In this document: positions 1-64,000 of the stretch, piece after piece
How the letters are laid out: each line of letters begins with the position of its first letter
Numbering within the stretch: the first letter of the stretch is position 1
From: an uncultured Staphylococcus sp.
Lineage (GTDB): Bacteria > Bacteroidota > Bacteroidia > Bacteroidales > Muribaculaceae
NCBI GenBank assembly: GCA_964477665.1
Contig: CAYZFG010000003.1
Coordinates: 16,776-80,775 of the forward strand
Direction: 5' to 3'
Length of the DNA: 64,000 nucleotides
The notes under the pieces: generated by a model
The model's input: the letters and a program-made list of their open reading frames with translations, nothing else
Databases searched by the model: none
What the model was told of the DNA's origin: nothing
Made by a program: the position numbers and the translations under genes

Positions 1-151
1 AATACGGATTTTCTTTTGGTTTTATTGAAAATCTTCACTAATTTTGTGAAATGAATCAGACCTGCCAATGACCTCGACACGATACCATGTAAAAATGACG
101 ACCGCTACGGTCAGGACGTGACGGATTGTACGGCTTCCACGTTTCAACCAC

Positions 152-913
152 ATGCTCAACGAAATAAAAGAAATAATTCACTACTCGCCGCTTACGGCGC
201 AGATCGTGATCGAAAACGGTCCGGTGGCTCGTGCCGCCCGTCCGGGTCACTTTGTGATCGTGCGCTTTGACAGCGAGGGGATGCGCATACCTTTCACTAT
301 AGTCAAGACTTCGGTCGACGATGGCACCGTGTCGATCATCATCCACCGCGCCGCCGGCCTGGGCGACCTGCTTTCAACTCTTGAGCCGGGGATGGTGATT
401 CCTGACCTTCTCGGCCCGCTCGGCCAGGCAATGGAAATAGATGAAAATGCCACGGTAGTGTGTATAGGCGACGGCGCCGGTTTCGTGCCGTTGCTCCCCA
501 TCATCCGCTCCTGCCGCGAGCGAAATACCCGAGTGATCTCGGTCATCTCCGAGCAGTCGGCCCAGGCTGCATGCCTATTGCCTCTTGTGGAGAAATACAG
601 CGAGATTGTAGATGCAAGCGCTGAGGGCGTGGAGCTTACGCTCACTGACCTGATAGCTCGCGTCAACCCCGACCATATTATCATGTCGGGCCCCACCACC
701 CTGCTTAAGTCCATAGCCGACATCACCCGCGACAAGGGAGTGCGCGCTACGGCGATTCTCAATATGATGATGATCGACGGCGTGGGACTATGTGGTATCT
801 GCCGCGTGATGGTGGGAGGCAAGCGACTGCTCACCTGCATCGAGGGCCCGGCTTTCGATGCTCATGAAATAGATTTTGACCAACTTCTCAACCGCCAACG
901 CCATTTCGTATGA
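152..913 (+). CDS. NfnA/PyrK-like FAD/NAD-binding [2Fe-2S] electron-transfer subunit (ferredoxin-NADP+ reductase alpha type)
   Basis: GPLG, DGxGxCGxCR...C and C-terminal C-I-E-GP-x-F motifs; ATGA overlap with next gene. Confidence 0.85.
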   Translation: MLNEIKEIIHYSPLTAQIVIENGPVARAARPGHFVIVRFDSEGMRIPFTIVKTSVDDGTVSIIIHRAAGLGDLLSTLEPGMVIPDLLGPLGQAMEIDENATVVCIGDGAGFVPLLPIIRSCRERNTRVISVISEQSAQAACLLPLVEKYSEIVDASAEGVELTLTDLIARVNPDHIIMSGPTTLLKSIADITRDKGVRATAILNMMMIDGVGLCGICRVMVGGKRLLTCIEGPAFDAHEIDFDQLLNRQRHFV

Positions 914-2445
914 ACTCCACGATACCAAGCATCACATCCCGCGACGACAAATGGCGTGAAGAACTCCGCGCCTCGATTCCTACACGCGAGCGCACGGCAA
1001 TCCCCCGGGCCAAGATGCCTGAGGTCGACGCTGCTTACCGCATCACCTGCGAGGATGAGGTCAATCAGGGCCTGTCGCTGGAACAGGCCGTGCTCGAATC
1101 GCGCCGCTGCCTCGACTGCCCCGACCCGGGCTGTGTAAAAGGGTGCCCCGTTCACAATAATATCCCCGGATTTATCAAGAATATCGAGCGCCGCAATTTC
1201 AAGATGGCTCTCGAAGTTCTCGACGAGACCACGGTGCTTCCCGCCGTGTGTGGCCGTGTGTGCCCGCAGGAAAAGCAGTGCGAGGCCTCGTGCATATATA
1301 ATAAGATGAAGAAGCCGCCGGTTTCCATAGGAAATCTTGAGCGCTTCGTGGCCGACGTCAACCGCGCCATGGCCCGCATGGGCGCCACCGTGCCCTCTAC
1401 AGCTACCGAGGCCCCCGAGGTAGTGGAAGAGCCGGTACCGGTGCGTCAGGCTCCGCTCATCTCCATCAAGATTGCAGTGGTGGGCTCCGGCCCGTCGGGT
1501 CTGGCTTTTGCCGGCGACATGGCCAAGCGCGGCTACAGTGTGACGGTTTTCGAGGCTCTGCATCAGTTTGGCGGTGTGCTGAAATACGGTATTCCCGAGT
1601 TCTGCCTGCCCAATGCAGTGGTGGAATATGAGATAGAAAAGCTCCGCTCATCGGGTGTGGAGCTCGTCAAGGACTGCTTCGTGGGCAAGACTTTCTCCTA
1701 CGATCAGCTCCACGAGATGGGATTCAAAGGCATATACATAGCCACCGGTGCCGGCAAGCCCCGCTTCATGGGTATCCCGGGTGAAAATCTGCCGGGGGTG
1801 ATGACGGCCAACGAGTATCTCATCCGCCTCAATCTTCTGAAATCAAAAATCTACGGTGTCAACTCCACGAGCCTCCACGAGAAGCACGTGGCGGTGATAG
1901 GTGGCGGCAACACGGCCATGGATGCCGTGCGCTACGCCCGCCGTCTTGGTGCCAAGCGCGCCATGATCGTCTACCGCCGCAGCGAGGAGGAGATGCCCGC
2001 CCGCATCGAGGAGATACGCCACGCCCGCGAGGAGGGAGTGGAATTTCTCACGCTCCACAATCCCGTGGAATACCTGGCCGACGAAAACGGTTTCCTCCGC
2101 GCTATGCGCCTGCAACGCATGGAGCTGGGCGAGCCTGACTCTACCGGTCGCCGCTCGCCGGTGCCCGTAGAGGGCGACATCGAGGAAGTGCCGGTGGACC
2201 TGGTAGTGGTGAGCGTGGGCTCGCTGCCTAATCCGCCCAAGTCGCTGCCTGACCTTGAGATGACCCGTCAGGGCGGCATAGTGGTCGACGGCGCTTCGAT
2301 GAAATCTTCTGCCTCATGTATCTACGCCGGCGGCGACATAGTGCGCGGCCCGGCTACGGTGATTCTCGCCATGGGCGACGGCCGTCGTGCCGCTCAGGCC
2401 ATGCACGAGGCATTCCTGCGCAAGCTTGAGCAAATCGAACTATAA
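910..2445 (+). CDS. gltA: NADPH-dependent glutamate synthase small-subunit family / NfnB-like oxidoreductase
   Basis: RCLDC..PGCVKGCPV, CGRVCPQEKQCE, GSGPSG, GGGNTAMD, AGGD motifs. Confidence 0.85.
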   Translation: MNSTIPSITSRDDKWREELRASIPTRERTAIPRAKMPEVDAAYRITCEDEVNQGLSLEQAVLESRRCLDCPDPGCVKGCPVHNNIPGFIKNIERRNFKMALEVLDETTVLPAVCGRVCPQEKQCEASCIYNKMKKPPVSIGNLERFVADVNRAMARMGATVPSTATEAPEVVEEPVPVRQAPLISIKIAVVGSGPSGLAFAGDMAKRGYSVTVFEALHQFGGVLKYGIPEFCLPNAVVEYEIEKLRSSGVELVKDCFVGKTFSYDQLHEMGFKGIYIATGAGKPRFMGIPGENLPGVMTANEYLIRLNLLKSKIYGVNSTSLHEKHVAVIGGGNTAMDAVRYARRLGAKRAMIVYRRSEEEMPARIEEIRHAREEGVEFLTLHNPVEYLADENGFLRAMRLQRMELGEPDSTGRRSPVPVEGDIEEVPVDLVVVSVGSLPNPPKSLPDLEMTRQGGIVVDGASMKSSASCIYAGGDIVRGPATVILAMGDGRRAAQAMHEAFLRKLEQIEL

Positions 2446-2523
2446 CCACCCTCTCCCACATATATATATTATAATCATCGTCCAATAATCAACTTAATCA
2501 TTAACCTATAAATCACTAAGAAA

Positions 2524-3543
2524 ATGAAAATCGTAACTTTAGGTGAAATCATGCTCCGCCTTTCTCCGAAAGGATGCCACCGCTTTGTAGAAGTAGACAA
2601 CTTTGATGTAATCTGGGGTGGCGGTGAGGCCAACGTAGCTGTAAGCTGCGCCAACTATGGTCTTGACGCTTACTTCGTAACCAAGCTCCCCAAGCACGAA
2701 ATCGGTCAGGCCGCTCTCAACGCTCTCCGTCGTTACGGCGTGAAGACTGACCACATCGCCCGTGGCGGCGACCGCGTAGGCATCTACTACTGCGAGACCG
2801 GTGCTTCGATGCGTCCTTCTAAGGTTATCTATGACCGCGCTCACTCGGCTATCTCTGAGGCTGATCCCGAAGATTTCGATTTCGACGCTATCATGGAAGG
2901 CGCTGACTGGTTCCACTGGAGCGGTATCACCCCCGCTATCTCTGATAAGGCTGCCGAGCTCACCCGCCTCGCTTGTGAAGCTGCCAAGCGTCACGGCGTG
3001 ACTGTATCCGTTGACCTCAACTTCCGCAAGAAACTCTGGACCAAGGAAAAAGCTCAGTCTATCATGCGACCCCTCATGAAGTATGTTGACGTATGTATCG
3101 GCAACGAGGAAGACGCCGAACTCTGCCTCGGCTTCAAGCCCGATGCTGACGTAGAAGGCGGCGAGACCAACGCTGAAGGCTACAAGGGCATCTTCACCGC
3201 TATGGCCAAGGAATTTGACTTCAAGTATGTGATCTCTACCCTCCGCGAGTCATTCTCTGCTACCCACAACGGCTGGAAGGCTATGATCTACAACGGCAAG
3301 GAATTCTACGAGTCAAAGCGCTACGACATCAACCCCATCATTGACCGTGTGGGTGGTGGCGACTCTTTCTCAGGCGGTATCATCTACGGCCTCCTCACCA
3401 TGCCCACCCAGGGTGAAGCCCTCGAATTTGCCGTAGCTGCATCGGCTCTCAAGCAGACTATCCCCGGCGACTTCAATCTCGTCACCGTTGAGGAAGTCAA
3501 GGCTCTCGCAGGCGGTAGCGCCAATGGCCGCGTTCAGCGCTAA
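2524..3543 (+). CDS. kdgK: 2-dehydro-3-deoxygluconokinase (PfkB family)
   Basis: GGGEANVA, IDRVGGGDSF PfkB signature; adjacent to eda. Confidence 0.9.
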   Translation: MKIVTLGEIMLRLSPKGCHRFVEVDNFDVIWGGGEANVAVSCANYGLDAYFVTKLPKHEIGQAALNALRRYGVKTDHIARGGDRVGIYYCETGASMRPSKVIYDRAHSAISEADPEDFDFDAIMEGADWFHWSGITPAISDKAAELTRLACEAAKRHGVTVSVDLNFRKKLWTKEKAQSIMRPLMKYVDVCIGNEEDAELCLGFKPDADVEGGETNAEGYKGIFTAMAKEFDFKYVISTLRESFSATHNGWKAMIYNGKEFYESKRYDINPIIDRVGGGDSFSGGIIYGLLTMPTQGEALEFAVAASALKQTIPGDFNLVTVEEVKALAGGSANGRVQR

Positions 3544-3614
3544 TATAGCTGAATGTGAGGCAAATAAATAATTCTCAATTTTAAAATTCTCAATCCTAAA
3601 TTTCATCATAAAAG

Positions 3615-4283
3615 ATGGCACGTTTTGATAAAATCGCAGTGCTGAAGAAGATGGGCGAGACCGGTATGGTGCCCGTGTTCTACCACAAGGATGCCGAAGT
3701 AGCCAAGCAGGTTGTAAAGGCTTGCTACGAAGGTGGCGTCCGCGCTTTTGAGTTCACTAACCGCGGCGACTTCGCTCATGAAGTATTTGCCGAAGTTGTA
3801 AAATATGCCGCCAAGGAATGTCCTGAAATGGCTATGGGTGTAGGTTCAGTAGTTGACCCCGCCACCGCCGCTCTCTACATCCAGCTCGGCGCATGCTTCG
3901 TTGTAGGCCCGCTCTTCAACCCCGAAGTTGCCCGCATCTGCAACCGTCGTCTCGTTCCCTATACCCCCGGCTGCGGCTCTGTATCTGAAGTAGGTGCCGC
4001 TCAGGAAATGGGTTGCGATCTCTGCAAGATCTTCCCCGGCGACGTTCTCGGCCCGAAACTCGTGAAGGGTCTCATGGCTCCCATGCCCTGGTCGAAACTC
4101 ATGGTTACCGGCGGTGTAGAACCCACCCTCGAAAACCTCACCTCCTGGATCAAGGCCGGTGTATACTGCGTGGGTATGGGCTCCAAGCTCTTCCCCGGCG
4201 ACCGCGTGGCTGCCGCTGACTGGAAATATGTCACTGACAAGTGCGCTGAAGCTCTCAAGTATGTAAAAGACGCCCGCGGCTGA
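3615..4283 (+). CDS. eda: KDPG/KHG aldolase
   Basis: EFTNR, KIFPG, TGGV motifs of class I KDPG aldolase. Confidence 0.9.
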
Positions 4284-4309
4284 TTACCACGAGTTGATCT
4301 CTAATCACG

Positions 4310-4337
4310 ATCCCGACGCCTCCACCGGCGCCGGGAT
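4310..4337 (+). terminator. GC hairpin after eda
   Basis: atcccgacgcc-tccacc-ggcgccgggat stem-loop. Confidence 0.55.
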
Positions 4338-4432
4338 TGTCATTTTAGCGCAGGCGTCTTGACAGCCGTCGATTTTTTTATTACTTTTGCGCGCGGATAT
4401 TGACCCTAAAGAAATAATTTGTTTCCTCCACT

Positions 4433-6709
4433 ATGAAAAAGGCTTCTTTACTATTCCTCCCCTCGGCACTGCTTGCCGTCTCGGCAGCTATGGCGGCTCC
4501 CGTGAGCCCCGACGAGGCGCTTGCCCGTCTGGCAGCTGACCGGCATCTCGCTCCGTCTGTGAGCAATTCAGTCGCTCAGTTCTCCCTCACCGAGACCGTA
4601 GGAAATCTCTACATTTTCTCGGGTAAGACCGGATATATCGTCACCCCCGACGATGACTGCGCTCCTGCTCTGCTGGGCTACTCTGACCGCTCGGCTTTCG
4701 ATGCTGACGTCAACCCCAACCTCGCCTACTGGCTTGAGTTTCTCAACGGTCAGCTCGACTATCTTAAATCCAATCCTCAGCCGGCCGTCTACAGCGCCCC
4801 AAGCGTAGCCCGCGCCGAAATCGCTCCTATGATCGAGACTCGCTGGAATCAGGGGAGTCCTTACAATAATGATTGCCCTGTCTACAATGGCAGCCGCTGC
4901 GTGACCGGGTGCGTGGCTACGGCTATGGCACAGGTGCTTAAGTATCACGGCTATCCCGACAGCGGTACCGGCACGGCTTCTTATACATGGAATAATCAGC
5001 AGCTCAGCTTTGACTACGGCAACACCACTTTTGAGTGGGACGAGATGACCGATGTCTATGATGCTTCGAGCTCGGCCGAGTCTATGGCGGCAGTGGCTAA
5101 ATTGATGTATGCCTGCGGTGTAAGCGTTAGCATGAACTACTCGCCCTCATCGAGCGGCGCGGCAAGTATCTACATTCCCGGCGCCCTTATCGACCATTTC
5201 AATTACGACAAAGCCATCTATCTCGCCCAGCGCAACGCTTATGGCATACTCGACTGGGAAGAGCTGATATACAATGAGTTGAAAGAGGGTCGCCCGGTGC
5301 TCTACGGCGGCCAGGGCTCAGGAGGCGGCCACGAGTTTGTGTGCGACGGCTACAGCTCCGACGGTTATTTCCACTTCAACTGGGGTTGGGGCGGACTCAG
5401 CGACGGCTATTTCCTCCTTACCGCCCTAAATCCAGGCAGCCTCGGCACCGGTGGCGGCGCGGGCGGATATAATATGGATCAGGATGCCGTGATAGGCGTC
5501 ATGCTCCCCAAGGCCGGCTCGCAGCCTACCTATATCATGTACAATATCGAAGATTTCTCCGCCGCAACCACCTCTGTAGAGCTCGGCTCAACTGTGGAAT
5601 TTTCAGGCGCTTTCATGAACGGCGGAGCAACTACCCTCACCAACGTCACTCCCGGTATCAAGCTCCAGCGCTCCGACGATAATTCCGCGCAATACATCGC
5701 CGCACCCTATGGAGTGAAGGAACTGCAGACCGGATACTTCTTCCAGGCCTATGATGTAAACCTCCCCGCTACTCTCGCCGAGGGTGAATATATCGTGACG
5801 CCGGCCTACAAGATAGGCGGCGGCGACTGGCAGGATATGCGCTCTTACATCAACGTCACCGGCAGTCAGATTGCCAAGGTGGAAGGCAACAATGCCACAT
5901 TCTCAGCTCCCGAGCGCGCCACCGTCACCGTGACCGACATCACTACCACCGGGAAGTACTACATAGGCCGCCTCACTCCCATGAGCTTCACCATCACCAA
6001 CCCCGGCACCGAGGAATTTGTGGGCGAGGTGATTCCTTCGCTGCTCAATGAGTCAGGCACACTCACCGCTCAGGGCGATGCAATTCCCGTAGACTTGCTC
6101 GGGGGCGCTTCGCAGCAGCTGAGTGATGTCTCGGTATCGTTTGCCGCACTCAAGGGTGCAAACTTCACCGCCGGAAATTACAGCCTCGTGTTTATGGACG
6201 GCTCACGTAATACCCTCAGCACCCCCATCGACGTCACCGTCGCAGCCAATCCCGGCACGCCTACAGTATCGGCATCGGCTTTCGATCTCGTATCGGCGGC
6301 CGACAAGGCGGCAGTAAAATTCAATGTCGGAATCCGTTGCTCGGCAGGCTATTGCGCCAATTCTTTCCGTGTGGTCGTCTTCCCATACACGAGCGGCAGC
6401 GTCACAAGTGTATACTCGGCCGACACCCCCGTTTACTACCTCGACGCCGGTCAAAGCGAAGAGAAGACCGTGTCGCTCGACCTCACGTCGCTGGCCAACG
6501 GAAAATATTTCGCCATGCTCTACAGCGGCAGCTCTCAGTTAAGCTCCAAGCAGATAATCTTTGAGCTCACTGACCCCGTCACCGGCATCGAAGAAGTAGA
6601 AGTCGAAGCCACCACCGAGGAAATATATAACCTCATGGGTATCAAGTGCTCGCGCCCCCTCGCTCCGGGCATATACATCATCAATGGTGTAAAGACTCTT
6701 GTAAAATAA
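4433..6709 (+). CDS. C10 (streptopain/SpeB-like) cysteine peptidase with prodomain and T9SS CTD
   Basis: Signal peptide, TGCVATAMAQ catalytic Cys, GHEFVCDGY His, HFNWGWGG; C-terminal IYNLMG...GIYIING. Confidence 0.9.
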   Translation: MKKASLLFLPSALLAVSAAMAAPVSPDEALARLAADRHLAPSVSNSVAQFSLTETVGNLYIFSGKTGYIVTPDDDCAPALLGYSDRSAFDADVNPNLAYWLEFLNGQLDYLKSNPQPAVYSAPSVARAEIAPMIETRWNQGSPYNNDCPVYNGSRCVTGCVATAMAQVLKYHGYPDSGTGTASYTWNNQQLSFDYGNTTFEWDEMTDVYDASSSAESMAAVAKLMYACGVSVSMNYSPSSSGAASIYIPGALIDHFNYDKAIYLAQRNAYGILDWEELIYNELKEGRPVLYGGQGSGGGHEFVCDGYSSDGYFHFNWGWGGLSDGYFLLTALNPGSLGTGGGAGGYNMDQDAVIGVMLPKAGSQPTYIMYNIEDFSAATTSVELGSTVEFSGAFMNGGATTLTNVTPGIKLQRSDDNSAQYIAAPYGVKELQTGYFFQAYDVNLPATLAEGEYIVTPAYKIGGGDWQDMRSYINVTGSQIAKVEGNNATFSAPERATVTVTDITTTGKYYIGRLTPMSFTITNPGTEEFVGEVIPSLLNESGTLTAQGDAIPVDLLGGASQQLSDVSVSFAALKGANFTAGNYSLVFMDGSRNTLSTPIDVTVAANPGTPTVSASAFDLVSAADKAAVKFNVGIRCSAGYCANSFRVVVFPYTSGSVTSVYSADTPVYYLDAGQSEEKTVSLDLTSLANGKYFAMLYSGSSQLSSKQIIFELTDPVTGIEEVEVEATTEEIYNLMGIKCSRPLAPGIYIINGVKTLVK

Positions 6710-6834
6710 TCCGCTATCCCCCCATCATTCCGGCCCGCCCGTCACCACGCGCGGGCCGGCTCTTTATCGGCCTTGCAATCAATCCTTTATACCTTATCAG
6801 GCCTTTATCACTTGGCAATGTGAAAAATTTTGAT

Positions 6835-6842
6835 TATCTTTG
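6835..6842 (+). promoter_or_regulatory. Bacteroidetes -7 promoter element for glmS
   Basis: TATCTTTG matches TAnnTTTG about 140 nt upstream of ATG. Confidence 0.7.
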
Positions 6843-6985
6843 CAGTCGGATTAGGCTCTAATCCTGATAATAAACCGGTTAACCATTAACACATCTCATA
6901 TCCACCCCTGCAACTCCGGAAACCATGCGCGTCCTGAGAGAAGGAAGCGCCGCAGGGAATATGAGCTTTATTTTGTAATTACATT

Positions 6986-8827
6986 ATGTGCGGAATAGTA
7001 GGTTATTTAGGCCACCGTCAGGCCTATGACATTCTTATCAGCGGACTCCATCGCCTCGAATACCGTGGCTATGACAGCGCCGGCGTGGCTGTAGTCAACG
7101 ATGACGGCTCGCTCGAAGTCTGCAAAGCCAAGGGAAAGGTATCTAATCTTGAGCAGGCCGCTGCAGCTGTGAATCTGACCGGCCACCTTGGTATTGCCCA
7201 CACACGCTGGGCTACTCACGGCGAACCTAACAATATCAATGCCCACCCCCATCTGTCGCAGGACGGCTCGATAGCTCTCGTCCACAACGGCACCATCGAA
7301 AACTATGCCGTCATCAAGCAGATGCTCCTCGACAACGGCGTGGAATTTACCTCCGAGACTGACACCGAAGTGCTCGTGCAGTTCATCGCTTACATCCGTA
7401 ATGAAAACGGCTGCACCCTCTTCGAGGCCGTCACGAGCGCCCTCCGTCAGGTCGAAGGTGCTTTCGCCATAGGCATCGTCGAAGTCAATAATCCCGATAC
7501 GCTCATCGTGGCCCGCAAGGCATCGCCGCTGGTCATAGGCGTGGGCGACGGCGAAACTTTCATTGCCAGCGACGCCACCCCTATCGTGGGGTATACTGAC
7601 AAGGTTATATACCTGAAAGACAATGAAATCGCTCTCATAAAGCGCGGCGAGGATCTCCAGATCATCAATCTTACCGACTTCCATAAGAGCAACATCGACA
7701 TTCAGGAAATCAAGCTCTCGCTCGCCCAGCTCGAAAAGGGCGGCTACGACACCTTCATGCTCAAGGAAATCTTTGAGCAGCCCACCACACTCTGCGACTG
7801 TCTGCGCGGCCGCATCGTGAATGGACGCGTGAAGCTCGCCGGCGTGGAGCTCAACCGCGACGTATTCACCAAGTGCAAGCGCATAGTCCTCGTGGCGTGC
7901 GGCACTTCTTGGCACGCCGCCCTCATCGGCAAGCGCCTCCTCCAGGACTTCTGCAACCTTCCCGTGGAGGTGGAATACGCATCGGAGTTCCGTTACTCCA
8001 ACCCCTATCTCACCCCCGACGATGTAGTAATCGCCATCTCTCAGTCGGGCGAGACCGCCGACACCCTCGCCGCCATCCAGCTCGCTCGCGAGAAAGGCGC
8101 ATTTGTCTACGGAGTGTGCAACGTAGTGGGCGCATCCATCCCCCGCAACACTGACTCAGGCACTTACATCCACGTAGGCCCCGAGATAGGCGTGGCATCC
8201 ACCAAAGCCTTCACAGGTCAGGTCACCGTCCTTACACTCCTCGCCCTCGCCGTAGGTCAGCTCCGCGGCACAGTGTCGGCCGAGACAGTAAAGACCATTA
8301 CCGACGGCCTCAGCTCGCTCCCCGAGACTATCGAAGAAGTGCTTAAGCTCGCTCCCCGCATCAAGGAGCTCTCCAATATCTTCACCTACGCGCGCAACTT
8401 CCTCTACCTCGGCCGCGGCTACAACTACCCCACCGCCCTCGAAGGCGCCCTCAAGCTCAAGGAAATCTCCTACATCCACGCCGAGGGCTACCCCGCCGCC
8501 GAAATGAAACACGGCCCCATCGCCCTCATCGACCAGGAAATGCCCAGCGTGATCATCGCCCCGAGCGACTCGCTCTACGACAAGATTATCTCCAACGTCC
8601 AGCAGGTCAAGAGCCGCGGCGGCCACGTGCTCGCCATCGTCAGCAAAGGCAACACCTCCATGGACCATATCGCCGACTACTGCCTTGACATCCCCGATGT
8701 CCACGAATGTCTCACACCCATCGTGGCCTCGATACCCCTGCAGCTGCTCGCCTACTACATTGCCATCAACAAAGGCAAAAACGTCGACCAGCCCCGCAAC
8801 CTCGCCAAGTCAGTCACGGTAGAATAA
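6986..8827 (+). CDS. glmS: Glutamine--fructose-6-phosphate transaminase
   Basis: MCGIVG N-terminus, HTRWATHG, SQSGETADT, RNLAKSVTVE C-terminus. Confidence 0.97.
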   Translation: MCGIVGYLGHRQAYDILISGLHRLEYRGYDSAGVAVVNDDGSLEVCKAKGKVSNLEQAAAAVNLTGHLGIAHTRWATHGEPNNINAHPHLSQDGSIALVHNGTIENYAVIKQMLLDNGVEFTSETDTEVLVQFIAYIRNENGCTLFEAVTSALRQVEGAFAIGIVEVNNPDTLIVARKASPLVIGVGDGETFIASDATPIVGYTDKVIYLKDNEIALIKRGEDLQIINLTDFHKSNIDIQEIKLSLAQLEKGGYDTFMLKEIFEQPTTLCDCLRGRIVNGRVKLAGVELNRDVFTKCKRIVLVACGTSWHAALIGKRLLQDFCNLPVEVEYASEFRYSNPYLTPDDVVIAISQSGETADTLAAIQLAREKGAFVYGVCNVVGASIPRNTDSGTYIHVGPEIGVASTKAFTGQVTVLTLLALAVGQLRGTVSAETVKTITDGLSSLPETIEEVLKLAPRIKELSNIFTYARNFLYLGRGYNYPTALEGALKLKEISYIHAEGYPAAEMKHGPIALIDQEMPSVIIAPSDSLYDKIISNVQQVKSRGGHVLAIVSKGNTSMDHIADYCLDIPDVHECLTPIVASIPLQLLAYYIAINKGKNVDQPRNLAKSVTVE

Positions 8828-8854
8828 TCCCCTGCCCATCCCCTGCCACCGTCA

Positions 8855-8893
8855 CGGCGGCCGCGCTCTCCCGAGCCGGCCGCCGATATTTTT
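8855..8893 (+). terminator. Intrinsic terminator of glmS
   Basis: cggcggccg / cggccgccg stem followed by atattttt. Confidence 0.7.
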
Positions 8894-8984
8894 CTTTATC
8901 TCAAAATTGAAGTTAAAATCGGCAATTTATTTAATATTCCTAAACAAATCGCATAAAATATTTGCAATCTCACGCCTCATGCAT

Positions 8985-8992
8985 TATATTTG
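8985..8992 (+). promoter_or_regulatory. -7 promoter element for the paralog/S8/paralog cassette
   Basis: TATATTTG with tttg about 20 nt upstream. Confidence 0.6.
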
Positions 8993-9084
8993 CAAAACAC
9001 TTAATCTTGATGTGAGATGAATAAACTAAAGCCTCTGAGAATGCTGTATTACTTACCCCAAGATCCTGAAAAACAATTAAAACT

Positions 9085-10038
9085 ATGAGACCTCTATTAT
9101 TTCTTTCCATTATCTTAGCAACTACTTTCCCCCTAAGCAGTCTGCCTCCTGAAATTATACTGAGCGAACCTGACGGAAATATCAGTGGACATGACTACGT
9201 GGATTTAGGGCTGCCCAGCGGATTGCTTTGGGCAACATCCAACGTAGGAACAAGCTACCATGATGGAATAGGCTATTATCTCGCTTGGGGAGAGCTTGAT
9301 GGTCGATATGACTTTTCACAAGATTCTTATGGATACTATCTTGGACAGGAGTGTAAGCAGGACTTTAGTAGAGATTTATATAAGAATATCGGCAGTGATA
9401 TCTGTGGTACTGAATATGATGCTGCTTCGTACTATTGGGGCAACGGGTGGAGAATGCCTCGGAAAGACGAAATAGCGGAATTATTTGCTTATTGTGACTT
9501 CAATTGGTCGTATGACGAATGGGCTTTCGGTTATAATTTCTTTGGACCTAATGGCAATAGTATTTTCTTCTATATCCCTCAATATGGAGGGTTTGCAGGT
9601 GAAGAAGAATCATATAATGAGTATTTCGAAGCTTTCTACTGGAGTGGAAATTCTGCTCCTTACGACACTGACAATGATTACTATTCCGGACCTTGTGCCT
9701 ACGCAATCGTCGGAGATGATATTGGTTTCAAGCTGGTTGATAACCTACCCAAATATGAAGGTGGATTTATAAGACCGGTCATTGATCCTTCTTATGCCGG
9801 CTTCACATCTGTCACGCCGGACTCTGACATTCAGGTAATATGCAAAGACGGCAAAATCTCCATTTCCGGAGGAAATAGCTCTTATAAAATAGAGCTGTTT
9901 AATCTCTCTTGTGCTGTCATATACTCGGGAAGCATAAGTCCTTTCGACCAAATTGACACCCCGGTTGAATCCGGCTTTTACATTCTCAGAATTTCAGATA
10001 AGGACAAAACCGCCCACGTTCAAAAAATCCGTATTTAA
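9085..10038 (+). CDS. Secreted DUF1566/Fib_succ_major-like (C-type lectin fold) protein with T9SS CTD, copy 1
   Basis: GHDYVDLGLPSGLLWATSNVG, WRMP, FYWS, GGFIRPV, then CTD (LFNLS...GFYILRI...K). Confidence 0.7.
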   Translation: MRPLLFLSIILATTFPLSSLPPEIILSEPDGNISGHDYVDLGLPSGLLWATSNVGTSYHDGIGYYLAWGELDGRYDFSQDSYGYYLGQECKQDFSRDLYKNIGSDICGTEYDAASYYWGNGWRMPRKDEIAELFAYCDFNWSYDEWAFGYNFFGPNGNSIFFYIPQYGGFAGEEESYNEYFEAFYWSGNSAPYDTDNDYYSGPCAYAIVGDDIGFKLVDNLPKYEGGFIRPVIDPSYAGFTSVTPDSDIQVICKDGKISISGGNSSYKIELFNLSCAVIYSGSISPFDQIDTPVESGFYILRISDKDKTAHVQKIRI

Positions 10039-10052
10039 ACTTTCAATCCATT

Positions 10053-11525
10053 ATGAATAAACTTTTTTCAATCATAATCCTGAGCTTATTCGTCTGCATA
10101 AATTCTCATGCCGAGAATCATTACTACTATTACTATGGTGAAAAAGTACCGCTTACGGTAGACGAATCTCACGTTGTTGCAATCACGCCTAAGCAAGAAG
10201 GCGCTGATGTCAACGCAGCACTATCATCATCTGATTTTATTACAGTATCTGATTCCCGAAGCGATATTAAAGTTTACAATTCAGCCGTCGCAAGAAAAGT
10301 TGTGACTGAAAGCTCATGCTTTCACGAGTGTTATACGTCCTCCAAAAACGAAATGATTATACCTAATGGATATATTTACATTAAGCTAAAGCAGTCCTCT
10401 GACATCTCTCTCATTCACTCCCTTTCTGAAAAATACCACTATCAATTAATTGAGCAAAACGATTTTATGCCATTGTGGTATACCGTTATGGTCAGACCTG
10501 AATCAGGTGCAAGTTCGGTCAGTATCGCCAACCAATTATATGAAACCGGACTCTTTGCGTCATGCTGCCCGAGCTTTTCGATAGACGCTCGCGAAATCTC
10601 TTACGACCCTGACGTATATACACAATGGAATCTATATAACCCCGATTACGAAGGCATCGATATAGACGTAAGCAAGACATGGAGCTACTCTACCGGGCGA
10701 GGGATAAAAGTTGCTGTCATCGACGAAGGTATTGACCGCGAGCATATTGACCTTAAAGACAATATTGACCCGCTTTATTATAATACCGAGACAAAAACAG
10801 CGGATAGTGAAGTATATGGCAGTCATGGCACTCACTGCGCCGGTATTATCGGTGCCGTAAGAAACAACGGAGTTCAGATTTCCGGCGTTGCTCCTGATGT
10901 GAGTCTTATTTCTGTAAGTAGCAGCTTAAGTTTGGGTTCTCAACTGGAATCTAACCTCGCTGACGGTATCAATTGGGCTTGGAAAAATGGCGCGGATATA
11001 ATATCATGCTCTTGGCATTGTCGCAAGAACCCGGTCATAAAGGAAGCTATTGAAAATGCCACCACAATGGGGCGCGATGGTAAAGGTTGTGTGTTTGTAA
11101 AATCAGCCGGTAATACCACTACAGATAACCATAGCATCACTTATCTGGGTAATCTTAGCGAAGACGTTATTGCAGTATCCAATATTATGCCCAACGGGCT
11201 CATTTCGCCTTCTTCCTGTTATGGACCAAATCTTTTGGTATGTGCTCCCGGTACCGATATTTTATCGACCCTCCCATATAATAAAAACGGCTATAAGAGC
11301 GGCACTTCCATGGCCTGCCCCCATGTATCAGGTGTCGCAGCTCTCATTTTATCAATTAATCCCGCCTTAACCGCAAAGCAAGTTAGAGAAATAATTGCTA
11401 AAAGCGCAAAGAAAGTCGGCAATGATCCTTATGACTCCGTAAAGAAATATGGACTATGGAACTACCGTTATGGCTATGGATTAGTCGACGCTTATAATGC
11501 TGTATTACTTACCCCAAGATTCTAA
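10053..11525 (+). CDS. S8 subtilisin-like serine protease, signal peptide, no CTD
   Basis: VAVIDEG (Asp), HGTHCAG (His), KSAGN, GTSMACP (Ser), YGYGLVDA end. Confidence 0.92.
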   Translation: MNKLFSIIILSLFVCINSHAENHYYYYYGEKVPLTVDESHVVAITPKQEGADVNAALSSSDFITVSDSRSDIKVYNSAVARKVVTESSCFHECYTSSKNEMIIPNGYIYIKLKQSSDISLIHSLSEKYHYQLIEQNDFMPLWYTVMVRPESGASSVSIANQLYETGLFASCCPSFSIDAREISYDPDVYTQWNLYNPDYEGIDIDVSKTWSYSTGRGIKVAVIDEGIDREHIDLKDNIDPLYYNTETKTADSEVYGSHGTHCAGIIGAVRNNGVQISGVAPDVSLISVSSSLSLGSQLESNLADGINWAWKNGADIISCSWHCRKNPVIKEAIENATTMGRDGKGCVFVKSAGNTTTDNHSITYLGNLSEDVIAVSNIMPNGLISPSSCYGPNLLVCAPGTDILSTLPYNKNGYKSGTSMACPHVSGVAALILSINPALTAKQVREIIAKSAKKVGNDPYDSVKKYGLWNYRYGYGLVDAYNAVLLTPRF

Positions 11526-11540
11526 AAAATATTCTAAACT

Positions 11541-12494
11541 ATGAGACATCTTTTATTTCTTTCTATTATCTTAGCCTCTACTCTTCCCATATACAGTCTG
11601 CCCCCTGACATCATAGTGAGTGAGCCTGACGGGAATATCGGTGGACATGACTATGTAGACTTAGGGCTGCCCAGCGGATTACTCTGGGCCACAACCAACT
11701 TAGGCACTTCTTACCTTAGATCAACTGGACACCTTCTCGCTTGGGGCGAGATTGAGCCTCGGTACGAGTTTCCCCAAGAAACTTATGAATACTATCTTGG
11801 GCAGGAAAGTACATCTGACGGGTGCCGAGATTTATATAAAAATATCGGCAGTGACATCAGCGGAACCGAATATGATGCTGCGACGTACTATTGGGGAAAC
11901 GGTTGGAGGATGCCCCGAAAAAGCGAATTTGATGAGTTATTTGAATATTGCGACGTCATATGGTCGTACGAAAACCGGGCTTTCGGTTATAATTTCTTTG
12001 GACCTAATGGCAATAGTATTTTCTTATTTATCCCTCAATATGGAATATGTGTGGCTGAAGATGAATCAGAAACCGGATATTTCGAAGCATACTATTGGAC
12101 TGGAAATTCTGTTCCTGACAGTGATGATGATCATGATTACTCCGGACCTTACGCCTGTGCAGTTTTCGGTGATGATATTAGTTTCAAGAGGATAGATAAT
12201 TGCCCCAAATACGAAGGGGGAATAATTCGGCCGGTGATTGATCCTTCTTATGCCGGGTTCACATCTGTCACGCCGGACTCTGACATTCAGGTAATATCCA
12301 AAGACGGCCAAATATCCATTTCCGGAGGAAATAGCTCTTATAAAATAGAGCTGTTCAATCTCTCAGGTTCTGTCATATACTCGGGAAGTATCAGTCCTTC
12401 CTCCCCCATTGACGCCCCGACTGAATCCGGCTTCTACATCCTCAAGATTTCCGATGCAAACAAGATAGTTAAAGTTCAAAAAATCCGTCTTTAA
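11541..12494 (+). CDS. Secreted DUF1566/Fib_succ_major-like protein with T9SS CTD, copy 2
   Basis: Same length (317 aa) and colinear motifs with 9085..10038. Confidence 0.7.
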   Translation: MRHLLFLSIILASTLPIYSLPPDIIVSEPDGNIGGHDYVDLGLPSGLLWATTNLGTSYLRSTGHLLAWGEIEPRYEFPQETYEYYLGQESTSDGCRDLYKNIGSDISGTEYDAATYYWGNGWRMPRKSEFDELFEYCDVIWSYENRAFGYNFFGPNGNSIFLFIPQYGICVAEDESETGYFEAYYWTGNSVPDSDDDHDYSGPYACAVFGDDISFKRIDNCPKYEGGIIRPVIDPSYAGFTSVTPDSDIQVISKDGQISISGGNSSYKIELFNLSGSVIYSGSISPSSPIDAPTESGFYILKISDANKIVKVQKIRL

Positions 12495-12627
12495 CCTCTA
12501 CCGGGCTCGCTTATTCTATTAATTCGCCAATAACTAAGAATACTCGGCCGCCGATATTTTCGGCTGATGTCCCTCTATTTTTCACGGAAAATTTGTATCT
12601 TTGCATATTAGACTTTTTGTGACTAAA

Positions 12628-14610
12628 ATGGCAGAAGATATTACCGACCTCATCACCGACGACTTTGCCGCTCCCGAAGTGAACGGCTCTGAAAATTATA
12701 CCGAAGACGATATTAAGACTCTCTCGTGGAACGAACATATCCGCGAGCGCCCCGGCATGTATATAGGCAACCTCGGCGACGGCTCTTACAGCGACGACGG
12801 TATCTATGTGCTCCTCAAGGAAGTACTCGATAATTCGGTCGACGAATACATGATGGGATTCGGCAAAACAATCGTGGTGGATGTGGACGATTACACGGTA
12901 AGTGTGCGCGACAATGGCCGCGGTATCCCCTTGGGCAAACTCGTCGAGGCTACCTCGCGCATGAACACCGGCGGTAAATATGACGGCAAGGCGTTCAAGA
13001 AATCCGTGGGTCTCAACGGCGTGGGTATCAAGGCAGTAAATGCCTTATCGTCACGCATGGAGGTGACTTCGGTGCGCGACGGCATGAAGAAGACCGTCGT
13101 CTATTCCTGCGGCGACATCCTTGAGGAATCGCCCATCGAGGAGACCGACGAGCCTTCGGGTACCTTCGTGAAATTTACGCCCGACGCGTCGATTTTCCGC
13201 AACTACCGCTTCCGCATGGAATTTATCACTCCGCTTATCAAGAACTATGCCTACCTCAATACCGGCATGGTCATCATCCTCAACGGCCAGCGATTCTCGT
13301 CGCGCAACGGTCTGCTCGACCTGCTCCGCGACTCCATCACCATGGATCAGCTCTACGAGCCTATCCACCTCAAGGGCGACGATATTGAGATAGCTTTCAC
13401 TCACACTGATCAGCGTGGCGAGGAGTATCACACGTTTGTCAACGGGCAAAACACCACTCAGGGCGGTACTCACCTTGCGGCCTTCAAGGAGGCTGTGGCG
13501 CGCACGCTTAAAGACTTTTTTGACCGCAACTTCGAGCCGGGCGATATTCGCAACGGTATCGTGGCCGCACTCTCCATCAAGATACAAGCTCCTATTTTCG
13601 AGGGTCAGACCAAGACCAAACTCACCTCGCGCGACATGGAACCCGACGGCCCGACGGTGAACAAGTTTGTCAACGATTTCATCAAGAAGGAGCTCGACAA
13701 CTATCTCCACCGCAATCTCGACGTATCGCAGGTGATACTCAAGAAGGTACAGGAGAGCGAAAAGGAGCGCAAGTCGCTCTCGGTAGTCACCAAAGTGGCT
13801 CGCGAGAAGGCCAAGAAGGTCAATCTCCATAACAAGAAGCTGCTCGACTGCCGCGTGCACCTCAACGATCCCAAGGGTCCCGAAGAGAAGAAACTCGAAA
13901 GCTCGATTTTCATCACCGAGGGTGACTCGGCCGCCGGCTCTATCACCAAGATCCGCGACGTAGAGACTCAGGCCGTGTTCTCGCTCCGAGGCAAGCCCAA
14001 AAATTCCTACGGCGTCCCCGAAAAAATCCTTTACGAAAACGACGAGTTCAACCTCCTGCAGGCTGCGCTCAACATCGAGGAGGGCATCGACGGATTGCGC
14101 TACAACAAGGTAATCATCGCCACGGATGCTGATGTCGACGGCATGCACATCCGCCTGCTGTTGCTCACCTTCTTCCTCCAGTATTTCCCCGAGATGGTGA
14201 AGAAAGGTCACCTCTACGTACTCCAGACCCCCCTCTTCCGCGTGCGCAACCGCAAGACCTCCAAGCGCGGCGCAAAGGCATCGAAAAGTCCTAAAGATAA
14301 AGACCCTAAAGACCCTAAAGACCCTAAAGAAACCGACACCTACTACTGCTACACCGACGAAGAACGCATCTCGGCCATCAACCGCTTAGGTGTCAATGCT
14401 GAAATCACCCGATTCAAAGGTCTCGGCGAAATTTCGCCCGACGAGTTCAAGGGCTTCATCGGCCCCGACATGCGCCTTGACCGCGTTCAGCTCCGCAAGG
14501 ATGATGCCGTAGCCCGCCTGCTGGAGTTTTACATGGGCAAAAACACCCTTGAGCGCCAGGGATTTATCATTAAAAACCTCGTAGTAGAAGATGATTCCGA
14601 GATTTCCTGA
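12628..14610 (+). CDS. parE: DNA topoisomerase IV subunit B
   Basis: [37 protein letters not shown]; start moved to ATG 12628 after TATCTTTG (12596-12603). Confidence 0.92.
14290..14330 (+). repeat. In-frame 9-bp tandem repeat (aaagaccct)x3 encoding KDP repeats in ParE
   Basis: Perfect units at 14299-14325 plus partial flanking units. Confidence 0.9.
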
Positions 14611-15070
14611 AACTGACATTGAGGAGCGCATCGTGCTCTTCCCGGGCACGTTCGACCCTTTCACTATCGGTCACAAGTCGCTGGTCGACCGCGCATTACC
14701 GCTCTTTGACCGCATCATCATAGCTGTGGGCGAAAACGACGCCAAGTCGTCGGTCGTGCCGGTCGACGATCGCATCGACGCCATCGCCCGCCTCTATGGC
14801 GACGATCCCCGCGTGGAGGTTATAGCCTACTCCGGCCTCACGGTCGATGCCTGCCGTCAGCACCAGGCCCGCTGGATACTGCGCGGTGTGCGCTCGGTGA
14901 CCGACTTTGAATACGAGCGCGCGATGGCCGACGTCAACCGCCGCATCGCCGGCATCGAGACCGTGATTCTCTACTCCCTCCCCGAGCTGGCTTCGATCAG
15001 TTCGTCGGTGGTAAGGGAGCTCGAAAAATATGATTACGACACTTCAGAGTTCATACCTCATTCCTATTGA
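14591..15070 (+). CDS. coaD: Pantetheine-phosphate adenylyltransferase
   Basis: [16 protein letters not shown]...[13 protein letters not shown]. Confidence 0.93.
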
Positions 15071-16683
15071 TGAAACGTTTATTACCTCTTATACTGATAT
15101 TTATCTCCGTCGCAGCTGCCTCGGTGCAGCTCCGCGGCGATGACATAGACCACGGCCGCTTTCCCGCCGAGCGCAAGTTGCGCCTGGCCGAGGCCGTGAT
15201 TGAAAATTATTATGTAGATTCGGTGGATGCCGACAAGATGGTGGAGCAGGCCATTATAGCCATGCTCAAGACCCTTGACCCCCACTCGGCATATTCCACC
15301 GCCGAAGAAACTCGCCAGCTCAATGAGCCGCTTGAAGGCAACTTCTCGGGCATAGGCGTGCGCTTCCAGATGCTCAACGATACGCTTTATGTCATCGAGA
15401 CCATCCCCGGTGGCCCCTCGGAGCAGGTGGGAATACTGCCGGGCGACCGCATCCTTGAGTGCAACGACACGGTCATAGCCGGCGTGAAGATGAAAAACAA
15501 CGACATCATGAAGATACTCCGCGGCCCGCGCGATACTCAGGCCGTGCTTAAGGTAAAGCGCCGCGGTGTGGATGACGTGATTACCTTCAATGTCACCCGA
15601 CGTGACATTCCCATCAACAGTGTCGACGCCTGGTTTATGGCCGATGCCACTACCGGCGTGGTCGTGGTATCGCGCTTTGCCGAAAATACCCCCTCCGAGC
15701 TTCGCGATGCTATCGCAGCCATGAAGAAAAAGGGGATGAAACAACTCATTATCGACCTCACCGGTAACTCGGGCGGATACCTCCGCTCGGCCTACGAGAT
15801 GGCCAATATGTTTCTCCACAAGGGTGATTTACTGGTGTTTACCGACGCGCCCCGCCTGGGCCGCACCGACTACGTGGCTGAGGAGGACGGCATAATGCTC
15901 GACGCTCCCGTGGTAGTGATGGTCGACCAATATTCTGCCTCGGCTGCCGAAATCCTCGCCGGCGCTATTCAGGATAATGACCGCGGCGTAATCGTGGGTC
16001 GACGCACTTTCGGCAAGGGCCTCGTGCAGCGTCCGTTCCCGTTCCCCGACGGGTCTATGATGCGACTGACAGTGTCGAAATACTACACCCCCTCAGGCCG
16101 TTGCATCCAGAAGCCCTACGTGGCCGGAGATCCTGAAAGCTATTATCATGACATCGCTGACCGCTACAACAACGGCGAACTTCTCAACGCCGATTCCTCT
16201 TATCATTACGCCGACTCGCTTCTCTACCGCACTCTCCGCAACGGTCGCCCGGTCTACGGTGGCGGTGGCATCATGCCCGATGTCTACGTGCCCCTCGACA
16301 CCACTTTCTACACTCCTTACTACCGCGACATCGTGGCCAAAGGGGTGCTCAATAAGTTTTGCGTGACCTACGTGGAAGATCACCGCGCGTCGATGCTGAA
16401 ATCTTACCCGAAAGTGGAAAACTACATCGACCGCTTCGACGCCGGCAAGGAAATAATGCAGTCGCTCGTCGACGCCGCTACGGCTGAGGGTATAGAATTT
16501 AATCAGGAGCAATATGACCGCTCTGCGCCTTATCTCGCCAATGTGGTCAAGGCACTGATAGGCCGCGACCTCTACGGTCAGGACACATACTACCGCGTTG
16601 CCTATCTCAACAACCCTATCTTCCTTAAAGCCAAAGAAATAATCAACTCACCCGATAAATATACCTTAATACTGAACCCATGA
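15067..16683 (+). CDS. S41 C-terminal processing peptidase (PDZ + CtpA-like)
   Basis: LDPHS, GIGV PDZ loop, DLxGNxGGYL, SASAAE, TFGKG. Confidence 0.9.
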   Translation: MMKRLLPLILIFISVAAASVQLRGDDIDHGRFPAERKLRLAEAVIENYYVDSVDADKMVEQAIIAMLKTLDPHSAYSTAEETRQLNEPLEGNFSGIGVRFQMLNDTLYVIETIPGGPSEQVGILPGDRILECNDTVIAGVKMKNNDIMKILRGPRDTQAVLKVKRRGVDDVITFNVTRRDIPINSVDAWFMADATTGVVVVSRFAENTPSELRDAIAAMKKKGMKQLIIDLTGNSGGYLRSAYEMANMFLHKGDLLVFTDAPRLGRTDYVAEEDGIMLDAPVVVMVDQYSASAAEILAGAIQDNDRGVIVGRRTFGKGLVQRPFPFPDGSMMRLTVSKYYTPSGRCIQKPYVAGDPESYYHDIADRYNNGELLNADSSYHYADSLLYRTLRNGRPVYGGGGIMPDVYVPLDTTFYTPYYRDIVAKGVLNKFCVTYVEDHRASMLKSYPKVENYIDRFDAGKEIMQSLVDAATAEGIEFNQEQYDRSAPYLANVVKALIGRDLYGQDTYYRVAYLNNPIFLKAKEIINSPDKYTLILNP

Positions 16684-16997
16684 CACGATTTGCTTTCAAA
16701 ATGTACCTCAAGCCCGGATGCGAGGAGGAGTATCAGCGCCGCCACGCAGCTCTGTGGCCCGAACTCCGCGAGCGCATCACTCAGAGCGGTGTGAAAAATT
16801 ATTCTATCTTCTGGGACAAGGACACCAACATCCTCTTCGGCTATCAGGAAGTGGAGGGCGACTCCAATTCGCAGGACGCCGAGGCCGCCGACGAAATCAC
16901 CCGCCGCTGGTGGGACTATATGGCCGACATCATGGAGGTCAATCCCGATAACTCCCCCGTCACCCACCCCATCCGCGAGGTCTTCCATCTCGATTGA
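16680..16997 (+). CDS. rhaM: L-rhamnose mutarotase
   Basis: EYQRRHAALWPE, NYSIF, RWWDYMADIM, EVFHLD. Confidence 0.9.
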   Translation: MTRFAFKMYLKPGCEEEYQRRHAALWPELRERITQSGVKNYSIFWDKDTNILFGYQEVEGDSNSQDAEAADEITRRWWDYMADIMEVNPDNSPVTHPIREVFHLD

Positions 16998-17014
16998 AAC
17001 ATCACCCCACTTAT

Positions 17015-17057
17015 AATCACCCGGCGGCAGGATTATTCTGTCGCCGGGTGATTTTTT
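17015..17057 (+). terminator. Intrinsic terminator after rhaM
   Basis: aatcacccggcggcag / ctgtcgccgggtgatt stem plus T-run. Confidence 0.8.
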
Positions 17058-17157
17058 GCGGTTTATCATTGTGTATTGACATATTGTTATTATCTTTGTA
17101 TCGGAGAAATTTGTTGATTTTTCTCCACCTCATGTCACCTATGCCCGATAAATACCA

Positions 17158-17919
17158 ATGAATAAACTGATTACACTTATCCTCATCATGACCGCAACCC
17201 TCTTTTCAGCCTCGGCAAAGCAGGTTGAAACCGATATTGACGGCTCACCCCTTATTGTATTTTCACCCGATACGGGGCGAGTGGATAAGGCGGTATTGAT
17301 ACTTCCGGGCGGTGGCTACACCCATCTCGCCATGCAGCACGAGGGTACTGACTGGGCCGGGTGGTTCAACGAGCGCGGCGTCGCGGCAGCAGTTTTCGCT
17401 TACCCCATGCCTGAGGGTGACTCGGCAAAGCCCCTCGCGGCTGTAAGAAAAGCCCTCGCATTCATGCGCGACTCGGTGGAATGCGACAGGATTGGTATCA
17501 TGGGCTCGTCGGCCGGCGGTCATCTCGCTTCCACTGCCGCCACCCATCTCTCAGCCGAGGAGCGTCCGGCGTTTCAGATTCTTTTCTACCCGGTCATCAC
17601 CATGGATTCCACCCTCACCCATCAGGGCAGCCGCCGGAATCTGCTCGGCGAGAATCCCGCTCACATGCTTGTCGCTGAGTACAGCAACGAATCTCGCGTT
17701 GACTCTGCTACCCCTGTGGCATTTATCACGCTGAGCGGCGATGACAAGGCAGTCCCGCCGGCCAACTCGCTCCGCTATTACACAGCACTACAATCACTCG
17801 GCATCCCCGCGTCGCTCCACGTGTATCCCACCGGAGGCCACGGCTGGGGATTCCGTAACAATTTCAAATATCATAACCAAATGCTTGCCGAGCTTTCACG
17901 CTGGCTCGAAACACTCTGA
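17158..17919 (+). CDS. Secreted alpha/beta-hydrolase (carbohydrate esterase-like)
   Basis: PGGGY, GSSAGG nucleophile elbow, D-x-x-V, HGWG. Confidence 0.8.
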   Translation: MNKLITLILIMTATLFSASAKQVETDIDGSPLIVFSPDTGRVDKAVLILPGGGYTHLAMQHEGTDWAGWFNERGVAAAVFAYPMPEGDSAKPLAAVRKALAFMRDSVECDRIGIMGSSAGGHLASTAATHLSAEERPAFQILFYPVITMDSTLTHQGSRRNLLGENPAHMLVAEYSNESRVDSATPVAFITLSGDDKAVPPANSLRYYTALQSLGIPASLHVYPTGGHGWGFRNNFKYHNQMLAELSRWLETL

Positions 17920-17921
17920 CC

Positions 17922-19133
17922 ATGAAACGTAATTTCTCACTTCTCTTTGCAGCCGCTGCCCTCAGCGCCTCGGCTGCCGGCCTTGAAGTAAAAATCGAAA
18001 ATCCGCTCGACGCTCCCCGCACAGCTGTGCCCGTCACTGTCAATCTCCACGAATATGCCCCGGACATGAATCCCGCCGGAGCGGTGGTGACCATCAATGG
18101 CGAGGTAATCCCATGTCAGATCGACGACCTCGACGCCGACGGAGTGGCCGACGAACTCGTATTCGTCACCGACATCGCAGCACGTGGCACCGTCACAGCT
18201 CTCGTAGAACTCACTGAAGCTCCTTCGGCCACTGTTTTTGAGCCCAAGACTTACGCTTACATCAAGCTCCGCGACGAGAAAAAGAAATACCCCAAGGTGG
18301 TAGCCGTGGAGTTCCCCGGCGACGCCGATACCCGCACCATGTATAACTCCATCTATGGTCACGGCGCCGTGATGGAGGGCCTCTACAACGCCATCCGCAT
18401 CTATATGGACAATCGCCAGAGCGTGGATGTCTACGGCAAGAATACCAAGCAGCTCGAAATGGACGTGACCGGCTTCTACACCACCCCCGAGCAGCTCTCG
18501 GCCGGTTATGGTCACGACATTCTCTGGGCCGGCCAGTCGGTAGCCGCCGGCTCATTCCGCGGCTATCAGAACGGCACTCCCGTCTACATCGACAGCGTAG
18601 CCTCGCGCGGCCAGCGTGTAGTGGTTTCGGGTCCCGTGCGCTCTATCGTGAGAATCGACGACCACGGCTGGAATTATAATGGTACCCGCCACGATATGAG
18701 CCAGTTCTACACTCTGTGGGCTGACCACCGCGACTATGATGTGGATGTATATATTAAAGGTACCACCGAGGCCGACGTCTATGCCACCGGTGTGCAGAAG
18801 ATGGAGAGCGACAACACCGGATTCGTGCAGCCCGACGGTCTGGCCGGATGCTGGGGCAGCAACATCCCTGAAAAGAAGTATGCTGACCTCGTGGAATGGG
18901 TCGGACTGGGTGTGAGCGTTGATCCCGCTTCACTTGCCGGCACGGCTGAGGATGAGGTGAATTACCTCACCTTTGTAGCCCCTGATGCTCAGGGCCATAT
19001 CTCTTACGGCATCAACATCGCCTCGGCCCGCGAGGATGGCGGATTTAAGGATGCCGCAGCATGGAATAAGCACCTCCACGACTGGCACGCCGCCCGCCTC
19101 AATCCCTGCAAAATCACAGTAACCCGCAAATAA
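17922..19133 (+). CDS. DUF4861-like pectin-locus protein
   Basis: Signal peptide; RIYMDNRQSVDVYGK and GHDIL...S segments recalled from DUF4861; pectin context. Confidence 0.55.
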   Translation: MKRNFSLLFAAAALSASAAGLEVKIENPLDAPRTAVPVTVNLHEYAPDMNPAGAVVTINGEVIPCQIDDLDADGVADELVFVTDIAARGTVTALVELTEAPSATVFEPKTYAYIKLRDEKKKYPKVVAVEFPGDADTRTMYNSIYGHGAVMEGLYNAIRIYMDNRQSVDVYGKNTKQLEMDVTGFYTTPEQLSAGYGHDILWAGQSVAAGSFRGYQNGTPVYIDSVASRGQRVVVSGPVRSIVRIDDHGWNYNGTRHDMSQFYTLWADHRDYDVDVYIKGTTEADVYATGVQKMESDNTGFVQPDGLAGCWGSNIPEKKYADLVEWVGLGVSVDPASLAGTAEDEVNYLTFVAPDAQGHISYGINIASAREDGGFKDAAAWNKHLHDWHAARLNPCKITVTRK

Positions 19134-19158
19134 TCAACAAAACCTTAATAACAACACA

Positions 19159-19605
19159 GTGAAACTTAAATCATTATCCCTCGCCCTGCTCATGATGGCG
19201 GCAGGGGCGACCCCGGCGCTGGCCGATGCCGTGCTTACCGTCAACGGTCAGCAGGTGCAGAAGTCAGTGACCCGCGTGACTTTTGACGGCGACAAAGTCA
19301 ATGTGACCTACGGCGATAACTCATCGTCGCAGCACGATATGGCCGATGTCGCATTCTCGTTCACTTCTTCGTCGGGCATCGATGCCGTGTCGTCGTTTGG
19401 CACACTGGCCGTGACCGTAGGAAATCAGCTCGCAGTGAGCGGTGTGGCTCCCGGCTGCACGCTTCAGGTATTTGACGTGCGCGGCCGCCTCGTAGCTCAG
19501 GCTCAGGCGGTTGCCAATGAATGCACCGTAGAAGTATCTCACCTCGAAGGGGGTGTCTACATTCTCAAGGCAGGTAAGGAAATCGTGAAATTCATCAAAC
19601 GCTGA
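19159..19605 (+). CDS. Small secreted protein: ~45-aa beta domain plus T9SS type A CTD
   Basis: GTG start, signal peptide, SGID linker, VFDVRG...GVYILK...KFIK. Confidence 0.7.
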   Translation: MKLKSLSLALLMMAAGATPALADAVLTVNGQQVQKSVTRVTFDGDKVNVTYGDNSSSQHDMADVAFSFTSSSGIDAVSSFGTLAVTVGNQLAVSGVAPGCTLQVFDVRGRLVAQAQAVANECTVEVSHLEGGVYILKAGKEIVKFIKR

Positions 19606-19610
19606 CCATT

Positions 19611-21896
19611 ATGAAAAAATCACTTTCTATCATTTCCGCCATCGCCATGATGGCGTGTCTCGCACCGGTCAGCGCAATGGCCGATACTGCCGGCGGCATC
19701 ACGCTCAATCTCGGTGTAAATCAGATGAATGTACTCCTTTCTGACGGCGAAATGCGCTACTTCAACACTGCCGATGTGGAAAGCGTGGAGTTTGACGGCA
19801 ACAAGATGACCATCAACAGCTCTGCCGCAGCCCCGGTGGTCTACGACGGCAACGTCACTTCCGTATCGTTCCGCAAGGCCGACGGCTCGGGTCCGGTGAT
19901 TGTCAATCCCGAAGGCAAGGTGTCGATTAAGGAGGCAAAGGGCTGGCTTGAAGCAGCTTATGTAAAGTTTGACCTCTTCACCGGCGCCAATGGCTACAAT
20001 GTATATTACCGCGGCGGAAAGGCTACTGACTGGACCGCTATCGACGGCATGCTCGTGCGCAACTACGGCACTTACGGTCGTGCCGACCTGCTCGGTCTCA
20101 CCCCCGGCTCGTATGATCTGATGGTCGTTCCCACAAGCGACGGCACTGAAATAGAATCGGCCGCCAATACGGTGGAAGGACTCGACGTGACCGCTCACGA
20201 TCGCTCGGGCTTTGCCCACAAGGACTTTACCGGCGGTGTGGGTGCTTACAACAATGACGGCTCCCTCAAATCAGGCGCCAAGGTGCTCTATATCACCAAT
20301 GATACGTTCAATAAAGTGACCCTCGACCTTCCCACTAACAATAAGGGCGGCATGGCCACATTTACCGGTCTGGGCGAAATCTTCAAGGCTCTGCAGAAGG
20401 GCTACTCCACCACTCCCATCGCCGTGCGCGTCATCGGGCAGATCGACGTGGCAAAGATAGGTACCGACCAGCTGCTCACTGACCAGAAAGGCCTGCTGCT
20501 GAAAGCCAACAATAACGACATCGACTTTCAGGTTACGCTCGAAGGTGTGGGCGACGATGCCTCGTTCAAGGGCTTCGGTGCCGGATTTGTAAGCGGCAAG
20601 GGCGCCGAGATGCGCAACCTGGCCGTGATGCTCCACGGGTCGAGCAACGACTGCGTGGAGGTCAAGGGTACTCACCACATCTGGATTCACAACTGTGACC
20701 TCTACTATGGCCAGAAGGGCGGCGGCGACCACGATAAGGGCGACGGCTCGATGGACTGCAAGGACGGTTGCTCTTACGCTACGTTTGCTTACAATCACTT
20801 CGTTGACGCCGGCAAGTCAATCCTCTGCGGAATGAAGAGCGAGACCACCGACAATCTCATCTGCTACCACCACAACTGGTTTGACCACTCTGACTCGCGT
20901 CATCCCCGCGTGCGCACCTCCACCGTCCACCTCTGGAACAATTACTACGACGGCTGCTCCAAGTATGGCGTGGGCGCTACGATGGGTTGCAGCATCTTCG
21001 TGGAGCGCAACTATTTCCGCGGCACCAAGCGCCCCATGATGTCATCTCTTCAGGGCACTGATGCCACCGGCGACGGCACTTTCTCAAGCGAAAACGGCGG
21101 CATGATCAAGAGCTTCGGCAACCTCATGGTTGAGCGTCCCTCGGCTTACAGCTATATCACTACAGCCGACAATGCCACCAGCTTCGATGCCTTTGAGGCT
21201 GCGACCCGCGACGAGCAGGTTCCCTCAACTTTCAAGACTCTCCACGGCGGCACGACCTACAATAACTTCGACACCGACGCCTCGCTCATGTATGCCTACT
21301 CTCCCGTCGAGGCAGCCGAAGTTCCCGCTATCGTGATGGGCTACCGCGGCGCCGGCCGACTGAATCAGGGCGACATCCACTATACGTTCAACAATTCCGT
21401 GGACGACTCTGACTATGGTCGCAATGCCGGCCTCGATGCTCTCCTCGCGGCTTATAAATGCGGACTCGTGGGCTTCTTCGGCGAATCGGCCGTGACTCCC
21501 GATCCCACTCCCGACCCCGATCCTACCCCTGATCCCACACCTGACCCCGAGCCCGTAGGCGACCTCGTGATATGCAGCTTCACCGGCAATACCCCGTCGA
21601 GCAACCTCGTGACCGTCACCGGCAACTACAGCACCTCCAAGGGCACTGCCACCTATGCGGGCGTGACCTACAACACATGCGTGAAGATGGAATCAGCCAC
21701 CTCTATCTCCGTCAACCCCGGTCAGGCCATGAAGATGACCCTCGTATTCGGCGACAGCGAGACAGCCAACATCAAGATCGACGGCACGAAAGTCACCGCC
21801 ACAGGCTCCACCTACACCACCGAGATCTCCGGCTCCACCACCCTCACCAAAGCCGACTCCCGCAACCTCTTCCTCATCGTCCTCGAAAAACTCTGA
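19611..21896 (+). CDS. Pectate lyase (PL1) with FN3-like N-domain, P/T/D linker and C-terminal CBM77-like module
   Basis: WIHNCD, DG-x-x-D, YHHNWF, SRHPRVR, VHLWNNYY; TPDP repeats; KMESATSI...TKADSRNLFLI tail. Confidence 0.85.
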   Translation: MKKSLSIISAIAMMACLAPVSAMADTAGGITLNLGVNQMNVLLSDGEMRYFNTADVESVEFDGNKMTINSSAAAPVVYDGNVTSVSFRKADGSGPVIVNPEGKVSIKEAKGWLEAAYVKFDLFTGANGYNVYYRGGKATDWTAIDGMLVRNYGTYGRADLLGLTPGSYDLMVVPTSDGTEIESAANTVEGLDVTAHDRSGFAHKDFTGGVGAYNNDGSLKSGAKVLYITNDTFNKVTLDLPTNNKGGMATFTGLGEIFKALQKGYSTTPIAVRVIGQIDVAKIGTDQLLTDQKGLLLKANNNDIDFQVTLEGVGDDASFKGFGAGFVSGKGAEMRNLAVMLHGSSNDCVEVKGTHHIWIHNCDLYYGQKGGGDHDKGDGSMDCKDGCSYATFAYNHFVDAGKSILCGMKSETTDNLICYHHNWFDHSDSRHPRVRTSTVHLWNNYYDGCSKYGVGATMGCSIFVERNYFRGTKRPMMSSLQGTDATGDGTFSSENGGMIKSFGNLMVERPSAYSYITTADNATSFDAFEAATRDEQVPSTFKTLHGGTTYNNFDTDASLMYAYSPVEAAEVPAIVMGYRGAGRLNQGDIHYTFNNSVDDSDYGRNAGLDALLAAYKCGLVGFFGESAVTPDPTPDPDPTPDPTPDPEPVGDLVICSFTGNTPSSNLVTVTGNYSTSKGTATYAGVTYNTCVKMESATSISVNPGQAMKMTLVFGDSETANIKIDGTKVTATGSTYTTEISGSTTLTKADSRNLFLIVLEKL

Positions 21897-22089
21897 TACC
21901 CCATCACCCCCTCTCCATCCCCCGCCCCCGGCGGGGGATTTTTTTATATACGGGTTGGATTTTTTTGTATATGGGTTGGAGCTTCAGCTCCACACCTCCC
22001 CGCCCCCACGCACCGCCCCACCGGGGCGAAAGTAATAAAAAATGTCAACTCATCTTATATTGTGGGGAAAATTGAGTAACTTTGCAAGC

Positions 22090-23139
22090 ATGAATACACA
22101 GAAGCTACCTCGATTCAGGACTCAGATACCGCAGGATGCCGTTGACCGCGTGCAGGCGCTCCTGCTTGCGGCTAAATCTGTCGTTATCACGTGTCACCTT
22201 ACCCCCGACGGCGATGCCATAGGTTCGTCGTTAGGCTTATGTCAGGCGCTCCGTGCGTTAGGCAAGGATGCGGTGGTGGTGACGCCCGACTGTCCCTCGC
22301 GGCAGCTCCTCTTCCTGCCCGGCATGAAAGATGTGATCGTAGCCACGTCGAGCCCGCAGGCTGCCGAGGATGCTCTCGCCAAGGCCGACCTGCTTTTCTG
22401 CCTCGATTTCAATGATCTTAAGCGCATCGACAAGCTCGCTGAGATTGTCGAGTCAAAGTGCCGCGCACGCCGCGTGGTGGTCGACCATCATCTCGACCCG
22501 TCGATCGACGCAGAGGTCATCATATCGCATCCCGAAGTTTCTTCGACCTCAGCACTCGTATACATCCTCCTGTGGCAGTTGCGATTGGCCCGCTACCTCA
22601 ACCGCAGCGGCGCGGCCTGCATCTACACCGGCATGATGACCGATACCGGAAATTTCTCGTATAATTCCAACGACCCCGACCTCTACCTCATTATCGCCGA
22701 CCTCCTGCGCAAGGGTATCGACAAGGATCGACTCTACACGCTGGTGTGCAACACCAATTCCGAGACGCGAGTAAGGCTCTGCGGCTACGCCCGTTACCGC
22801 ATGGAGATGCTCCCCCGCCACCGCGCGGCGCTCATCACCCTGTCGCGCGACGAGCTCGACGAGTTTGGTTACTCCAAGGGCGACACCGAGAGCCTCGTCA
22901 ACATCCCGCTGAGTATTCCCGGCGTGGTCTACTCGGTATACTTGCGCGAGGACGCACCCGAATTTGTGAAGGTGTCGATGCGCTCGGTGGGCGATTTCCC
23001 GGTCAATCTCATCTGCGAGCAGCAGTTTGGCGGCGGTGGTCACCTCAATGCTGCCGGCGGCGAATTTCACGGCACCCTCTCCGGGGCCGTGGCCAAACTC
23101 ATTGCCGCTCTTCCCGAATATGACAAATATCTAAAATGA
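22090..23139 (+). CDS. nrnA: DHH-family oligoribonuclease / PAP phosphatase
   Basis: HxxPDGDAIGS, DHH, TDTGNF, GGGHLNAAG; start at ATG 22090. Confidence 0.88.
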   Translation: MNTQKLPRFRTQIPQDAVDRVQALLLAAKSVVITCHLTPDGDAIGSSLGLCQALRALGKDAVVVTPDCPSRQLLFLPGMKDVIVATSSPQAAEDALAKADLLFCLDFNDLKRIDKLAEIVESKCRARRVVVDHHLDPSIDAEVIISHPEVSSTSALVYILLWQLRLARYLNRSGAACIYTGMMTDTGNFSYNSNDPDLYLIIADLLRKGIDKDRLYTLVCNTNSETRVRLCGYARYRMEMLPRHRAALITLSRDELDEFGYSKGDTESLVNIPLSIPGVVYSVYLREDAPEFVKVSMRSVGDFPVNLICEQQFGGGGHLNAAGGEFHGTLSGAVAKLIAALPEYDKYLK

Positions 23140-23717
23140 ATATGAAACTACGCAATATCCTGATGGCCATGCTCATGCTGGCCGCCCTGCTCCCGGCTGC
23201 CACCTCGTGCAGCGACTCCAAGAGCTACGCAGAACTACTCACCGACGAGAATCACCGCGTCAATTACTTCCTCTCGCTCCACCGCGTCGTGACCGAGATT
23301 CCGGCCGACAACAAGTTTGAGACGGGCCCTGACGCTCCTTATTATAAGATGGACGACGAGGGCAACGTGTACATGCAGGTTCTCGACCCGGGCAGCGACG
23401 TGAAGCCCGAAGCCAACGACCGCGTGTATTTCCGCTACCTCCGCTACAATCTTTTCAGCTACGAGCCGGGCAGCGATGACAATACCCCCAACGGCAACGC
23501 CGACAATATGAGCTATACCCCCGTCTTCTTCCTGCTCGACAATGTCACCGTGCAGCAGTCCACGCAGTATGGCACCGGTATCCAGGTACCCATGCACTAT
23601 CTGGGCTACGACGCCAAGGTAAATCTCGTGGTGAAGTCACAGGTAGGCGCCACCTCCGAGATTGCCGACGTGATCCCCTATCTCTACACCATCAGCTATT
23701 ACAAGAGCCAAATCTAA
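23136..23717 (+). CDS. DUF4827-like lipoprotein
   Basis: Lipobox TSC, KSYAELL, GNVYMQVLDPG, VYFRY; nrnA-DUF4827-glmM synteny typical of Bacteroidales. Confidence 0.7.
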   Translation: MNMKLRNILMAMLMLAALLPAATSCSDSKSYAELLTDENHRVNYFLSLHRVVTEIPADNKFETGPDAPYYKMDDEGNVYMQVLDPGSDVKPEANDRVYFRYLRYNLFSYEPGSDDNTPNGNADNMSYTPVFFLLDNVTVQQSTQYGTGIQVPMHYLGYDAKVNLVVKSQVGATSEIADVIPYLYTISYYKSQI

Positions 23718-23727
23718 GCAATAAAAT

Positions 23728-25116
23728 ATGTCACTCATAAAGTCGATTTCAGGTATCCGCGGCACTATAGGCGGACCCGCCGGCGAAGGTCTTACGCCGG
23801 TCGATATAGTAAAGTTCACCGCTGCCTACGCGCGGTTTATCTCCACTATCACCACGCGCACGTCACGTCTCATCGTGGTAGGCCGCGACGCCCGCCTCAG
23901 CGGCGAAATGGTCGACAGCCTCGTGTGCGGTACCCTCACGGCCATGGGCTTTGACGTGGTCAACATAGGCCTCGCCTCCACTCCCACTACCGAAATTGCC
24001 GTCACTGACCAGAAGGCTTGCGGAGGTATCATCCTTACCGCCAGCCACAATCCCCGCCAGTGGAACGCGCTCAAGCTCCTCAACGAGCAGGGCGAATTTC
24101 TCAACGATGCTCAGGGCAAGGAAGTGCTCCGCATCGCTGAGGCCGAGGATTTCACCTTCGCTCCCGTCGACCGCTTAGGCAAGGTATATACGGTAAATAA
24201 TTACAATCTGCGCCACATCGAGCAGGTGCTCGCGCTCGATCTCGTCGACACCAAGGCTATAGCCGAGGCTGATTTCACCGTAGCCGTCGATGCCGTCAAC
24301 TCCGTAGGCGGCGTGGTTATCCCTCAGCTTCTCCGCGCTCTCGGCGTAAAAAATATCGTCACGCTCAACTGTGATCCCACCGGCAACTTCGCCCACACTC
24401 CCGAGCCTATTCCCGAAAATCTTACCGAGATTTCTGACCTCATGAAGCGCGGTGTGGCCGACGTAGGCTTCGTGGTCGACCCTGACGTTGACCGACTCGC
24501 CATCGTGATGGAAAACGGCGAAATGTTTGTAGAAGAATACACCCTCGTGGCCGTGGCCGACTATGTGCTCTCCCACACCCCCGGCTCTACGGTGTCAAAT
24601 CTAAGCTCGTCGCGCGCCCTTCGCGACGTGACCCGCGCCCACGGCTGCACCTACAATGCATCAGCCGTAGGTGAGGTCAACGTCACCACTCTCATGAAGG
24701 AGACCGGCGCCGTGATAGGCGGCGAGGGCAACGGCGGTGTGATATATCCCGCCGCCCACTATGGCCGCGACGCTCTCGTGGGCGTGGCTCTCTTCCTCAC
24801 CCTGCTCGCCAAGAGCGGCAAGAAGGTGTCGGAGCTCAAGGCCGGCTATCCTCAATACATGATTGCCAAGAATAAGATCGAGCTCACCCCTGACATCGAC
24901 GTCGATGCCATCCTCGCTGCCGTCAAGGAAAAATATGCCGGCGAGCAGATAACCGATATCGACGGCGTGAAGATCGACTTTGCCGACTCGTGGGTACACC
25001 TGCGCAAGAGCAACACCGAGCCCATCATACGCATCTACAGCGAAGCTGCCACCATGCAGGAGGCCGACGCGCTCGCCGCATCTATCAAGGAAGTCATCCA
25101 ATCGCTCGCCCGCTGA
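23728..25116 (+). CDS. glmM: Phosphoglucosamine mutase
   Basis: TASHNP, DPDVDR, GGEGNGG, RKSNTEP. Confidence 0.9.
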   Translation: MSLIKSISGIRGTIGGPAGEGLTPVDIVKFTAAYARFISTITTRTSRLIVVGRDARLSGEMVDSLVCGTLTAMGFDVVNIGLASTPTTEIAVTDQKACGGIILTASHNPRQWNALKLLNEQGEFLNDAQGKEVLRIAEAEDFTFAPVDRLGKVYTVNNYNLRHIEQVLALDLVDTKAIAEADFTVAVDAVNSVGGVVIPQLLRALGVKNIVTLNCDPTGNFAHTPEPIPENLTEISDLMKRGVADVGFVVDPDVDRLAIVMENGEMFVEEYTLVAVADYVLSHTPGSTVSNLSSSRALRDVTRAHGCTYNASAVGEVNVTTLMKETGAVIGGEGNGGVIYPAAHYGRDALVGVALFLTLLAKSGKKVSELKAGYPQYMIAKNKIELTPDIDVDAILAAVKEKYAGEQITDIDGVKIDFADSWVHLRKSNTEPIIRIYSEAATMQEADALAASIKEVIQSLAR

Positions 25117-25117
25117 T

Positions 25118-26281
25118 ATGGCTCAACGTATAGCAGTTTTAGGGTCAACCGGCTCGATAGGAACGCAGACTCTCGACGTCATCGAGCGCTATCCCGAGCT
25201 TTTCACGGCTCAGGTACTCATAGCCGGGAGCAAGGTAGACATGCTCATCGAGCAGTGCCGCAAGTTCCGCCCCCGCCGTGCCGTGATTGCCCGCGAAGAC
25301 CTTTATCCGCAGCTCCGCGAGGCTCTGGAGCCGCTCGGCATAGAGTGTGCCGCCGGCGCCGCTGCCGTAGCTGATGCGATGGAGGACCCGGTAGTTGATA
25401 CCGTGGTGACCGCCACGGTTGGCTACAGCGGCTTGCTCCCCACCATCCGCGCCATCAAGGCCGGCAAGCGCATAGGTCTGGCCAATAAGGAGACTCTCGT
25501 GGTGGCCGGTCAGCTCGTGACCCGCCTTCTTGCCAACTCTCCCTCGACGGTAGTGCCCATCGACTCGGAGCACTCGGCTATCTACCAGTGCCTCGTGGGC
25601 GAGACTCCCGAGAGTGTCGATAAGCTCATCATCACCGCTTCGGGTGGCCCGTTTCGTCGCTTCTCGGCCCGACAGCTTGAAAACGTCACTGTGGAGCAGG
25701 CGCTTCACCATCCCCGCTGGAACATGGGCGCAAAGATCACCATCGACTCAGCCACGATGATGAACAAGGCCTTTGAAATCATCGAGGCCCGCTGGCTTTT
25801 CGGTGTCCCCGCCGAGCGCATTACTGCCGTGATTCATCCTCAAGCTATAGTGCACTCGATGGTACAGTTTGTCGACGGGGCTGTCAAGGCACAGCTCGGT
25901 CTCCCCGACATGCACCTGCCTATCCGCTACGCTCTTGCCGATGCCTCGCGCCTGGAATCAGACTGCCCCAAGCTCACCGTGGCCGACTATTCCCGACTGA
26001 CTTTCTCGCGCCCCGACCCGCACAAGTTTCCCTGCCTCACGCTGGCACGCTTCGCCCTCGACCGCGCGGGAAATACAGCTTGTATCATCAACGCTGCCAA
26101 CGAGATAGCCGTCGACGCTTTTCTCCACGGCCGCATAGGTTTCACCTCCATCTACCCGCTCATCATGGCTACGGTAGAGCGCATAGACCACATCGCTGAC
26201 CCCACACTCGATGACTACGTCGCCACTGACTCGGCTGCCCGCGCCGCCGCCCGCGAGTGGGTCGCAGCTCATTCATTATAA
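25118..26281 (+). CDS. dxr: 1-deoxy-D-xylulose-5-phosphate reductoisomerase
   Basis: GSTGSIG, LANKE, PIDSEHSA, MGAKITIDSATMMNK; start at ATG 25118. Confidence 0.96.
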   Translation: MAQRIAVLGSTGSIGTQTLDVIERYPELFTAQVLIAGSKVDMLIEQCRKFRPRRAVIAREDLYPQLREALEPLGIECAAGAAAVADAMEDPVVDTVVTATVGYSGLLPTIRAIKAGKRIGLANKETLVVAGQLVTRLLANSPSTVVPIDSEHSAIYQCLVGETPESVDKLIITASGGPFRRFSARQLENVTVEQALHHPRWNMGAKITIDSATMMNKAFEIIEARWLFGVPAERITAVIHPQAIVHSMVQFVDGAVKAQLGLPDMHLPIRYALADASRLESDCPKLTVADYSRLTFSRPDPHKFPCLTLARFALDRAGNTACIINAANEIAVDAFLHGRIGFTSIYPLIMATVERIDHIADPTLDDYVATDSAARAAAREWVAAHSL

Positions 26282-26299
26282 ACCACTTATCACTACGCA

Positions 26300-27880
26300 T
26301 TGGAAGCATTTCTCATGAAAGCCCTGCAGCTGATAGTTGCTCTCGCTTTCCTTGTAATAATCCACGAATTCGGCCACTTCATCCTGGCCCGCATTTTCGG
26401 CATCAAGGTCGAAAAGTTTTACATGTTTTTCAATCCCGGCTTCTCGCTTTTCAAGTGGAAACCGGGTCGCCACGTAGGCTCAGGTTCGGCCATAAAGTTT
26501 GCCACCCCCGAGGCTCAGGCCGAGTATGAGGAAGACGAGCGTCTCGACAAGGCCGAGACTGAGTATTCCGAAGCCTACAAGGCTGCCAAGAAATCTACTG
26601 ACCCCGGCGCGCAGAGTCGTCTCACCGCAGCCAAAGCCGAGCTCGACAAATGTATCGCAGCCCGCACTGCCCGCTACGATGCCGAGTATGAGCAGGAGAA
26701 GAAGGAATCGCGATGGAAGCGGTTCTGGGGTCACACTGTATATGGTATAGGCTGGCTCCCTCTGGGCGGTTACTGCAAGATTGCAGGTATGATCGACGAG
26801 TCGATGGACACGGCTCAGATGAGTCAGGAGCCCCGCGAATGGGAGTTCCGTTCCAAGGCCGCATGGAAGCGCCTGCTCGTGATGATAGGCGGCGTGCTGT
26901 TCAATTTCATTCTCGCCATCGTCATCTACGCCGGTATCGCTTACCACTGGGGCAACCGCTACATACCGTTTACTGATGCCTACGAGGGTTTTGACTTCGT
27001 GCCCTCAGCTCAGGAGGCCGGTTTCCGCAACGGCGACATTCCTCTTACAGCCGACGGCCGCGTGCTCGACGCATCGGAGAGCGATTGCCTCTATCGTCTG
27101 GCCTCGGCAAAGACAGTCACCGTGCTCCGCGGCCACACTGACACAGTCACCATCTCCCTCCCTGACAATTTCCTGCTCCGCCTCAACGACGACAAGGGAC
27201 TGATGTCGCTCCGAGTCCCCGTGGTGGTCGATCGCCTCGTATCGGGCGGCGCTGCTTCCAAAGCCGGACTTAAAGAGGGGGACCGCATCGTGGCCGTTGG
27301 TGATACCGAGACCCCTTCGTTCACCGAACTGTCGCCCGCTCTGCTGAAAAATGCCTCTAAACCGGTGGACATCACCGTGATACGCGACCGCGAGCGGATG
27401 ACCATCAGCGCCACGCCCGACGAGTATGGCAAGCTCGGCTTCCAGCTCCGTCAGCCGGTCGACATCTATCCCACTGTCACTCAGAAATATACACTTCTCC
27501 AGTCAGTGCCCCGCGGCTGGCAGATAGGTACGGCCACACTCACAAGCTACGTCAGCTCCCTCAAGCAGGTATTCACCCGCGAGGGCGCGCAGAGTCTCGG
27601 CGGGTTCGGTGCGATCGGCAATATGTTCCCTGACCGCTGGAACTGGCTGTCGTTCTGGGAGATTACGGCATTTCTCTCCGTGGTGCTCGCCTTCATGAAC
27701 ATCATCCCCATCCCGGGTCTCGACGGCGGCCACGTGCTCTTCCTCCTCTACGAAATAATCACCCGCCGCAAGCCGTCGGAAAACTTCCTCATCGGCGCGC
27801 AATACGTGGGCATGGCGTTCCTGCTGCTCCTCCTCGTCTACGCCAACGGTAATGACCTCTTCAAAGCATTCTTCAAGTGA
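26300..27880 (+). CDS. rseP: RseP site-2 intramembrane metalloprotease with ~85-aa insertion
   Basis: HEFGH, GWLPLGGY, NIIPIPGLDGGH, PDZ; TTG start resembles the usual Bacteroidales N-terminus. Confidence 0.9.
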   Translation: MEAFLMKALQLIVALAFLVIIHEFGHFILARIFGIKVEKFYMFFNPGFSLFKWKPGRHVGSGSAIKFATPEAQAEYEEDERLDKAETEYSEAYKAAKKSTDPGAQSRLTAAKAELDKCIAARTARYDAEYEQEKKESRWKRFWGHTVYGIGWLPLGGYCKIAGMIDESMDTAQMSQEPREWEFRSKAAWKRLLVMIGGVLFNFILAIVIYAGIAYHWGNRYIPFTDAYEGFDFVPSAQEAGFRNGDIPLTADGRVLDASESDCLYRLASAKTVTVLRGHTDTVTISLPDNFLLRLNDDKGLMSLRVPVVVDRLVSGGAASKAGLKEGDRIVAVGDTETPSFTELSPALLKNASKPVDITVIRDRERMTISATPDEYGKLGFQLRQPVDIYPTVTQKYTLLQSVPRGWQIGTATLTSYVSSLKQVFTREGAQSLGGFGAIGNMFPDRWNWLSFWEITAFLSVVLAFMNIIPIPGLDGGHVLFLLYEIITRRKPSENFLIGAQYVGMAFLLLLLVYANGNDLFKAFFK

Positions 27881-27881
27881 T

Positions 27882-29060
27882 ATGAAAACTATTATACTCA
27901 AGCGCGGAAAAGAGGAATCGCTGCAGCGCTTCCACCCCTGGATTTTCTCGGGCGCAATCGCATCCAAACCTGAAGACATCACCGAGGGCGACACCGTAGA
28001 GGTGCGCTCGGCTCAGGGCGAACTCATGGGCACGGGCCACTACGAGGCCGGCTCGATCGCCGTCAGGATGCTTACTATGGACGATACGCCGGTCGACAAC
28101 GATTTCTTTGCACGCCGCCTTGCCGAGGCGTGGGAGATGCGTCGCCGCCTGGGCCTCATCACGCCTGAAAATACCACTTTCCGTCTGGTCCACGGCGAGG
28201 GCGACTTTCTGCCAGGATGCGTGGTGGATGTCTACGGCAAGACTGCCGTGCTCCAGGCCCACAGCCCCGGTATGCACTTTGCCCGCCACACCATCGCCCG
28301 CGACCTTGTGGCTCTGCCCGGCGCGGGAATTGAAAATGTGTATTACAAGTCAGAGACCACGCTGCCGTTCAATGCGCGCCTTGACCCCGTCAACGACTAT
28401 ATCATAGGCCGATACGATACCGATGTCACGCTCGAAAACGGGCTGAAATTCCATGTCGACTGGCTTAAGGGGCAGAAGACCGGATTCTTCATAGACCAGC
28501 GCGAAAACCGCGCCCTCCTTCGCCGCTTGAGCAAGGATGCGCGGGTGCTCAACATGTTTTGTTACACGGGCGGTTTCTCAGTCTACGCTCTCGACGGCGG
28601 CGCCGCTTCGGTCGACTCAGTCGACTCGTCGGCCAAAGCCATCACGCTCACTGATGCCAACGTTGCTCTCAACTTCCCCCGCGACTCGCGCCACCGCTCG
28701 TTTGCCGTGGATGCATTTGACTTCCTGCGCGATATGGAGCATGGCGCCTACGACCTCATCATCCTCGATCCCCCGGCATTTGCCAAGCATCGCGGTGCCA
28801 TCCGCAATGCCATGATAGGCTACCGCCGCCTCAACGAAGCTGCCATCGCCAAGATCAAGCCCGGCGGCATCATCTTCACCTTCTCCTGCTCTCAGGCCAT
28901 CACCAAGGAGCAATTCCGCACTGCCGTGTTCACCGCTTCGGCTCGCACCGGTCGCCGCGTGAAGGTGCTCGCTCAGCTCACTCAGCCCATGGATCACCCC
29001 GTGTCGATATACCATCCCGAGGGTGAATATCTCAAAGGCCTCGTGATTCAGGTTGAATAA
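27882..29060 (+). CDS. rlmI: 23S rRNA m5C1962 methyltransferase (RlmI family)
   Basis: HPWIFSGAI PUA domain, GQKTGFFIDQRENR, LDPPAF. Confidence 0.88.
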   Translation: MKTIILKRGKEESLQRFHPWIFSGAIASKPEDITEGDTVEVRSAQGELMGTGHYEAGSIAVRMLTMDDTPVDNDFFARRLAEAWEMRRRLGLITPENTTFRLVHGEGDFLPGCVVDVYGKTAVLQAHSPGMHFARHTIARDLVALPGAGIENVYYKSETTLPFNARLDPVNDYIIGRYDTDVTLENGLKFHVDWLKGQKTGFFIDQRENRALLRRLSKDARVLNMFCYTGGFSVYALDGGAASVDSVDSSAKAITLTDANVALNFPRDSRHRSFAVDAFDFLRDMEHGAYDLIILDPPAFAKHRGAIRNAMIGYRRLNEAAIAKIKPGGIIFTFSCSQAITKEQFRTAVFTASARTGRRVKVLAQLTQPMDHPVSIYHPEGEYLKGLVIQVE

Positions 29061-29092
29061 CCCATCGCTTTCCAAACCATACATAATAAAAA

Positions 29093-31108
29093 ATGAAACT
29101 AAGCCACATCTTAACCGCATCAATCTCAGCTCTCATGCTCACAGCTTCATGCTCCCGCGGAACTGACGCCAAGTCCGACGCCGATTTCGACTACACCGTC
29201 GACCGCTTCAACGACATCGAGGTGCTCCGCTACAAGGTGCCCGATTTTGACCGCCTCACCCCGCAGCAGCGTATCCTCGTCTATCACCTGACCGAGGCTG
29301 CTCTCGCCGGTCGCGACATCCTCTGGGATCAGAACGGCAAGTATAATCTCGCCATCCGCGACATGCTCGAAAATGTCTACACCGGCTATCAGGGCGACAA
29401 GTCTTCGCCCGAATATCTGGCTCTGGAAAAGTATCTGAAGCAGATATGGTTTGCCAACGGTATACACCACCACTACTCGATGGATAAGTTTACCCCCGAG
29501 TTCTCCCGCGAGTTCCTCGCAGCTCAGGTTACCGCTCTGGCTCCCGAGGCTCAGCCTGCCGATACAGCCACGCTCTTCACCGTGATTTTTGATCCCGCCG
29601 TAATGGCCAAGCGCGTAAATCAGGCCGAAGGTCAGGACCTCATCGCCACGTCGGCCAACAATCTCTACGAGGGCGTCACTCAGGCCGAGGTCGAGGCTTA
29701 TTACAACGCTATCAAGGATACCACCGTGGCCAATCCCATCTCCTACGGACTCAATACCCGCGTAACTAAAATCGACGGCAAGGTCGTGGAGCAGCCTTAC
29801 AAGATAGGTGGCCTCTACTCGCCAGCCATAGAGCGCATCGTGGGTCATCTCACCGAGGCCAAGAAGTATGCCGAGAATCCCGCCCAGGCAGCTACCATTC
29901 AGCGTCTTATCGACTATTATACCACCGGCGACCTCGCTACTTTCGACGATTATTCCATCAAGTGGGTGGAGGATACCGCTTCGCAGGTCGATTTCATCAA
30001 CGGCTTCATCGAGAGCTACGGCGACCCCTTAGGCATGACCGGCTCATGGGAATCCATCGTGAATTTCAAGAATGTAGAGGCTTCTGACCGCACCGAGAAA
30101 ATCTCGGGCAACGCTCAGTGGTTTGAGGACAATTCGCCCGTCGATCCCCGCTTCCGCAAGCCCCACGTCAAGGGTGTATCGGCCAAGGTCATCACCGCCG
30201 CCATCCTCGCCGGCGACTCATATCCCGCCACTCCCATCGGCATCAACCTCCCGAATGCCAACTGGATTCGCGCGGCTCACGGCTCCAAGTCCGTGACCCT
30301 CGAAAACATCACTCAGGCTTACGACGAGGCTTCTCACGGCAACGGTTTCAATGAGGAATTCGTTATCGACGAGCAGACTTCTGACCTCCTCGACCGCTAC
30401 CTCTTCATTACCGACAATCTCCACACTGACCTCCACGAGTGCCTCGGCCACGCTTCAGGCCAGCTCCTTCCCGGTGTGGACCCCGACGCCCTCAAGGCCC
30501 ACGGCTCCACCCTCGAAGAAGCCCGCGCCGACCTCTTCGCACTCTACTATCTCGCTGACCCCAAGCTGCTCGAACTCGGTCTGCTCGACAATCCCGATGC
30601 CTACAAGGCTGAATACTACAAGTATATCCTCAACGGCCTCATGACCCAGCTCATGCGCATCGAGCCGGGCAAGGATGTAGAGGAAGCCCACATGCGCAAC
30701 CGCCAGCTCATCTCAAAGTGGGCTTACGAAAAAGGCAAGGAGGCCAACGTAATTGAATTCGTCAAGCGCGACGGAAAGACTTACATTCAGATCAACGACT
30801 ACACCGCACTCCGCAACCTCTTCGGCCAGCTCCTCCACGAAATACAGCGCATCAAGAGCGAGGGCGACTACGAAGCAGGCCGTGACCTCGTGGAGACCTA
30901 CGCCGTAAAGGTTGACCCCGAGCTCCATCGCGAAGTACTTGAACGCTACGCATCGCTCAACATTGCCCCCTACAAAGGCTTTGTCAACCCCGTCTACACC
31001 CCCGTAAAAGACTCTGACGGCAACATCACCGACGTCACCATCTCTTACGACGAAGACTACATCCCCCAGATGCTCCGCTACTCACGCGAATACCGCACCC
31101 TCAAGTAA
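29093..31108 (+). CDS. Dipeptidyl peptidase III (M49), lipoprotein
   Basis: HECLGH and EEARAD zinc motifs; lipobox ASC. Confidence 0.92.
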   Translation: MKLSHILTASISALMLTASCSRGTDAKSDADFDYTVDRFNDIEVLRYKVPDFDRLTPQQRILVYHLTEAALAGRDILWDQNGKYNLAIRDMLENVYTGYQGDKSSPEYLALEKYLKQIWFANGIHHHYSMDKFTPEFSREFLAAQVTALAPEAQPADTATLFTVIFDPAVMAKRVNQAEGQDLIATSANNLYEGVTQAEVEAYYNAIKDTTVANPISYGLNTRVTKIDGKVVEQPYKIGGLYSPAIERIVGHLTEAKKYAENPAQAATIQRLIDYYTTGDLATFDDYSIKWVEDTASQVDFINGFIESYGDPLGMTGSWESIVNFKNVEASDRTEKISGNAQWFEDNSPVDPRFRKPHVKGVSAKVITAAILAGDSYPATPIGINLPNANWIRAAHGSKSVTLENITQAYDEASHGNGFNEEFVIDEQTSDLLDRYLFITDNLHTDLHECLGHASGQLLPGVDPDALKAHGSTLEEARADLFALYYLADPKLLELGLLDNPDAYKAEYYKYILNGLMTQLMRIEPGKDVEEAHMRNRQLISKWAYEKGKEANVIEFVKRDGKTYIQINDYTALRNLFGQLLHEIQRIKSEGDYEAGRDLVETYAVKVDPELHREVLERYASLNIAPYKGFVNPVYTPVKDSDGNITDVTISYDEDYIPQMLRYSREYRTLK

Positions 31109-31129
31109 TCGTCACATCATCTTCCACAT

Positions 31130-31162
31130 AAAAGGACTCCCCGCCCGGGAGTCCTTTTTTTT
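31130..31162 (+). terminator. Intrinsic terminator after DPP III
   Basis: aaaaggactcc / ggagtcctttt stem plus T-run. Confidence 0.85.
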
Positions 31163-31216
31163 GGATAAACCAATCGCGCTTCAAAATTGTTACCAAAGAA
31201 AAAAAACTTTACGACT

Positions 31217-31516
31217 ATGAACTTTACTACCACTTCTGACCGCATCTATGCGACCGATCCCTCCGGCAAAGTTATAGCCGAGGTAACATTTCCCACCTGC
31301 GACGGCATCTCAGTGATTGACCACACCTACGTTGACGACTCTCTCCGAGGCCAAGGCATCGCCTCAGAGCTCGTGAAACTCGCTGCCGAGAAAATCCTTG
31401 CCGACGGCAACAAGATCGCCGCCACATGCCCCTACGCCGTAGTGTGGTTTCAGCGCCACCCCGAGTACCCCACCGTCCCCCACGGCACCCCCGCCTGCCC
31501 CCTCCGCCAGCACTGA
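31217..31516 (+). CDS. YjdJ-like small GNAT acetyltransferase
   Basis: IDHTYVDDSLRGQGIA, ATCPY. Confidence 0.85.
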   Translation: MNFTTTSDRIYATDPSGKVIAEVTFPTCDGISVIDHTYVDDSLRGQGIASELVKLAAEKILADGNKIAATCPYAVVWFQRHPEYPTVPHGTPACPLRQH

Positions 31517-31659
31517 CCGCTACAGAATTGTAGCCTTGCTACGGATGTGTTGAAAATTTTTCCGAAACAGGGGAATTATTCCACGCCATGATATTTCACA
31601 AGTGAGATTTTGCGAGATTGAAAATATTATCGTAATTTCGCGGAAAACGTTACTTGAGT

Positions 31660-32191
31660 ATGAAACGAATAGGTGGTCTTTTTGCAATACTGTTCGGGTT
31701 GGCTGTCACAAGTGTGGTAGTTTGGCTGCTGTTTTGGGTGGCAAATGGTGTGATGTGGCTGAGCGGCATTGGCGGCGAGGCGCTCCTCAGCGATTTGTTT
31801 CTACGCGATGCAAGTACATTTGGCCGGGTGGTAATTTACCTTATAGGTTTTGAATCTATTTTACTTCCTTGCGCTTGAGAAGACAATCGGCTCGGTCGAC
31901 ATCGACGAGCCGGGACCTGTCGTGCTCATTACCGGAATCTTGATGACACTTCTGGTGGTAACAGTCTACGATCCCCGCATCGCATCCCATCTTCCCGGGT
32001 TCATGGAGAGCGCCGTACACTGGCTCCAGACCTCGTGTAATGCCCGTCTTGTGGGTGGCATAAGCATGACTAATGTCGACTTCTCAGGCTCGATTACCGA
32101 TCCTGTATATTATAACCTCTTTGATTTTCTGATTATCTTATCCGGAGGCTTCTGGCTCATCGCCCAATTCTATCTTAAAAAGAATTGGTGA
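31660..32191 (+). pseudogene. Multi-TM membrane protein apparently split by a +1 frameshift (T-run at 31848-31851)
   Basis: Two overlapping hydrophobic ORFs (31660-31878, 31850-32191) fuse to 176 aa if one T is removed. Confidence 0.5.
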
Positions 32192-32241
32192 ACTTGAATG
32201 TTAATTAATGACACATCCAAATATTACGTTTATTGGAATGC

Positions 32242-33114
32242 TTAGAAAGGTAAATCGATGCCGTAATAATCCTTAGGCTCCTCTACTATGTTAAATCCAG
32301 TGGTATAATGAAAATCATGAATCTTATCCCTATACTCCATTACAACATATTTGTTGTCTAATTCTTTTCTGCGTTGCCTTGATAAATGTGAGAATTCAAA
32401 TTCCTGTTCGATACCTAGAAATCTTCGACCAGACAAATTTGCTGCTATGCCTGTTGTTGAAGACCCTGCAAATGGGTCTAAAATCCAATCGTTTTCATTA
32501 GTGCTAGCTAGAATTATGCGAGTAAGAAGGGCCAACGGTTTTTGTGTCGGATGCTTGCCGCATGACTTTTCCCAACGGCCTATTGCAGGGAGACGCCACA
32601 CGTCTGTCATCTGCTTGCCCTCGTTGATTGCTTTCATCAGCTCATAATTATACTTATGAGGCACTTTGGGACTCTTACGCGCCCAAATGATAAACTCAGT
32701 TGAGTATGTAAAGAAACGACATGAAATGTTGGGCGGTGGATTAGTCTTTGCCCAAGTAATAACATTTAGAATTTTATAGCCAAGCTCTGTCAAAAGGTTG
32801 GCTATGGCAAATATGTTATGATGGGTTCCTGAAATCCAGATAGTTCCATTTTCTTTTAACTTCTCACGACATAAAGTTAACCATTTCCGGTTAAATTCCA
32901 TTATAGATTCCGGTGTGCCACCTTTGTCCCAATCTCCTTTATCAACGCATACAACCTTTCCAGCCTGATAACTAATTCCACCATTGGATAGAAAATAAGG
33001 CGGGTCAGCGAATATCATATCAAACTTGAAATCAAACTGAGGTAGCACGTCAAAACAGTCACCATGAACTATGGTGAAGGCTCGGTCGTCTGATTTGTAA
33101 AAAGGTTTTATCAT
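32242..33114 (-). CDS. Beta-class N6-adenine DNA methyltransferase (M2.DpnII/DpnA-like)
   Basis: FADPPY before DPFAGSSTTG; HPTQKP; start at ATG 33114. Confidence 0.88.
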   Translation of the reverse strand: MIKPFYKSDDRAFTIVHGDCFDVLPQFDFKFDMIFADPPYFLSNGGISYQAGKVVCVDKGDWDKGGTPESIMEFNRKWLTLCREKLKENGTIWISGTHHNIFAIANLLTELGYKILNVITWAKTNPPPNISCRFFTYSTEFIIWARKSPKVPHKYNYELMKAINEGKQMTDVWRLPAIGRWEKSCGKHPTQKPLALLTRIILASTNENDWILDPFAGSSTTGIAANLSGRRFLGIEQEFEFSHLSRQRRKELDNKYVVMEYRDKIHDFHYTTGFNIVEEPKDYYGIDLPF

Positions 33115-33241
33115 TAATAGATGGTTGATAAATTCAGTTTTAGAATTAATTGTGTCTGCATAAATTTTCTTACAGTACAAAGCTCATTTTGCTTGTGTAA
33201 GTCACCTTTCCCAACAGACGCACTTGTTTTATTTTAACTCT

Positions 33242-34066
33242 TCATTTTTTTAATTCAGCTATAAATTCGTGAATGTTAGTAAGATTATATACACTGGGGA
33301 CATGGGCAAAAGCTTCTTCAAGTTTATTTCGGGCAGATTCCCAACCAATACCGTCAGTTATCCAAACGAACTCAAAGCCGGGAACTGCATTGATTTTCGG
33401 GGCAAGTTCAGTGTAGGAACGAGCTACTTCATTTAGCTTTGAACCTCCGCCAGTATAGAAGTTAGCTTCTATAAGATAGGTCTTATCTTTTGTTCTGATA
33501 ACGAAATCAAATCTTTTATTGTCCGCGCCTAATGCCCGAACTATTTCGGGAAATTCTGTATAGTAGACTTCTTGTTCATAAGAGATACCATGCTTCTCGA
33601 AAATATTAGCTACAAGATCCTCCATGATATGCCCTCCTCTGTTTTTACGAGCATTGGAATCAAGACCCACTTCAACTCCAAAGACATAGTCCACAAGGTT
33701 CTTGATTTGCTTTTTCTGAAATACTTCTGTAAGTCCTGTATCCTTCAAGAACTTTGTTACCTGTTCAGGAGATGTGAAATAATCTGAGACAAGGAGGATA
33801 TTACCATTCTCATCAATAGCTTTCTTTTTGTCCTTTGTGCGGACTGCTATGAGAATATCCAGAACCGAGAATACTTTTGGATTCTCTTCCCACAACCGTT
33901 CCACAGCTTTAGCCATATCTTCCTGCCCAATAAGATAGTTAAGCTGATTCAGCTTGATAGAAATTGCCTCTACATTTGCTGCGACCTTCGGGAAATCCAC
34001 ATAGTCTTTCAACGAGAAGTGGGTTTCTTTCAGGGGTTTCATAAATTCGTTAAAACGGTCTGCCAT
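33242..34066 (-). CDS. DpnII-family type II restriction endonuclease (GATC)
   Basis: GVEVGLDSNARKNRGG, KRFDFVI, IEANFY..GGSKLNE, WITDG. Confidence 0.9.
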   Translation of the reverse strand: MADRFNEFMKPLKETHFSLKDYVDFPKVAANVEAISIKLNQLNYLIGQEDMAKAVERLWEENPKVFSVLDILIAVRTKDKKKAIDENGNILLVSDYFTSPEQVTKFLKDTGLTEVFQKKQIKNLVDYVFGVEVGLDSNARKNRGGHIMEDLVANIFEKHGISYEQEVYYTEFPEIVRALGADNKRFDFVIRTKDKTYLIEANFYTGGGSKLNEVARSYTELAPKINAVPGFEFVWITDGIGWESARNKLEEAFAHVPSVYNLTNIHEFIAELKK

Positions 34067-34069
34067 AAT

Positions 34070-35014
34070 TTATAAGTCAAAAAGGTTTGCGGGAGAACCT
34101 TGGAAGTCCTCGTAGTTTCTAATTAATAATTCTGTAAGAGTTCCTCGCTTAGCCGCATTGGCGTTGATATTCCTTTTGGCATAAACTCTTTCAATAAAAA
34201 AATCTTTATAGAGCTCGTCAAAGAACACGTCTTCTGGATTACGTCCCTTGCAATCGGAATTACTGAGCATTTCTTTACAACCTTCCGATGAAAGAGAAGA
34301 ATAAAATTCTTTGAGGCGAATTTGTTCATTATCATCAAACGTCTCTTTTACGTATGAATTGAAACTTGATGTAGCATCCAAGGGTCTATAGGGAGGGTCA
34401 AAGTAGAAGAAAGTATAGCCATCTACATAGTCGCCGGTTTGAGCAAAATCCCCATTGAGAATTTCTACTTTCTGTAGTAGTTCGCTATCTGCAAGAATTA
34501 GTGATTCATCGCAGATTGTAGGATTGGAGTATTTACCAAACGGCACATTGAATGCTCCCTTGGAATTTTCGCGATACAGACCGTTGAAACATGTGCGATT
34601 TAGGAAGATCATGTAGGCTGCTTCTTCAATGTCGGTAAGACACACTTGATTAAAACGAGAACGGATATTCAGAAATAATTCTTTTTGCTTCTCAAAGGCT
34701 CCAGCAGTTCTGAATTGTTCTTGTAAATCCGTTAACGCGTTAATTAGAGAATGTGGATTATCTCTAATAATAGTGTAGGTCTTCATTAAGTGAGGGTTTA
34801 TATCATTGATGATAGCCTTTTTGATGTTTGGATATTTCTGGAGCATAAAGAAAAGCATGGCTCCTCCACCTACAAAAGGTTCTATGTAGGTTACAGTCTT
34901 TTCTTTACTGAATGCTTTAGGAAGAAAAGAATCGATGGTAGGTAGCAACTGGGTCTTGCCACCTGCCCATTTAAGGAAGGGTTTAGCTTTAACTGTTGTC
35001 TCAGTTTGAATCAT
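34070..35014 (-). CDS. Dam-family (M1.DpnII/DpnM-like) GATC adenine methyltransferase
   Basis: KWAGGK, EPFVGGG, NGLYRENSKGAFNVP, DPPY. Confidence 0.92.
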   Translation of the reverse strand: MIQTETTVKAKPFLKWAGGKTQLLPTIDSFLPKAFSKEKTVTYIEPFVGGGAMLFFMLQKYPNIKKAIINDINPHLMKTYTIIRDNPHSLINALTDLQEQFRTAGAFEKQKELFLNIRSRFNQVCLTDIEEAAYMIFLNRTCFNGLYRENSKGAFNVPFGKYSNPTICDESLILADSELLQKVEILNGDFAQTGDYVDGYTFFYFDPPYRPLDATSSFNSYVKETFDDNEQIRLKEFYSSLSSEGCKEMLSNSDCKGRNPEDVFFDELYKDFFIERVYAKRNINANAAKRGTLTELLIRNYEDFQGSPANLFDL

Positions 35015-35106
35015 CTAAAATGTAATTTCAATTAGGTAACCGCCCACGTAGCATCTGAAGGCTGACCTTGTTGAGTCATGCTCGCTTAGCCACTGTTTGT
35101 GTAATG

Positions 35107-35114
35107 CAAAATTA
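35107..35114 (-). promoter_or_regulatory. -7 promoter element of the RM operon
   Basis: TAATTTTG on the minus strand about 90 nt upstream of the MTase ATG. Confidence 0.6.
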
Positions 35115-35195
35115 CACAAAATATTTAGTTTGTCAAGATTTTTATGGTTACTATGCATAATGAAAAGAGAACTAATTAAAAAGAAAAAATCCAAA

Positions 35196-35440
35196 AGGCA
35201 CCCGAAAGGTCGCCGATTAAAGCTGCTTTGCGTGGCTCTACAATCGGCGGCCTCCGGACGCCTGTCGTTTAATTCTTAATGTTGTACCCGAACGCCTCCG
35301 CTGAGCTACGGCGGTCGGGGCTACTCGTAAATCGGCGGCCTTCGGACGCCTTTAAGTGAAGAAGAATTATAATGTATTATTCTATCACACAACAAGTTAC
35401 CACCGGCTCTTATCCGAAACCCGCACAGCGACGTCACTAC
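35196..35440. repeat. Cluster of GTAG/CTAC-ended REP-like palindromes
   Basis: aatcggcggcc[t/c]..ggacgcct at 35242-35263 and about 35330-35351; inverted partner at 35196-35218; CTAC ends at 35241, 35323, 35440. Confidence 0.65.
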
Positions 35441-35548
35441 ATCCGTAAATAAGTCACGGATGTGTTGAAAATTTTTTCGGTGGGGAGTGTTGGAAATATG
35501 AGAAAAAGTAGTACCTTTGCGGGGTGATATTTTTTCACTTGACCGAAG

Positions 35549-36436
35549 ATGAAATCAAAGGTTCATTTCACCAAGATGCACGGCATCGGCAACGACTACA
35601 TCTATCTTAATTGCATGGAGTCGTGTCCGGTCAACCTCCCCTCCCTCTCGCGCGAAATGAGCGACCGCCACAAAGGCGTAGGAGGCGACGGCATAATACT
35701 CATTTTGCCCTCTGATAAAGCCGACTTCAAAATGCGAATCTTCAACGCCGACGGCTCGGAAGCGAAGATGTGTGGCAACGGCAGTAGATGCGTAGCAAAG
35801 TTTATCCACGACTTCAATCTCTCTGACGCTAACCCGATACACCTTGAAACCCTCGCCGGTATCAAGGTGCTTTCGCTTTATATAGACCCTGCCACCGGCC
35901 TTGTCGACAGCGTGACGGTAGATATGGGCGTGCCCGTATGGGAGCCGCAGGCTATCCTGGTGAGATTTCCGGGCGAGCGCATGGTGAGTCAGCCTGTCAA
36001 GGCGGGAAGCGGAGTGGTAATGCTGTCGGCTGTGTCGATGGGCAATCCTCACGGCGTGGTTGTCGTGGATCGGCTCGATGATTCTACGCCTGTCACCACT
36101 CTCGGCCCCGTGCTCGAAAATCATGAGATATGGCCTGACCGTGCAAATATAGAATTTGTAGAGGTGAGGTCGCGCAGCGAGATAGCGATGAGAGTGTGGG
36201 AGCGCGGTTCGGGCGAGACCATGGCTTGCGGCACGGGTGCGTGTGCGTCGGCGGTGGTATGCCATGAGTTAGGGTTGACTGATCGTAAAGTTACGGTGCA
36301 TCTGCTCGGGGGCGACCTCAATATAGAGCTTGCCGATGACGGCCACGTGATGATGACCGGCCCTGCCACCACGGTATTTACCGGCGTGTGGGAGAAGCCG
36401 TGGGACATGATACCTACTTCAGAACTTCACACATAG
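35549..36436 (+). CDS. dapF: Diaminopimelate epimerase
   Basis: KMHGIGND, MCGNG, SMGNPH, ERGSGETMACGTG; TACCTTTG at 35512-35519. Confidence 0.96.
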   Translation: MKSKVHFTKMHGIGNDYIYLNCMESCPVNLPSLSREMSDRHKGVGGDGIILILPSDKADFKMRIFNADGSEAKMCGNGSRCVAKFIHDFNLSDANPIHLETLAGIKVLSLYIDPATGLVDSVTVDMGVPVWEPQAILVRFPGERMVSQPVKAGSGVVMLSAVSMGNPHGVVVVDRLDDSTPVTTLGPVLENHEIWPDRANIEFVEVRSRSEIAMRVWERGSGETMACGTGACASAVVCHELGLTDRKVTVHLLGGDLNIELADDGHVMMTGPATTVFTGVWEKPWDMIPTSELHT

Positions 36437-36477
36437 TTTCAATATATATTTCTTTTTATTAGTTTCACAGGTACATT

Positions 36478-37719
36478 ATGCTAAAGGTAAATTCTGACTA
36501 CTGCAAGCTTCCCGGCAGCTATCTCTTCAGTGAGATAGCCCGGATAGTGAGCGACTTTACCGCCGCCCATCCCGATGTGGAAATAATCAGGATGGGCATA
36601 GGGGACGTGACGCAACCGCTGTGCGCCCCCGCCGTCAGGGCTATTCATGATGCTGCCGACAAGCTGAGCCGCGCCGAGACATTCCGCGGCTACGGCCCCG
36701 AGCAGGGACACGCTTTCCTGCGTCAGGCCATAGCCGAGGGTGATTACCGCGAGCGCGGCATCGACGTGAGCGCCGACGAGATTTTCATAAGCGACGGCGC
36801 CAAGAGCGACATAGGCAACATCGGCGACATCATCTCAGCCGATGCACGCGTGGCTGTGACTGACCCGGTGTATCCCGTGTATGTGGATACTTCGGTGATG
36901 GCAGGCCGTGCCGGCGAGCTGGGTAAGGACGGTCGCTGGAGCCGCCTTGTGTATCTTCCCGTGACGGAGGAAAACGGCTTCGTGCCGCAGCTTCCCGAGG
37001 AGAAGGTCGACGTGATCTATCTTTGCTATCCCAACAATCCTACGGGCACCGTACTGACCCGCGCCCAACTTCAGCCGTGGGTTGACTACTGCCGCCGCAA
37101 CGGCTCGCTGCTGATATTTGATGCCGCCTATGAGGCTTACGTCACCAGTCCCGACGTGCCCCGCTCCATATACGAGATACCCGGTGCGCGCGAGGTGGCA
37201 ATAGAGTTCCGCAGTTTTTCGAAGACGGCCGGATTTACCGGAGTGAGACTCGGTTATACCGTGGTGCCCCACTCTCTCGTGGGACTTGACAGCGACGGCA
37301 ATCCCGTGAGCCTTCACCGCTTGTGGCTCCGCCGCCAGACCACGAAATTCAATGGCGCTTCCTATCTTTCACAGGCAGCCGGCGCCGCTCTATATACCCC
37401 TGAAGGACGCCGCTGTGTAGCCGAGGGTGTGAAATATTACCTCGACAATGCCGCGCTTCTCCGCGAGAGCCTTGTGCGATGCGGGTTGAAAGTGTGGGGT
37501 GGAGTCGATTCTCCCTATCTCTGGGTCAAGACTCCCGGTGAGATGACCTCGTGGGAATTTTTCACCGATCTGCTCCACAACTACGGCATCGTCACCACAC
37601 CCGGTGCCGGATTCGGCCCCTCGGGCGAAGGCTACGTGAGGCTCACGGCGTTCAACACCCGCGAGAATACCCGCCGCGCCGCCGCCCGCCTGGAGTCACA
37701 ACCTATGATAATCAAATAA
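36478..37719 (+). CDS. dapL: LL-diaminopimelate aminotransferase
   Basis: GYLFSEI, GYGPEQG, SDGAKSD, CYPNNPTG, SFSKTAGFTG. Confidence 0.95.
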   Translation: MLKVNSDYCKLPGSYLFSEIARIVSDFTAAHPDVEIIRMGIGDVTQPLCAPAVRAIHDAADKLSRAETFRGYGPEQGHAFLRQAIAEGDYRERGIDVSADEIFISDGAKSDIGNIGDIISADARVAVTDPVYPVYVDTSVMAGRAGELGKDGRWSRLVYLPVTEENGFVPQLPEEKVDVIYLCYPNNPTGTVLTRAQLQPWVDYCRRNGSLLIFDAAYEAYVTSPDVPRSIYEIPGAREVAIEFRSFSKTAGFTGVRLGYTVVPHSLVGLDSDGNPVSLHRLWLRRQTTKFNGASYLSQAAGAALYTPEGRRCVAEGVKYYLDNAALLRESLVRCGLKVWGGVDSPYLWVKTPGEMTSWEFFTDLLHNYGIVTTPGAGFGPSGEGYVRLTAFNTRENTRRAAARLESQPMIIK

Positions 37720-37758
37720 TTACATCAAAATAAAATCCCCAAAAACCGAAACGATTTT

Positions 37759-39948
37759 ATGTCAAGTCTCAGATTCAAAGTCGTAGAAGAGGCCTCCAAC
37801 CGCAAGGCTGTTCCCGTGAGTATTCCCGCCGAACGCCCCGAGACCTACTACGGAAAGCATGTGTTTAACCGTGCGAAAATGTATGAGTATCTCCCGCTCG
37901 ACACCTATCGCGCCCTGGTCAATGCCATCGACAATAAGGAGCCGCTGCCCCTCGCGCTGGCCGACAGCGTGGCCGCCGGTATGAAGCAGTGGGCAATCGA
38001 CAACGGTGCCCGCCACTATACCCACTGGTTCCAGCCCCTGACCGAAACTACCGCCGAGAAACACGACGCTTTCGTGGAACACAACGGTAAGGGCGGTATC
38101 GTAGAGGAATTTTCGGGCAAGCTCCTCGTGCAGCAGGAGCCCGACGCATCAAGCTTCCCCAACGGCGGTATCCGCAACACCTTCGAGGCTCGCGGCTACT
38201 CGGCATGGGACATCTCGTCGCCCGCCTTCATCATGGACAATACCCTGTGTATTCCCACCATATTTATCTCATATACAGGCGAATCGCTCGACTACAAGAC
38301 GCCCCTTCTCCGAGCCCTCGCAGCCGTCGACAAGGCCGGTACTGCCGTGGCTCAGTATTTCGATAAGGATGTGCGCCACGTGATGTCTAATCTTGGCTGG
38401 GAGCAGGAATATTTCCTCGTCGACGAGGCTCTCTACAATGCCCGTCCTGACCTTGTGATGACCGGTCGCACCCTCATGGGTCACGAATCGGCTAAGAATC
38501 AGCAGCTTGAAGACCACTACTTCGGTGCTATTCCCTCACGCGTGGAGGCCTTCATGCTCGACCTCGAAATCGAGGCTCACAAGCTGGGTATACCCTTGAA
38601 GACCCGTCACAATGAGGTGGCACCCAATCAGTTTGAGTTTGCGCCCATCTACGAGGAAACCAACCTTGCCAACGACCACAACATGCTCATCATGTCGGTA
38701 ATGGGCGAGGTGGCACGCCGCCACAACTTCCGCGTGCTTCTCCACGAGAAGCCTTTCGCCGGCATCAACGGCTCGGGCAAGCACAACAACTGGAGCCTCT
38801 CTACCGACACCGGCACACTCCTCTTCGCCCCCGGCAAGACTCCCGCCGATAACCTCCAGTTTATCACCTTTGTAGCCAACGTAATGGCAGCCGTGCACCG
38901 CCACAACGCCCTGCTCAAGGCTTCGATCATGTCGGCCACCAATTCTCATCGTCTCGGCGCCAACGAAGCTCCTCCTGCCATCATCTCGATCTTCACCGGC
39001 TCGCAGCTCGCTGACATCCTCGAAAAAATCGAGAAATCTGACAAGGACGAGCTCATCGCCCTCTCGGGCAAGGAGCACCTCTCGCTCGACCTGCCCCAGA
39101 TACCGCAGCTCATGATCGACAACACTGACCGCAACCGCACGTCGCCCTTCGCCTTCACCGGCAACCGCTTTGAGTTCCGCGCCGTGGGTTCGAGCGCCAA
39201 CTGTGCATCAGCCATGATCGCCCTCAACTCTGCCGTAGCCGAGCAGCTCGCCGACTTCAAGACCAAGGTCGACGGCCGCCTTGCCGCCGGTGAAAACCTC
39301 ACCCACGCGCTTCTCGCTGAAATCAAGGTACTCCTCCAGCAGTCGAGTGCCATACACTTCGACGGCAACGGCTACTCCGACGAGTGGAAAGCCGAGGCCG
39401 CTCGCCGCGGTCTTGACTGCGAGACTAATCCCGTGCTGATCTTCGACGCCTATCTCCGTCCGTCGTCGGTAGAAATGTTTACCAAGACCGGCGTAATGAC
39501 CCCCGTGGAGCTCGAAGCACGCAACGAGGTGAAGTGGGAGATGTATACCAAGAAAATTCAGATCGAGGCTCGCGTGCTCGGCGACCTCGCCATCAATCAT
39601 ATCCTCCCCGTGGCTACCCGCTACATGTCGATTCTCCTCGACAATATGGTGAAGGTGCGCAACCTCTTCCCCGGCAAGAAGGGTGAAGAACTTTCGGAAA
39701 TGGATGCCGAGACCGTAGAAAACATCATGAACCACTGCCGCTTCATCAAGACCGAGGTGGCTCGCATGGTGCAGGCCCGCAAGGATGCCAACCGTATCAC
39801 CAACGAGCGCGAGAAGGCTCTGGCTTACTCGCTCAACGTAGCTCCCTGCCTTGAGACTATCCGCCAGCACATCGACAAGCTTGAGCTCATGGTCGACAAC
39901 GAAATGTGGCCTCTGCCCAAGTATCGCGAACTGCTCTTTATCCGTTAA
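37759..39948 (+). CDS. glnA: Glutamine synthetase type III
   Basis: THWFQPLT, EPDASSFPNGG, HEKPFAGINGSGKHNNWS, DRNRTSPFAFTGN. Confidence 0.95.
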   Translation: MSSLRFKVVEEASNRKAVPVSIPAERPETYYGKHVFNRAKMYEYLPLDTYRALVNAIDNKEPLPLALADSVAAGMKQWAIDNGARHYTHWFQPLTETTAEKHDAFVEHNGKGGIVEEFSGKLLVQQEPDASSFPNGGIRNTFEARGYSAWDISSPAFIMDNTLCIPTIFISYTGESLDYKTPLLRALAAVDKAGTAVAQYFDKDVRHVMSNLGWEQEYFLVDEALYNARPDLVMTGRTLMGHESAKNQQLEDHYFGAIPSRVEAFMLDLEIEAHKLGIPLKTRHNEVAPNQFEFAPIYEETNLANDHNMLIMSVMGEVARRHNFRVLLHEKPFAGINGSGKHNNWSLSTDTGTLLFAPGKTPADNLQFITFVANVMAAVHRHNALLKASIMSATNSHRLGANEAPPAIISIFTGSQLADILEKIEKSDKDELIALSGKEHLSLDLPQIPQLMIDNTDRNRTSPFAFTGNRFEFRAVGSSANCASAMIALNSAVAEQLADFKTKVDGRLAAGENLTHALLAEIKVLLQQSSAIHFDGNGYSDEWKAEAARRGLDCETNPVLIFDAYLRPSSVEMFTKTGVMTPVELEARNEVKWEMYTKKIQIEARVLGDLAINHILPVATRYMSILLDNMVKVRNLFPGKKGEELSEMDAETVENIMNHCRFIKTEVARMVQARKDANRITNEREKALAYSLNVAPCLETIRQHIDKLELMVDNEMWPLPKYRELLFIR

Positions 39949-40076
39949 TTCAATAGCTTGACTTTCCTATATTCCCCGCGGCCGAAAAAAATCATCCACC
40001 ACGATGAACCATTTCAGCCGCGGGGATGTTATGAAGATATAACAACAGGAACTAACACTTTAAAATAACAACTGAC

Positions 40077-40247
40077 ATGACAACCTCGATCATCGCCTCA
40101 GCCATCATGTGGGTAGCAATCGCAGCCGTAGTAGCAGCAATTACCCTTATAGGAGCATCGATCTCCCACGTTCGTTCTCTTCTGGCACTCCGCAAGCAGG
40201 CGGTGGTAGCATCCGCTGTCCATCCCGGACTCGATCACACGAGATAA
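40077..40247 (+). CDS. Unannotated 56-aa single-TM small protein (below the ORF-track cut-off)
   Basis: MTTSIIASAIMWVAIAAVVAAITLIGASISHVRSLLALRKQAVVASAVHPGLDHTR; AT-rich initiation region; own downstream hairpin. Confidence 0.55.
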   Translation: MTTSIIASAIMWVAIAAVVAAITLIGASISHVRSLLALRKQAVVASAVHPGLDHTR

Positions 40248-40279
40248 TCATCAATTCTTTCATACATACTGAACTACCG

Positions 40280-40316
40280 CCCGGACCGACGAAGCGTCGG
40301 CCCGGGTATCATTTTT
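40280..40316. terminator. Terminator between convergent small ORF and buk
   Basis: cccggaccgacg-aag-cgtcggcccggg plus T-run. Confidence 0.7.
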
Positions 40317-40334
40317 ATATCGACGGCTACGGTA

Positions 40335-41552
40335 TCAGTCTTTTGACTTGCCTCCGCGGAAGTAGCTGCGGATAGCCGAGATCTGCTTGGCGATGCCCGA
40401 GGAGTTGATGGTGTCGAGGAGCGCGTCGCGGAGCTTGGATGTGCGTGTAGTGTCGTTGAGGCGCGCGGGATCGTCATATTCCTCACTTACGTAGGTGCGG
40501 GCTTCGCGCTCACCCCTAAGCACGGCCAGTGCATTTTCGGCCAGCGCACGCAGCTCATTTTCACCGGGATACACATATATAGGTGCGATGAAGTCCACAT
40601 GCCCTGCTATGAAATCTGTCACACGCTTGCTGTGGGCTATTCCACCGGTGAGGAGTATGGCGTCGACGTTACCCTTGAGCGCTACGGCCATGGCACCTAT
40701 TTCCTTAGCTATGGAGTAGCACATGCCACGGAGCACGAGCATGGCGTGGAGGTCACGGTCGAGAATACGGTCGAGTACTTCGGGCACGGAAGTGGTGCCG
40801 AGGTGAGCCATGAGGCCGCCGGCTCCGTGCACCATTTTGATGAGTTCGGCTTCGGTGTATTTACCTGAGAAACAGAGCTTGATCAGCGGACCGGGAGGGA
40901 GCGAGCCTGAGCGCTCGGGCGATATGGGGCCGCAGCCGTCCAGAGCATTGGTGGTGTCGATCACTCGACCGCGACGATGGGCGCTGACAGTGCATCCGCC
41001 ACCCATGTGGCACACTATGAGATTGATATCTTCATAATTGCGATGCGTCTCCTTGGCATAAAGTCGGGCTACGGCTTTCTGGTTGAGAGCATGAAATACC
41101 GAAGTGCGGGGTAACTCGGGCACGCCGCTTATGCGGGCATACGGCATCATCTCGTCAACCACCACCGGGTCAGCGATATAGGACTTGACACCTATCTCGT
41201 CGGCGATGTCGCGGGCAATGAGGCCGCCTAAGTTAGAGGCATGCTGCATACGGGCGTGGCGCAGGTCATGGATAAGGTCGTCGTTAACCTCATACACACC
41301 GCTCTCCACGGGATTTATTATGCCGCCGCGGCCTATTACTGCCGAGAGCTCGCGGATGTCGATGCCATTATCTTTCAGCGCTTTCTCTATCAGCTCCTTG
41401 CGCCAGTCAAACTGATCCACCACTTGCTCGAAGCGGGCTATATCCTCGGCTGAATGAGGAATCGAAAGGGTAAACGTAGGCTCTTCGTCGGTATAGACGG
41501 CAATCTTGGTGGATGTGGAGCCGGGATTGATGGCTAATATTTTGTAAGACAT
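40335..41552 (-). CDS. buk: Butyrate/branched-chain acyl kinase with C-terminal extension
   Basis: INPGSTSTK, HASNLG, HALNQKA, HMGGG, GENE. Confidence 0.93.
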   Translation of the reverse strand: MSYKILAINPGSTSTKIAVYTDEEPTFTLSIPHSAEDIARFEQVVDQFDWRKELIEKALKDNGIDIRELSAVIGRGGIINPVESGVYEVNDDLIHDLRHARMQHASNLGGLIARDIADEIGVKSYIADPVVVDEMMPYARISGVPELPRTSVFHALNQKAVARLYAKETHRNYEDINLIVCHMGGGCTVSAHRRGRVIDTTNALDGCGPISPERSGSLPPGPLIKLCFSGKYTEAELIKMVHGAGGLMAHLGTTSVPEVLDRILDRDLHAMLVLRGMCYSIAKEIGAMAVALKGNVDAILLTGGIAHSKRVTDFIAGHVDFIAPIYVYPGENELRALAENALAVLRGEREARTYVSEEYDDPARLNDTTRTSKLRDALLDTINSSGIAKQISAIRSYFRGGKSKD

Positions 41553-41556
41553 GGTA

Positions 41557-42465
41557 TTACTTTTTAGCAAGTAGACATGCGAGGGCTATCGAATAAAGTT
41601 TGGTGAGCGGAGTATCGCCGCGCGATGTGAGCACGCAAGGCACTTTCGTTCCCACCACGAGAGCCGCGATTTCTGCTCCGGCCATGTGAGTAGCGGCTTT
41701 GAAGAATACGTTGCCACTCTCGATGTTGGGAAACAGCAGGCAATCGGCCACGCCGGCCACCGATGAGCCTTGCACTTTCTTTTCCACAGCCACCTCGGGA
41801 AAAAGAGCTACGTCGAGCGAAAGAGGGCCGTCGACGATGACGTTGCCGAGCTGGCCACGGTCAGCCATCTTGGCAAGCACAGCCGCCTCGGTCGAGGATA
41901 TTACCGAGGGGAGCACCTGCTCCGACGGTGCAATGCAAGCTATCTTGGGACGCTCCACGCCAAGGGCTGCGGAAGTCTGAGCCAGATACTTGATAATCTG
42001 CGTCTTCTGCTTGAAATCAGGCAGCGGGATTACAGCCACATCGGCAATGCACAGCAGCTTGTCGCGACCGGGCAATTCTACCACCGAGACGTGGCTCAGA
42101 GTGCCCTTGGGCGGGAAAAGCCCGGCATCTTTATTGAGGATTCCGCGCATATATTTATCGGTAGAAACGAGCCCTTTCATGAGCACATCGGCCTGGCCCG
42201 ACGCCACCATGGCTACGGCTTTCTCCACGCAGCGCACGTCGCTTTTCTCGTCGACAATGGTAAAAATAGCAGGGTCGATGCCCTCCTCGCTACAGGTGGC
42301 GAGGATCACATCACGGTCGCCAAATACGGTAGGCTCAACAAGGCCCTCGGCATGAGCTTCACTTACGGCACGGAGAGTGTGGCTATCATTGCCGTAAGCT
42401 ACGGCAAGACGGCGACGACCGAGGCGGCGGGCCTCGTCGACAATTTCATGGAGACGGGTAATCAT
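41557..42465 (-). CDS. ptb: Phosphate butyryl/acyltransferase
   Basis: LMKGLV, DGPLSLD, PNIESGNVFFK, LTSRGD. Confidence 0.9.
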   Translation of the reverse strand: MITRLHEIVDEARRLGRRRLAVAYGNDSHTLRAVSEAHAEGLVEPTVFGDRDVILATCSEEGIDPAIFTIVDEKSDVRCVEKAVAMVASGQADVLMKGLVSTDKYMRGILNKDAGLFPPKGTLSHVSVVELPGRDKLLCIADVAVIPLPDFKQKTQIIKYLAQTSAALGVERPKIACIAPSEQVLPSVISSTEAAVLAKMADRGQLGNVIVDGPLSLDVALFPEVAVEKKVQGSSVAGVADCLLFPNIESGNVFFKAATHMAGAEIAALVVGTKVPCVLTSRGDTPLTKLYSIALACLLAKK

Positions 42466-42552
42466 GGCAATAGATAGGTTTGATCGATTTTTGCAAAGAT
42501 AAGCAAAGAGAGCGGAATTTGCAAGAGGGAGAGTGAGAATCCGATGAAGGTT

Positions 42553-43644
42553 TCAGTTTTGCTTGCGGTAGGTGAGGGCGGCGAGGAGGCTGAGCGCGAG
42601 GGCGAAGGCGGAGAGAATAGTGTAGGGCAGCCACAGCTCGGTTATGGTGGCTCCCTTGAGATACAGCGACCTTATTATCTCGATAAAGTATCGGGGCGGA
42701 ATGGCGTAAGTGACGGCTTGCGCCCACGCGGGCATGGAGGTGATGGGGGTGAAAAGGCCCCCCATGAGCTGGAATATCATGACGATGGCGAAGAGCACGA
42801 AGATACACTGGAGCATGGTCTCGGAACTGTTGGCCACTATCACGCCTATCCCTGACATTACCAGCGCCAACAGCATCGTGGCCAGGTAAATGGCCGCGAT
42901 GTTGCCTGCAGGTGCGAGGCCGTAGACCGCGCGTCCCACTATGAGTCCTATGGTCACTACGATAAGTCCGGCCACCCAGTAGGGAATGAGTTTTGAGAGC
43001 ACGAAAGTGAAGCGGCTCACGGGTGTGACGTTCATGGCCTCGATGGTGCCGGTCTCCTTCTCGCGCACTATGCTGAGCGCGGGCAGGAAGCCGCAGATTA
43101 CTATGATAAGGATGACCATGAGCGCGGGCATCATGTAGTTGCGATAATTGAGGGTGGGGTTGAACAGGTTAATGACACTTCCGGCTTGTGTCAGGGGTGC
43201 TCCCTGTTGGGCGGCGATAGCGGCCAACGAGCCGCCTATACTCGCCGCCACATATTGACTGCCGAGCATCCCTTTTATGGCATTTACGCCGTTGGCCTCG
43301 ATGTCGATGACCGAGAAGTCGCGGGCAAAGTGAGGCGGAATGGTCACGATGACGTCGGCATCGCCATCCTCCACGGTCTTCATGGCTTCAGTGTGATTAC
43401 CGGCCACATCGTAGAGCGTAATGGTGGAGGCAGCCGAGAGGTCGGCGATAATGCGGCGGGAGGTCATGGAATGATCATTGTCGACCACGGTGACGTTGAC
43501 ATTGTTCACGTCGAGATTGGTGACAAGCGGAGCCACGAGCATTACCATGAGAGGCATCATGACGATGATGCGGGGCACGAGCGGGTCGTGGCGCATTATG
43601 TTGAGTTCCTTGCGCAGGAGGGCGAGAAGGGTACGGAAGTTCAT
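42553..43644 (-). CDS. ABC-2 exporter permease
   Basis: REKETGTIEAMNVTPV; six TM segments. Confidence 0.9.
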   Translation of the reverse strand: MNFRTLLALLRKELNIMRHDPLVPRIIVMMPLMVMLVAPLVTNLDVNNVNVTVVDNDHSMTSRRIIADLSAASTITLYDVAGNHTEAMKTVEDGDADVIVTIPPHFARDFSVIDIEANGVNAIKGMLGSQYVAASIGGSLAAIAAQQGAPLTQAGSVINLFNPTLNYRNYMMPALMVILIIVICGFLPALSIVREKETGTIEAMNVTPVSRFTFVLSKLIPYWVAGLIVVTIGLIVGRAVYGLAPAGNIAAIYLATMLLALVMSGIGVIVANSSETMLQCIFVLFAIVMIFQLMGGLFTPITSMPAWAQAVTYAIPPRYFIEIIRSLYLKGATITELWLPYTILSAFALALSLLAALTYRKQN

Positions 43645-43645
43645 A

Positions 43646-44692
43646 TCAGCGGGAGTTGAATTTTCTTATGGCGACGGTCAGTATCACAACGGTCATGGCC
43701 GCGAGGATAGTAATTTCGCGAGTGACATAGCTCAGCGGCAACTGCTGTATCATGAGTTTTCGCATCGCCTCGATGTACCAGCGCGCGGGGATGATGGCCG
43801 AGAGATATTGCAGAGCCACGGGCATATTGTCGACGGGAAATATCATACCCGAGAGGAGAATCACGGGCATCATGAATACCATGGCTGAGAGGATTAGCGC
43901 GTTGACCTGCGTGGCGACGAGCGTGGATACGAGCAATCCTATCGAGAGCGAGAGCACGATGTAGAGCAGCGTGACGGCCGTCACTGTCCATATCGTGGAA
44001 GAAAGCGGCAGGTCGAGCACCGTATAGGCGATCAGAAGCATTATGGCGAGGATTATGCACGAGACGCCGAAGTAAGGTGTGAGTTTGCCGAAAATGATGG
44101 TGCGCGGGCTCACGGGCGACACGAGCAGGAGGTCCATCGTGCCTGTCTCCTTCTCGCGTACAATAGAGACTGAGGTCATGATGGCGCAGATGAGTATGAA
44201 TATCATTCCCATGATGCCGGGCACGAAGTTGTAAGAACTCTTCATCTGCGGATTATACAGGGTGCGGATGGTGACAGGGTTTGTGGCGGCGGAGCCTTCC
44301 GTGCCCTGAATATAAGCTGCGGCGGTGCGCCCCATCGTAGGATTAGACGCATCGACTATAATCTGGGTGCGCTGAGAGCCGTCGGCATCGGTGGCGATGA
44401 CTATTGCGGCATCGGCCTTGCCGGTGCGGAGCAAGCGGTCAATCTCTCCGGGAGCAACAAGCCCCTGGAAGGCGAAGTAGCTGTTGACGCGCAACTTTTC
44501 GAGCAGCTGCCCGGTGGCCGGGGTGTGACGGTCAACGGTGGCCACGATCTTCACGTCGTTGACCTCCGTGGAGATGGCGAAGCCGAAGAGCAGCAGGAGC
44601 ATCAGCGGGATGAAGAGCGTGATGAGCATCGTGCGACGGTCGCGTAGTATCTGCAGCGACTCTTTCTTGACAAGTGAGGTGAATGTGGACAT
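43646..44692 (-). CDS. ABC-2 exporter permease
   Basis: REKETGTMDLLLVSPV; multiple TM segments. Confidence 0.9.
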   Translation of the reverse strand: MSTFTSLVKKESLQILRDRRTMLITLFIPLMLLLLFGFAISTEVNDVKIVATVDRHTPATGQLLEKLRVNSYFAFQGLVAPGEIDRLLRTGKADAAIVIATDADGSQRTQIIVDASNPTMGRTAAAYIQGTEGSAATNPVTIRTLYNPQMKSSYNFVPGIMGMIFILICAIMTSVSIVREKETGTMDLLLVSPVSPRTIIFGKLTPYFGVSCIILAIMLLIAYTVLDLPLSSTIWTVTAVTLLYIVLSLSIGLLVSTLVATQVNALILSAMVFMMPVILLSGMIFPVDNMPVALQYLSAIIPARWYIEAMRKLMIQQLPLSYVTREITILAAMTVVILTVAIRKFNSR

Positions 44693-44697
44693 GGCTA

Positions 44698-45456
44698 TCA
44701 GTCGTCAGAGCGTTGGGCACCTGCGGCGAGGATGCGGAAAACCTCGTCGAATGTGGCGGCGTGGTACTTCTTTTTCAGTGCCTCGGGAGAGTCGAGAGCC
44801 ACGATGCGACCGTCGACCATCATGGAGATGCGGTGGCAATACTCGGCCTCGTCGAGATAGTGGGTGGTGACGAATACGGTCATTCCCCGCGATGAGGCGC
44901 GGTAGATCAGCTCCCAGAACCGGCGGCGTGTCACGGGGTCGACACCTCCGGTGGGCTCGTCGAGAAACACTATGGCGGGATTGTGGATCGTGGCGGCGGC
45001 AAAGGCGAGTTTCTGCCGCCATCCGGTGGGAATGTCGCGCACGAGGGAGCGGCGCATTGAGGTCATGTCGAGTTCGGCGTAAAGAGCCTCGGCGCTCCGG
45101 GCTATCTCACTGCGGCTCATGCCGTAGATGGTAGCGAAGAGGCGCAGATTTTCGTCGACGGTAAGCTCCTCGTATAGCGAAAATTTCTGGCTCATGTAGC
45201 CTATGTGGCGCTTGATGAGCTCGGGCTGCGTCACGATGTCATATCCGGCCACTGTGCCGTCGCCCGAAGTGGGCACGCTCAGTCCGCACAGCATCTTCAT
45301 TGCCGTAGTCTTTCCGGCACCGTTGGCACCGAGAAAGCCGAAAATCTCGCCGCGAGCCACGTCAAATGAGATGCGGTCCACAGCCGTGAAGTCGCCGAAG
45401 CGCTTGGTGAGTCCTTTCACCGTGATTGCTTTGGAGGTATCAGCGGGATTGGTCAT
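44698..45456 (-). CDS. ABC ATP-binding protein
   Basis: GANGAGKTT, LDEPTGGVD; degenerate signature (IPTGW). Confidence 0.92.
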   Translation of the reverse strand: MTNPADTSKAITVKGLTKRFGDFTAVDRISFDVARGEIFGFLGANGAGKTTAMKMLCGLSVPTSGDGTVAGYDIVTQPELIKRHIGYMSQKFSLYEELTVDENLRLFATIYGMSRSEIARSAEALYAELDMTSMRRSLVRDIPTGWRQKLAFAAATIHNPAIVFLDEPTGGVDPVTRRRFWELIYRASSRGMTVFVTTHYLDEAEYCHRISMMVDGRIVALDSPEALKKKYHAATFDEVFRILAAGAQRSDD

Positions 45457-46357
45457 AGGTCAGTCGGATGAAAATGTCTTCAATATCAGGTCGGGCCGGG
45501 TAGATGCGGGCATCATGAAGACCCTCGGCGCGCAGTCGTGACTCGGTGGCGGCGGGGTCAAATTCCGGGCTAACCACGGCATGGAGCGTGGCACCGAAGG
45601 TGTAGCAGTCGACCACTCCGGGACACTCGCGCAACTTGGCAAGGAGTGTAAACATGTCACCGGCCACTGCATTGTAAAGTTGACCGTCGAGGCGCGATGA
45701 CAGCTCGGCGGGTGTGCCGGTGGCAAGGATGCGACCCGAGTTGATCATGGCCAGTCGGTCGCAGCGGGCGGCCTCGTCCATGTAAGAGGTCGAGACGAGA
45801 ATGGTGATGCCGCTCTTGCGCAGCTGACCGAGCATGTCCCAGAACTCGCTTCGCGACACCGCATCGACACCCGTAGTAGGCTCGTCGAGCAGCAGCACCT
45901 CAGGCCGATGGATGAGGGCGCAACTGAGGGCTAATTTCTGCTTCATGCCGCCTGAGAGCTTTCCTGCGGGCCTGTCAGGAAACTTGGCGAGCTGGCTGAA
46001 AATCGGTGCGATGAGGTCATAGCTCTGCTCGACGGTCACGCCGAAAAGTGTGGCGAAAAACTCAAGATTTTCCTTTACGGTAAGGTCTTGATAGAGAGAG
46101 AAGTGTTCGGGCATATAGCCTATGACGAGGCGGAGTGGCCGGTAATCGCTCACCGTGTCGAGACCGAGTACCGACGCGCGACCCGAGTCGGGGGTAAGCA
46201 GGGTGGCGAGGATGCGATAGATCGACGACTTTCCCGCGCCGTCAGGACCTATCAGGCCAAAGATCTCCCCCTTGTTGACCGAGAGGCTGACGTCGCGAAG
46301 AGCCTTGACCGAGCCGTAGCTCTTGCTTACATGGTCGAGAATGATGGCCGGAGTCAT
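45440..46357 (-). CDS. ABC ATP-binding protein
   Basis: GPDGAGKS, LSGGMKQK, LDEPTTGVD. Confidence 0.92.
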   Translation of the reverse strand: MTPAIILDHVSKSYGSVKALRDVSLSVNKGEIFGLIGPDGAGKSSIYRILATLLTPDSGRASVLGLDTVSDYRPLRLVIGYMPEHFSLYQDLTVKENLEFFATLFGVTVEQSYDLIAPIFSQLAKFPDRPAGKLSGGMKQKLALSCALIHRPEVLLLDEPTTGVDAVSRSEFWDMLGQLRKSGITILVSTSYMDEAARCDRLAMINSGRILATGTPAELSSRLDGQLYNAVAGDMFTLLAKLRECPGVVDCYTFGATLHAVVSPEFDPAATESRLRAEGLHDARIYPARPDIEDIFIRLTYDQSR

Positions 46358-47244
46358 AGTCTCACTTCACCATACTGGCCGAGTTTGAGGCGACCGTCAT
46401 TTTTCACTGCTACCTTGACGGCGTAGACAAGATTGGCGCGCGTATCCTGAGTCTGGATTGACTTGGGCGTAAACTCGCTTTCCTCGGCAATCCATGTGAT
46501 GGTGCCGGGATATTCGTAGGTCTCGTCGCCGCCGAAGTCAGCTATAACCGTTACCTCCTGACCTATCTTGATCGATGCGAGCTGCGAGGCTGTGAAATAG
46601 CTGCGGAGATATATGTGGCTGAGGTCAGCAAGCTTCACGAGCTGGCGCCCCGGCATGGCAAATTCGCCCGGCTCTGCATATTTCACGAGCACTGTGGCGT
46701 CGATGGGGGAGAAGACGGTGCTGCGGGCAATCTGCTCGGCAATCTGCTCTTTCTGATACTGCAGTGCCACGGCGTTGTCAGAAATCGACGAGCGGTTTTT
46801 GCCCAGAGTGGAGAGAAGTGCGTCGAGCTGACCCTGCATGGCGGTGAGGGCTGCGCGGGCATCGTCATACTGTTTCTGCGTGGCGGCTCCGTCGGCGAGC
46901 AGGCGGCTGTAGCGCTCACATTCGTGCTTCTGGTGAACGATCTGAGAGCGTAGCGATGCGGCTTGAGCGGTGATGTCGGGGGCTGATGTCTCGGCTGAAA
47001 GTTTCTGGCTCTCAAGCTGGCGCAACTGGAGCGAAAGGATGGTGGTGTCGACCACAGCTACGGTCTGTCCGGCGCTTACGGTATCCCCTTCGGTCACGCC
47101 CAGACTGAGGATGCGGCCTGAAGTTTCGGCCGAAAGGGTTACGGTGGTTGCTTCAAATATACCTGTAGCGTCGTAATCGGGCTTTGAGGAGCAAGCGGCG
47201 AGGATGAGCAGTGAGGGAAGGATGGGGGTGAGTGAACGTTTCAT
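46354..47244 (-). CDS. HlyD-family periplasmic adaptor (lipoprotein)
   Basis: Lipobox LAAC, hairpin coiled coil, EFTPKSIQT...VYAVK. Confidence 0.9.
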   Translation of the reverse strand: MKRSLTPILPSLLILAACSSKPDYDATGIFEATTVTLSAETSGRILSLGVTEGDTVSAGQTVAVVDTTILSLQLRQLESQKLSAETSAPDITAQAASLRSQIVHQKHECERYSRLLADGAATQKQYDDARAALTAMQGQLDALLSTLGKNRSSISDNAVALQYQKEQIAEQIARSTVFSPIDATVLVKYAEPGEFAMPGRQLVKLADLSHIYLRSYFTASQLASIKIGQEVTVIADFGGDETYEYPGTITWIAEESEFTPKSIQTQDTRANLVYAVKVAVKNDGRLKLGQYGEVRL

Positions 47245-48518
47245 CGGTTGAGGGTATGACGGAGTTGATAAATCTGTTGGATAAGCTGAATTTCGTGATA
47301 CTGACCGGCCAGGCGTGCCTGATTTTCGTCGGTGATCTTGGCCAGGAGGGCTGTGGTGTCGATGATGCCGTTTTCGAGTTGCGACTCGGCAGCGCGGCGC
47401 ACCTCGGTGCGGAGCTCCACGATGCGGCTGTCAGAGACCATCACTTCGCGCAGGGCATCAATTTGCCGGTGCTGTTGGGCGGTGAGCATCCGGGTGTTGA
47501 GAAGGAATGTCTCGCGGTCAGCGAGGATCGACTCGTTTTGCAGCGCTGCGGAGCGGCGGGAATTGGAGCGGGTATACAGAGCGTCGATATTCCACGATAT
47601 TTTCAGGCCGCCTATGATGTTAAACGACAAGTTGCGTTTCATCATGCTCTCGAAGTAATTCAGCCCCGGGTAGCCGTAGTAAGCCTGAGCGAAGAATCCT
47701 ATGCGGGGCATGACGCCGGTATCAATGCGGCGGAGCATGGCGTCGTTGAGCCGCGAGCGCAGGTCGAGAAGTTGCAACTCGGGACGCGCGGGAATATCGT
47801 CGGCGGGCATGTCGGCAGCGGGAGTTTCAAGCGGGGCGTCGCTTATCTCCATGCCCGTGAGAATCGAGAGCATCCGGCGGTAAGATGTCAGGGCGGCTTC
47901 GGCCTCGGTGAGCTTCTGTCTCACGGCGAGAATCTGTGCTTCCACCATAGCCGCGTCGCTGCGCATGGCCGTGCCGTTTTTCACCATGGCCTCAAGGCGA
48001 CTGTGGTTGGCTTCGAGCAGAGCGAGTGACTGGCGTGTCTCCTCGATCTGGCGCTCCATAAGGAGGATGCCGAAAAACAGATTCTGCACGCGCTCCCTCA
48101 CGGCATATATCTCCACCTCCACCGACGCCCGTTTCACGTTGGCCGAAGCTCGCTCCACATCGCGGGCAGCCCGGGAGGCACCGCCGTCCCACACGGTCTG
48201 TGTCACGTCAGCCCCTACCTTATATTGAAAGCGCGAGAGACCGCGGAAATTCTGATTCATGGCCGCGAGCATATTGCTCAACGCGTCGGGCCACGAGGGG
48301 ATGTCGTTTTGCAGCGTAGACTGAGCGTAGATACTTATGCGCGGGAGCCAGCCGCGGTTGATGTCGCTCAGTGCTACGTCGGCCTCGCGCGAAGCTATAT
48401 CGTAGCCAGCTATGGCAGGATAATTTTCCTCGGCGCGAGCCAGGCACTCGTCGAGCGTCACGGCAGCATGGGCACTGAAAGCCACCATGGCGGCAAAAAG
48501 AAAGAAAAGCAGTCTCAT
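47241..48518 (-). CDS. TolC-family outer membrane efflux protein
   Basis: Signal peptide, two helical repeats, P-x-I-x-F beta strands; operon context. Confidence 0.88.
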   Translation of the reverse strand: MRLLFFLFAAMVAFSAHAAVTLDECLARAEENYPAIAGYDIASREADVALSDINRGWLPRISIYAQSTLQNDIPSWPDALSNMLAAMNQNFRGLSRFQYKVGADVTQTVWDGGASRAARDVERASANVKRASVEVEIYAVRERVQNLFFGILLMERQIEETRQSLALLEANHSRLEAMVKNGTAMRSDAAMVEAQILAVRQKLTEAEAALTSYRRMLSILTGMEISDAPLETPAADMPADDIPARPELQLLDLRSRLNDAMLRRIDTGVMPRIGFFAQAYYGYPGLNYFESMMKRNLSFNIIGGLKISWNIDALYTRSNSRRSAALQNESILADRETFLLNTRMLTAQQHRQIDALREVMVSDSRIVELRTEVRRAAESQLENGIIDTTALLAKITDENQARLAGQYHEIQLIQQIYQLRHTLNR

Positions 48519-48604
48519 GGGCGAAGTTTGCTATGGATTTTCTAAAATAAGTCGTCCTCCTCGCCCGGGGCGGGAAGGACGACTGTATGGGGTTGAGGAT
48601 GTTA

Positions 48605-49978
48605 TCAGAGGCTGCGGGGGTCGATGGTCTCTTCTTCGAGCACGGGGATGTCAGTGTTGACATTCTTGCTGCCGGTGAGGGCGTAGAAGAAGATGTAGGC
48701 GAGCATGGCTACCACGAGCCAGTAAGATTCCATGTAGCCTTCGAGGTCAGCGATATAGTTCTGAAGCAGAGGCATCAGACCGCCACCTACCACCATCATC
48801 ATGAAGATGCCAGATGCCTGAGCGGTGTATTTGCCGAGGCCTTCTACTGCAAGATTGAAGATACTGCCCCACATGATGGAGGTGCAGAGGCCGCAGAAGA
48901 TAAGGAGCATGGCGCTGACGGGCACGGTGGCGCCGCCGTCGTAGAGGGCTTCAGGGACGGGTACGGTGACATTTTTGGGAATGAGTATCGCAACTACGAT
49001 GAGGACTATGGCTACCGAGGCCACGGTCATGAGCTGGGTGCGGGTGGGGACGATGGCACTTATCACGGCCGAGAGCGAGCGGCCCACGAGCATGAGCAGC
49101 CAGTAGATGGCCACAATGGCACCGGCGATGGCCGAAGCGTCGCCTATCACGCCTGCGCCGCGGGCAGTCTGGTCAGCGAGATAGAAGTTGAGGGTGCCGG
49201 GGATACCCACCTCGATACCTACATAGAAGAAGATAGCGATGACGCCAAGCACAGTGTGGCGGAAATTCCAGGGGCTGTGGGTATATTTGGGCTTCTTTGT
49301 AGCGGCATTGTTATTGCCCGGCTCGGGTATCTGCACCAGATACACAATCACACCGGCCACCACGAAGATAGCCATACCGATGATGAGCAGCGGCTCTACC
49401 TCCACCATCGAAGTCTCCTTAGTGAGCTGGCCTATAAGCACGCCCACGAGCAGCGGGGTAAGCGTACCGGCAAGAGAGTTGAATGCGCCGGCGCTCTGCA
49501 GGAGCTGATTACCCTTGTTGCCGCCGCCACCGAGGAGGTTGAGCATGGGGCAGCACACGGTGTTGAGCATACACACGCAGAAACCTGCCACGAATGCACC
49601 CAAGAGATAGATGATATAGTTGAGATGGACGCTCATCGAGCCCATGGTGCCTACGACAACGCCGTCGCCCACGCTACCCGATATATACTGGATGAAAAGG
49701 CCTATCACTCCCACCACCAGCGCGGCGAGAGTAGTCTTTTTATAACCGATTTTCACAAGGAGGTTACCCGCCGGGATACCCATGAAGAGATAGGCAAGGA
49801 AGTTCATCATGTTGCCCATCATGCCGAGCACGTTGTTTCCCTCGAAATGATGTCCCCAGATAGTGCCGATAGGTGCGGCAAGGTTAGTGACGAAGGAGAT
49901 CATCGCATACACGAAAAACATCACCACAATGGCGAGTATTCGTGTGCTGCCTCCTGAATTGGATGCTTGATTTTTCAT
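48605..49978 (-). CDS. FucP/GluP-family MFS sugar permease
   Basis: 12 TM, GYKK, NPxLNLLGG-like segment, FFYVGIEVG, IMWGSIF. Confidence 0.85.
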   Translation of the reverse strand: MKNQASNSGGSTRILAIVVMFFVYAMISFVTNLAAPIGTIWGHHFEGNNVLGMMGNMMNFLAYLFMGIPAGNLLVKIGYKKTTLAALVVGVIGLFIQYISGSVGDGVVVGTMGSMSVHLNYIIYLLGAFVAGFCVCMLNTVCCPMLNLLGGGGNKGNQLLQSAGAFNSLAGTLTPLLVGVLIGQLTKETSMVEVEPLLIIGMAIFVVAGVIVYLVQIPEPGNNNAATKKPKYTHSPWNFRHTVLGVIAIFFYVGIEVGIPGTLNFYLADQTARGAGVIGDASAIAGAIVAIYWLLMLVGRSLSAVISAIVPTRTQLMTVASVAIVLIVVAILIPKNVTVPVPEALYDGGATVPVSAMLLIFCGLCTSIMWGSIFNLAVEGLGKYTAQASGIFMMMVVGGGLMPLLQNYIADLEGYMESYWLVVAMLAYIFFYALTGSKNVNTDIPVLEEETIDPRSL

Positions 49979-50107
49979 CGTAGTTGAAAATGAGATATTG
50001 TATGTGATTTAAGTAAATTTCGATGATATGAACGTCTGATTTGCAAAGATAATACAATCCTGAGATATATTGTCACTTCATGACCGGAAAAATAGCTGAA
50101 GGGTATG

Positions 50108-50145
50108 AAAAAAGCGGTTCCTGCCGGGGCGGGAACCGCTTTTTT
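50108..50145. terminator. Terminator hairpin downstream of the PL11 gene
   Basis: aaaaaagcggttcc / ggaaccgctttttt stem. Confidence 0.8.
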
Positions 50146-50161
50146 AGGGTATGGGAGGGGA

Positions 50162-53100
50162 TTAGCGCACGGCTATCTTGGAGATTTCGCGGGTGCCGGC
50201 GGTCTCGGAGATGAGAATGTAGATGCCGGGGAGGGCCGACGAGGTGACGTTTTCAGCCACGCCGCGACCGCGGGCTACCACTCGACCGGTCATGGCGTCG
50301 ATGAGGGTCAGGCGGGTGGAGGGGGTTGCGGTTGCGGCATCAACTACGATGTCGTCGATACCGGCAGCGGGGATGTCGCCCTTAAGGAAGTCGTCCTTCA
50401 CGAGGCGATCGGTCATAGCGCCGGAGTAGATGCGGAATTCGTCGAGGCAGCCGCGGTATTTATTGTCAAAGCCGCAGGAGTTACCGATGATGAGCGGGAG
50501 GTTTTGGTCAGATACGTTACCTGACTGGTCAGGAGCTTCGCCCATGAGCTCGCCGTCGATATACATCTTCAGGGTCTTGGTGCTTCCTTCGCGCACGAGG
50601 GCGATGTGGTGCCAGGTCTGGTTGAAGAGCTCGGTGGCGTCGATTGATACTTCGCTCTTCTTTACATCGTCGTCGACGGCAAATTTCAGGCGGCCCGACT
50701 TGTATTCGAGGCCCACCCAGCACTCGTCAGTGTGGCCTTTGTGGAAGATGTAAGCATCGCGGGCGGGCGACTTGAACCAGAACATGATGGTGAAGTCTTT
50801 CTCGCCGAGCTGGATGGCGTCGTAGGCTGCCTGAGAGAAGTATACGCCTGAGGGATCGAGGTCAACGGCCATACCCACGGGGCCTTCTACGGCGATGGCG
50901 TCAGTCTTGCCTGCCTTCTTGGCTTCGCCATATACGAGGTTGGGCGTGGTGGCGCCGAGCTGCTCAAAGGGATAGTGGGCAAGGAGCTCGGTCTCTACGG
51001 CGCCTATCACTATGATAGTGCCGCTTACGGTAGCGCGGGGCTCGGCACCCGAGGTGGCGAGGGTAAATTCATAAGTGCCTTCGGCTACGGGAGTGCCGGC
51101 TACGGTGAAGGTCTGAGCCTCTTCGTCGATAGTGAGAGTTACGCCTTCGGGCAGACCTTCGGCGACAAACGACGGTGCGTTGGCCCACGTGCCTGAGATA
51201 GGCTCGATGGCATAGCCGAGCTCTACTACGCGGGTAAGGTCAGAGCTCGACACTGAGAGGCGGGGATCGCCGCTGAACATGTCGGGGAGGTAGTAGCCGA
51301 GGTGGGGCGGCTGATTATAGGCAGTATTTTGCCATGCGATGGCCATGCGGTATACGTGGTCCTGCATGAGGCAGGGTACCTTGTAGTCAGAGGGGATGGT
51401 GGTGGTGAACACAAGAAGGTCTGACATCGTGGAGCCGTCATACATCACCACTTCTTCGCGCCAGTCGCCGAAGAGGTCGGCCTGGATGCAGGGGGTAGAT
51501 TTGGTCTGGGTGACTGACTGTGCGTTGCTGAATTTCGAGAAATCCATCACTGACTTGGTAGAGGTGAGGTCAGAGTTCATCTTGGTTATCGAAGTGCCGT
51601 CGAGAATCTCGTCGAGCAGGTCGCCGTCCCAGTACACGCGGAAGTTGACCGAGGGACGGTTGGTAGACACGCAATTACCGGCCACGTCAAATATCTTGTT
51701 AGCCTTGGTGCCGTCGGTATAATCGGCTTGCGGCCACATCTCATATCCGCGGTAAGCGTCGGTGATGTCGGCAGCGAGTCCGCGGCCAATATCGTTGCCT
51801 GACTGGAGGAGGCCCCATATCACCTGACCCGTCTTGGCATCGCGCATTTCGGTATCATACTTGTAGTCACTTGTCTTTTCCTCGTGGACCATGAACACTT
51901 CAAGGCCTTCGCGGTCAGGATCGAGGTCGCCGAGGTGGAGGGCGTCGCCGTGGCCGAAGCCGGTGCGGTAGAGGAGCGAGCCGTCGTGGTCAAGACACGC
52001 CGAGCCGAATACTATTTCGTCGCAGCCGTCGCCGTCTACGTCGCCCACAGTTATCGAGTGGGCACCCTCGCCATAGAGGCCTTCACCTTTTTTCTCGGAT
52101 TTATGCAGCCAGCGGAGCTTGAGATTATGGCCGTCGAAGTCCCATGCTGCCACGTAGGCGGCAGTATAGTAGCCGCGACACATTATGATGCTGGGTTTCA
52201 TGCCGTCAAGATAAGCCACGCAGGCAAGGTAGCGCTCCGAGCGGTTGCCATAAGAGTCGCCCCAACTGCTGGTGATGGAGCGCAGGGGTTCGTAGCTCTC
52301 GGTGGCGAGGTTGGCGCCGGTGAGACCGGAGAACACGGTGAGGTATTCGGGGCCGGAGAGGATTGTGCCCACGTTGGTGCGGTAATCGTCGGTCACCTTA
52401 TCATTACCCATCAATACGGGATTGCCCTGGCCGTCGATAGTGCCGGGGGCGGTCTTCACTGCCAGCTCGGCCTTGCCGTCGCCGTCAAAGTCATAGACCA
52501 TCATGTGGGTATAATGGTTGCCGGCGCGGATGTTGCGGCCAAGGTCGATGCGCCACAGCTTCTCACCCGTCAGGCGGTAGCAATCTATATAAGTGTTGCC
52601 CGTGTAGCGGCGGTGAGCATTATCGGCGAAATTGGTGGGATCCCAGCGGAGGAAAATCTCGTAGGTACCGTCGCCGTCCACGTCGCCCACTGCGCATGAG
52701 CCGGGAGTGTAAGTGTAAGGATATGGTTCGGTAAGACTGGTCTTGCCGTTGGGGTCATCGGCCGTCACGCCACCGGCGGGCGAGATGCCACCCTCGGGGC
52801 GGTCGATATGGATGCGATGGAAAACTTCGGGCCACACGGCAGCCACGTCGGTAGTCTCCTTCACGGCATCGTCGAGCGTAGCCTTGAGCTGATACACCGA
52901 GCTTACAGTACCCTCAGGGTCAGTGAAGTTGCTCTTAAATTGGAGCGGCTCGGCGGTAATCTTCACGCCGTCGCGATAGATGTCAAACTTCAGATTCTTG
53001 TCATCATCGGCAAGGCTGCGCCACGAGAGAAACACGCCGTCGTCAGTCTTCACAGCCACGGCGCCGCGGTCGAGAAATTCCTGCTGCGGAGCCTCGGCTG

Positions 53101-53167
53101 CAACCGACATGCTGAAAGCCGCCGGCACCGCCACCGCCGCAAGAATCATTTTCAATGAAAATTTCAT
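50162..53167 (-). CDS. Rhamnogalacturonan lyase (PL11) with Ig-like, LamG-like domains and T9SS CTD
   Basis: LDRGAVAV..VFLSWR, NIRAGNHYT, DFDGDGKAE, HGDALH, NTAYNQPPH; WHHIALVR LamG motif. Confidence 0.9.
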   Translation of the reverse strand: MKFSLKMILAAVAVPAAFSMSVAAEAPQQEFLDRGAVAVKTDDGVFLSWRSLADDDKNLKFDIYRDGVKITAEPLQFKSNFTDPEGTVSSVYQLKATLDDAVKETTDVAAVWPEVFHRIHIDRPEGGISPAGGVTADDPNGKTSLTEPYPYTYTPGSCAVGDVDGDGTYEIFLRWDPTNFADNAHRRYTGNTYIDCYRLTGEKLWRIDLGRNIRAGNHYTHMMVYDFDGDGKAELAVKTAPGTIDGQGNPVLMGNDKVTDDYRTNVGTILSGPEYLTVFSGLTGANLATESYEPLRSITSSWGDSYGNRSERYLACVAYLDGMKPSIIMCRGYYTAAYVAAWDFDGHNLKLRWLHKSEKKGEGLYGEGAHSITVGDVDGDGCDEIVFGSACLDHDGSLLYRTGFGHGDALHLGDLDPDREGLEVFMVHEEKTSDYKYDTEMRDAKTGQVIWGLLQSGNDIGRGLAADITDAYRGYEMWPQADYTDGTKANKIFDVAGNCVSTNRPSVNFRVYWDGDLLDEILDGTSITKMNSDLTSTKSVMDFSKFSNAQSVTQTKSTPCIQADLFGDWREEVVMYDGSTMSDLLVFTTTIPSDYKVPCLMQDHVYRMAIAWQNTAYNQPPHLGYYLPDMFSGDPRLSVSSSDLTRVVELGYAIEPISGTWANAPSFVAEGLPEGVTLTIDEEAQTFTVAGTPVAEGTYEFTLATSGAEPRATVSGTIIVIGAVETELLAHYPFEQLGATTPNLVYGEAKKAGKTDAIAVEGPVGMAVDLDPSGVYFSQAAYDAIQLGEKDFTIMFWFKSPARDAYIFHKGHTDECWVGLEYKSGRLKFAVDDDVKKSEVSIDATELFNQTWHHIALVREGSTKTLKMYIDGELMGEAPDQSGNVSDQNLPLIIGNSCGFDNKYRGCLDEFRIYSGAMTDRLVKDDFLKGDIPAAGIDDIVVDAATATPSTRLTLIDAMTGRVVARGRGVAENVTSSALPGIYILISETAGTREISKIAVR

Positions 53168-53304
53168 AAGGATGTTGATAAGGTTAAAACTGGATTAGGT
53201 TAGGTATATTTCGTGTAAAGTTAGTCAAAATGGAGGGAGTACCGTGTATTTTAACTGATATTAACTTTTGAAAAATTTAGCCTACCCACCCACACACAAA
53301 TTTT

Positions 53305-53424
53305 CACAGCGACGTCCCTACGACCAATGCTGAAACATCGCAAAGTGACTACCCTTTACCCATAAATAGTATGTCAAAATGACGCCCGTAGGTCGCCGAT
53401 TAAAGAGCCACGCCGAGACACTAC
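53305..53424. repeat. REP-like motifs shared with the 35.2-35.4 kb cluster
   Basis: cacagcgacgtccctac (53305-53321) vs cacagcgacgtcactac (35424-35440); ggtcgccgattaaag at both sites. Confidence 0.65.
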
Positions 53425-53443
53425 AATTTCTTCCAATAGAGAA

Positions 53444-55525
53444 TCAATAAGAAGCAACGCTGGTCTTGGCCGATGAAGGACCGGAGATGTCAATGCTGCG
53501 GTCGACTTTACGGCCATAGTCAAAAGTGTAAGTGACGTTGATCGAGAATCGTCGCCCGGGGTTGAATGCGGTGTAATCAGTAGTGTAATGTGGTGATGCA
53601 AAGCGGTTGATGCGCTTTTCCTTGTGATGAAATATATCCTCGGCTCGGGCTGAAAGATAGAGATTGCCACTGCCATAAGTGACACTGAAATTGAAGTAGT
53701 CTTGTCTCCAACTATAGGCAAGGCCACCGAGGGAGATTCCACTGTAAGGACTTTCATAGGCGGCTTGAAATCTGACGTTGCCGAGCGTATACGATGCATC
53801 ACCCGATATAGAGAAATGAGTATGGCTACGGGTCAGAAGAGGCTCGGAGTAAAATATATAAAAAATCGTGGGCCGGAGATTCAACGACAGCTTTCCGTTG
53901 AGGAGATTGCCTGACAATGATAGCGAGGCGTTAATGACGTTCTCAGGCGTGCAGTTGAGGTTTTCCCTGATCAGACCGCCTTGCTCTATGGAAGCTGCCG
54001 AGTAGTCAGAATATATTTGATCGTTGATTCTCGAATAATGCAGATTGAATGAGGTAGATAATTCGTTGCAGGGTAAATATGAAAAGTAAGTACCGGCATC
54101 CCAGGAGGAAACATCCTTTAGAAATGGATTGCCGAGCGACCATAACAATTCACTATGTTTTACCATCACGGGATTAGTTTCGCCGGAGGAAGCAGAACGG
54201 AGATAATAGCGGAGGCTTCCGCTGAGATTGAATTTGCGACCGGGGTTCCAGTTGAGCGAGCCGGTGATATTGGGATTGAAGTCATGGCGCGATATTGCAC
54301 CGATATCTCGTATAGTGAGGTCAAATCCGGGCTCGAAACGAACGCTGAATTTCGCAGTAGGGTACCAAGTAACTCGTAGCTGTGAAGTAAGATTCTTGCG
54401 GCTGATATGTTGTCGTGTGTCGGCCGAGCCCTTATAGCGGGTTGAGTAAAAATCAGCCGATCCGTCGAGCAAAAGATTGAATCCGAGTTTTTCAGAGGGG
54501 ATGAATGAGGGGAAGATAACAAGACGGCAAGAGTTGACATCCTCTTTTGTCATGTTGACTATAGGAGAGGTGCTTCCGAATTGACTGAGTGACGACGCAT
54601 CATTACGGGCGTAGGTATACAGCCACGTGCCATACAAATACCATCGGCGTGGCAATGTAAACATGTAAGCCCCACTTATCTGCGGTGAGAGGGTCTTAGA
54701 GGTAGAACTTGACAACGTATTGGAAGCCCCGAAAAGATCTTGCGACCAGGCTCCGTAACTTTCAGTCACTGACTCGGGCTTGGCTTCGCGGAGAAGTGAT
54801 ATTGTGTGAGTAATCTGAGTCTTGTCAGTGGAGTACTTGGCATTGAAAGATAATGAAGCGTAATTATGTTTGCTACGGCTCACGCTTTCATCCGTGTAAC
54901 TGATTTCGTCATAATACTCTCCATCGTAATAAAGGTCGCGGTATCGGGTTGTGCCGGTGGCTTTATTGGCTTTGTCGCGGGAATAATTACCGGAGAGCAT
55001 CAGTCCGTAGGTCATTTTACGATACACGAGCTTTGAGGCTATTTCGCCGTTTCCGTAGGTCTGTACAAACTTCTGCATGACGTTTGCCCTCGTCACACCC
55101 CCATATTCATATACCGGCATGATGAAATTTACAGCGGCCTCCACACCCTCAAACCGAGGATCGGCCGGATGCTCTATATACTGCACTCGCTTGACATTCA
55201 TAGAGTAGAAAGTAGCGAGATCAATATCATTGGCACGCTCGCCATTGATAAATACAGCTACGGCTTGTCCCGCGGGATTTACAATCGCCCCCTCCTTCTC
55301 GCGCAGAAACGGCAGGTTCATCGAGCCGATGAGCGTAGCGGGACTATTGGAGAGCTTTTTCTCACTTTTGGTGGGGATGACGTTGATGATACCATCCTTT
55401 ATCCACCCTCGGTCAGCCTTCACCACCACATCGTCAAGCATCAGATCGGGGATAGAATCATCGGCGAGAGATGAGCCTATCCCAAATATGAAAATTGACA
55501 GAATAAAAGCCGAAATGCACTTCAT
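53444..55525 (-). CDS. Large outer-membrane beta-barrel protein (TonB-dependent-like, plug plus barrel)
   Basis: Signal peptide, LDDVVVKA, plug-like INGE..D, alternating beta strands, FSINVTYTF near the C-terminus. Confidence 0.7.
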   Translation of the reverse strand: MKCISAFILSIFIFGIGSSLADDSIPDLMLDDVVVKADRGWIKDGIINVIPTKSEKKLSNSPATLIGSMNLPFLREKEGAIVNPAGQAVAVFINGERANDIDLATFYSMNVKRVQYIEHPADPRFEGVEAAVNFIMPVYEYGGVTRANVMQKFVQTYGNGEIASKLVYRKMTYGLMLSGNYSRDKANKATGTTRYRDLYYDGEYYDEISYTDESVSRSKHNYASLSFNAKYSTDKTQITHTISLLREAKPESVTESYGAWSQDLFGASNTLSSSTSKTLSPQISGAYMFTLPRRWYLYGTWLYTYARNDASSLSQFGSTSPIVNMTKEDVNSCRLVIFPSFIPSEKLGFNLLLDGSADFYSTRYKGSADTRQHISRKNLTSQLRVTWYPTAKFSVRFEPGFDLTIRDIGAISRHDFNPNITGSLNWNPGRKFNLSGSLRYYLRSASSGETNPVMVKHSELLWSLGNPFLKDVSSWDAGTYFSYLPCNELSTSFNLHYSRINDQIYSDYSAASIEQGGLIRENLNCTPENVINASLSLSGNLLNGKLSLNLRPTIFYIFYSEPLLTRSHTHFSISGDASYTLGNVRFQAAYESPYSGISLGGLAYSWRQDYFNFSVTYGSGNLYLSARAEDIFHHKEKRINRFASPHYTTDYTAFNPGRRFSINVTYTFDYGRKVDRSIDISGPSSAKTSVASY

Positions 55526-55570
55526 CTATTTAGAGAGAAGTTTGTTATTGCGATTTATAAACGCTTACAT

Positions 55571-56212
55571 TCAGAAGAAGAACTTAAATGCCAGTAGGAG
55601 CGAAGCGGGGTTGTAATGCTTCTTGTAGATGGCGACATTCTCGGGCTTGTTGGCGCGGGTGAGGTCGATGTTAAACATTATATCAAATTGCCCGCCATCG
55701 GTGTAAAAGCCTAAACCTACACAGGCAGCCAGACTATTGGGATACCATAATTGCGACGAACTCATGCGCTGCTCGGGCACCTGACCTGAAGTGGTGGTGG
55801 AGAAATAATGATTATATTGCACGCCTATCTGTGGCACGAAGCAGCTGGTATTGGGGTTATCGTCAGACGCACACTTGTATCCGAATATCAGCGGCACACC
55901 CACGCTCCAGCGATTAAGCTGAATACGCGGATCGGAAATGTCGGCGGCTCTGATCCAAGTGTAGTCATAGCATATCTTTGCTCCCGGCTCTACGAAAAAC
56001 TTTTTGGTAATCATGATGCGTGACAATGCTCCGACTGATCCTCCCCAACCGGGCTGAGGAAGATAGTGGTTGATACCACCCTGCGTAAAGTTGATGTCAG
56101 CGCCCAATGTGAATCCCCAATATACTCTCTTGTCTTTAACTTGAAATCCCTCCTCCTCGGCTACCATCACGAAAGGAAGGATAAGCATAAATAGCGCGAT
56201 TAACTTTTTCAT
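55571..56212 (-). CDS. Small outer-membrane beta-barrel (porin/PorT-like) protein
   Basis: Signal peptide, amphipathic strands, C-terminal Phe. Confidence 0.7.
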   Translation of the reverse strand: MKKLIALFMLILPFVMVAEEEGFQVKDKRVYWGFTLGADINFTQGGINHYLPQPGWGGSVGALSRIMITKKFFVEPGAKICYDYTWIRAADISDPRIQLNRWSVGVPLIFGYKCASDDNPNTSCFVPQIGVQYNHYFSTTTSGQVPEQRMSSSQLWYPNSLAACVGLGFYTDGGQFDIMFNIDLTRANKPENVAIYKKHYNPASLLLAFKFFF

Positions 56213-56353
56213 AGAAGTAATAATTTATAGTTGTTGTGATGTGATAGATTACAAAGTTATGGGTTTTATGTAGAAAATGCAAATAAAAATTATTTTTGAG
56301 TATCAAAGTGCAGCCCATACTAATCGTGAGGTTGTATATGCTCTACTTCTGTT

Positions 56354-56443
56354 CAGCCGCCTCCGGGGCTGGCGTACGATAGGAGGGGAGTGGCCGCGGG
56401 TGGCAAGCACCCACGGTTGTTAAGATGCCATCCCTCCGGGATG
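56354..56443. repeat. Three-hairpin REP/MITE-like element
   Basis: cagccgcctccggggctg; ccgcgggtg-gcaag-cacccacgg; catccc-tcc-gggatg. Confidence 0.55.
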
Positions 56444-56508
56444 CAATGGCTTACGCCATACAAATACTGTTTGCGCGATTGCTACATAAAAAAGCCTTAG
56501 ATGGGAAA

Positions 56509-57501
56509 TTATTCATCTCGGCCATATTCTTCAAATTCTGCGTAGGTTTTTTCGTACCACAGGTGAGCACTGCATACAGCCGTGGAGAACACTGAATAGA
56601 GTATTGACTTTTCTGCATCAGCATAAGTTTCATCTTTCTCGATTTCACTTATATAACTGTCAATAAGCGTTTTTATATCGTCAAGATTATTAGGATAATC
56701 TTTTAATGCCTCTGCAAACAGATAGACGACTTTTTCTGTCCTTGTCGGGTTTATTCTATTTACTGTTGGAAGACCAACAATTGAAACAGGAGTACTGTAA
56801 TACTCTTTAAATTTTGGTCCATGCATAAGCCTAAAGGCATAAATCATTTCTTCATCTCCGTTGGCTGCATCCTCTAAAGTATATGGTAATTCTTCTTTGT
56901 CCATCAGTTGTCTGAGCGAAACATTGTGACGCAGGCCTGTTTCAAAGCTTTTCACGTGATTGCTTGGCAATTTTATGTTAGCAGTTTTGCAGCGCTCACG
57001 TTCGTTTGACATCAGCGAGGGTATTAGATACGAACTTGCCAATGCATGCTCTACACTATCCTGCTGAATCAAAGTTTTTTTAGTCGTAAGCCCTTCAATA
57101 CTTCCGGTCTGCTCTCCTCGCAGGTTATACTCTAAAGAATAGGCAGTACCAACTATAATACCTCCAATACTGGCTCCGATTCCGCCACCGATTGAGAACC
57201 CTACTGACGCTCCTTTCAGGGCGCCATTCAGGTCTGCAGTAATAGTTTTAACTGACTTTTTCCACCACTCTTTAAACTTGCTCCAGATGCTGCGGCTTTC
57301 GGGGCTCATAGATTGAAGTTGTGACTGTGCGATTAGGCTGTCGTTGAGTGCTTGCAGCTTAATGAGTAGCGGATCATTTTCAAGAGATGACACGGCTGAA
57401 ACCTCGGTTACATTTGCTTCGGGTTCATCTTGGCTTGTGCACGCAGTAAACCCTGCGATAATCGCAACTACGGTAAAAGAGAAAAATAATAACTTCTTCA
57501 T
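56509..57501 (-). CDS. Hypothetical surface lipoprotein with cationic/Trp segment and glycine-zipper helix
   Basis: Lipobox FTAC plus acidic SQDEPE; SRSIWSKFKEWWKK...ADLNGALKGASVGFSIGGGIGASIGGIIVG. Confidence 0.7.
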   Translation of the reverse strand: MKKLLFFSFTVVAIIAGFTACTSQDEPEANVTEVSAVSSLENDPLLIKLQALNDSLIAQSQLQSMSPESRSIWSKFKEWWKKSVKTITADLNGALKGASVGFSIGGGIGASIGGIIVGTAYSLEYNLRGEQTGSIEGLTTKKTLIQQDSVEHALASSYLIPSLMSNERERCKTANIKLPSNHVKSFETGLRHNVSLRQLMDKEELPYTLEDAANGDEEMIYAFRLMHGPKFKEYYSTPVSIVGLPTVNRINPTRTEKVVYLFAEALKDYPNNLDDIKTLIDSYISEIEKDETYADAEKSILYSVFSTAVCSAHLWYEKTYAEFEEYGRDE

Positions 57502-57677
57502 GTGTAAATTTTATTGGATAATTAATATTGGATAATTAATAATGTGGATTTCAATAAAAAGTAAGTTTCAATAATCAGTATCAAGCATTTTAATTGAGGC
57601 TGAAAGCGCAATTATATGCTGAGGTTTCGAACTTAATCATTGAAACTTACCAAGGTATAATTACTATGAGGAGAGAT

Positions 57678-58061
57678 TTATATATTTACGTAACCGGCGT
57701 AAATATATTCGGTGGTAGAGATGCGGATTTCGAGAGTACCTGTGAGGGAGAAAAGGGTGTCGATAAACTCTGCTTCGACGGGTGTGGCGATGATACACAC
57801 CTCATCTTCTGAATATATCTCGTAAAGTTCAATCTCGGCTTTGTCAACGAGCGGAATCGTTACGCCGTTTTCAGGGTCGATAGTGCATTGAAGCGGACGG
57901 GTGGGAACGCGCCGACCTTCATCATCAATAGAAACTTCAGGACCCATGGTGTAATAACGGTAAAACACTACTGCCAAAGGCGCAAACGAGTAAGCCGAGG
58001 AGAGCTGGGGGATGAGTAGTGAGATGAGTGAAATTGTGAAAATAATGATGCTTTTTTTCAT
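57678..58061 (-). CDS. Small secreted DUF3244-like beta protein
   Basis: Signal peptide, GRRVP motif, beta-rich C-half ending GYVNI; sits directly after a TPR-HTH regulator. Confidence 0.55.
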   Translation of the reverse strand: MKKSIIIFTISLISLLIPQLSSAYSFAPLAVVFYRYYTMGPEVSIDDEGRRVPTRPLQCTIDPENGVTIPLVDKAEIELYEIYSEDEVCIIATPVEAEFIDTLFSLTGTLEIRISTTEYIYAGYVNI

Positions 58062-58086
58062 AGTGAATTTTTTATTTTTTACGATG

Positions 58087-58094
58087 CAAAGGTA
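58087..58094 (-). promoter_or_regulatory. -7 promoter element for the small secreted protein gene
   Basis: TACCTTTG on the minus strand 26 nt upstream of ATG 58061. Confidence 0.7.
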
Positions 58095-58125
58095 GATCGA
58101 CGCGGGCTCAAATTGGCCTAAAAAT

Positions 58126-58171
58126 AGTACGGAAAAAGTACGGAAATGAGATTCCGCACTTTTTCCGTACT
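58126..58171. promoter_or_regulatory. Candidate operator: 46-bp palindrome built of 11-bp-period AGTACGGAA repeats
   Basis: agtacggaaaaagtacggaa-atgaga-ttccgcactttttccgtact; arms match 19/20. Confidence 0.65.
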
Positions 58172-58192
58172 AAAGAAATATGTATAATTTAC

Positions 58193-59914
58193 TTATAATA
58201 AGCAAATTATAGTATCAACTACTTTGTTGCTCACTTTTTGTCCAAAGATTCGCGTGCCTATCGATTCGCGGCGTGAAGATATGGTAGTTTTAGAGCGACA
58301 AAGCAAGGTTGACATCTGACTCGGTGTGACACCGCACTTCACAAGAATTGCCGTGTGCAAGTCAAATGATTGTAATTTTCCATTCAAAAGCAATCGCAGG
58401 TTTTCAAGAAAATGGGGGGATGATTGAAGTATCACTTCTTCCAATCTTTTCCAGAGATCGGATTCTTCTTTAATTTGTGTACCTGAATTGACATGCTGCT
58501 GTAACGACTTGTAGGCTTCTGAACCAAGTATTATCGGTGAAATTGTGACAGATCCCGAGTATTGAGCAGATAAGTTGAGTAGCTTTTCACGAAGTTTTAA
58601 GCGCAGGCGCTCAGCTTCAGAGTAGGAGTCATCATATTTCGGGTTATTAGCCTCCACCAGATCTTCAACTGTCTGACCGGGATTCTCGCTTAGCGATAAC
58701 TCAAGTAATCTAATATTTTCAAGAGCTCTCTGTAATTCAATAATAATCTTTTTCTCTCTATTTTTCAGCAATAGGATAATTATACCTAAAATTAGGATTG
58801 TAAAAATGAAATATATAATAATCCTTTGCAGTTTACGATTGGCTTTTTGTGCTTTAGCTTTTTCTTTTTCATGAATACTATAGTTGAAAGAAGACTATTG
58901 TATCAGAGCTTGTTGATTGATATTGTCATTATAATATGATTCCAGAAGTTTAAGATAGTCTGAGTAGTATATATCAATTGAATCTTTATCAATATATGGT
59001 CTTAGTTCAGACGTTAAAAGAATATAGTAACCGGTTTCTTTATTAGTGGGATACTCGCTGTGAATTAGTCGAGATGCGAATATATATGCCGAATCAGGCA
59101 TCCCTGCAGCTCTGTATATTTCTGCGCCATAAGCTAATGCACTGTTAGATGCGAGAGAACTTACTAAATCAGGGGTATCTTTGATGTACATTCGCGCCGA
59201 ATCGATTTGTCCCATGTAGAACTTTGTGGCAGCCTTATACATTAAAGATTTGGCGTGGATTGATTTCTTTAAATTTTTACTTAAGACTAATACGTGAGAA
59301 TATATCGAATCAGCGATCTCATAATGGTGAGCGCGAAGATGAATCGTCCCCAATAGTTGAAGGTCATACGCTTCATTGACCGAATCGTTAAGCAGTCGGT
59401 CTATAGAAATGGATTCTTTGATGAAAGGAATGGCTTCGTTATATAAGCGTAAGTTATCAAGTAACCGTCCATATTGACTGATGATATTGGCGCGGAGGTT
59501 GAGGGTGGAGGGGTCGGAGGGGAGGTGGTCGAGGGCATCCTGATAGTATCGGAGAGCTGTGGGGAAGTCGCCGAGGTCGCTGTAGACGCGACCACCGTAA
59601 TAAAGAGCTTCGGGATAACGGCCGAGCGAGGTGTGGCGGCTTTCGTAGTCAATTACGTGCAGAATGGTGGTGTCGGAGGTGTGGGGGCGATAAGCTTTGT
59701 CGGCGATCTTTACGGAGAGAAATTCGTAGTAGCGGCGGTCAGCTTCGGGTAACTGCGCCGCGACAATCGCGTCCAGAGAATCGAGTGCGGCGAGTGCGGC
59801 TGTCGGCGATTTTTCCGCCATGGCTTCGGCCCTGAACAGGCGCTGATCAGTAGGGCGCGGCGTGCAGGCGGCAAGCAGGGTTAAGAGCGCTATGATGGCG
59901 AAGCGGATATGCAT
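58193..59914 (-). pseudogene. Lipoprotein-TPR-TM-HTH membrane-anchored regulator interrupted by one in-frame TAG (58895-58897)
   Basis: ORFs 58895..59914 and 58193..58771 share a frame; reading through TAG gives 573 aa with a TM helix and C-terminal HTH. Confidence 0.75.
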
Positions 59915-60067
59915 TTACGGTATGAATGAAAAAATCGAGGACAAAATTACGTAAAACTAATGTTAAATGGAGTTAAAGGCGAGTGGGTGGAGATTTTTTG
60001 GGACGAATGATAGGAGAATTGAGAAAAAAATAGTAATTTTGCACCTTGATATGTCCACACATCACTT

Positions 60068-60880
60068 ATGACATCACTTTTACGCAACATATTTCTGGCG
60101 CTCGTGAGCGTGGGTGTGCTTGCCTCATGCGGCGAGTATTACCGCGTGCAGCGCAGTACCGATGCCGAGTATAAGCTCGACTTCGCCCGTCGCGCATTTG
60201 AGAAAAAGAAATATGCTCAGGCTGCCGCCACACTTGAGGAGATTGTCACCTCGTTTAAGGGCTCGGAGAAAGCTGAGGAGACGCTTTACCTCCTGGCTCT
60301 CAGCAATTATGAGAATCAGGATTACGTGACGTCGGGCGAATGGTTTAAGAAGTATTATGACCGCTATCCCCGCGGAAAATATGCCGAGCTCGCCCGCTTC
60401 TATGCAGGCTACGGATACTATCTTGACTCCCCCGAGCCACAGCTCGACCAGTCGGGAACCATACGCGCCATCCAGGAGCTCCAGTCATTCCTTGAATTCT
60501 TTCCCCGCAGCGATAAAGTGTCGATAGCCCAGAATGCTATCTTCGAGCTTCAGGACAAGCTCACCCTCAAGCAGCTTCAGAACGCGCAGCTCTACTATAA
60601 CCTCGGCACCTATCGCGGCAACAACTACGAGAGCGCCGTCATCGTGGCCCGCAACGCCATCAAGGATTATCCTTATTCCAAATATAAGGAAGACCTTGAG
60701 ATGCTGATCCTCAAAGCCCGCTATCAGGAGGCCACCCAGAGCGTGGAGGAGAAAAAAGCCGAGCGCTACCGCGTGGTGGTCGACGAGTACTACTCGTTTA
60801 TCAACAATTACCCCGACGGCCCCAACCGGCAGGAAGCTGAAAACATATTTAACATCGCCTCGAAATACGTCACGGAGTGA
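60068..60880 (+). CDS. bamD: Outer membrane protein assembly factor BamD
   Basis: Lipobox LASC, TPRs, LDQSGT..AIQELQSF..FP; TAATTTTG at 60034-60041. Confidence 0.92.
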   Translation: MTSLLRNIFLALVSVGVLASCGEYYRVQRSTDAEYKLDFARRAFEKKKYAQAAATLEEIVTSFKGSEKAEETLYLLALSNYENQDYVTSGEWFKKYYDRYPRGKYAELARFYAGYGYYLDSPEPQLDQSGTIRAIQELQSFLEFFPRSDKVSIAQNAIFELQDKLTLKQLQNAQLYYNLGTYRGNNYESAVIVARNAIKDYPYSKYKEDLEMLILKARYQEATQSVEEKKAERYRVVVDEYYSFINNYPDGPNRQEAENIFNIASKYVTE

Positions 60881-60944
60881 TGCCCCACGAATCAGAATAA
60901 AACAATAACAATCAACCATATAACGGAAGCCTAAAAACTTACTT

Positions 60945-61277
60945 ATGGACTACAAGAAAACCAACGCCCCGCTCAACACCCAGACCCGCGACCTGATCGC
61001 CATGAGCGCCGACACCGGCAACGTATATGAGACCGTCTGCATCATCGCAAAGCGCGCCAACCAGATAGGCGGCGAGATGAAACATGACCTCGAAAAGAAG
61101 CTCCAGGAATTTGCCTCGCTCAGCGACAATCTCGAAGAGGTATCCGAAAACCGCGAGCAGATCGAAATCTCACGCTTCTACGAGCGCCTGCCCAAGCCCA
61201 CCCTCATCGCCACCCAGGAGTATCTTGAGCACAAAATCCACTTCCGCAACCCCAGCAAGGATAAGTTTACCGACTGA
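60945..61277 (+). CDS. rpoZ: RNA polymerase omega subunit (Bacteroidetes type)
   Basis: MDYKKTNAP, TGNVYE..IIAKRANQI, EQIEISRFYERLPKPTL. Confidence 0.9.
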   Translation: MDYKKTNAPLNTQTRDLIAMSADTGNVYETVCIIAKRANQIGGEMKHDLEKKLQEFASLSDNLEEVSENREQIEISRFYERLPKPTLIATQEYLEHKIHFRNPSKDKFTD

Positions 61278-61375
61278 TTTCTTGCACGGCTCGGAAATTA
61301 TGCCTACCTTTGTGGGCTGAAAAAATTTCGGCACAGATTTTTTATAATAATAACCCCAATTAAAACTTTGAAAGG

Positions 61376-61651
61376 ATGCATTTAAATTCTGACGAAAAAG
61401 TTGAAATCTTCGAGAAGTACGGTAAAGGCAAGACCGATACCGGTTCGCCCGAAGCACAGATCGCACTGTTCTCAATCCGTATCGCTCACCTCACTGAGCA
61501 CCTCCGCAAGAACCACAAAGACTACACTACCGCCCGCGCCCTGAAGGCCCTCGTAGGTAAGCGTCGTCGTCTGCTCGACTATCTTATCCGCAAGGACATC
61601 AACCGCTACCGCGCCATCATCGCCCAGAAGGAGCTCGGTATCCGCAAGTAA
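61376..61651 (+). CDS. rpsO: 30S ribosomal protein S15
   Basis: DTGSPEAQIALF, HLTEHL..NHKD, LVGKRRRLLDYL. Confidence 0.97.
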   Translation: MHLNSDEKVEIFEKYGKGKTDTGSPEAQIALFSIRIAHLTEHLRKNHKDYTTARALKALVGKRRRLLDYLIRKDINRYRAIIAQKELGIRK

Positions 61652-61674
61652 TCCCCGGCGGCAGTCAACCCTAT

Positions 61675-61714
61675 AATCGAGGCGGAAGCACCCCAAGGTG
61701 TTCCCGCCTCGATT
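61675..61714 (+). terminator. Long stem-loop after rpsO
   Basis: aatcgaggcggaagcacc / ggtgttcccgcctcgatt. Confidence 0.7.
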
Positions 61715-61800
61715 GCGTTATGCTGTAGGCATATCAACTCCGGCGGGGAATGGCGAGAAAATTTCCCCATTTCGGAAAAAATTTGTACCTTTGCGGCTCT

Positions 61801-63711
61801 ATGTTAGGACTCAAGCGAATGGACAGGTTCATGCTGCAGAGCTTCTTGCCTCTGTTTGTCATGACGTTTCTGATTTGCCTCTTCATCGTGCTGATGCAGT
61901 TTTTATGGCGCTTCATCGACGATCTTGTGGGCAAAGGGCTTGGTATTGAGGTGATTGGCGAGCTATTTTTCTATGCCGCGCTCACCATGATACCCATGGC
62001 GCTCCCGCTTGCGATATTGCTGGCGTCGCTTATGACGTTTGGCAACCTGGGCGAGCAGTTTGAGCTTACGGCCATGAAGGCTGCGGGCGTGTCGCTGCTA
62101 CGCTCTATGATGCCGCTCACGGTGCTGATGGTGTTCATAGCCATCGGCGCATTCTTTTTTCAAAACAATGTGCTTCCCATTGCGCAAACCAAGATGTGGA
62201 CGCTGCTCTACTCCATGCGTCAGAAGTCGCCCGAGCTGGAGATTCCCGAGGGGGTGTTTTATGACCAGATTCCGGGCTATAATTTCTTCGTGGCCGAGAA
62301 AAATCAGGAGACAGGTATGCTCTACGAGATGATGATTTACGACATCTCCAAGGGGTTTGAAAACAGCTCGATAATCTTGGCTGACTCGGGTAAGCTGGCT
62401 ATTACGCCTGACAAGACGCATCTTTACCTTAAGCTCTGGGACGGTGAGTCGTTTGAGAACCTCAAGGATGCCGGAGCGGGTATGAAAAATGTCCCGTATC
62501 GGCGTGAATCATTTGACGTCAAGGAGATTATGATGAGCTTCGACGCCAATTTCAACCGCATGGACGAGCAGGGTATGCGTAACCAGTATGTGGGTAAGAA
62601 TTACTCGGAGCTCCGTGCCACCATCGACTCGGTGTCGCGCACCATCGACACGCTTTCTCATTCTTACGGCACTTCGCTGCGCAACGAGCGGTTCTTCGGC
62701 CTGTCGCGCACTATGAATGTGGCCACTGACTCCGGCCGACGCGAGGTGGTGCATCCCGACGTGGTAATGGTCACTCCGCTCAACGTCGACTCGATATTCC
62801 GCGGCGCCAACAGCGAGATGACCCGCGCTTATCTCGAACAAGCTCTCAACAAGGCTCGTCGCATGAAGCAGGAATACGAGTACCGCAGTTTCACGCTGCA
62901 AGACGACTGGAATACCGTGCGCCGCCACGGAATCGAGCTTCAGAAGAAATTTACGCTGTCGTTTGCCTGCATCATCTTCTTCTTTATCGGCGCGCCGCTG
63001 GGCGCTATCATCCGCAAGGGCGGACTGGGTATGCCGCTCGTCATCTCGGTATTTCTCTTTATATTCTATTACATTGTCGACAATACGGGCTACAAATTTG
63101 CCCGCGACGGCAAGTGGGAAGTGTGGCAAGGAATATGGCTCAGTTCGGCTGTGCTTCTGCCTCTCGGCATCTTCCTGACCTACAAGGCCGTAAACGACTC
63201 GGCGGTATTCAATGCCGATGCTTACACCAATTTCTTCCGCAAATTCTTCGGCATCAGCGAGGTGCGCAAGCTCGAAATGAAAGAGGTGATTATGGACGAG
63301 GTGGAGAAGCCCGTGGCACTCGACCGCCTCACCGCGCTGCGTGCTGAGCTTGAAGCATTTATATCATCGCAGCAGTTTAAGCCCGGATATATCGCCTACT
63401 GGACCCGCGGCATCGACCTCGGCCGCCTCACCGCCCTGCGCACGCGCATGGAAGAGGATGTGGAATATCTCTCCAACTCCCGCAACCGCAGCGTGATACT
63501 CAAGCTCATGGATATGCCCGTGCTCCGCATCATGGCCCTGCTGCAGCCGGGTCGCCCCCAGTGGGCGGGATGGATCGAGGCATTGATATTCCCGCTGGCT
63601 ATCCCTCTGTGGCTCTACGGCCGCCGCCTCGACAAGGAACTCCACCACGAACTGACGACCTCGCTCAACGTCACCACCCAACTTATCGACATCATTTCAT
63701 CCGATGAATAA
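61801..63711 (+). CDS. LptF/LptG family LPS export permease
   Basis: LFFYAALTMIPMALPLAILLASLMTFGNLGEQFELTAMKAAG; GAPLGAIIRKGG; start at ATG 61801. Confidence 0.9.
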   Translation: MLGLKRMDRFMLQSFLPLFVMTFLICLFIVLMQFLWRFIDDLVGKGLGIEVIGELFFYAALTMIPMALPLAILLASLMTFGNLGEQFELTAMKAAGVSLLRSMMPLTVLMVFIAIGAFFFQNNVLPIAQTKMWTLLYSMRQKSPELEIPEGVFYDQIPGYNFFVAEKNQETGMLYEMMIYDISKGFENSSIILADSGKLAITPDKTHLYLKLWDGESFENLKDAGAGMKNVPYRRESFDVKEIMMSFDANFNRMDEQGMRNQYVGKNYSELRATIDSVSRTIDTLSHSYGTSLRNERFFGLSRTMNVATDSGRREVVHPDVVMVTPLNVDSIFRGANSEMTRAYLEQALNKARRMKQEYEYRSFTLQDDWNTVRRHGIELQKKFTLSFACIIFFFIGAPLGAIIRKGGLGMPLVISVFLFIFYYIVDNTGYKFARDGKWEVWQGIWLSSAVLLPLGIFLTYKAVNDSAVFNADAYTNFFRKFFGISEVRKLEMKEVIMDEVEKPVALDRLTALRAELEAFISSQQFKPGYIAYWTRGIDLGRLTALRTRMEEDVEYLSNSRNRSVILKLMDMPVLRIMALLQPGRPQWAGWIEALIFPLAIPLWLYGRRLDKELHHELTTSLNVTTQLIDIISSDE

Positions 63712-64000
63712 ATACCTTCTCTCGCTCGCAGTAATGCTCGTCGCGGTGCTGGGCCTCGGAGCCAAGAAACCGATGACAGTGGAGCCTTCCTACGCTTGGG
63801 AAGCCACAGCTCCTTTAGGCATAAAGTACCACGCCACCATCGATACGCTGCTCTACGATTATTACCTCACAGCCGTGCCGCAGGACTACTCTCCGGCCGT
63901 AGCTCTGACCGGAAACCTCGGTGGCGCCACTATGAATATGGTGTATATGGATCGCAAGCCCATGAGCGACTTCTTCCCGCAAGATGCTCTGCGCCACTGG
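63704..64000 (+). CDS. Putative outer-membrane porin, N-terminal part (runs off the window)
   Basis: Open frame MNKYLLSLAVML...IDTLLYDYY...TGNLGG...FFPQDAL; signal peptide; 8-bp overlap with the upstream gene. Confidence 0.6.
   Translation, partial: MNKYLLSLAVMLVAVLGLGAKKPMTVEPSYAWEATAPLGIKYHATIDTLLYDYYLTAVPQDYSPAVALTGNLGGATMNMVYMDRKPMSDFFPQDALRHW

What the first reader, a model, noticed from the sequence alone, without database searches (positions are those of the whole stretch)
53444..59914. Candidate undescribed sensing/effector module: TPR-TM-HTH regulator, operator, small secreted protein, Gly-zipper lipoprotein, two beta-barrels
Seen: five co-oriented minus-strand genes in AT-rich DNA. 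A lipoprotein-anchored periplasmic TPR sensor with a TM helix and cytoplasmic HTH is followed by an iterated palindrome beside the promoter of a DUF3244-like secreted protein. Next come a long intergenic hairpin, a surface lipoprotein with a toxin-like hydrophobic segment, a small barrel and a large plug-barrel protein. Inference: a one-component transmembrane signalling circuit, in which the small protein may be ligand or co-sensor, controlling a surface effector and its transport or immunity functions. I know of no characterised system with this exact architecture.
Basis: partly seen in the sequence, partly recalled or inferred. Interest (0 to 1): 0.75.

Follow-up and report, generated by a model that had tools for sequence, protein, structure and literature searches.

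The report
Membrane regulator cassette with coded operator
A gut Muribaculaceae bacterium carries a small inserted gene cassette in which a membrane-spanning sensor-regulator (here knocked out by a stop codon) sits next to its own four-part DNA docking site, a small secreted partner protein and an unusual surface lipoprotein; the same design recurs across the family with interchangeable docking-site "codes" and cargo such as bacteriocin-like peptides.

Summary
The described features are all in the sequence. Comparison with about 90 related loci changes the picture.

- **Regulator.** It belongs to a large, unnamed, Muribaculaceae-restricted family with a lipobox, a periplasmic TPR domain, one TM helix and a C-terminal HTH. 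The output domain is only remotely like SusR/DUF6377.
- **Operator.** The palindrome is two tandem 6-nt cores 11 bp apart, mirrored. The layout is conserved while the core differs between paralogues (at least 13 codes). The proximal core lies 31-33 nt from the Bacteroidetes -7 box in 39 of 54 loci. This strongly argues for a cognate activator site that may also act as a terminator.
- **Partner and cargo.** A small secreted protein, a remote DUF3244 relative, is the first regulated gene in about half of the loci. Cargo varies: GG-leader peptides with rSAM, C39-ABC and OM barrels, proteases, or lipoproteins with small barrels.
- **This locus.** The cargo is a Muribaculaceae-specific all-alpha lipoprotein with no fold match, plus a small barrel.
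- **Large barrel.** It is a resident gene. The cassette is four genes (55571-59914) inserted beside bamD.
- **Alleles.** A near-identical strain has an intact, divergent regulator/operator allele.

Effector function is unproven.

The parts
59942..59949 (-). Bacteroidetes -7 promoter box (TAATTTTG) about 28 nt upstream of the regulator start codon
   Evidence: Pattern scan. It lies in the bamD-side spacer that is still homologous to the cassette-free relative L122.
58193..59914 (-). Transmembrane one-component regulator, 573 codons, interrupted by one TAG. Parts: lipobox signal (residues 1-17), periplasmic TPR domain, TM helix, coiled-coil linker and C-terminal HTH.
   Evidence: Translation. 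TPR Pfam hits, DUF6377 at 1.4e-5 and 25.2 bits, below the 36.7 cut-off. 398 full-length homologues of 558-600 aa. Alignment A3 has a nearly invariant lipobox Cys and a conserved C-terminal HTH.
58895..58897 (-). In-frame TAG separating the TPR sensor (339 aa) from the TM and HTH output
   Evidence: The column holds a conserved Gln in homologues. TAG is an ordinary stop in this genome, ending 95 of 1373 long frames. Only 3 of 62 family members in 151 genomes carry an internal stop. An intact allele exists in L126.
58766..58822 (-). Single transmembrane helix of the regulator (IIIYFIFTILILGIIILLL)
   Evidence: Read from the translation. A hydrophobic block is conserved in all 22 aligned homologues.
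58196..58366 (-). C-terminal helix-turn-helix output domain (DLHTAILVKCGVTPSQMSTLLCRSKTTISSRRESIG...)
   Evidence: Most conserved part of A3. hhalign to a bona fide DUF6377 protein of the same genome gives E 0.003 and 27% identity over 90 columns. Recognition-helix residues track the operator core.
58125..58172 (-). Operator: two GT(A/G)CGG cores 11 bp apart, a 6-nt spacer, then two CCGTAC cores 11 bp apart. It also has terminator-like form: a 20-bp stem followed by a T-run.
   Evidence: The same layout follows the regulator stop in 46 of 78 loci (43 with the mirror copy), against 4/74 and 1/64 in control stretches, 0.44 per 78 in shuffles, and 0.5% of genome tiles. Core types are listed. The core type clusters on the regulator tree (23 changes against 37.1 shuffled, 0 of 200 as low).
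58087..58094 (-). -7 promoter box (TACCTTTG) of the small-protein gene, exactly 32 nt downstream of the proximal CCGTAC core
   Evidence: The spacing is 31-33 nt in 39 of 54 loci with an assigned core (27 at 32, 11 at 31).
57678..58061 (-). Small secreted partner protein (127 aa, SPase I signal, two conserved Cys, E-G-R-R-x-P motif); a remote DUF3244 relative
   Evidence: Homologue directly downstream of the regulator in 37 of 72 loci, or 38 loci by clustering. Alignments A2 and A5. No Pfam hit. hhalign to a DUF3244-type set gives probability 90%, E 1.6e-6.
57561..57650 (-). Long hairpin followed by a T-run between the small gene and the lipoprotein gene; probably a terminator or attenuator
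   Evidence: RNA fold -32.8 kcal/mol, z = -5.2, 0 of 200 shuffles as stable. Inverted repeat I7. No -7 box precedes the lipoprotein gene.
56509..57501 (-). 330-aa surface-type lipoprotein of a Muribaculaceae-specific family: lipobox with acidic export signal, LNDSL motif, conserved AD..GA..G Gly-zipper inside a 63-residue helix, and a conserved C-terminal helical domain
   Evidence: 146 cluster representatives at E <= 1e-3, all about 300-340 aa. Alignment A4. AF2 with A4 gives pLDDT 85.2, pTM 0.81, all-alpha. No Foldseek match in PDB or BFVD (best E 0.27, TM < 0.2). Found in 14 of 201 family genomes, and in only 1 genome besides the window's own among 251 order-wide genomes.
56252..56259 (-). 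-7 promoter box (TAACTTTG) about 40 nt upstream of the small-barrel gene
55571..56212 (-). 213-aa small outer-membrane beta-barrel (signal peptide, C-terminal ...FKFFF); last gene of the inserted cassette
   Evidence: BLAST cluster c5 with six other regulator-linked loci. Member L045 hits PF13505 at 2.4e-13. Paralogue in the C41 module at 30% identity. Weak TDE1717 OM-barrel hit.
53444..55525 (-). 693-aa plug-plus-barrel protein of the OMP_b-brl_3 kind. It is a resident neighbour, not part of the insertion, and is probably now co-transcribed with the small barrel.
   Evidence: Homologues carry PF14905. The 68%-identical orthologue in L122 lies directly beside bamD-rpoZ-rpsO without the cassette. 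The barrel's own -7 box present in L122 is missing at the window junction. Family members also occur inside rSAM/C39 peptide loci (L076, L125).

Best explanation
The window holds a 4.3-kb accessory cassette (55571-59914) inserted between bamD and a resident OMP_b-brl_3 barrel gene of a Muribaculaceae genome.

**Regulator.** Its first gene encodes a SusR-like transmembrane one-component regulator. An N-terminal lipid-anchored TPR domain faces the periplasm, a single helix crosses the inner membrane, and a C-terminal HTH reaches the DNA.

**Operator (inferred from comparison, not shown biochemically).** The HTH domains of an oligomer, probably two dimers, occupy four identical 6-nt cores. These are two tandem cores 11 bp apart, mirrored, directly after the regulator's stop codon. 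The proximal core sits 32 nt upstream of the -7 box, so binding should activate the promoter of the next gene. The palindrome probably also terminates the regulator's own transcript.

**First regulated gene.** It encodes a small periplasmic beta-sandwich protein, a remote DUF3244 relative. This protein travels with the regulator rather than with any particular cargo. I therefore take it to be a partner of the TPR sensor (co-sensor, feedback modulator or stabiliser, as ToxS is for ToxR).

**Cargo.** Read-through of an attenuating hairpin expresses the cargo: a surface-exported all-alpha lipoprotein with a conserved Gly-zipper helix. A small OM barrel follows under its own promoter, with the resident large barrel now transcriptionally attached to it.

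**Role.** By analogy with sister loci whose cargo is GG-leader peptides with rSAM, C39 exporters and barrels, and with lipoprotein loci followed by small 4-TM proteins, the cargo is most likely an envelope-active competition factor. That last step is the weakest.

**State in this genome.** The regulator is cut by a nonsense codon between sensor and output, so the circuit should be off. A near-identical strain carries an intact, divergent allele of the regulator, operator and partner N-terminus.
For: **Architecture and family**
- Translation, lipobox, TM and HTH.
- 398 full-length homologues.
- 79 genomic loci, all Muribaculaceae.
- Found in 30 of 151 genomes, 14 of 35 genera, 1-6 copies each.
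- Remote link to DUF6377.

**Operator**
- An exact core-N5-core repeat lies in the 150 nt after the regulator stop in 46 of 78 loci, 43 with a mirror copy. Controls give 4/74 and 1/64, shuffles 0.44 per 78, and genome tiles 0.5%.
- At least 13 different cores share the same layout, so all four copies change together.
- Some loci keep only the direct repeats (L035, L013, L016/L031), with the same spacing.
- The proximal core lies 31-33 nt from TAnnTTTG in 39 of 54 loci.
- The core type tracks the regulator's C-terminal tree. Recognition-helix residues co-vary with it, for example K with ..[TC]AC cores and N/Q/H with ..T[TC]A cores.
- In the allele pair window/L126, about 1.45 kb is only 50-65% identical, yet the operator cores and the 32-nt spacing are kept.

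**Partner protein**
- It is directly downstream in 37 of 72 loci, whatever the cargo.
- hhalign links it to DUF3244-type small proteins that occupy the same position in lipoprotein loci.

**Cassette and insertion**
- L122 synteny and junction alignments.
- GC profile.

**Co-occurrence**
- Paralogous module on C41 (regulator, small protein, lipoprotein, small barrel; 30-33% identity).
- TPR regulator, DUF3244-type protein, lipoprotein and 4-TM protein in other genomes.

**Cargo context in sister loci**
- GG-leader peptides, rSAM, C39-ABC, PF14905 barrels, VKOR, C10/C13 proteases.

**Lipoprotein**
-.
Against: - No binding, expression or phenotype data exist.
- The operator is physically linked to the regulator gene, so the tree correlation could partly reflect co-inheritance.
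- The palindrome also meets a terminator definition, and a T-rich tract often follows it.
- The small partner is absent from about 40% of loci, so it is not obligatory.
- The lipoprotein has no similarity in sequence or fold to any known toxin.
- In this cassette there is no obvious immunity gene, and no promoter box lies directly before the lipoprotein gene.
- An unlinked array of the same cores sits upstream of a pectate-lyase-like gene. This hints at a regulon beyond the cassette, and possibly a glycan-related role.
Confidence: 0.65

Rival explanations
1. The palindrome is only a Rho-independent terminator of the regulator gene. Its conservation reflects hairpin maintenance, and the downstream genes are not controlled by the regulator.
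For: - A 20-bp stem followed by TATTTTT meets the terminator scan.
- It starts about 20 nt after the stop codon.
- Mirror-arm changes preserve pairing, as expected for an RNA stem.
- A T-rich tract often follows the 3' arm.
Against: - A hairpin does not need two identical tandem units within each arm, yet 46 of 78 loci have exact 6-mers 11 bp apart.
- Loci with direct repeats only, which cannot form a hairpin, keep the cores and the 32-nt spacing (L035, L013).
- The rigid 31-33 nt distance to the next gene's -7 box is a promoter constraint, not a terminator constraint.
- The cores are identical across alleles whose surrounding DNA is only about 55% identical.
- An array of the same cores occurs far from any regulator gene.
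Confidence: 0.1
2. The cassette is a nutrient-sensing or uptake module in the SusR tradition. The TPR domain senses a periplasmic glycan or other nutrient, and the lipoprotein with the barrels forms a surface capture and import complex rather than a weapon.
For: - The topology and output domain resemble SusR-like/DUF6377 regulators, which control PULs.
- Lipoprotein-plus-barrel pairs are the Bacteroidota way of building uptake complexes (established knowledge).
- The same operator cores form a ten-copy array upstream of a T9SS pectate-lyase-like gene on C57.
- The window flank encodes a rhamnogalacturonan-lyase-like protein.
Against: - No SusC/SusD pair or glycoside hydrolase lies among the genes called downstream of the regulator in the loci surveyed.
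- Many sister loci instead carry GG-leader peptides, rSAM maturases and C39 exporters.
- The sensor is TPR, a peptide- or protein-binding fold; the nearest natural PDB hits are LGN and RapF.
- The small barrel is of the 8-strand OmpA-like class, too small to transport.
Confidence: 0.15
3. The genes are a decaying remnant. The nonsense codon marks a dead locus, and the downstream genes are silent or neutral passengers without present function.
For: - The regulator is interrupted.
- The truncated 339-aa product is recorded on 3 contigs.
- The cassette is rare in the genus; none of the same-genus genomes listed in that search has a regulator match.
Against: - All other cassette genes are intact.
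- They are 99.5-100% identical to those of a strain with an intact regulator, so the stop is recent.
- The small barrel has its own -7 box.
- Only 3 of 62 family members have internal stops.
Confidence: 0.1

Closest known systems
SusR-like (DUF6377) membrane-spanning one-component regulators of Bacteroidota, such as SusR (BT3705) of B. thetaiotaomicron
   Same: - N-terminal periplasmic sensor, one TM helix and a C-terminal cytoplasmic HTH that activates adjacent genes.
- Phylum-specific.
- The C-terminal domain is detectably, though weakly, homologous (Pfam DUF6377 1.4e-5; hhalign E 0.003).
- Repeat-type DNA sites are predicted for SusR-like proteins (PMC3878776).
   Different: - Below the Pfam gathering score (25.2 against 36.7 bits).
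- Lipid-anchored TPR sensor.
- Not linked to SusC/D PULs but to secreted or surface cargo and peptide clusters.
- The operator is a compact 2+2 arrangement with 11-bp spacing next to the -33 region. It is not two boxes 67 or 77 bp apart.
- A conserved small secreted partner gene is present.
ToxR/ToxS (and TcpP/TcpH) of Vibrio
   Same: A membrane-bound one-component transcription activator is paired with a small periplasmic partner protein encoded next to it, which modulates or stabilises the sensor domain.
   Different: - Opposite topology: ToxR has an N-terminal cytoplasmic wHTH.
- No sequence relationship.
- Here the partner gene is itself the first regulated gene.
- The partnership is inferred only from gene linkage.
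RRNPP peptide-sensing regulators (Rap, NprR, PlcR, PrgX)
   Same: - A TPR sensor is coupled to an HTH.
- The associated loci control secreted peptides or bacteriocin-like functions.
- RapF is among the natural TPR hits of the profile (1.2e-4).
   Different: - RRNPP proteins are cytoplasmic, with the HTH at the N-terminus, and occur in Firmicutes.
- Here the TPR is periplasmic and membrane-tethered, and the HTH is C-terminal.
Bacteroidales GG-leader / rSAM RiPP and bacteroidetocin-type loci (PMC10352776, PMC6671954)
   Same: - Sister loci of this regulator family contain GG-leader precursors, rSAM/SPASM maturases, C39-peptidase ABC exporters, VKOR-type oxidoreductase and OM barrels.
- TPR genes were noted in two Bacteroidales RiPP clusters in PMC10352776.
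   Different: - The window's cassette has none of these biosynthetic or export genes.
- The regulator, operator and partner were not described in those studies.
BcpT, the surface-lipoprotein antibacterial toxin of Phocaeicola with a small downstream immunity gene (PMC9308784)
   Same: - A predicted surface lipoprotein on an accessory element.
- In other genomes the lipoprotein family is followed by small membrane proteins in the position of an immunity gene.
   Different: - No similarity was tested or claimed.
- BcpT is 499 aa and needs proteolytic activation.
- No toxicity is shown for the lipoprotein here.
- This cassette has an OM barrel, not a small immunity gene.

Membership tests
SusR-like / DUF6377 regulators | Periplasmic N-terminal sensor, single TM helix, cytoplasmic C-terminal HTH | tested here: met
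   Lipobox, TPR hits, one hydrophobic helix and a C-terminal HTH in the translation and in 22 aligned homologues. Topology is inferred from sequence only.
SusR-like / DUF6377 regulators | Match to Pfam PF19904 above the gathering score | tested here: not met
   25.2 bits against a 36.7 cut-off, E 1.4e-5. The whole-genome scan gives the window locus 25.6 bits, while two other genes of the genome score 240 and 188 bits. hhalign to one of those gives E 0.003.
SusR-like / DUF6377 regulators | Linked to SusC/SusD-type polysaccharide utilisation genes | tested here: not met
   The downstream gene census of 79 loci shows no SusC/D pairs. Cargo is peptides, proteases, lipoproteins and barrels.
DUF3244 (PF11589), small protein | Pfam match above the gathering score | tested here: not met
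   No hit for the window protein or any of 29 relatives at E <= 1.
DUF3244 (PF11589), small protein | Remote homology to bona fide members | tested here: inconclusive
   hhalign of A5 against A6 gives probability 90%, E 1.6e-6 over 111 columns. A6 is a 7-sequence set from equivalent positions, two of which pass Pfam's DUF3244 cut-off. No structure was predicted.
OMP_b-brl_3 (PF14905), 693-aa protein | Pfam match | tested here: inconclusive
   The window protein has no hit. Many homologues at 33-48% identity have precomputed PF14905 hits and are named 'outer membrane beta-barrel family protein'.
OMP_b-brl (PF13505), 213-aa protein | Pfam match | tested here: inconclusive
   The window protein has no Pfam hit and only a weak NCBIfam TDE1717 hit (E 0.01). 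BLAST-cluster mate L045 hits PF13505 at 2.4e-13.
Class II bacteriocin / microcin (Gly-zipper peptides) | Double-glycine leader processed by a C39 exporter; short peptide | tested here: not met
   The protein has a lipoprotein signal and 330 aa. The MccV hit is E 0.6. There is no C39 transporter in the cassette.
Intrinsic terminator (for the palindrome) | GC-containing stem followed by a T-run | tested here: met
   The scan finds a 20-pair stem plus TATTTTT. The extra constraints (tandem identical cores, fixed promoter spacing) are not explained by this role alone.
Known anti-phage defence systems (PADLOC) | Any model match | tested here: not met
   No hits for the five proteins at E <= 0.01.

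The most novel reading that the evidence does not exclude
The TPR-TM-HTH regulators and their DUF3244-like partners form an undescribed family of envelope peptide- or protein-sensing switches in Muribaculaceae. The family has an evolvable, mutually orthogonal operator code: one 6-nt core per paralogue in a fixed 2+2 geometry. These switches turn on interchangeable antagonism cassettes (RiPPs, proteases, lipoprotein toxins). The 330-aa lipoprotein would be the founding member of a new fold of membrane-active surface toxins, whose Gly-zipper helix is released to insert into target envelopes.
Probability: 0.3. Interest if true: 0.85.

Novelty: new variant of a known kind. Interest (0 to 1): 0.66.

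Why it matters
SusR-like membrane-spanning regulators have been known since the 1990s, yet their DNA sites are still only predicted. This family offers a compact, easily testable operator with at least 13 natural specificities and a rigid promoter geometry.

- **Mechanism.** It could settle how such regulators engage DNA.
- **Tools.** It could yield orthogonal parts for engineering gut Bacteroidales.
- **Biology.** It ties an uncharacterised regulator type to peptide (RiPP/bacteriocin-like) and surface-protein cassettes in Muribaculaceae. This is a dominant but poorly studied mouse and human gut family in which almost nothing is known about competition factors.
- **Unknown proteins.** It gives DUF3244-type proteins a concrete hypothesis, as partner of a periplasmic TPR sensor.
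- **New family.** It defines a family-specific lipoprotein with a confident but unmatched predicted fold.
- **Natural genetics.** The pair of near-identical strains with intact and interrupted regulator alleles is a ready-made natural experiment.

Tried and rejected
- **Pfam, NCBIfam and PADLOC on the six products.** Only TPR hits and a weak DUF6377 hit; nothing for the other four.
- **Word-indexed search for the lipoprotein.** It found only itself. The full HMMER search was needed.
- **Single-sequence AF2 of the lipoprotein.** Useless, with pLDDT 36. The alignment-based model was good but had no Foldseek match in PDB or BFVD, so no toxin fold can be claimed.
- **Profile of the small protein against PDB sequences.** Nothing significant, best E 0.2.
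- **Profile of the regulator against PDB.** Generic TPR matches only.
- **Is contig C14 the continuation of the C41 paralogous module?** That would add a large barrel to it. There is no overlap, and C14 starts inside another gene, so this stays unknown.
- **Strict 2+2 exact-core scan of the own genome.** It returned only self-palindromic hexamers. The window's site has one G/A mismatch.
- **Recoding of TAG.** Rejected, because TAG ends 95 long frames genome-wide.
- **Five-gene unit including the 693-aa barrel.** Rejected on synteny.

Full report
**1. What is in the sequence**

All elements lie on the minus strand of 53444-59914.
- A 573-codon regulator frame (58193-59914) is cut by one TAG (58895-58897).
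- A 127-aa secreted protein (57678-58061).
- A 330-aa lipoprotein (56509-57501).
- A 213-aa protein (55571-56212).
- A 693-aa protein (53444-55525).

GC falls to 33-47% over 55.5-59.5 kb. The flanks are at 55-60% and the genome at 52.5%.

The regulator has these parts:
- a lipobox (LLAAC);
- TPR repeats (TPR_12 1.5e-9);
- one hydrophobic helix;
- a coiled-coil stretch;
- a LuxR-like C-terminal HTH.

The TAG falls in a column where homologues have Gln. TAG is a normal stop in this genome, ending 95 of 1373 long frames.

The genome is a 2.63-Mb, 137-contig Muribaculaceae assembly. The family assignment rests on the names of the nearest hits.

**2. The regulator family**

- The read-through protein finds 398 homologues, nearly all 558-600 aa and unnamed or called 'tetratricopeptide repeat protein'.
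- A scan of species-representative genomes returned 79 loci, all Muribaculaceae, often several per genome.
- In a sample of 151 family genomes it occurs in 30, from 14 of 35 genera, with 1-6 copies each. Only 3 of 62 matches contain a stop.
- The output domain hits Pfam DUF6377 at 25.2 bits, below the 36.7 cut-off.
- hhalign to a bona fide DUF6377 protein of the same genome gives E 0.003.
- DUF6377 proteins are the SusR-like PUL regulators of Bacteroidota: periplasmic sensor, membrane span and cytoplasmic HTH (PMC3878776). A further membrane-spanning type, BguR, was described in 2026.

The regulator therefore works like a SusR-type one-component system. It fails the membership test on score, on gene context and on site architecture.

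**3. The palindrome is a cognate operator**

The site reads GTACGG-N5-GTGCGG, a 6-nt spacer, then CCGTAC-N5-CCGTAC (58125-58172).

*Enrichment.* In the 150 nt after the regulator stop, 46 of 78 loci have an exact 6-mer repeated at 11 bp across an A/T-rich spacer, and 43 also have the mirror image. Control stretches give 4/74 and 1/64. Shuffles give 0.44 per 78. Genome tiles give 0.5%.

*Core variation.* The layout is constant, but the core differs between paralogues. Observed cores are:
- CCGTAC, CCGCAC, CCGCAT, CAGTCA, CCGTCA;
- CCGTTA, CCGTTC, CCGCTC, TCGCAC, GCGCAC;
- TCGAAC/CCGAAC, TCAAAC, TGGAAC.

All four copies within a locus change together. That is expected for a homo-oligomeric DNA-binding protein. 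An RNA stem needs only complementarity between the arms.

*Hairpin-free variants.* Some loci keep only direct repeats, such as four CCGTCA copies in L035.

*Spacing.* The proximal core ends 31-33 nt before the Bacteroidetes -7 box TAnnTTTG in 39 of 54 loci (27 at 32 nt, 11 at 31 nt). The sequence in between is not conserved. This places the cores at about -45 and -56, an activator position.

*Co-variation with the regulator.* The core type clusters on the tree of regulator C-termini: 23 changes against 37.1 for shuffled labels, 0 of 200 as low. Recognition-helix residues co-vary with it. Because site and gene are linked, this is supporting evidence and not proof.

*Terminator role.* The palindrome also satisfies a terminator scan, so a dual role is likely.

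**4. A natural allele pair**

A Logan contig (L126) carries the same locus: bamD, regulator, small gene, lipoprotein, small barrel and the start of the large barrel.

| Window interval | Identity to L126 |
|---|---|
| 55346-57928 | 99.5-100% |
| 59373-60568 | 96-100% |
| 57928-59373 | about 50-65% |

The diverged interval covers regulator residues from about 180 to the end, the operator and promoter, and the first 45 or so codons of the small gene.

The L126 regulator is intact (568 aa). Its operator is a perfect 2+2 of the same core with the same 32-nt spacing. The mature N-terminus of its small protein differs.

So the sensor-output, operator and partner N-terminus have been exchanged as a block. 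The cores are under strong constraint, and the window's stop codon is a recent event in one allele.

**5. The partner protein**

- A homologue of the 127-aa protein is the first gene after the operator in 37 of 72 loci with enough sequence, or 38 loci by clustering. This holds whatever the cargo.
- It has a signal peptide, an E-G-R-R-x-P motif and two conserved Cys.
- Pfam sees nothing.
- Small proteins occupy the same position in loci containing the lipoprotein family. Two of them pass Pfam's DUF3244 cut-off, and the two alignments match by hhalign at 90% probability.
- Its linkage to the regulator rather than to any cargo is my reason for casting it as a sensor partner.

**6. Cargo across the family**

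- GG-leader peptides with rSAM/SPASM maturases, PF14905 barrels and C39-ABC exporters. One such locus lies on a 17-kb contig that also carries ParA/ParG partition, Mob_Pre relaxase and resolvase genes.
- 72-aa peptides with GLPGLI proteins and 834-aa barrels.
- A VKOR-type oxidoreductase.
- C10 and C13 proteases.
- Surface lipoproteins with small PF13505 barrels.

TPR genes in Bacteroidales RiPP clusters were noted in passing in PMC10352776.

**7. This cassette's cargo**

*Family and distribution.* The lipoprotein belongs to a family of about 146 cluster representatives. The family is confined to Muribaculaceae: 14 of 201 family genomes, and only 1 genome besides the window's own among 251 order-wide genomes.

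*Conserved features*:
- a lipobox followed by acidic residues, the Bacteroidota surface-export signal (established knowledge);
- an LNDSL motif;
- an AD..GA..G...G Gly-zipper;
- a C-terminal helical domain.

*Structure.* With the alignment, AF2 gives pLDDT 85 and pTM 0.81. The model is all-alpha, with the Gly-zipper inside a 63-residue helix. Foldseek finds nothing similar in PDB or BFVD.

*Second copy.* The genome holds a second, 31-33% identical copy on contig C41. That module has a different TPR-TM-HTH regulator, a 122-aa small protein, the lipoprotein and a 207-aa small barrel. The contig then ends.

*Other genomes.* The family sits after a TPR regulator and a small DUF3244-type protein. 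It is followed by fast-evolving 4-TM proteins of about 120 aa, the position of an immunity gene.

This pattern, together with the BcpT precedent for surface-lipoprotein toxins, makes an antagonistic role the leading guess. No similarity to a toxin was found.

**8. Limits of the unit**

- The closest orthologue of the 693-aa barrel (68% identity, Duncaniella sp., L122) lies directly next to bamD-rpoZ-rpsO, with none of the four other genes. The downstream synteny (MFS, TetR, ABC genes) matches the window.
- Junction alignments put the insertion between the regulator's start codon and the small barrel's stop.
- The barrel's own -7 box, present in L122, is missing in the window.
- -7 boxes precede the regulator, the small gene and the small barrel. 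None precedes the lipoprotein or the large barrel.
- Likely transcription units are therefore: the regulator; the small gene through the hairpin to the lipoprotein; and the small barrel with the large barrel.
- The large barrel is resident by descent but now transcriptionally attached.
- Members of its family also occur inside peptide loci (L076, L125).

**9. Verdict**

Its circuit idea is well supported for the regulator, operator and partner. The effector, transport and immunity assignments are open, and the large barrel should be removed from the unit.

The system is best filed as a new variant of the SusR-type transmembrane one-component regulator. It has a defined operator code, and in this genome it controls a cassette of unknown, probably competitive, surface function.

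Noticed in passing
own genome contig C57:7622-7726 (outside the window): Ten GT(A/G)CGG cores at an 11-bp period carry the same core as the window operator. They lie 40 nt upstream of a TAATTTTG box and a 937-aa T9SS-tailed pectate-lyase-like gene, which is followed by two 396-410-aa T9SS-tailed paralogues. A 100-N gap with duplicated flanks lies in between. Triple arrays of this kind (A/T-rich spacers) were found in only one other of 151 family genomes (G119, which has three regulator copies). This may be an unlinked second target of the regulator.
   Followed up: partly
L126 against window 57928-59373: In an otherwise 99.5-100% identical locus, a 1.45-kb block has been replaced by a version that is 50-65% identical. 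The block holds most of the regulator, the operator and promoter, and the first 45 or so codons of the small gene. The regulator 5' end (59373-59914) has native-like GC (55%), unlike the rest of the cassette.
   Followed up: yes
own genome contig C49:11361-13504: A second family member (551 aa, intact) has a different palindrome (TATTCGGAAAAATTTCGA ... TGAAATTTTTTCGAATA) and a -7 box. It is followed by a 119-aa 4-TM protein, resembling the putative immunity genes seen after the lipoprotein family elsewhere. This may be an orphan immunity gene under its own regulator.
   Followed up: partly
own genome contig C41:2200-3400: The 1.2-kb spacer between the C41 regulator and its small gene contains three tandem 28-nt repeats right after the stop codon. 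It also has a pair of long inverted repeats (CCCCGTACTTTAGTGCGGGG ... CCCCGCACTAAAGTACGGGG) that look like an inserted MITE-type element.
   Followed up: no
L003/L004/L005 (Logan contigs, 17188 bp): One family member lies on a 17188-bp contig together with ParA/ParG, Mob_Pre and resolvase genes, which suggests a small plasmid. It carries the CCGTAC operator, the partner gene, two GG-leader peptides, a B12-rSAM enzyme, a PF14905 barrel and a C39-ABC exporter.
   Followed up: partly
window 50162-53167: A 1001-aa rhamnogalacturonan-lyase-like gene is absent from the syntenic stretch of L122. It lies between the resident barrel and the MFS gene, so it is a second strain-specific insertion next to the cassette.
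   Followed up: no
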